Positions 1 through 64,000 of a stretch of 64,000 nucleotides of DNA are shown here, in pieces (the first letter of the stretch is position 1; each line of letters opens with the position of its first letter). The notes beneath the pieces were generated by a model. It worked only from the letters and a program-made list of their open reading frames with translations, was not told the origin of the DNA and did no database searches. Source of the DNA: Saccostrea cucullata (taxonomy: Eukaryota); assembly GCF_032062105.1 (NCBI RefSeq), contig NW_026933720.1, positions 124,001-188,000 on the forward strand. The letters run 5' to 3'. Position numbers and translations under genes: made by a program.

Positions 1-13838: not shown

Positions 13839-15730
13839 ACTTTCGCATACTAACATTGTGCGTAAGAAGTGTTGCTTGTCTCATTGTTGTTTACTTTGGT
13901 TACTGTAGTAGTATATTTGTAATATATGGCTAACAACACATTTCTGTAAAATATGTGCTTTAGTGCCCATAAAGAATTAAAAAAATTAAATAGTATTTTA
14001 CAAAATATGGGAAACTTAGTTTTAGAAATTGTAATTTAATAAAATGTGGAGCACGTAGTTCAATTAGAATAGGTCGGTATATATGGTTGTCTATTTCTTT
14101 TTGCGAGTCATACATGATATTATAAGGTATAGCAGAATTGTTTTATAACTTTTTACTATGTATTATTTATTTATTTATTGTTGTTATTTATTTATCTAAA
14201 ATATGTGGTTGAATTATATTCGACAATTGCAATATTTCGATTTTTGAAGTGTAATTTTAAATCATTAAATGACATATGTTAATATAATAATCTCTGCAAG
14301 ATATGCATGGAGACTTAAGACAATTATTAATGAGTACATTATAAAATGTCATTTTAATATTATTGAATAAATTTCTATGAATTCCTCTATAGAATATTCG
14401 TGTTCTTTGTTTTCGTCTCCAGATACAAGAAAGATCCCTCTTGCCTCCAATATTTCTCCGAAGCTCTAAACATGCTAAAGTTTGACTTAAAATTAGACCT
14501 TTTCCTCTATGGTTATCCTCAGTGTCCCCACCTATAAAATACAAGTTTAATTCGTTTTCCGTCACTTTCATGTTAATTATCAATTTTATCTATTTGTATA
14601 AATTCTATTTGTACCTGTACAATTTTTTGCTACCATGCAGTTGTGTTCACTTTAGTTTTGATGGAGAAACTCCGATATCTTTAACAGCTGGCTTTCTTTA
14701 TGCCTTCACGGTCAGTTTGTTGTTTTCTCTTCGTTATTTTATTTTGTTCAATGTTGTGTATTTCTTCAATTTTCATTCTTTCATCCCTTATTTCTTTTTT
14801 GAAAAATGAATATTTTTAGGAGGTTTTGTCGTTTTTCGTTTAAAGAGATCATTTCCTAAGTTCTAGGGTCGGTGCATTGACCTTGTCAGCAAATACACTC
14901 TATCAGTAAGTCAAATGCTAATGTTTTTCACACAAATTGTTTGGCCATTATTTATACTGCATTCTCGACGGATTTTTTGGTATTTCACTCCGATCTAGAC
15001 AAGGGGCACACAGCGGATGTGACTGGTCGGCAGGGAATGCTCACTCCTCTATGAAACCTAATCCCACCTCTGATGTTTCAGGGGTCCGTGATTGCTCTGT
15101 TCTTGAATTAATTAAATGATAAGACTTTTGAGCTTCATACCGTTCTTTCCATATATTGCTTTTTCCTTAAAACTTCAAAGTAAAAATTTCCCGTCCTTTT
15201 CATACGTTTGTTCTGGAAGCAATTTAGATTTTTTAAACTGTATTTTTCTGGGGTACTTTGTTAAACCCCCTTTCACTATTAAAGAACATCTCTCGTCTTG
15301 TAAAACACAATCTCGCTTTTTTGAATTCCTTCAACTTTAAGTTGTGTAGTTTAAAGAATAATTTTTTTTGCGAAGTTTTTCCATTCATGTTATGTGTATC
15401 TTTTTCCATCATAAGAAACTGTAAATCAACAAATCTTTGCAATTGTCTTACAAGTTTCTCATTAATGTTTCATTTGCTACATGTAAAAAAAAATAACATC
15501 TTTGATTCTTAAAAGATGGAGCAAATTATGATTCTGAAGTTCTAATTCTGATTTACATTAAAGACAAAGCATATACATAGTTCATCCTGATATCTATTTA
15601 AAATTGTACATTTGTTGCATTATTTGTAATTTACGTTCAATAAATGGGTCTTGTATTGGAAATTTCAAATTTATATATTGTTTGTTTTTGTTTTCGATGT
15701 TAATCTGAATGCCTGAAAAGGCCTTTTTAA

Positions 15731-15965
15731 AATCCTTTCAGTATGATCTCTGCATGGTATATATAATATCCCTTAAGCTTTAGAGTAGTTCTTAATTCGT
15801 CCTCCAGCCTTCAATCCTTTCAGTATGATCTCTGTATGGTATATATATAATATCCCTTAAACTTTAGAGTAATTCTCAGTTCGTCCCTCCAGCCTTCAAT
15901 CCTTTAAGTATGATCTCTGCATGGTATATAATATCCCTTTAGAGTAATTCTCAACTCGTCCTTCG
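15731..15965. repeat. Minisatellite, 3 copies of ~80 bp
   Basis: aatcctttcagtatgatctctgcatggtatatataatatccctt..tagagta..tcgtcc repeated at ~15731, ~15812 and ~15898. Confidence 0.85.
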
Positions 15966-18112
15966 ATCCCTCGAACTCCAACTGATTAAAACGAAACATG
16001 CAATTCCAATCCATTCTTTTTTAAATTTAATTACGCGTGGAAACTTACTTTTAAAATTCTTTTTAATGGAGAATTTAGAAACAATATTTAAAGGGATCTA
16101 CTAATTTTTTCTAAACAAAAAGTTATCATTTTTTAAAATTTGATATATTACACGAAACTCAAAATAGATACACCATCGTGTGTGACACATACATCCATTT
16201 CATAATTGGTCATTTTATTTGAGATAGACAGTTATCACAAACTAGCAACAGACTTTATGATAACATAACTTCGATTTTCTCATCGTTGACTCTCAATTTT
16301 CATGTTACAGCTAGCTAGTACGCATGTACCATTGTCAGCTGTTTATCTCTCCTAGATGATTCGATGCACGGGAGCATGTACATGTACTAGTAGTCTGTAA
16401 GTAGTCTAGTGCTAGTATTTTTTAAATTATGAGATGTTTGCTTATTTTACCTTCGATGTACAGTACATAACTGCAATATGATTTTAAATCCTTCAGAATG
16501 CAAACATATGTTTTTACGGTTCCCGTATTTCTTTTAAATAAACTTCCATTTTATTTTTGAATAAATATATATTTATAAAAGAAATTAAATAATATATATA
16601 AAATATATAAAAGAGGCCTGAATTAAATGGCCGCCATATTGGAAGCAATTTGTCTTACCAAGTTTAAGAAAATATAGCAGAAATATTTGGTGGAAAATCT
16701 TTATCAAATAATTTTTTTTTAAATACAAAAATTTATATACTTCAGAAAAATAATGATTTCTAATTCAAAATAGCAAATATAAAAATTTTAAATTGGTTGA
16801 ACAATGAAGGAATATGAGCATTTGGACCTCCAGTATGGCGGCCAACGGGAAGTAACTCTTGGTCAATCGAAAACTATCTATTTCATGTAATCCATTATTC
16901 CCGGATGTTTAGACTGATTTTTAGTTCCCTAATTTATTCAGTTGTTAAATGTTAATTATTTGTCAAGAACATACCCATGCAGTGTTTTGGGCTTTGGTGA
17001 AATCTATAAAAAGTCTCAAGTCAAACTAAGAAGTTCATCCGTGTGATTTAAATTTTTGCAGTTACTGCGCTCCATACATTTTAATCCCACAAACTGAACT
17101 CTCGACTTTGTTTATTATCGTGTAATATAAAGGTACCCAGGGGTAGATATGATTGTTCGGATCTTTAGATATCTGTCTGATTGCTCAATGTAAGTACAAT
17201 ATCTATATCATGCATTTATCAGGCTAAAACAGTTTCAGACACATTACCAGCACTACATTTCAGTGATTTCTTACCAATGATACAGCGATTATATGTCCAA
17301 AACAAGGTAGATTTGTAACTAGATTGCGAAGATTTTAAAAGAGTAAAATATCTTCTAAACCAGCTGCCATTACAATTATAGCAGACACTTTTGGAAAATT
17401 CGCCAAGTAGGGAATCTCCCATTTGTAATCATTGTGAATGTATTTTTGCCCAAATTTGATCTTTAACAGTTTCTGACTACACGTGGTTTTCACGTTGAAA
17501 GGGGTATATTTTTAAATGCCAAGAATGTCGACTAGTCTGTTTTATTATTTAATTTTTGTATTTATATTATAACAGACAAATACTCCACTTACACTACGAA
17601 AAAGAAGGCTAGGGCTCTTGTAATATCTATACGGTACCACATTTTTGCCATTATCCCTTAATAGAAAAAAGGAGCACCTGCGTTACTCTTGGAGCAGATA
17701 TAGGAATTGAAGATTAAATGGGGATTTTTTCAATTAAATATAACATTTTATTTTTCCCCCAGTTTATAGTTTTTTGATATTAAAAGAATATTTCATATAA
17801 CTTATTTTCCCTTTTGATTTTATCCTCAAGATGAATTATTTGGTCCAGTTGGCCTTGTCGACGTCATCTTGAAATTTCAACAAAAAATAATTTGAAGGTA
17901 TGTATCGTTACAGTAATTATGTCACACACAAAACTTGCCTTCTGTGTATAATACTGTAATATGTATTTCCAAATCTGTTTTAAATCACTACATGTGATAA
18001 ACGTACCTAAAGTGTATAAAAATATGCATTTAAAATAAATCAAAATAGTAATTTTGTAAGATTGATTATTACGTACTGCAGCAGAAGTTCACGTAATTTT
18101 GTTTAATGTTAA

Positions 18113-19031
18113 GGTAAGTCACTCCTGAAATTTGTTAAATCAAGGATTTTTTGAGAAGTATATTTTGGATAAGTACTCATAAAGTGTAACTCAAACTTGC
18201 AAAGAAAATAGGGGGTCAGTATGCATCCTACTGATCTACGGTACATTTAAGTTGACCTTTTTGCACTTAAATTTCATCTCTTTGGTTAATTACTTTAACC
18301 CTTATTATATTTGATCAGATGTAAGCATGGCAATAAATATAATGTTATTTTACGTAAAATAGTTTGAATAATATTTATCCTTAAACAAATCTTGCAAATT
18401 AATGCGCGTAAATTATTGTGTGACCATTTTGCACTAAAAAATAACATATTTGGGGTATTAAAAAACTTAATAGGCAATAAAAAAATTTCTTATATCAAAC
18501 TTTTTACGACTTAAGTGCTGATCAGTCACAAGTATCGAGTAGTTTAAAATAATGAAAGAAAAAGGTGATGTTAATTTTGAAATATTTGTCAAAATATGTG
18601 ATTTTCAGGCAAAAAATGGTGTAAATTTGATCTTGACTTCTTTAATATATTTTCATTTTTTGGAAAAGTTTGTTGAGGGAAGGTGTAAAACTTAGTTTAA
18701 AAATATAAATTAAGACCTATATTAAATATATTTAGCAATATCAAAACGGAAAATATTCTCCCAGTAAAAGTATGTGAGGCTAAATTTCCATTACATTAAA
18801 TTTTATAAATATGCAGATTTGCAGAATTTTCTGCTAGATATCCTTCCACCAAAAGAAATAGTCCCTCATAAATCTTGCTTCTTTGTAGATTTTTGAGCAG
18901 TTTTTTCATTGAATGTTAAAAAAATTTACATTGTTGAATTTAAATATGTTATAAAAATTGAATTTTAATAAGTTGTGTTGAAGTAAAAGCTTCTGCGTGA
19001 ACTTTTCTAAAAAGCTGACGAGTGACTTACC
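18113..19031. mobile_element. Kolobok-type non-autonomous DNA transposon just upstream of the FMO start (probable first intron)
   Basis: TIR GGTAAGTCACTC / GAGTGACTTACC flanked by TTAA on both sides; RR..YY termini with a TTAA TSD are typical of Kolobok. Confidence 0.7.
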
Positions 19032-19135
19032 TTAAGTGCACTATCCGCAAAAAACCCACTGTGCATTCAATAACATAATTTGCTTACAGTCAATAAATTT
19101 TAGTTTTTCATATATTATTTGAACATTTCTTTTAG

Positions 19136-22100
19136 ATGACCACTGCTAAGCGTGTAGCAGTGATTGGGGCGGGAGCTAGTGGACTGACCGCCATTAAATG
19201 TTGTCTGGACGAGGGAATCACCCCTGTTTGTTTTGAGAGGTCAGACTACATAGGTAACCAGATTTACCACTTGGACTGTTGACAAACTGTACTTTTATAT
19301 CTGTATTTTTTTTATTTTCTATCGTCAACTTCCGTTATCTATGTAGCAATATGTAGTAGTATACCCTTATACCTACCTGCAAACAGTTTCTACTTAGAGA
19401 TAAGCAAATTAAACAGTGACATCCACAGTCTCGTTTAAAGTCAAAATTTGACTTTGTGGTCGATATAATGAACTAGTTAGCAAATAAACAAAGTCAAATG
19501 TTGACGAACATTATGTAAACTAATTATTATGGTGTCTGACGATTTTTCACTTAATCCTGTCATGATGACAAGATGCAAACGGCGTTTGTGACTGGCTAAT
19601 ATGGGATGCCTATTCCTCCATGACATCTGATTCCACCTCTGGTGTTTTAGATATCCATGTTTCCTCTGCTCCTAATTCGTTTGGTTCTGATAGACGTTTT
19701 AGCATGGCTATTGTTCGTTTTCTTCATATTTCATAATGAAAGCAAAGTGTTGAATTTTAATGCTCCCTATACGTTGCAGTACTGTAATATCCATTTACTG
19801 CCCCCTTTTATAGGAGGTCTTTGGCACTACACCGATGAGTCACGTGACGGCCAGGCCTGCGTGATGAAGTCCACCGTCATTAACACCAGTAAGGAGATGA
19901 TGTGTTTCAGTGACTTCCCTATTCCCAAGGAGTACCCCATCTTTATGCACAACAAATATGTCCTCAAGTACTTCCACCTGTATGCGGAGAAGTTCGACCT
20001 CACTAAGCACATTAACTTTCAGACAGAGGTAATGAACTTTAACAAAACATAGAGTGTTTTGGAAATAAAGAGGTCTTCTTTTTTGTTTAGATACTCAACT
20101 TGTATGAATAAGAGATAATCTCGCATACCTGCAAATGACATATATATAGTTTCTCAGAAAGGTGTGCTGAGATAAAATCTTGTCCTTCCCCGTAAGTATT
20201 TTGAGGCGAATCCTCTCCATATTTTTAGGTCCTAAGTATCAAGAAACACAACGATTTTAAAAACAATGGATGTTGGGATATCAAAACACGTGATCTAAAA
20301 ACCAATCAAATTAAAGAACAAACGTTTGATGGTGTGTTAGTCTGTACTGGACATCACGCAGAAAAAAATATTCCTACATTTCCAGGTGAGACATTAGACT
20401 GTACATCGAAATTCAAGTCTTTACGTGTATCTTAAGTGAATTTCATTGAACGAAACTCAAACTCTTTATATTCTTAAGGCCTGGATAAGTTCAAGGGAGA
20501 GATAATTCACTCACATGACTACAAAACTCTGAAGGGATACGAGGATAAGCGGATAGTTATTATTGGCATAGGAAATTCGGGAGGAGACGCCGCGGTGGAA
20601 CTCAGTCGTGTAGCTAACCAGGTTCTTAATTCTGTCTTCATCACTATTTAAAGTATTTTTGTTTACTTTTTAAACCATACGTCCAGTTAAACAATAAGCT
20701 TTTCTCTTGTGTAGGTTTTCTTGAGTACACGGCAAGGTTCCTGGGTCATAAATAGAGTAGATAGCTTTGGATATCCAGTGGATATGATGAGGACAACGCA
20801 ATTCAATTTTTGGTAAAACATTTCTTAAAAAAGTAAATGATCTTTACGTCATACCTATTTTCCATGTTATATTCAAAATTAATACCTTAATGCCTTCGTA
20901 AACAGGATGATGCGGAAGATTGTGCCCGCTTCTGTTACTCAATGGATCACCGAAACAAAACTGAACATGAGATTTGATCACGCGCTTTACAGCCTTAAAC
21001 CAAACTTCCCGCCGTTATCCCAGCATCCAACAGTCAACGATGACCTTCCCAATAGAATCATCAGCGGCAACGTCATCGTCAAACCCAACATTAAGTGCTT
21101 TACTGAAACTGGTGTGGAGTTTGAGGATGGTACAAAAGAGGAGAACATTGACGTCGTGTTTTTGGCTACAGGGTATATCTTTGGGTTTCCGTTTTTGGAC
21201 AAGTCTGTACTGGAAGTAAAGGAAAACCGAGTTAATTTGTATAAATGGATGTTCCCACCTGATCTGGAACACAACACATTGGCGGTGATAGGTTGTATAC
21301 AGCCCTTAGGAGCTATCATGCCGCTCTCCGAACAACAATGCCGACTCTACACAAGGGTTTTAAAAGTATGACGTTTCCTTTCAAAGTAGCAGTTAAGACA
21401 ATTTCAAAAGTAGTTTGGAAGTAAAAGAGCACAGATGTGTTCATTTGATTGAAAAATAATGAGCTATAGGTCGTTTCACAATTTCATTACAAACTTTGCA
21501 CATTTGTTTATTTTTTCCTATAAAATAATCCTGTTTTTTTCTTCAGGGTGAAGTGAAGTTACCGCCCTCAAATGAAATGTGGCAAGACATAAAAGATAAA
21601 GTGACAGCGATGGCCAAACGTTACGTTAAGAGCACCCGTCACACGATACAAGTGGACTACGTGGTGTATCTGAACGAGTTAGCTGCCTTGACTGGCAACT
21701 GTCCTGATCTCGGTACGTATTCATTTTCTATGCTCAGTCTCTGTTGTCGTGATCTTATGTAGTCTCTGTAAATATATTGATTTATACAAGGCATCAGTTT
21801 AAATGTCTAGTCTACTTTTAAAAAAATTAGTATCAAAACTTTGGTAAAAAATATTGCAATAATAATATAATGAATAGGAAAAAATGGGTAAATGAATATT
21901 TTTCTCCATTAATGACCAATATTTGTTTATTTTAGTAAAACTGTTTTTCAAAGACCCTCGTCTAGCCATGGCTTGTTTCTTTGGCCCCTGTACACCGTAT
22001 CAGTACCGACTGGTGGGCCCCGGAAAGTGGACAGGTGCCCGGGAGAGCATTCTGACTCAGTGGAACCGGACCTTTTACCCACTGAAAACGCGACCCATGA

Positions 22101-22198
22101 AAAACCCTCCCCGGGAATCCCAGATCACCTTCTTCTTCTTCTTTCTGCTCATTGTTGGGTTGTTTACTTTAACTATTCACTTACTCTTTATGAGATGA
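19136..22198 (+). CDS. FMO: Flavin-containing monooxygenase (FMO5-like, dimethylaniline monooxygenase family), 539 aa. Exons 19136-19253, 19814-20028, 20229-20385, 20479-20621, 20715-20812, 20906-21365, 21547-21712, 21936-22198
   Basis: Spliced length 1620 nt, open. FAD motif [17 protein letters not shown] signature [17 protein letters not shown] motif [21 protein letters not shown] and a C-terminal hydrophobic anchor. An acceptor AG directly before the ATG implies a non-coding first exon (candidate donor at 17897/17898). Confidence 0.95.
19310..19645 (+). mobile_element. Penelope-like 3' fragment in FMO intron
   Basis: Decayed [12 protein letters not shown] / cagtctcgtttaaagtca segment, then the ggcgtttgtgac..tcctccatgacatctgattccacctctg motif. 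Confidence 0.5.
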
Positions 22199-23129
22199 AT
22201 AAATATTAGATTGTGAAACTACTGACAGCTATTGTAGGTGCTCACATGATTGTGTTCTCTGGATATAGCCGAAAAGTCTAAGTGATACGACACTTCTGAA
22301 AAAAAAATTTAATCAAACCAGACATCAAGAAACCAAAACTTTACTGAACAACTTGGAATGGGAAGTGAAAATACATTTTTCCTGTTTTGGATGACATTGT
22401 ACTTATGCTGTTGTATCAATAGAATTTTGGATGAATAGATATTTTATACAACATAAAAGCGTAAATTTGATTATATTCTGATTCTTTTTCATGATATTCA
22501 TGTTGTTTCAGGATATTAAAAAACTGTGATATTTATATATATATATATATATTAATGGACTAGTAAATATTTAATTCAAAATATATTATATTCTTGAATT
22601 ATGTGTTGTTGTTTTCGAAATGAAAGTGAAATTAGAAATTAGAAATAAGCTGTCAAGGCAATCTTGAGAAGTGTAAAACTGTGTATAGAATACATGTAAA
22701 AGTCGTTCAATTTCTTGATTAAAAAATACTTTAATTTAGTGAATAATTTTTAAAGCTAATGTTAAATAATATTATTAAATAAAGATTTGAAATGTTTGTT
22801 CCATTTAAAAAAAAATAAATTCACATATGAAATTTACTTGCGGGAAGAAGATTCTTAATTGCAACACAACTACATACGAATTAAGTACTGCAAATGACCC
22901 AATCTATTAAAACAGTTTACATGTATTAAATATAAAAAAAATAATCAGATTCATTTATATATATTGCTTTTTTATACCCCTACATACGATAAGGAGAAGG
23001 CAAGAGAGCATATTAAATCTTACTTGAACATTTCAATGTATGATAAGGCCTTGTTTTCAAAACCAAAAAAAAAAATCACAGAAATGCTCGCTTTCTTAAA
23101 AGAAAAATGGGATTTTGTGTAGAAGTAAA

Positions 23130-23360
23130 TCTGCTAAATGTTGTGTGATGCGTCTAGTGTGTTGGTGTTGGTGTCTGTGTGCTTGTCACCTCTCGCTTTC
23201 AGCCCTCACTGTTGGCTAGCAACAAAGCGAAACGGGAAGCAATTTGTAAGTCTTCCTCTGCCAGTACATACCCTCTCCACAACAAGTCCTATGCGATGCC
23301 TCCACGTGGAAGCAGACGGATACTGGGCACCTTTCGGCCCCAGGCTAACTTCGCAAGGGC
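23130..23360 (+). ncRNA. HDV-like self-cleaving ribozyme at the 5' end of the RTE element
   Basis: P1 (x)tctgct 23129-23135 / agcagac 23311-23317; P2 gtcctatgcga 23286-23296 / tcgcaagggc 23351-23360; P3 gcc/gga around L3 tccacgt 23301-23307; P1.1 gg 23318-23319; P4 ctggg/cccag; J4/2 gCtaa with putative catalytic C at 23345. Confidence 0.8.
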
Positions 23361-26300
23361 GTGCGGGAAGATGAGGCTCGAAAGCCTTGGTCGGCAACTC
23401 ATCTAGGAGAGAAAACTCTGATTACAATCCGGATTTAGTAGGAGACCGTTAGCAACTACTATGTTGGCCCTCAGACATAAAATTGGGGGTTGGACTTAAG
23501 GCTAATCACCTCCTTCCATAAAAAACAATTGATTACGGAAACCGTTGCAACAATTAGTACCACTGAAAGAAAGGCAAGCGCGACATGCGAGATTCCGGAT
23601 GAGGATAATTACCTTCATTGGGAATTCGAGAGAATGACGGCAATCAGGAAAAGCCGAGAGGACCCTAGCGGCCTGACAGGAACGCAGATGCCATCCATAA
23701 CAACACCTAAAAACATCACTAAGATCGGATGTTGGAACGTAAGAACAATGTTCCAGATTGGAAAAACAGCGAACATCGTAAGAGAGTTTAACAGATATAA
23801 GTTTGACATAATGGGACTGAGCAAAGTCAGATGAACAAGCTTTGGTGAACTTAAGACAACCTCTGGAGAGACCATCTTGTACTCGGGAGCTGAAGAGCAT
23901 CATAGAGGAGTAGGACTTATACTTAGCAGGAAAAGCCGACAGAGCTTGAAGGAATGGAATTCTGTTAATGACAGAATCATCAGCGCACGCTTTTTCTCCC
24001 GCTTTGTTAAGCTAACAATGATACAATTATACTGCCCAACAAACGAGGCAGACGAAGCGGATAAAGACACCTTCTATGAACGGTTTCAAAGAGAGATCGC
24101 AAAAGTGCCAAAACATGACATACTGATGGTAATGGGTGATGCAAATACAAAAGTGGGAAAGTCAAATGAAGGATGGGAAAGAGTCATGGAACAAGAGGGC
24201 ATTGGGATTATGAATGAAAACGGCATGAGGTTAGCAGAAATGTGCGCTCTTAACAATTTAATCATCTGCGGAACCCTCTTTAAGCACCTCGACATACACA
24301 AGCTTACATGGGAGTCACCGATTGGAAGAGATATGAACCAAATTGACCATGTAATGGTGGACGGCAGGTACAAGAAGTCTATATGTGATGTAAGAGTTAT
24401 GCATGGTGCAGATGCCAATTCAGATCACCTTCTAGTATTGGCTAAAATAAAGATGAAGCTCAGCAGAAACTTAAAGCCGAAGGAAAGCAACAGGAAGATG
24501 TATGATGTCAACAAGATGAAAGATCCAAATATAAGCAAAGGATTCCAACTTGAACTAAGGAATAGGTTTCAACAACTGGTCGATGACGAAAGCACAATTA
24601 ATGAAAAATGGACTCTTGCAAAAGAAGCATATAATGAAACAGCGGAAAAGATCATGGGCCAGAAGAAAGGGAAGCACAAAGACTGGCTAACTGCAGAAAA
24701 TAGCAGAGCCATAGACGAAAGGAGAAAACTAAAGGAAGAAATAGGAAGATCAAATTCGGAAAGAATAAAGGAAATCAAGAGAGAAGAATATAAGACCAAA
24801 GACAAAGAAGTGAAAAGAAGAGCAAGAGCTGATAAAAGGGAAAATCTGGAAGATGTAGCTAATCAAGCAGAAAATGCAGCAAACACAAACCGTCTGAATG
24901 AAGTTTACCAACTGATCAAGCAGCTTTGTGGGAGAAAAAGAAACAGGACAAGTGGCATAAGGTCCAAGAATGGTGAACTTTTCATTAAGGATGGAAAAAT
25001 ATTGGAGAGAGGAAAAAGCATTTTGAAGAGGTCCTTAATGTCCCATCAGAAACAACAGATTTACCTGAAGGATGCACCATCCAAGAGAATGAAATTGCAG
25101 AAATTGACACAACACCAATTAGAGAAAAAGAGGTTAAAAAGGCAATCCAAAAAATGAAGAGGGGAAAGAGTCGGCATAGATAACATGAATGCGGAGCTAC
25201 TAAAGGAAAGCGTATCATATTCAACAAACTTATTCAACAGAATCATCAGTGAGCAAGAAATACCAAAAGACTGGAAGAGATCGCTCATTGTCAAAATACC
25301 CAAGAAAGATCTGACAAAATGTGACAATTATAGAGGAATATCACTACTATCAATGTCATCTAAAGTGTTTTGCAGAATAGTGATTGACAGAATTAGAGAT
25401 AGATTAGAGGACAGACTAAGACCAGAGCAAGCTGCATATAGAAGAGGAAGAGGAACATCAGAACAGATTTACATTCTAAGAAATATTTTAGGACAATCTA
25501 TAGAGTGACAAGCACCATTGTACATAAGTTTCATAGATTTAAAAAAAAAGCCTTTGACAGCATAATAAGAGAGTAACTGTGGGATATATTATGGCAGTAT
25601 GGAATTCCGGGCGTGTACGTGGATATCATTATACGATGGTAGTTCTAGTTGTTCATAGAGAATGGAAGAACAACAGACTGGTTCAAAGTACAGACAGGAG
25701 TGAGACAAGGTTGTGTTATGTCTGGGTTCCTGTTCATCATTGTGGTAGACTGGATAATGAGAAATACCAACAATAAGAAGAGAGTCATACGTTGGAAATT
25801 TATGTCCACTTTAGAAGACCTGGATTATGCAGACGACTTTGCACTTCTTTCCAGCAAACACAGCGACATGCAGGAGAAGACCAGGAGATTACATGCTGTC
25901 GCAGAATATACAGGCCTAAAAATTAACGTCGATAAAACAAAAAGCATGAGAATAAATATGAAGAGAAAGGATGCCATCAGGTTGAATGATAAAGAAGTAG
26001 AAGAGGAAGAGGTCGAAACATTTCTCTACCTGGGTGCCAGTGGAAAAGACCGGAGGAACCGAGGCAGATGTTGGGAGAAGGCTAGGCTTAGTCAGGACAG
26101 CCTTTGCATCCCTTGCCAAGGTATGGAAGTCAGCACAATACAGCACAAAGACCAAACTTAAGATCTTCAACACGAACGTTCTATCCGTGTTGCTGTATTG
26201 TGCTGAACTATGGAGAACAACAGAAAAAAACTTGATACATTCCACCGAAAATGCCTTAGAAGAATCCTTAAAATACACTGCCCTGAAAAGATAACTGACC

Positions 26301-26618
26301 AACAACTATATGAAAGAACAAGATCCATACCTCTATCAAGCACTATCAAAAGAAAAAGATGGAGATGGATAGGCCACATCCTGCGAAGGGAAGAGAACTC
26401 ACATGTTAGAACCGCTCTTACATGGGCCCCTGAGGAAAAGAGACGAAGAGGACGGCCGAAGAACACCTGACGACGCTCTGTTGAGAGAGAAAGGGAAGAA
26501 CTGGGCTGGAACAGTTGGAAGGAAGGGCAAGTTGTTGCCTGTGACCGCCGTAAGTGGTGTTCGTTGTTGAACGGCCTCATGCGTCCTCCGGGGACGGAGA
26601 GGATAAGTAAGTAAATAA
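23131..26618 (+). mobile_element. Full-length RTE-clade LINE (APE endonuclease + RT), ORF disrupted by stops and frameshifts
   Basis: IGCWNVRTM, GVGLIL, MGDAN, NQIDH, ANSDH (endonuclease); NYRGISLL, GVRQGC, LDYADD (RT); (TAAG)n-like tail; 14-bp TSD gtgtagaagtaaat at 23117-23130 and 26619-26632; empty site with one copy at 32546-32559. In-frame TGA at 23832-23834. Confidence 0.95.
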
Positions 26619-26959
26619 GTGTAGAAGTAAATGAAGTTAACCATTTTGAGTAGTATAATAAAAGGAGTCAATGGTAATATGGGCAAACAGATTAAAATGG
26701 GGAAGAGGAAATATAACCTTTCCTTCCTGAAGCATGGATTGCTTTAGTGTCCTCGCCCCCTTTAAACAACTCATTCATATACAGTCACCAAATGCAACCC
26801 AAATAAACGCATGAATACAAAGAAAGACGTCTTCATTAATTTTTCAGACCTAATGGAACTATAGGATCCTAGCTTTTATTAAAACTTGCAAAAGATCTCT
26901 GGAGAAACTATTCAAATAATCACTTCAAATTTGATGCTATTATTTAAAGAGGCTTTACT

Positions 26960-27560
26960 TATCTACCTATATATCCGTGACTGTAAATAAGGTTGTTGAT
27001 ATCCCTTTTTCAACAATTTGTTTGTCAATAGCTTGCCTCGTTTTAGAATTTGTTTGTAGATGAAGGATATTCTTAGGTATCAAATCAATTGGTAGATACA
27101 AACCCCATATGCAGCTTATAAGAATGTATTGAGAAATGTTTGCGATGGCTAGAAATGTTGATGTCATCACGTTTATCGTACAATTGCGCTGTTGGTCACC
27201 AATAATGTATTTTCTAGTTAAAAAAAGCCAATATGAAACCGATATTGACGAAACTGCTTACCTGGTATTTTTGTTAAGTTGACTGGAATACATGTATATC
27301 GAGTCGACATATAAATGGAAGTTATTGTTTTTTGATAATACGTCATCAGTATAATTAAATTTAGGGTTGAAGACCACAGCAAGTGTTTCTTCTTTTCATG
27401 CTTAAGATTTTAAAGAAATTTTACTTCATATGAAAAACAGAAATATGTTTACTAATGATGGGACCAGAGCAATTAGAAGCAATGAAAATTCCAACAGATT
27501 TTGGTAGGCTTTATCTCGTATTTCAGATATTTCAAGTAGAAACTCAAACATCTTTTAAAT
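26960..27560 (-). mobile_element. Penelope-like RT remnant (paralog at ~32880-33420)
   Basis: Minus-strand decayed KHLAVVFN, YTDD-like and AYGVCIYQLI readings, homologous to the YISQLIRYAR segment at 57850-58110. Confidence 0.6.
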
Positions 27561-28535
27561 TAATACATGTACAATGTATTAACGTGTACAATCAGAGAGT
27601 TTTTTTTCAACAAAAAAGCAAATGAACAATGCCTAGTTAGTGAATTTATAAATTCCATTTTCATTGAAAAAGCAGGTTATGCAAGGATATTAACAGTCTC
27701 GTTTAAAGTCAACAGTTTTTTGCAAATTATATGGTCGATACAATGACCTTGTCAACAAATACAATTTAGCGCTGACTATTGACTGACTGGCGTTTTTAAT
27801 ATACAGTTTTTGTTCAACTTGATATGGTTTAATAAGAAATGAGAACACTCATTTGTATCGGGAAAATTCTTGCCATAAAATGTTTAGGTATAACCTGAAG
27901 GTAAAAAAAAAATTGTTTACAATTCCACCCCTTACCAATTGCAATCGCTTAGAATGCAAGTAAGATTTGTTCACAGTCCTTAAAGATAAGCTACTGTAGT
28001 TGAAGATGACCCCTATCCAAATTACAACAAAAAGTAGTTATACTAGATTCTTATACAAAATATCGCACCTGGACGTATAATGCTCATGCACGGTTCGTGT
28101 TATTGGTCAACAGGGGATGCTCTCGTCCCCTAGGCACCTGATCCTACTGTTAACATTTCTAGGGGTCAGTTTTTTATGCCCTCTTTGGAGATCTGTATTG
28201 TTTATAGACTTTGTTTTAAGACCAGTCAATGTTCTGTATATAAGGTTCCGTTTGAACTTATACACCCCGTAAAATTAACATATCGATGTACATCGTTCCA
28301 ACAAATAAATGAAATCCAAGGTATTGCACCTTGCATAACCAACTATTACGTAATAATATGACAAAGAGTTATTTGACAAACACTGAACATACATTTTATG
28401 ATTTTAAATGTGATTGAGGAAAATTTACAGCATTTCCAATTCATATACCAACCGCGTTTTATTTGACCACTTGATATGTTTTAATGTAATGCGTAACTCG
28501 TGTTATTTTGTAAATATGTCTTCCTTCTTCACAAA

Positions 28536-29100
28536 ATGAACTACAACTCTGACGTAGCTACCGTCCTGTAAGTAAATAAAGCATTTTTAATGAAAAAAAT
28601 GAAATGAGTTTGAAAGTTTATCTCAATTAAAATTAAGAAATATTATTTTATACTTCAAAAGATACATAATAACGCTGGTTCCGTTTGTGTTGCTGGTCAC
28701 GTGTATCATGCTTGCGTGTTGCTGGGACAGGTTTGGATGTAAAAAGAAGGCAGACAGTGGGCAGAGACCGACAATCAATGTAAGATATAAAAAACAAATA
28801 ACTTTTGCTATAGATGAATAAATCATGCGCAAAACTTACATTGTGTTACAGAAATTTAATTCCAGGAAATCTTTTTTGTAGGACAGACTTTATTTTGTAA
28901 GTAATGAAGTGAATGGATTATCTATATGTGATCCGCCACAGTCCCCTGCAACTGGCTACAACTCCTGTTACGAAGATTCACCTCCACCTTATAACGAGGT
29001 CCAAGCTTTAAGTGAGGAAGACATACCGCACACAGCGTTCATTAACCCTTTAACTAACCAAGAGTGGGTGTCAGCGAGTTCTAGCGTACACTGGGTATGA
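28536..29100 (+). CDS. Small single-pass membrane protein with PPPY motif, subfamily 1 copy A, 122 aa. Exons 28536-28567, 28662-28779, 28882-29100
   Basis: GTAAG donors and AG acceptors join into an open frame: MNYNSDVATVLYIITLVPFVLLVTCIMLACCWDRFGCKKKADSGQRPTINDRLYFVSNEVNGLSICDPPQSPATGYNSCYEDSPPPYNEVQALSEEDIPHTAFINPLTNQEWVSASSSVHWV*; exon lengths identical in the paralog. Confidence 0.82.
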
Positions 29101-31020
29101 TTCTACACCAAAACTGTCAACACAGATTATAACGATACTATATTTACAGGTATTCATCAGGGAATGAGAAATATCTAGCGTATTTAATTTAGGAAAATAT
29201 GTGTCTATGTTTGTATTGTAATTATGTTTTTGTTGTGAATTTTCAACTGTTTTTCTGTTCAAAATGTTTCACTAGTAATATTTCTAAACATGATACACAC
29301 TATAAAGTTCCTTCATCTTGATACCCCATTATTATATTAAATCATGTTAAAATCAGTAGGAAGATCATTTAATCCACAGCTGCTTGCCTCTCAAAATTTC
29401 AGTGGTAGACTCAGGCGCCTAGAAAGATTAAGCACCCTCTGTAGGAGGCCGATCACACAACCTATGTATTAGGTAGACAAAACATACTGTAGTCATCCTC
29501 ATTTTTAAAAAAAACAAAGGCTTAATAATTGAGATAAAACACCCTCGGACTATTTTTTTTAATTTCACGATCTTGACGAGGAGCGCACTGCGGGTGTGAC
29601 CGGTCGGCAGGGGATGCTCACTGCCTGCTCCTATTTTATATTGTTGTTTGGACTTTGGAGCTTGAATACTGTTCGTATCTATCTCTGTTTTTTGCTTACA
29701 AGGTTATGAAAACGACGTTACGAAAACTCAGTATTTAATTTTTAAGGATGTTGTTGACATTTTTGCAGTATCAATATATCTGTCAATAGCCTGCTTTGGT
29801 TCTAAAAATGATAATATTCGGAGACTGCTCTTTATCATAAATCGATAAGTTGGGAGATGTAGGCAGCAGGTGATAGCAGGATATTACTTCATAATTCGTT
29901 TATCATACAATAATCATACAATTTAAATCTTAGTTGGTTCTTTTCGTCTATAGTCAGAATAACATCGTAATCTATGTCTGGTAAAGTATTTCTTTTTGGG
30001 TATTTGCATGATTTGGATACCTGCCAAAACTGAATTAAAAACCACCCAGACATATTTACATTGAGAAAAATCCTTTATATAGCTTAATATCATTTTAAAG
30101 AGGGCTTCATTGTTCAGCAAAATGTAAGGAAGAAGTAATAAAAGAAAACGTAAATAATTTCTCTCGGTATTTTGTACTACAGTGAATTGTGTTATTTTCA
30201 ACTTGAAAACTAAACTTGTTATATCATTGGGAAAGTTAATTGTCAAAGTGATAAGTTATAAGAGTTTATTTATTAATCAGATGGAGAATAGTATTTCTCT
30301 TTGTTCACCTTATATCAGTCTGTTTGGGTATAATTTTGCCATCATTCGATTTTGATATTTAAATATTTCCTGATAAACTTCATCTTATATTGAACGACAA
30401 ATTTCCTCTCGTCATTAGAAAATATTTTCCTTGATGCCACAGAAAAAGATGATTACGAATCAGGCAAAAAATAATCTATCAAAATAATTTCAAAACAATT
30501 AAAATGAACGAAAAGACGCTTTTATCAAGACTTCATTGTTATTTTTTTGAAACTGATAATTTAAAATCATGTGTATAATTATAGATATAAGTAAGTGTTT
30601 CAAAGCATCTTTAAATATTTGATATTTAAAAAATATTTAATTTCATTATATGGATAAATTATGATTTTCTGGTAATAAACAAATACTAGTACATTTGCTT
30701 CTGACTCAATTGTTTTTTTGGAAGGTGCCAAATTATTAATTTTTTTTTTTTTTCATATTTGAAATCCTTGCAGGAAAATAAATTTCGCTAGGATATATAG
30801 TGCGTGTCGCTGTGTCTTATGCATATAAATTAGTTTGCAACTTTCCCAGTTTTATTGGATTCTGATATAACAATAATTCACTTTGATACGTATACATCAA
30901 TATAAAAATTCACTTTGTTTAGAGACTATAAATTTTTTAAGAATGTTTCTTAATGAATAAAACTTATTACTTTTTAAAAGTTACTGGTATCTATGCGTAT
31001 GAGAATAAACTTGATTTTAA

Positions 31021-31338
31021 GGACAGATGATACAAACAAAAAATGGATGCCTGGATTGGTTTATATTTTTTGTCCTAATTTCATTGCAAATGATGCAAAT
31101 AATAAATTACTAGAAAATAAAGAAATTGTAAACCTTCTGTGATGTTCAAAAGTATGCCCTTCTGAAACCATCTTTATTAATCTATGCAAATATTTTTCAC
31201 TTAAAATTCCATTTTTATGCAAATTTGAATAAAAGAATTTAAACTACGCGGTGAAAGTTATTCATTTTATTCATTTAAACATGACCCAACTTGTTATTTT
31301 CAAATTCTTTTACAAAAGTTTGTTTGTATCATCTGCCC
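31021..31338. mobile_element. Kolobok-type MITE
   Basis: TIR GGACAGATGATACAAACA / TGTTTGTATCATCTGCCC with TTAA on both sides; same family inverted at 43818-44140. Confidence 0.8.
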
Positions 31339-33778
31339 TTAAAATGTGAAGATTTCGAAATTTTCTTGTTATAAAATCTTATCGCGATAATATCTTTTCT
31401 CTCAAGTTATAAAGATATGCTGAACATAAACCCCATAAAAAGGAGTCACAGATAAAATTCTACATTTAAAAAAACATGATAAAATAAAACAAGTCGGATT
31501 TCACATTTCCTGGCAATATTCCGATATAGAATGTTTATTTCGTCTAAAAAGATTATATTTGAAATTTTTGTATTTTTTTTATATAGATACTTGGCAAAAA
31601 GGGATTGATACGCTGATTGAAAGAAAAATGATGGTCGAGAGTCCCAGCTCGCATTCTTCTTCTTCTTCTTTCTGCTCATTGTTGGGTTGTTTACTTTAAC
31701 TATTCACATACTCTATATCAGATAAATATATATGAGATTGTGAAACTACTGACAGCTATTGTAGGTGATCACATGATTGTGTTCTCTAGATATAGCCGAA
31801 AAGTCTAAGTGATACGACACTTCTGTAAAAAATATGTAATCAAACCTAAGACATCAAGAGGCCAAAACTTAACTAAACAACGTGGAATGGGAAGTGAAAA
31901 TCAAAACATTTTTCCCGTTTGGATGACATTGTACTTATGCTGTTGTACCAATGGAGTTATAGATGTATAGATATTTTATACAACAAAAAATCATTAATTT
32001 GATTATATTCTGAATCTTGTTCATGATATTCATGTTGTTTCAGGATGTTGAAAAACTGTGATATTTATATATATATATTAATGTACTAGTAAATATTTAA
32101 TTTAAAATACATTATATTCTTGAAGTTTGTCTTGTTGTTGTTTTCAAAATGAAAATGAAATTAAAAATAAGCTGTCAAGACAATCTTGAGAAGTGTAACA
32201 CTGTGTATAGAATACATGTAAAAGTCGTTCAATTTCTTGATTAAAAATACTTCAATTTAGTGAATAATTGTTAAAGATGAAGTTAAATAATATTATTACA
32301 TAAAGATTTGAAATGTTTGTTCCAATTTTAAAAAATAGAATTCACATATGAAATTTACTTGCAGAATGAAGATAAAAAATAATCAGATTCGTTTATATAT
32401 CTTACTTTTATATACTCCTACATACGATAAGGAGAAGCCAAGGGATCATAAAAAATCTTACTTAAACATTTCAATCTATGATAAGGCCTTGTTTTCAAAA
32501 CCGAAAAAAGCACAGAAATGCTCGCTTTCTTAAAAAAAGGATATTGTGTAGAAGTAAATGACATTTATCATTTTGAGTTGTCTGATAAGAGGAGTCAATG
32601 GTAATGTGGGCAAACAGATCAAAATGAGGAAACATAGCCTTTCCTTCCCGAAGCATGGATTGTTTTAGTGTCCTTGCCTCCCTTCAAACAACTCACTCAT
32701 ATACAGTCACCAAATGCAACCCAAATGAACGCATGAATACAAAGAACGACGGCTTCATCAATTTTTCAGACCTACTGAAACTCTAGGATCCTAGCTTTTA
32801 TTAAAACTTGCAAAAGATCTCTGGAGAAATATTCCAATAACCACTCCAAATTTTATGCTAGTATTTAAAGAGGCTTTACTTATCTGCCAATATATCCGTG
32901 ACTGTAAAAAAAAGTTTTTGATATCCCTTTTTCATCAACTTGCTTGTCAATAGCTTGCCTCGTTTTAGAATTTGTTTGTAGGTAAAGGATATTCTTAGGC
33001 ATCAAATCAATTGGTAGATATAAACCCCATATGCAGGTTATAACAATATATTGAGAAATGTTTGCGATGGCTAGAATTGTTGATGTCATCACGTTTATCG
33101 TACAATTATGCTGTTGGTCACCAATAATGTATTTTCTAGTAAAAAAAAGAAAGGCCAATATGAAACCGATATTGACGAGTCTGTTTTACCTGTCGACATA
33201 TAAATGGAAGTTATTGTTTTTTGATAATACGTCGATCATCAATATAGTTAAATTTAGGATTGAAGACCACACCAAGTGTTTCTTCTTTTCATGCCTAAGA
33301 TTTTTTTGAAGAAATTGTACTTCATATGAAAAACAGAAATATGTTTACTAATGATGGGACCAGAGCAATTAGAAGCAATGAAAATTCCAACAGATTTTGG
33401 TAGGCTTTATCTCGAAAACCTTTATATTTTCAAGTAGAAACTCAAACATCTTTTTAATTAATACATGTACAATGTATTAACGTGTACAATCAGAGATTTT
33501 TTTGTAACAAAAAGCAAATGAACAATGCCTTGGTAAGTGAATTTATGAATTCCATTTTCATTGAAAAAGCAGCTTATGCAAAGATATTAGCAGTTTCGTT
33601 TAAAGTCAACAGTTTTTGCAGATTATATTATTTATCGCTGAGCTGACTATTGTCTGACTGGCGTTTTTAATATAAAGTTTTTGTTCAACTTGATATGGTT
33701 AAATAAGAAATGAGAACACTCATTTGTATCGGGAAAATTCTTGCCATAAAATATTTAGGTATACCTGAAGGTAAATAA

Positions 33779-34157
33779 GGCCATTCAAAGTTTTTTCTCT
33801 GTTTAGCGTCCACCCATCTTTCAAAAACCTACCTACCTATTCGCAAAAAACACAAACCAAAACATAAAACACAGGCTTAAAAGTCATAAAAATGACGCCC
33901 TTCAAATGATTTGATCTAACTAGACTGCATTAATAGAAGATATATCTATTCTTAAGCAAAAACAAGGGATTAAATGCATAACATACACCGAATATAACTT
34001 ACTGTACAGAATTAATTTGGAGAAATTGACAAAATTAAAAAATTTCGACTAAAGTAATCAATTTCAGGACTCCTGATGTTGTGTGTTTTTTCTTACATGG
34101 AATGTCAAAAACCAAGATGCATGCGGACGCTAAACATAGAAAAAACTTGGAATGGCC
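33779..34157. mobile_element. PIF/Harbinger-type (Tourist-like) MITE
   Basis: TIR GGCCATTCAAAGTTTTT..TGTTTAGCGTCC / GGACGCTAAACA..AAAAACTTGGAATGGCC with TAA on both sides; absent from unit A (~27905). Confidence 0.75.
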
Positions 34158-34786
34158 TAAAATTGTTTACAATTCCACCCCTTACCAATTGCAATAGCTT
34201 AGAATGCATGTAAGATTTGTTCACGGTCCTAAAAGATAAGCTAATGTAGTTGAATATAACCCCTACCCAAATTACAACAAAAAGTAAAGTTATACTAGAT
34301 ACTTATACATTACAAAATATCGCAGCTGGACGTATAGTGCTCACAGTATGTGTTATTGGTCAACAGGGGATGCTCTCGTCCCCTAGGCTGATCCTACTGT
34401 TAACATTTCTGGGGGTCAGTTTTTTATGCCCTCTTTGGAGATCTGTATTGTTTATAGACTTTGTTTTAGGACCAGTCAGTGTTCTTATATTAGGTTCCGT
34501 TTGAACCTATACACCCCGTAAAATTAAAAATATCAATGTACATCGTTCGAACACATAAATGAAAGCCAAGGTATTGCACCTTGCATTACCAACTATTACG
34601 TAATAATATGACAAAGATTTATTTGACAAACACTGAACATACATTTTATGATTTTAAATGTGATTGAGGAAAATTTACAGCATTTCTATTTCATATAGCA
34701 ACCGCGTTTTATTTGACCACTTGATATGTTTTAATGTAATGCGTTCTCGTGTAAGTTTTTTTAAATATGTCTTCCTTCTTCACAAA

Positions 34787-35350
34787 ATGAACTACAACAC
34801 TGGCGGAGCTACTGTCCTGTAAGTAAAATGAGCATTTTTAATGGAAAAAATGAAATGATTTTGAAAGTTTAATCTAAATTGAAATTTAGTACATCATTTT
34901 ATACTTTATAAGATACATAATAACGCTGGTTCCGTTTGTGTTTCTGGTCACGTGTATCATGATTGCGTGTTGCTGGGACAAGTGTGGATGTAAAAAGAAA
35001 GCAGAGGCTGGACAGGGACCAGTAATCAATGTAAGATATCAAAAACACACTGATCAGAAAAATAGTTATAGATGAATAAATTGTGCATAATTAAACATCG
35101 TTATAAAGATTCCAGAAAATCTTCTTTGTAGGACAGACTTTATTTTGTAAGAGATGAAGTGAATGGATTATCAATATATGATCCGCCACAGTCCCCTACA
35201 ATTGACCACAACTTTTGTTACCACGATCCACCTCCTCCTTATGACGAGGTCCAAGCTTTAAGTAAGGAAAACATACCCCACACAGCGTTCATTAATCCTT
35301 TAACTAACCAAGAGTGGGTGTCAGCGAGTTCTAGTGTACACTGGATATGA
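34787..35350 (+). CDS. Small single-pass membrane protein with PPPY motif, subfamily 1 copy B, 122 aa. Exons 34787-34818, 34913-35030, 35132-35350
   Basis: MNYNTGGATVLYIITLVPFVFLVTCIMIACCWDKCGCKKKAEAGQGPVINDRLYFVRDEVNGLSIYDPPQSPTIDHNFCYHDPPPPYDEVQALSKENIPHTAFINPLTNQEWVSASSSVHWI*; canonical splice sites. Confidence 0.82.
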
Positions 35351-37364
35351 TTTGATACCAAAACTGTCAAACAGATTATAGCAATACTATATTTACAGGT
35401 ATTCATCAGGGATTGAGAAATATCTAGTGTATTTTATATAGGAAAATATGTGTCTATGTTTGTATTCTAATTACGCTTTTGTGAATTTTCAACTATTTTT
35501 CTGTTCAAAATGTTTCACTAGTAATACCAAGGGTATTTTCTAAAAATGATACACACTATAAAGCTCTTTTTTTGATACCTAATTGCTATGTTAAATCATG
35601 TTAAAATCAGTAGAAGGATCATTTGATCCAAAGTTCCTTGACAAAAGCTCCGTCCTCTCAAACTTTCAGTGGTGGAATCAGGCGCCTAGGAAGATTTAGC
35701 TCCCCCTGTAGAAGGCCGGTCACATACCCCTATGCATTAGGTAGACGAAGCATACCGTAGTGAACCTCAGTTTAAAACACAAAAGCTGAATAATTGAGAT
35801 AAAACACCCTCCTACGATTTTTTTTCTTTATTTCATGATCTTGACAAGGAGCACACTGCGGGTGTGAGCAGTGGGCAGGGGATGCTCACTGCTCCATGCC
35901 ACCTGATCCTACCTCTGATGTTTTGGAGGTCCATGTTTGCTCTGCTCTATTTTGTATTGCTGTTTGGACTTTGGAGCTTGAATACTGTTCGTATATATCT
36001 CTATATATGTCATGAAACAAGTTAGCCAATACTACGACGTAAAAATTATGTTTTATTTGCTTTCAAGGTTATTAAAACAACCATATATGTTACGAAAACT
36101 CAGTATTTAATTTTTAAGGATGTTAATGGCATTATTGCAGCATTAACATATTTGTCAATAGCCTGCTTTGGTTTATAAAATGATAATATTCGGAGACTGC
36201 TCTTTATCAAAAATCGATAAGTTGGGAGATGTAGACACCAGCAGCAGGTGATAGCGGGATATTACTTCATATATTTAATTCGTTTATCATACAACAATCA
36301 TGCAATTTAAATGTTAGTTGGTCCTTTTTGTCTATAGTCATTATAAAATTCTAATCTATGTCTGGTAAAGTAATTCCTTTTGGGTATTTGCATGATTTGG
36401 ATACCTGCCAAAACTGAATTAAAAACCACACAGACATATTTATATTGAGAAAAACCCTATATAGCTTAATATCCTTTTAAAAAGGGCTTCATTGTTCAGC
36501 AAATTGTAAGGAAGAAGTAATTGAAGGAAATGTAAATATTTTCCCTCGGTATTTTATAAGGAAACTTCCGTGAATTATGTTTTTTTTTCAACTTGAAAAC
36601 AACACTTGTTGTTATGTAATTGGGAAAGTTAATTGTCAAAGTGATAAGAGTCTATTTATTAATCAGATGGAGAATAGTATTTCCCTTTGTTCACCTTATA
36701 CCACTCTGTTTGGGTATAATTTTGCCATCATTCGATTTTGATATTTAAATATTTCCTGATAAACCTCATCATATATTGAATATATTATATATTCTCTCGT
36801 CATTAGAAAATATTTTCCTTGTTGCCAGAAAAAAATAATTACGAATCAGTCAAGGAAAGAATCTATCAAAATAGTTTCAAAACAATTTAAATGAACGAAA
36901 AGGCGCTTTTATCAAGGCTTCATTGTTATTTTTTTTTAGACTGATTATTCATTTCAAATCATGAGTATAATTATAGATATAAGTAAGAGTTTCACAGCAT
37001 CTTTAAATAATTGATATTTAAAGAATATTTCATTTTATAATATTATTGGATAAATTATGATTTTCTGGTAATAAACAAATATATTTGCTTCTGACTCAAT
37101 TTTCTTTTTGGTAGGTGCCACATTTTTTTTTCATATTTAAAATCCTTTCAGGAAAAAACATTTTCGGCATGATATATGTTAGTTTGCAACTTTTTCCAGT
37201 TTTATTAGATTCTGGTATAACAATAACTCACTTCGATACTTATACACCATTAAAAAGACTCATTTTGTTCAGAGACTATTATTTTTTTAAGAATGTGTCT
37301 TAAATGAATAAAACTTATTACTTTTAAAAAATTACTGGTGCTATAAAATCTTACCGCGATTATA

Positions 37365-38711
37365 CGAGGGCTGTTCAATAAATAATGTCCTGAACTGTAT
37401 GACATACAATACAGATATCATATGACATTAAGCTTGACTTTCTCTCATTATTGAATCTTTAAAGAATTTATAACAGTTTATTTGACCACTTTTTATCACA
37501 TACATGTAGTTTTACTGTGAAAAGCTGGGAAACAAGGGTTATTCGAGACACCGCATTATAAATGAATGGTAAAGAATCAGTAAACTAGAGTGAAAATAAA
37601 AGCTTCATTAAAGCTTCTGTAAAACTTGTTAAAAATCTCAAAGAAATGTTCACTGAAATATGTGACATTTACAGCAACCAATGCCTGTTTTATAGGCAAA
37701 TGAGCGGATGGATTTCATTGATAAATAAATATAAATTGGGCATAAAAAATGGGTAAGGTCCTTGCCAACAAAAATTATAACAACTTATGTACTGTTTGCC
37801 AAATTTCAACAAATAATATTTGATGATGTATGATTGACTTTATGACACATAGCAAATTTGATAGACATCATTTAGGGATTAGTTTACACTCTTTTTAAGA
37901 AACATTTGACGGTAAAAAAGCTTAGTACTCAAAGGTCACCCTATATTTTGAAAAATGAGTGAAAACGACAGCGTGTACGAATGTCTTAACAAATACTTTA
38001 AAATATCAGTAATTGTGATTATCCACGTTTGTTTGATATTCAAATTAAACAGATAATGGAACTTGAATCTATTACTAAAAACCCTCAAAACAAAATTTAC
38101 TATAAGATGTACTTGATAAAAACAGCGAAGATCTCACAAGAGCATAGAATCGCAAGAGCACAAAGACAGATTTATATGCAATTTTCTTAAATATTAGTTG
38201 CATTGTTGTTCAAATTCGTATTCGGGGAGACAGTTTAATTTCTAGAGGAATCTAAAAAGCAAATTGTTTGCAAAAAAAATCGAAAGGTTTATTAGAGGAA
38301 GGACCCAGAATCAGGAATCTACTACATTAAATTTCTTCATGACAGCGTCCAAATTCGCACGCCCTGAAGAGTAAAGGGGTTTTCGGGATAAACAGAAAGT
38401 TAAGTTTTTTCACATTAACAATATTCGCCAGATCTTTGACCTTTTGACTTGTTTCTATTTCCAAACTTGAAAAAACACCTTTCAGAAGGAAGAAACAAGC
38501 CCAGGAAATCATTGGATCTGCCATTTTCCAGTATACTAAGGTCATACCCAAAAATGAGTTCTAAAAACAATCAGAAATTGGATAAAAAATGTTACGGACA
38601 TGTGTTTTAATTAAAAGAAATTAAGAAGTTAAATCACGAAGACTAAATCATTGAAAAGCGTCTTTTGCTTCTTTCCGAGCACCGAGGACATTATTTATTG
38701 AACAGCCCTCG
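37365..38711 (+). mobile_element. Full-size (1.35 kb) mariner element with decayed transposase
   Basis: Perfect 27-bp TIR CGAGGGCTGTTCAATAAATAATGTCCT with TA TSD; YSPDL*PFDLFLFPNLKKHL remnant near 38420-38480; empty site in unit A near 31390. Confidence 0.88.
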
Positions 38712-39469
38712 TATTTCTTTTCTCTTAAGTTATAAAGACATACTGAACATAAACCACAGATAAATACTACCTTTAAAACATGGTAAAATAAAACATGTTG
38801 GATTTCACATTTCTTGGCAATATGCCGATATAAATATTTTTTTCGTCTAAAAATATTATATTTGAAATTCTTGTATCAAATTTATACTGATACTTGACAA
38901 AAAGGGATTGATACGCTGATTGAAAGAAAAACGATGGTCGTGAAATTGACACCTGAATACATTTACCGTATTAATTTAATTTTCAAAGTTAAACTCACAG
39001 GTAGTTCAAGTAAATCGCATCCACAACATGTCTACATCGGTCGTTTTCTTAAAGAAAAAAAAGACTGAAAAAAGTTCGTGTAAATAACCTCTGATGTGTA
39101 GTACTTAATCATATATATTTTAATTTAATAAAAACAGAATGCTGCAGTCCAAATTAAATAAAAGCTTTACTGTTAGCGCTTTCAGCCATGTTGGCTTTTC
39201 AGACAGTTATAAAAAATTCAAAACGTTGTCAATTATGTTACAAATGACGTTGTGATAATTTTAGGCTAAAATTATCACGACGTCATTAGCAATTTTTATT
39301 TGATAATAAAATGTTGTAGAAATCAAGCAGAACAAAATTAAAATGTTTTCAATAATAATTTTCAGAATTGTAGTTATCTGCAAATGTCGAAATGAATTCC
39401 AATTTTTATGAATATTTTATAGGTGATAGAAAATTTGACTTAAGTCTAAGTTTGTTTCTTGATCATGGA

Positions 39470-39960
39470 GCCTGATCGGGATATAACTGACAAATCCGTC
39501 GTCTATTCAGTGTATAAATAATGAACTAACAATAAGTATGAAAAACGTCAGTCATCATTTGTCTCAATGAAAAATTGTATTTGCTGTCAAGGTCATCGAC
39601 CATAAAACTTACGAAATGATGAATTTAAACGAGACAGCAGAAAATCTTGTTTTATTAACTTGTTTGTCAATAATTTACCTCCTTTTAGGAAATTGTACAT
39701 ACATAGAGCATGCTCGTACATATCAAATCAACTGAGATATATAAACCCCGTATGCAGATGATAAAGGTATATAGCTGTATTAGTAAGGGAAATAGACGAT
39801 AAAAAAGTTAAAATAGAATATTTAAATATGAAACTAATGTGTCCGACTCTGTGGTATCTTTTATCTCAAGTTCACCAGGATATATCGTATCGACAAAAGA
39901 ATGGAAATTTCCATTGTTAATTGGCAATACATCGTCGATATACACTAGACAAAATTGCTA
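39470..39960 (-). mobile_element. Penelope-like RT C-terminal remnant
   Basis: Minus strand SSAYGVYISQLI reading; homologous to 49905-49958 joined to 57843-58110. Confidence 0.65.
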
Positions 39961-42142
39961 ACGCACCACCTAAGAGACTTAATATTTTACTTTTAAAAAC
40001 TTGTTTATGATGCATTTGATATATAAATATGTTACTTTAACAAAAAATAAGGCATATAAATATCAAACCTTATAAACAACTACAATGTTTATTGGAGAGT
40101 GACCATTTATAGAAAAAAAATAAAATCATGACAACTCCATTTTTGAAGATTTAGAAAAAAGTAACACCTAATGAGGCGTTTGACGCTAGAAGAACGTGCA
40201 AAAGTAGACAGGTTTGCGTCTGCAGGGGGTTCCTTCAGAAAAATCTGTAAAAAATTTAAAAAAACAATAAAACGCTTATGAATTCCATGAATTGTTCCAA
40301 ATAGATTAATAAACATAAAAATGTTTACAATAGATAATCACGGCATTAAGTTAGCAGCATACACTAAGTTGAAAATTGGTCCACAAAACTGGGTCAACCG
40401 GAAGTGGAGTGAATTTGGTATGGACACTAAGGTATCAGATGATTACTAGGAGATATGGGAGTCAATGACTGTTTGTTATTTGATTTTTAACAGGGGGATC
40501 CTCCTGTGGCTATCTCAAAGACCCCTTTAGAGATCAAGAATTTCATATCTGTGGAAAAAATGGTGCGCAGTGCACAGCTGGAAATTAGTTTTCGGACAAG
40601 AAGGTCATTCAAGGATTTTTCCATGATGCCAAGACATTTTTCAATCCCACTGCTTTTGAAATAATGGCATATCATGTACACTAGAACCGATCCGGCAAAT
40701 GTTCAATTCACAAATAAAAATGAACAAGTAGTGAGTTAGCAATATTGTCTAGTGCATCTAAATGCCGAGTTGAAGACAACAGCAAGTGTTTTCTTCTTTT
40801 CACGCATAAGATTTTGCCCAAATTCTGCTTCATATGAATACAAAAATATGTTGTTGGTAACAATTGGTACTTATGGGAATTCCAGTAGATTGTTGGAAGA
40901 CCTGGTCTCCAAAAACAACATAGATATTGTCAATCAGCAACTCTAAGCATCTTTCTGATGTCAACTTCAGAGTACTTGTGCGTACAATAAGAATGTTTTT
41001 TTAAAAAAATAATTTTGCAAATGACCGATGACAAGGTAAGTATTTTTTTATTGCAAAAGCACCTGTCAATGATATAAAAAAGCCTGGACTTTAATTCATC
41101 GTGGGGAATGGTTGTGTATAAAGTTGAAAAATAAAGTTTTTAAGCCCTTGATTTTTGTAAAATCTTGTGATTTTAAACTGTCCAAAAGTTTGTTGGAATT
41201 TTTAAGCATCCACATCTGATTTACACCACTTCTTGAATATATTGTTGCACTCTCACAATCGACTTAATTTTTAAGTATCTTGAGTTTTATTTTTCGTACA
41301 TGTTCCACGTTTACATAATATTTACGTACAAACGCACTATAAAAGATTTCAATTTTTTTTTTCAAAATTATTTAGCTATATCAATTTGAAATTTTTACTT
41401 AAGTCGTTTTTCAGTTCATGATCTTAAAGGAACATTTGCATTGAAATATGTTTTGGTCCCACATGACAAAGTTTGTGACATCGTATACTTTGTTTGTAAG
41501 GTTTATTATTACAACTGCTTTAGAAAACTTTTTTCACATGAGGTTACCTAACCTATACTCTTCAAGAAAATACTCATAAACAGTTCAAACGAAAGATGTC
41601 AATTTGTCCAAAATATTTGTTACAGATAAAATGTCAAACGATGTCAGTTGTATCAAGTATTTTTTCTCGTTTCTTTTTTGTTTGGCAAAATTTAGTTTTT
41701 CCTGTTCATCGATGAAAAAACGTGCAAAAATCATAATATATTTCGTTTAAGTGAAACAATTTTTAATATGGAATCAGGTTTGACCCATGTAAAAATAATG
41801 TTGAAAATATAATAACTGATTTTTGAAATAGACAAAATATTGAAAACTGGGTTATTGAGTCATATTCTATGTAACAAAAAAAAAGCCACCTGGAAAACCG
41901 ATCTCTACATTGAAGATTATTCATGCATGCAGCACTTCCTGGTGCATTGTGGCCACACTGTTACAAGGAGAAGGACATATCCCCTAATGTTAGTATAAAC
42001 AAAAACCTTTCATTTCATCAACATTTTCAAAAAGACATATATTCCAAATCATTTGAAATTATTCCATTTTTTTCAGTGTTTCGATTTACATTTAAATCGA
42101 GGGAAAAAGGTTAAATTGTGTTCGAGAGGAGAAAAAACTGGA

Positions 42143-42606
42143 ATGGAAGACTACATCTAGTAAGTACGCTTCTAAAGATAAACCGTGACTAGAAAATATC
42201 CCTTTTATCCTATTTAATGAATATCTCGACAGTCAGTTGAAAAGTCTGTTTATCATAAATTAAGATAATAAAAACTATTTAAATTATCTGTTCTGCAGTG
42301 GAATCGCAGTTGGAATCATTTTATTTAAGTTTTTGCTTTGGATGTGCATCTGTGTCATTCGCTCTAACAGAAGAGAACACCAGCGAACAACTCGCCGATA
42401 TATTCTGGCAGTCCCAGGAAGAGGTCAGATTCTCCGCGTACCAAATACAAGACAGGCTCAAGATAATGTGAGTAATTAATCTAAAATATTGAGAAAAAGT
42501 TTATTTCTAAGGAATTTTTAAAGAAAATAAATCCACCATTTTATTCCTTTCCATTTAGGCTTTCTTTTAAAGAATAATGTTTTTTTTTTTTACACTTTGT
42601 TGTCGT

Positions 42607-42640
<34 letters not shown>

Positions 42641-42876
42641 GTAATATTTTATTTTGTCAAAATGGCCTACAGGAAAATATTTGTGTAATAATTTTTTTTC
42701 GATATACAAAGTTTTCATACTGACAAGTTTATACACATTTTAACTTTCAGGACAGGGCATCGATTGTGAAAAACGAGGAGATACCACAAACTCATTGTCC
42801 CCCCGGGATGCCTCCCCCATACACGTATGCAGATCTCCCTAACATCAATAGTGGACGACCGTCCAGAGTTGTCTGA
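42143..42876 (+). CDS. Small single-pass membrane protein with PPPY motif, subfamily 2 copy A, 103 aa. Exons 42143-42159, 42299-42467, 42751-42876
   Basis: MEDYIYGIAVGIILFKFLLWMCICVIRSNRREHQRTTRRYILAVPGRGQILRVPNTRQAQDNDRASIVKNEEIPQTHCPPGMPPPYTYADLPNINSGRPSRVV*; GTAAGT and GTGAGT donors, CAG acceptors. Confidence 0.82.
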
Positions 42877-43817
42877 GGACCATCTAATGTTAAAGACAGA
42901 TAGACTCTTTATAAGCTTATAATTGCCTCTAAATATATACCTTTGATGATTGTTATAAATTTTTTGTCTTGGAGATTTAACATGGTTATTGTTGCTAAGA
43001 AACATGACTGATTTATATTTTAAAATTGTTTTCTAGAAAATTTCATTTTGGTTAATCATTAGTTTTGATGAAAATGTCTATCTTTTTTTTTGAAATACTG
43101 AATTACTCTAGATGAAAGATAAAAATGAAACGGAATCAAGTCAAGTTAAAGTATACACATATGTCATGAATTTTGAATGTGATAATTACATACAGGATGC
43201 TGTTAAATATATCAATTATTAGACTGTAGAATTGACAGAAAAAAGTGTTTTAAATTGGAATGGCTTATACTCTCATAAATGGCATTTTTTGTTGGGATCG
43301 TTATATTAATGGTGCCACTGTTTTTCATTAAGGCGCCTGATCCAACCTATGAAATTACCAAGAATGCATGTTTTTGCCCTCTTCACAAATTTATGCATTC
43401 AATCGATCGCTGATCGTTATCTGAACCTTTTAAGTTGCGCTTTATTCAAAACTTATTTTGGCAATGAATCATCACTTTGGCAAAACTACAAACTACTAAA
43501 AAGTGAGTGTCAAACTATTTATATTTCTAATATATTGAAAAAAGGTTTTGTGAATGTATTTAATGCCATTAATGTTATTCCATAGACCAGTGTGAGGATG
43601 CCTCTCCGTATTTCACCACTAAGAGGCATGTTAAGTAGGATGTGTACAACTTTTTGATGAATTACCGGGGGTATATTTCTAACATTTAAAAAAGGACTGT
43701 TTACGTGGAGAAATGATTTGAACATTGTTTCATGTCTTTAGTTTGTTAAAGTAATGACACACGCATTGTTATTTAACATAACTCACTCAAAATGCTTAAC
43801 TTAAATGCTTAACTTAA

Positions 43818-44140
43818 GGACAGATGATACAAACATACTTTAATAAAAAAATTTTGAAAATAACAACTTGGGTCATGTTTTAATGAATAAAATGAATAGA
43901 TTTCACCACGTAGTATTTAATTTTTTATTCGAAGTTGCACAAAAATGAAATTTGAAGTGAAAAATATTTGTATAGAATAATAAGTTGATTTCAGAAGAGT
44001 AGAATTTGAACGTCACAGAATTTTTACAATTTCTTTATATATCCTAGAAATTTATTATTTGCATCATTTGCAGTGAAATAAGGTAAAAACATATAAATTA
44101 ATCCAGGCATCCATTTTTTGTTTGTTTGTATAATCTGCCC
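43818..44140. mobile_element. Kolobok-type MITE (same family as 31021-31338, opposite orientation)
   Basis: ttaa GGACAGATGATACAAACA ... TGTTTGTATAATCTGCCC ttaa; absent from unit B (~60598). Confidence 0.8.
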
Positions 44141-44257
44141 TTAAGATAAATATTTTCATAAAGTATTGTTTATGTGATTATCATTTTATAAAATTGAATT
44201 GATGGTGCAATTACTTTTTATTTAGTATGAAATGATTAACGTTCATTTAACTATTTA

Positions 44258-44985
44258 CGAGGGTTGTTCGAAAAGTTCGTGGACGATGCCCATCTTCGTT
44301 ATATTACTCACTGGAAATTCAAAACAAGCACATTATAATATGTAAAAATATTTATGTGTGAAGTTTCACATTTAACACAAATAAATTTACTTCATTTTTA
44401 ACTGACAACAAGTTAGGACACAATTCCAAAAATCTTGAAATTTATTTTTTAATTTTCATAACTTAACTCTCTAAGCAACTATCATTTTCCCAGATGTTTT
44501 CAGTAAAACCGTTTCTTCACAGGTCATCCTCATCCGATACGGATGTCACTCAAATATTGCATGTACTATTTGTACATACGCACATAACGTGATTCCTTTA
44601 ACATTTTTAGAGTTTACAGGATTCAACAGAATTGCTTCAGTACCTGCTGCTGTAAAACGTCATCATTTTGTCGTTTTCGATAAGGACAACTTATCTTCTC
44701 AAGTTGATTTCTTTTCAACAAAGCAAAATATAAAACCATCATTTGGTACACGTATCGATGTAACAATTTTTAATTTTAATTTCTAGGTAGTTTTACGTTT
44801 TTCCTCCAGTTTACAGAGAATATGACTATAGACATTATTTATTGTATTGTCTGTAACTGACATGCTTGATTTTTGCATTTTTAAAATCTGGATAAGTTTT
44901 GAATTAATCGTAATATGTTGTCAAAATTAATACATATCATTTGAATTTATTGTTAAAATATTTCACACACATAGCAGTTGTTTCG
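44258..44985. mobile_element. Mariner-type insertion with only the left TIR recognisable
   Basis: ta CGAGGGTTGTTCGAAAAGTTCGTGGAC...tcg ta; unit B reads ctattta|cattct without this segment. Confidence 0.55.
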
Positions 44986-46015
44986 TACATTCTTTAACTG
45001 ACAACAAGTTAGGACACAATTCCAAAAATCTAATTTCATAACTCTTATCATTTCCCAATCGGAGTTCCACGGATGACTCGTACCTCGCACATAACCTTAG
45101 ACGTCAACGGTGATGTACCATCTTGCTGATTCAGTCATGTGATCTGATTTGAATTTCTTTCAAATGTCATACATTTGAAATCGAAGTTATTCTGTGGCAC
45201 ACACAACAGTTTTTTCTTGCTTTTAAAGCCTATTGACATGAGGATGTAATCAAAACTTGTTACCGATACAGAATTGCACAAATTAAGGAACATTTTCTAA
45301 AAACGTTATGCATAGTGAAATAAGAAATGAGTGATAAGGCAGTTTCCGGCGGAGAAATGTGAGAATCTGTTGCGTATTCCTCCACTAATCACATCCGAGG
45401 TTTGAATGGAGCGTAGCGGAGTCAGCCGAGGATTGCCGATGGATCATTTCCTCTTCTCCTAAACATGACAAGATAGGACACCAGGTTGGTGAATTAAAAG
45501 CATTTTGAACTAGTCTGCACACGGGGAAGAAAAAAGTGTGCATAGTTCAAGTTCTATTTACCTTCAAGGGTTGATTTCAAACGTAACATCTCACATTACG
45601 TTAAAGGCTAGGTTATAATCTAACCGGAAGTCTGATAAACACATAGATGACACAAAGATATTTGTTTTTTCACATCTTTTTTCCACGGGGAATTTCAAAA
45701 AAACATTTTATAGGTCAATCAGAAGAGTTATATTGTTCGATATTCATTTTTTTTTAAAAAAAGAAGGCTCATGTGCAGAAACTTTTTCATGAGCAGTAGA
45801 TTTTATGTATTTTGCAAAATTTCCAATATTTCCCCCCCCCCTCCAAATATTTAAGGCCTCTTAAATAAAACTTCAAATATAGGAATCGACTTCCGAGTCC
45901 TCAAAATAAATTGTATGATTTTAAGATTATCAGTTTGACTTTAAGTTCTCTTTTGATTCTTTTCTATTCTCTTGTATTATTGAGATGACCTTTATCATGT
46001 AATAATAAATAATAA

Positions 46016-47272
46016 CTAGGGCTAATTGTAACGGGAACCGTTACAGATGTTCCCCAAATGCTCCCCAACTCCCTTTTGGTGCCTTATTCCCGGTAAGCTT
46101 AATTAAATAAGAGAAACGCGATACATTTAAGACTTTAACAAAGTTTTACCAGAAGTATTCAATTTCAGCAAAATGCGCATTTGAATACATGTGCGTAATG
46201 ACCATATCATTTTACACTATTGATATATTGTAATATACTAAATATTACAGCATTTAATCCAAAAATATGTTTAATCTAGTGTATTTGGAATTTTACTCAT
46301 TTCACGTGCACGCACGTGCATGCATGTGCATGATGACCATTCCCTATTGTAGGAGTCTTTAATAACTATCTATGTTCTGAATCCCATCCTGTTTGGTTGA
46401 AAACCAAGGGAGTTATAGACATTTAAAGTTTCAGCCAATCAGATTGCAGCGCACGTGCATGCGCGTGATTTGATGAAAATTATTATATATCATATTGTAG
46501 GATATCCTAAAGCATGCCTATGTTTTAAATTCCAAAGCATTTCGTCAAAAAATAAAAAAAGATATTGATATTTTTGTTTCAGCCAATTAGAGCGAAGTGC
46601 ATGTTCATGCACGTGCAAGTATGTTCATGATGATCATACCTTCTTCTAGGAGTCCATTATGTTTGTCTATGTTCTAAATCCCATCCTGTTTGGTTGAAAA
46701 CAAGGGAGTTATAGCCATTTAAAGTTTAAGCCAATCAGATTGCAGTGCACGTGCATGCGCATGATTTGATGAAAATTCTTATGTACCATATTGTAGGATA
46801 TCCCAAAGCATGCCTATGTTTTAAATTTCAAAGCATTTCGTCAAAAAACAGAGAAGATATTGAGATTTTTGTTTCAGCCAATCAGAGCAAAGTGCACGTG
46901 CATGCGCGTGAGTTCGTGCTAATTTGACAGTGTCACATTATCTACACTATTGATATATCTTTATATAATGAGTTTCAAATCATTTCATTAAAAAATGTAA
47001 AAGTTATAGCTATATTAAGTATATGAGTCATTTCACTCATATCACGCGCACGAATGCATGCGTATGCGCGCAAAATGACCTTCGTTCCGCACACCTACAC
47101 TACACACCTATTAACCCTAAAAAGGTTTTAGCTTAGTTAGGTGAACAGTTTCTGAGAACACTCGCGGACAAAAAAGTACCGGATAACAAAGAAGAAAAAA
47201 ATGAATAATAATAGTAATAGGAAGAAACCGAGTAAAAACAATATGTTCCCAAACTCCGTTTGGGGAACATAA
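46016..47272 (-). mobile_element. Helentron-type non-autonomous element, family A, complete
   Basis: Minus strand: 5' hairpin tatgttccccaaacggagtttgggaacata, (TTA)n, ~148-bp core repeats, subterminal ttggggaacat, hairpin gtaacggttcccgttac, terminal CTAG-TT. Confidence 0.85.
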
Positions 47273-48185
47273 CTAGCAGAGATCTCGTTGCGAGCAACAA
47301 GTGGGTCTTCCGTCCGATTCTTGATGAGATGAGATAAGATTTTAATTGAGATTTTCATTCAAAAATAACGATGAAATTGTTAAGAAGAACGATTTTGAAC
47401 ATTAAAGACTTATAAATTCGACTTTTGTCCCCTTCTGACCCCTTATAATAGGGAGTGCACTTTTTTCTTCATATCATCTTAACGCTCTTAGGATTTTGAA
47501 CACTTTTGGTACAATTACTATTCAGAAAACGTCTAGCAAAAAATGAAAGGCTGCATATTGTTCAGAACATTATTTTGAACATGTTTTGTTCAATGTTACG
47601 CACCAGAATATTCCCCACTTTCGAAATAAAAAGCTTTAGCATTCTGGCCCCTTGTGACCCCTATTTATGTGATAAAGTACATAAAAGTTGTTACATATAT
47701 TTGTATATTGCTGAGATAAACATTTTTGCTTCAGAATGTATAACAAAATATGAACTGTTAAAAAGTTATCGTTTAAAGAATTTTAGCCCTTTTTGACCCC
47801 TAATTTGAGTGCCCAGACCCTTTTTCTTGATTTTACCTGAAAGCTCTTAGGATTTTAAACATATTTTGTGTCTATTCAGATTTTCTTTTTCGTTTTCGAG
47901 ATATTTGCAAAAGAAATATTTAGGGGCCAACCCTTCAACTCCTTAATAGGGACGTTTAGCAAAAAATGAAAGGTTTCATATTGTTAAAAACTTTATTTTG
48001 AACTACTTTTGTTCAATATTACTTATCAAAATATTTCCGACTTTCGGGATATAAAGCGTCAAAGATTAAGCATTCTGGCCCCTTGTGGCCTGTACTTATG
48101 TAACATATGATATAAAAATCATAAGATATCGTTGTATATTGTTGAGATAAACATTTTTGTTTAATGTATAACAGACAGTTAAAAC
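47272..48185 (-). mobile_element. Helentron-type non-autonomous element, family C, 5'-truncated
   Basis: aactag..ctcgttgcgagcaacaag hairpin and gggtcttccg subterminal repeat; internal gacccc/ggcccc repeats. Confidence 0.6.
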
Positions 48186-48459
48186 GTTTTTTAAATTTAA
48201 TTTTCAGTTATATTATATTACTGTAACAGGAAATCCAAGTATATTGCATGTCTACATCGTTCGTCCGTCATATATAAGAAGATTCAAAAATGTTTATTAC
48301 CTCTGATATATACCCGGTAGTACTTAACCATATATGTTCTTTATTTTATTACACAAAAATTCAAAATACATATGTACATTTTTTTTGCTTTGTTAGAGCT
48401 TACTAGCCCGACAGTGGTTTTTTTTGAGTCCATCTATAAACACAAACATCCACTTTTTA

Positions 48460-48870
48460 GTTCGACGATGTTTACAGCGTCATTTTCCTTTGGGAACTAT
48501 CTTGATACCAGCACATTCAAAACATAACCACACAAAGGGGCAGTCCTCATTGTCACAACCAGTGACTTTGTCAGAGTCTCCGTCATACTCCTTCTAGCAA
48601 ACACAAATAATTTCCCTTCTTTGATGCTATACCCAATGTTGTTTGCTGGTGTTGCAGCACTCACCACATGCCCCTATAGAAGTCTAAATTATATAGTAAA
48701 GCAGCTTTTTAAAAACCTCCCCATATTGGTAATCTCATCACACAGAGTGTAACTCCTATTAACTCTTTCGACTAACATGTCTTCATTAGTCCAAACAACA
48801 TAGTCACAGAATTCTTTCCCTGTCACAAGCAACTTGAACTGGTACTAGTAATTGTGATGGCCAGAATTAA
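48460..48870 (-). pseudogene. YqaJ-like exonuclease plus PHD finger remnant (probably the accessory gene of an ISL2EU/Harbinger-related transposon)
   Basis: Minus-strand HHNY*YQFKLLVTGKEFCDYVVWTNEDMLVERV (YqaJ-like) and ICVC*KEYDGDSDKVTGCDNEDCPFVWLCFECAGIKIVPKGK* (ING-type PHD), with stops. Confidence 0.7.
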
Positions 48871-49799
48871 TTACCTCATACAATATGTATCCTATTGGCA
48901 ATTTAGATTTAAATGCAACATCGCAAATTCGCATGAACCAATAACATGCAGAGTGTTTTGGTCTATCAATTTCTAGCTAGGTATACTTTACATTTCTTTC
49001 TTCCGCGTAGAAGAAATAAGAAATGGACAACGCCGCTGATTTAGCGTAAGTACTGTTATCTATCATTTCTAAGAAACACATACATTGAACTCATTCGGTG
49101 TTCATCAAATGCATAATAAAATCTTGAGAACTGAAAAGAAATGAAAAGAAAAGAAACATCTTTTAAGTATGCCATTGAAAGATAATTAAAACATATACAT
49201 GAATACTTAAGATTAATAAACATTTTTGTTGACAAAATTAATGAAAAATGGTGAAAGCGAACAATTAACAAGCCCTAAAGGCAATTAAAAAATACAAAAT
49301 GGGAGTAGAGAAAACATGGACCTCTAAACAAGCACAAAAGGCGATGTATGGTGTGATAGGTATAACAGGTCTGGACGATTTCCAAAGTCATGAGTCAAGA
49401 GCAATAACCGTGGATTTTTATAAATACACAAAATAAACAAAATCAGATAACAGCATTTATGCAAACCCATCCGAAAATAAATAAAACACGTTGTTTTATA
49501 GCTTTTAGATAAAAAGATTTTTTTGAAACAATGTTTTTGTAAACTTTATGCACATTTAGGAATAATATAATATTTATGACAATTCTACCGTGAACATAAT
49601 ACCTGAAAGCTTAGAAACGTTTTAAGTGGGATTAAAAATCTGTTACTAGGAGGTAGCAATCCCAATAGTTTAACGTACTTTAAAAATCTGATAGAAATAC
49701 AGGAAAATTTTCAGTTTTTAGAGCCTGGCATAAAAATATTATCGAATTGATGGATATGGAGATAACGAACAGTATTCAATATCAAAGTCAATAAAACAA

Positions 49800-49958
49800 T
49801 ACAAAATAGGAGACGAGCAAACACGGGCCTCCGAAACATCAGAGGTGGGATCAGGTGCCATGGAGGAGTGAGCATTCCCTGCCGACCGGTCACACCCGCC
49901 GTGTGCTCACCGTCATGTTAGTGAAATGACTGAAAAATCCGTCATCAATTCATTGTAT
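49800..49958 (-). mobile_element. Penelope-like 3' UTR (distal half of an element split by the nest)
   Basis: Minus-strand gcgggtgtgaccggtcggcagggaatgctcactcctccatggcacctgatcccacctctg; sequence continues at 57843. Confidence 0.7.
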
Positions 49959-49960
49959 AA

Positions 49961-52900
49961 ACTAGTGCTAATTGTAACGGGAACCGTTACAGATGTTCCC
50001 CAAACGCTCCCCAACTCCCTTTTGGTGCCATACTCCCTGTAAGCCTTATTAAATAAGATAGCCTCTTTACATTTTTTACTTTAACAACGTTTTCCGAGAA
50101 GGATACGAATTACATATTCAAATTTTAGCATTGCACGCATGTGCACATGAATGCATGTGCGTAATGATCATATTATCTTGTCTACACTATCTATATATCT
50201 AAATATACTATATATTAAAGCATTAAGTTCAAAAGTATTAAAAATCATTCATTCAAGTGTATTTTTAATTTCACTCGTTCCAAATGCACGTGCACGCACG
50301 TGCATGATTACCATACCATCTTTTAGGAGGCCCTTATATCTATCTATGTTCTAAATCCCATCCTGTTTCGTTGAAAACCGAGGGAGTAACAGCCATTTCA
50401 ATTTCCAGCCAATCAGATTGTAGCACAAATGCATCCACGTGATTTCATGATTTTTTTCTATTTCATATTGTAGGATATCTTAATGCATAACATTGTTCTA
50501 AATTTCAAAGCATTTCGTCAAAAAACAAAGGAGATATAGACATCTAAAGTTTCAGCCAATCAGATTGCAGCACACGTGCATGCGCGTGATTTCTTGAAAT
50601 TTTTTGTATATCATATTGAAGGCTATCCTAATGCATGACTATGTTTTAAATTTCAAAGCATTTCGTCAAAAAACAAAGAAGATATTGCCATTTAAAGTTT
50701 CAGCCAATCAGATTGCAGCGCACTTGCATGCGTGTGATTTCATGAATTTTTTTCCAAATCATATTGTAGAATATCCTAATTCATGATATACTTTTAAATT
50801 ATAAAGCATTTCGTCAAAAAACAAAAGAGATATTGAGATTTTTGTTTCAGCCAATCAGAGCAAGGCCCACGTGCATGCGCGTGAGATCGTGCTAATTTGA
50901 CAGTGTCATATTATTAACACTATTAATATATCCTTATGTATCGAGTTTCAAAGCATTTCATCTAAAAATGTAAAAGTTATGGCCATATTAATTATATCAG
51001 TCATTTCACTCATTTCACGCGCCCGCACGTGCATGCGTATGCGCGCAAAATGACCTTCGTTCCGCACACCTACACTACACACCTATTAACCCTAAAAAGG
51101 TTTTAGCTCAGTTGGGTGAACAGTTTCTGAGAACACTCGCGGACAAAAAAGTACCGGAGAACAAAGAAGAAAAAAAGAATAATAATAACTAGTGCTAATT
51201 GTAACGGGGACCGTTACAGATGTTCCCAAAACGCTCCCCAACTCCCTTTTGGTGCCATATTCCCTATAAGCTTCATTAAATAAGACAAACTCTACGCATT
51301 TGAGACTTTAACAACGTTTACCCAGAAGTGTACCAATTTCATTCAAATTTTAGCATTGCACGCGTGCGCATGTGAATGCATGTGCGTAATGACCATACAA
51401 TCTTGTCTTTACAATCTATAGATTTTAATATACTAAATATCAAAGTATTTAATCCAAACGTATTAAAAAATACGCTAATTCAAGTGTATTTTTGATTTTA
51501 CTCATTTCACGTGCACGCACGTGCTCACATGAGCATGGCGACCATACTTTCTTGGAGAAGTCCATTACATCTATCTATGTTCTAAATCCCACCCCGTTTG
51601 GTTGAAAACCAAGGGAGTTATAGCTGTTCAAAGTTTCAGCCAATTAGATTGCAGCGCACGTACATGCACGTGTATGCATGTGCATGGTGACCATGTCTTC
51701 TTGTAGAAGTCCATTATATCTATCTATGTTCCAAATCCCATCCTGTTTGGTTGAAAACCAAGGGAGTTATAGCTATTTAAAGCATAAGCCAATCAGATTG
51801 CAGCGCACGTGCATGCACGCGTTTTCAAAATAATTGCTATATATCTTATTGTAGGACATCCTAATGCATGTCTATATTTAAAATTTCAAAGGATTTCCTA
51901 AAAAAAACAAGAAAGATATTGAGACTTTAGTTTCAGCAAATCAGAGCAAAGCGCACGTGCATGCGCGTGAGATCTTGCTTTTTTGACCATGTCACCTTGT
52001 CTATGCTTCTAATATATACTTCTAATATGAGTTTTAAAGCATATCATCAATAATTTAAATAGTTACGTCTGTATCAATTATATTGGACATTTCTCGTGTT
52101 GCACGTGCGAGCTCTTGCAAGCACACGTGCATGCACATGCTTTCATGATATTTCTTTTATTACGGGCTGTAGATCTCCCTAATGTATGACTATGTTCAAA
52201 ATTTCAAATGATTTTATCAAAAAACAAGAAAGATATTGAGACTTTAGTTTCAGCCAATCAGAGCGAAGCGCACGTGCTTGCACGTGCGATCTTGCTATTT
52301 TGACCATGTCATCTTGTGCATACTACTCATATATCCTTACATTATGAGTTTCAAAACATTTCGTCTAAAAATAGAAAAATTACGGTTATATCCATTATAT
52401 ATTGGTCTTTTCAAGTTTTGCACGTGCGCGCTCTTGCAAGCACGTGCGCGCAAAATGACCTTGATTCCGCAAATCTACATAACATGCCTACTTACCCTGA
52501 AAAGGTTTCCCCTTAATCGGATGTGTACTTTACAAGATCATTCGCGGACAAAATTTTCCCGAGAAGAAAAATAATAATAATAATAATAATAATAATAACT
52601 AGGGCTAATTGTAACGGGAACCGTTACAGATGTTCCCCAAACGCTCCCCAACTCCCTTTTGGTGCCTTATTCCCTGTAAGCTTCATTAAATAAGACGAAC
52701 TCTATGCCTTTTAAACTATAATAATGTTTTCCAAGAAGTATATTCAGTATATTCAAATTTATGCATTGCACGCATGCGCATTTGAATGCATGTGCGTAAT
52801 GACCATATCATCTTGTCTACACTATTTATATACTAGAAATTACAGCGTTTAATCCAAAAGTATTAAAAAAAACGTTTTAATCTAGTGTTTTTGTAATTTT

Positions 52901-64000: not shown

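Follow-up and report, generated by a model that had tools for sequence, protein, structure and literature searches.

A variant HDV-like fold, most likely a self-cleaving ribozyme, marks the 5' end of an RTE-type LINE family in Saccostrea cucullata

The window, which is the whole 64,000-nucleotide stretch of DNA analysed here, carries the exons of a flavin-containing monooxygenase (positions 19651-22198, + strand) and, on the same strand and about 930 bp behind the end of that gene, a 3.49-kb LINE of RTE build (23130/23131-26618). The LINE is located between two matching 14-bp target-site duplications (TSDs), at 23117..23130 and 26619..26632 of the + strand. The same 14-mer is found a third time at 32546..32559 (+), in a tandem duplicate of the flanks, where it represents an empty paralogous target site. 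The boundary of the element could be fixed directly because this duplicate of the flanks lacks the element. The tandem duplication (22112-28200 and 31636-34450, 86-90% identity) covers the end of the monooxygenase region, and its second copy (31636-34450) is without the LINE.

A single reading frame for endonuclease and reverse transcriptase occupies 23481..26606 (+); in the window copy it is interrupted by stops and frameshifts, and the reverse transcriptase domain (RVT_1) was detected in two pieces. The element ends in a 3' tail of short TAAG-type repeats (26604..26618, +). Its closest copy in the genome is 92% identical over 3.5 kb. The endonuclease domain was detected in a sister copy (L061), and the frame of a more distant relative (L106) is intact over 1018 aa. 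The RTE elements are about 3-4 kb long and bordered by TSDs, and short tandem repeats close their very short 3' UTR; all of these traits are present in the window element. The combination of an AP endonuclease and a reverse transcriptase in one frame with no ORF1, also an RTE trait, was found across the pieces of the window copy, L061 and L106. The assignment to the RTE clade rests on this build and on the kinship with L106 (56% identity in the endonuclease), and no database match was named RTE. Of the 23 letters of the RTE 5' UTR motif printed in PMC5786205, 20 occur consecutively in L106, a type B element, and inspection by eye did not reveal the motif in the 5' UTR of the window copy.

The first 230 bases of the element can be folded into an HDV-type double pseudoknot, which is predicted to be self-cleaving. 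When the sequence was registered by hand, every helix named in the initial annotation was located where it had been placed, in the order of a nested double pseudoknot and on the + strand. The 5' strand of P1 (23129..23135) opens at a position, +1, that is a host A in the window copy and a G in most copies of the family, and nucleotides 2-7 of P1 are at 23130-23135. P1 is followed by the J1/2 peripheral domain (23136..23285), which contains hand-registered compensatory pairs and whose length, announced as about 150 nt, was measured as 150 nt. The 5' strand of P2 (23286..23296) pairs with its 3' strand (23351..23360) over 10 bp with one bulged A. The P3-L3-P3' segment (23298..23310) is made of P3 5' (23298-23300), a 7-nt L3 (23301-23307) and P3 3' (23308-23310), and it leads into the 3' strand of P1 (23311-23317) and the GG of P1.1 (23318-23319), which together occupy 23311..23319. 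The P4 hairpin (23323..23343, pairing 23323-23327 with 23339-23343) shows a compensatory C-G/U-A change with respect to the type B heads described below. In J4/2 (23344..23350) the descriptor places the predicted catalytic base at C23345, and a C is kept at this position in 18/18 LINE copies of the family; C23345 would be the residue that acts in catalysis. P1 has seven pairs in the family, starting with a G-C pair, and six in the window copy, in which the host A is opposite the C at +1.

Comparison of this fold with known HDV-like ribozymes showed a P1 of 6-7 bp opening with a purine-pyrimidine pair at the cut site, the order P1-P2-P3-L3-P3'-P1'-P1.1-P4-J4/2-P2', a 7-nt L3 with U-C-C...G together with the GG of P1.1, and a catalytic C in J4/2 (C23345) followed by N-R-A. 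The three canonical P3 pairs of the usual form were found neither in the family of the window element (type A) nor in type B: P3 of the window copy consists of two C-G pairs and an outer G23298 opposite A23310. Because P3 is without three canonical pairs, the predicted fold is filed as an HDV-like variant and not as a standard member. J1/2 is predicted to be closed by a P1.2-like helix (23140-23145 with 23278-23283) and to hold a three-way junction that is conserved in types A-D, and its folding energy was not clearly better than that of shuffles (z of -0.63 for the window copy and -1.76 for copy L002). A hammerhead reading of this junction was rejected, the core motif being absent by eye.

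A relaxed HDV descriptor, composed after the sequence had been viewed and leaving +1 and the outer P3 pair unconstrained, gave a single match in the 64-kb window, exactly at the ribozyme and with its catalytic position at C23345; the same descriptor matched in 7/100 shuffles of the window and in 1/5000 shuffles of the 501-nt 5' region. A strict descriptor, with a canonical P3 and a purine at +1, missed the window copy. The Rfam model RF01787 (drz-agam-1) scored 18.2 bits on 23276-23359 (E 1.3), below its gathering score of 37, and a genome-wide search with RF01787 returned no match, as did its controls. Genome-wide, the core pattern was matched 275 times vs 8 times for the reversed control.

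HDV-like ribozymes on RTEs are already established (PMC6765202, PMC5786205), and 5' ribozymes are carried by RTE, R1, R2, R4, Ingi and LOA retrotransposons (PMC5786205). The fold described here resembles that of drz-Agam-2-1 in its nested double pseudoknot at the 5' end, its long P2, its large structured J1/2 with a P1.2-like closure and the C-N-R-A of J4/2 (PMC6765202, PMC5786205, PMC4908430). Unlike drz-Agam-2-1, its outer P3 position is fixed as G-A (type A) or U-U (type B), +1 of type A forms G-C rather than G-U, the sequence of J1/2 is unrelated as far as tested, and the Rfam score of drz-agam-1 is below threshold. The structured J1/2 of drz-Agam-2-1 speeds that ribozyme by bringing P1 and P2 together (PMC4908430), and an R2 ribozyme with a P3 mismatch, that of the jewel wasp, cleaves up to 32% (PMC3774820). 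The 150-nt J1/2 of the present family may pinch P1 and P2 together, which would offset a P3 of only two canonical pairs.

The genome search for the family scored 40 of 178 candidates, 30 of which became loci, and nearly all of these begin at the same base. P1 and P2 were kept in the family, with no extension 5' of P1, so that the sequence checks by which the annotation could have been refuted did not refute it. At +1, the 18 LINE copies of type A have G (12 copies), A (2), T (2) or C (1), the end being absent from the remaining one, and position -1 is variable; a G is present at +1 in 12/12 copies of a shorter passenger form described below. Among the 11 copies with both ends in the fetched DNA, and with one TSD mismatch allowed, the TSD ends exactly before +1 in 8, and 7 of these 8 have G at +1. 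The absence of G+1 that had been reported is thus true of the window copy and is not the state of the family. The G-A mismatch of P3 noted in the annotation is likewise real, and it was found in all 18 LINE copies and all 12 passenger copies. Decay of the window copy as its cause is therefore ruled out.

The start of the element at the end of the left TSD coincides with P1, in agreement with the TSDs and with the empty site at 32546. A23129 is host DNA, and T23130, the last base of the left TSD and nucleotide 2 of P1, can be read as host or as element, so that the first base of the window copy's own sequence is +2 or +3. The description of this fold as defining the exact 5' end thus holds for the family and fails for the window copy, whose junction is 1-2 nt short of the predicted cut site. 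The loss of G+1 concerns this copy and not the family; it would be accounted for if the 5' junction had been joined through a one-base microhomology. For R2 elements whose cut is at the end of the element itself, microhomology joining has been proposed (PMC3774820). The R2 ribozymes are similar to the present family in their proposed 5' processing, their variable microhomology 5' junctions and their active member with a P3 mismatch; R2 is rDNA-specific and has a restriction-like endonuclease, whereas this family is found at unrelated sites, with target duplications and an AP endonuclease (PMC3774820). In the CPEB3 ribozyme, a G1A change lowered activity from 92% to 3% (PMC8233481), which suggests that the ribozyme of the window copy is probably weak. 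Given its interrupted reading frame and the host A that faces the C at +1, this copy is probably a weakened relic.

Besides its own body, the type A head was present on short two-ended derivatives (L004, L006 and L018) and on a 316-nt satellite-repeat passenger; among the 38 loci examined it was on no other body. Short two-ended derivatives of about 430-850 bp (L004, L006, L018, L231, L234 and L227) retain the 3' tail together with the ribozyme end, and several lie between TSDs. L004, L006, L018 and L227 are comparable to the bipartite non-autonomous RTEs, with a ribozyme end and a 3' end between TSDs (PMC5786205), unlike the window copy, which is full length. The passenger is a 5' fragment of type A of about 316 nt that contains the whole ribozyme and occurs in many copies behind a common CTAACAA-rich tract among satellite arrays, with no RTE body nearby (L019-L030, L032, L035-L039, L042, L043, L045, L048, L050, L051 and L056; for example L051:1330-1642).

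The passenger is also the form of the ribozyme that was detected in RNA-seq (three runs of one study, from an oligo-dT, unstranded library), and the ribozyme reads came mostly from passenger copies. Twenty runs contained part of the 64-kb stretch, each with a small share. On L051, where +1 is near 1329, the summed depth fell from 26-40 just upstream to 0.6-2.5 in the bin of +1 and rose to 10-14 in the next bin, then to 21-27 and up to 38-52 at the core, and the dip at +1 was present in 3/3 runs. Three reads of one run cross the +1 site uncut, no pile-up of read starts was listed at +1, and the upstream reads on L051 carry other variants and may stem from other repeats. This profile is weakly consistent with RNA 5' ends near +1, and would equally be expected of a start site. 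For read-through from the monooxygenase gene into the window copy, no coverage was found over about 22650-23130 except for about one read per run.

Related heads, types B-E, are present on other RTE-built families of the same genome, and each family starts at its own P1. Type B shares the 5' strand of P1 with type A and has a G-U pair at +1 instead of G-C, U-U at the outer P3 position in 24/25 copies, a small hairpin inserted between P2 and P3 and an A at the last position of L3. In types C and D the P1 sequences are different and P3 is canonical; type E has a P1 of 6 bp. A G is present at +1 in 18/25 type B copies, in 5 of the 6 scored copies of type C (4 more were unscored) and in 5/5 copies of type D. 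Position -1 varies across types, unlike +1. The sequence of P1 differs between types yet remains paired, and compensatory changes between types were found in the P1, P2, P4 and J1/2 helices, those of P2 and P4 being between types A and B. These changes come from pairs registered by hand, as the MAFFT alignment misregisters P1 and P2 across types. Two other registers for the P3 mismatch are each in keeping with one compensatory change: P3 with a bulge, which would pair U-A in A and A-U in B, and a longer P2, which would pair G-C in A and U-A in B. Neither the 12 passenger copies nor type D allow the longer P2. A register with an 8-bp P1 fits some copies only.

Forty further RTE 5' regions of the same genome contained only type E, one type B, one type C fragment and one unclear fold. 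The type E heads are 75-98% identical and lead into several endonuclease types; in some lineages (L102, L113, L171, L172, L174, L175 and L180) their L3 is longer by 2-3 U. Metagenome relatives were collected by endonuclease (80 loci, 74 scanned) and gave two descriptor matches, one of them convincing (L260). No J1/2 of this kind and no additional member of the family was found among the 74 scanned relatives, many of which are short or truncated. Other HDV-like folds were observed: a very compact one before another RTE-type frame (L124, oriented 1263-1330) and an unclear one at about 1014 of L209; compact folds with a G-U at +1 and a canonical P3 in AT-rich DNA (L031, L033, L034, L041, L044, L052 and L057); and compact canonical folds in back-to-back pairs 1-10 kb apart (L330:3879 and 5316; L331:3326, 4582, 6569 and 7825). 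The back-to-back folds are on G000 contigs C3323 and C7273, with similar pairs on C3727, C5976, C6069, C6925 and C7314. A frame that encodes a PHD finger and weakly matches OTU occupies the middle of L330, and each fold is followed by related frames.

At least five different endonucleases follow the best 25 type B heads. Full-length type B loci fall into five lineages (B1-B5), each with several copies and its own 3' tail, and a TSD adjoins the lineage-specific tail in 13/22 copies, all five lineages being represented. The type B ribozymes are 90-96% identical across lineages while the endonucleases are 26-74% identical. In most pairs, identity falls from 84-98% to about 40-60% at a breakpoint 345-415 nt in; the step is abrupt at about 345 nt for B4 and at 400-415 nt for B1/B2, and more gradual in B1/B3 and B3/B5. 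A single clade of the five type B endonucleases was rejected (p-AU 9e-6), in a test of a group defined after a smaller tree had been viewed, with a long B4 branch and L118 standing in for B5.

From these near-identical heads, divergent endonucleases and abrupt breakpoints we infer that RTE lineages are likely able to exchange a 5' module, made of the ribozyme and 100-170 nt, through template jumping or recombination. The type A head of the window element is without this swap pattern among the 38 loci examined. For type B only, the heads could also have been kept alike, with no swap of a module, if old lineages were under strong purifying selection or underwent gene conversion with one another; the 5' termini of fish, frog and lizard L1 elements are conserved across divergent families (PMC5381506), and the type B head subtypes differ slightly by lineage. 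We nevertheless consider this unlikely, since the heads of B1 and B4 are 93% identical over 244 nt including loops vs 27% for their endonucleases, since lineage A, closer to B1 in its endonuclease (56%), has a head only 74% identical to that of B1, and since the breakpoints are abrupt. The exchange that we favour would mean, with fair probability, that the RTEs of this genome trade a ribozyme-bearing 5' cassette and that a head with a non-canonical P3, carried by five coexisting protein-coding lineages (down to 27% endonuclease identity), is a mobile module that rescues or boosts the lineage capturing it, in the manner of L1 promoter swaps.

Such an exchange has likenesses in known systems. 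In the R2/R1 hybrid SIDEs of Drosophila, a ribozyme head was moved onto the 3' part of another retrotransposon and the hybrid is still mobile, but the SIDEs are short and protein-less while the type B head is on full-length protein-coding bodies of five lineages (PMC3414825). Replacement of the 5' UTR in mammalian L1 also gave new 5' ends to a coding body that was kept; L1 recruits unrelated promoters lineage by lineage, whereas here one ribozyme head is common to coexisting lineages (PMC5381506).

The start of P1 is the insertion boundary across copies and across the five ribozyme types. In substance the initial annotation holds, and we consider it highly probable that the HDV-type fold marks the 5' end of the LINE family, most likely as a self-cleaving ribozyme. 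The ribozyme would cut the RNA of the element from longer host transcripts just before G+1, and the cut RNA would be reverse-transcribed up to its end; the window copy itself, as had been proposed, may have been derived from such a self-cleaved RNA.

The 5' end could instead be set by an internal Pol II promoter, with G+1 as a copy of the cap and the fold as a relic or an element for translation or protein binding only. Copying of the cap yields a junction G, as in L1, so that this G is also expected here, the RNA-seq cannot distinguish initiation from cleavage, types A and B have an imperfect P3, and J1/2 contains unpaired motifs that are conserved across types. This explanation is nonetheless very improbable: in every type the partner of G+1, in a G-C or G-U pair, is the base that directly precedes P1.1, the element boundary is where each of five different P1 sequences opens, and the catalytic C, P1.1 and L3 are retained in young type B copies with an intact 1018-aa frame. 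Least probable of all is a ribozyme that was active in an ancestor, as in types C and D with their canonical P3, and is crippled in types A and B, which would transpose from other 5' ends; the outer G-A and U-U of P3, and in type B the P2-P3 hairpin and the A in L3, would fit such a loss, but type A and B copies still start at +1, P2 and P4 differ between the two types by compensatory changes, and L106 matches another type B copy, L223, at 99.5% identity over 3.6 kb.

The pairing of a ribozyme with an RTE is known; the present case is a variant chiefly through the head common to distant full-length lineages, and also through its fixed P3 mismatch and conserved J1/2 domain. Our literature search, largely among non-subscription papers, located no report of this family, of a fixed P3 mismatch in an RTE or of head swapping among full-length RTEs. 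If the reading of a ribozyme is true, recently mobile HDV-like ribozymes with a fixed outer-P3 mismatch escape strict descriptors and Rfam, and such heads may be undercounted. Types A-D would provide a natural series (G-A, U-U, G-C) for how much P3 matters in the presence of a structured J1/2. A head common to distant full-length lineages would mean that the enzyme and the 5' processing module evolve separately, which is relevant to the way in which LINE lineages truncated at the 5' end recover a functional start, and to selecting 5' modules when retrotransposons are used for gene insertion.
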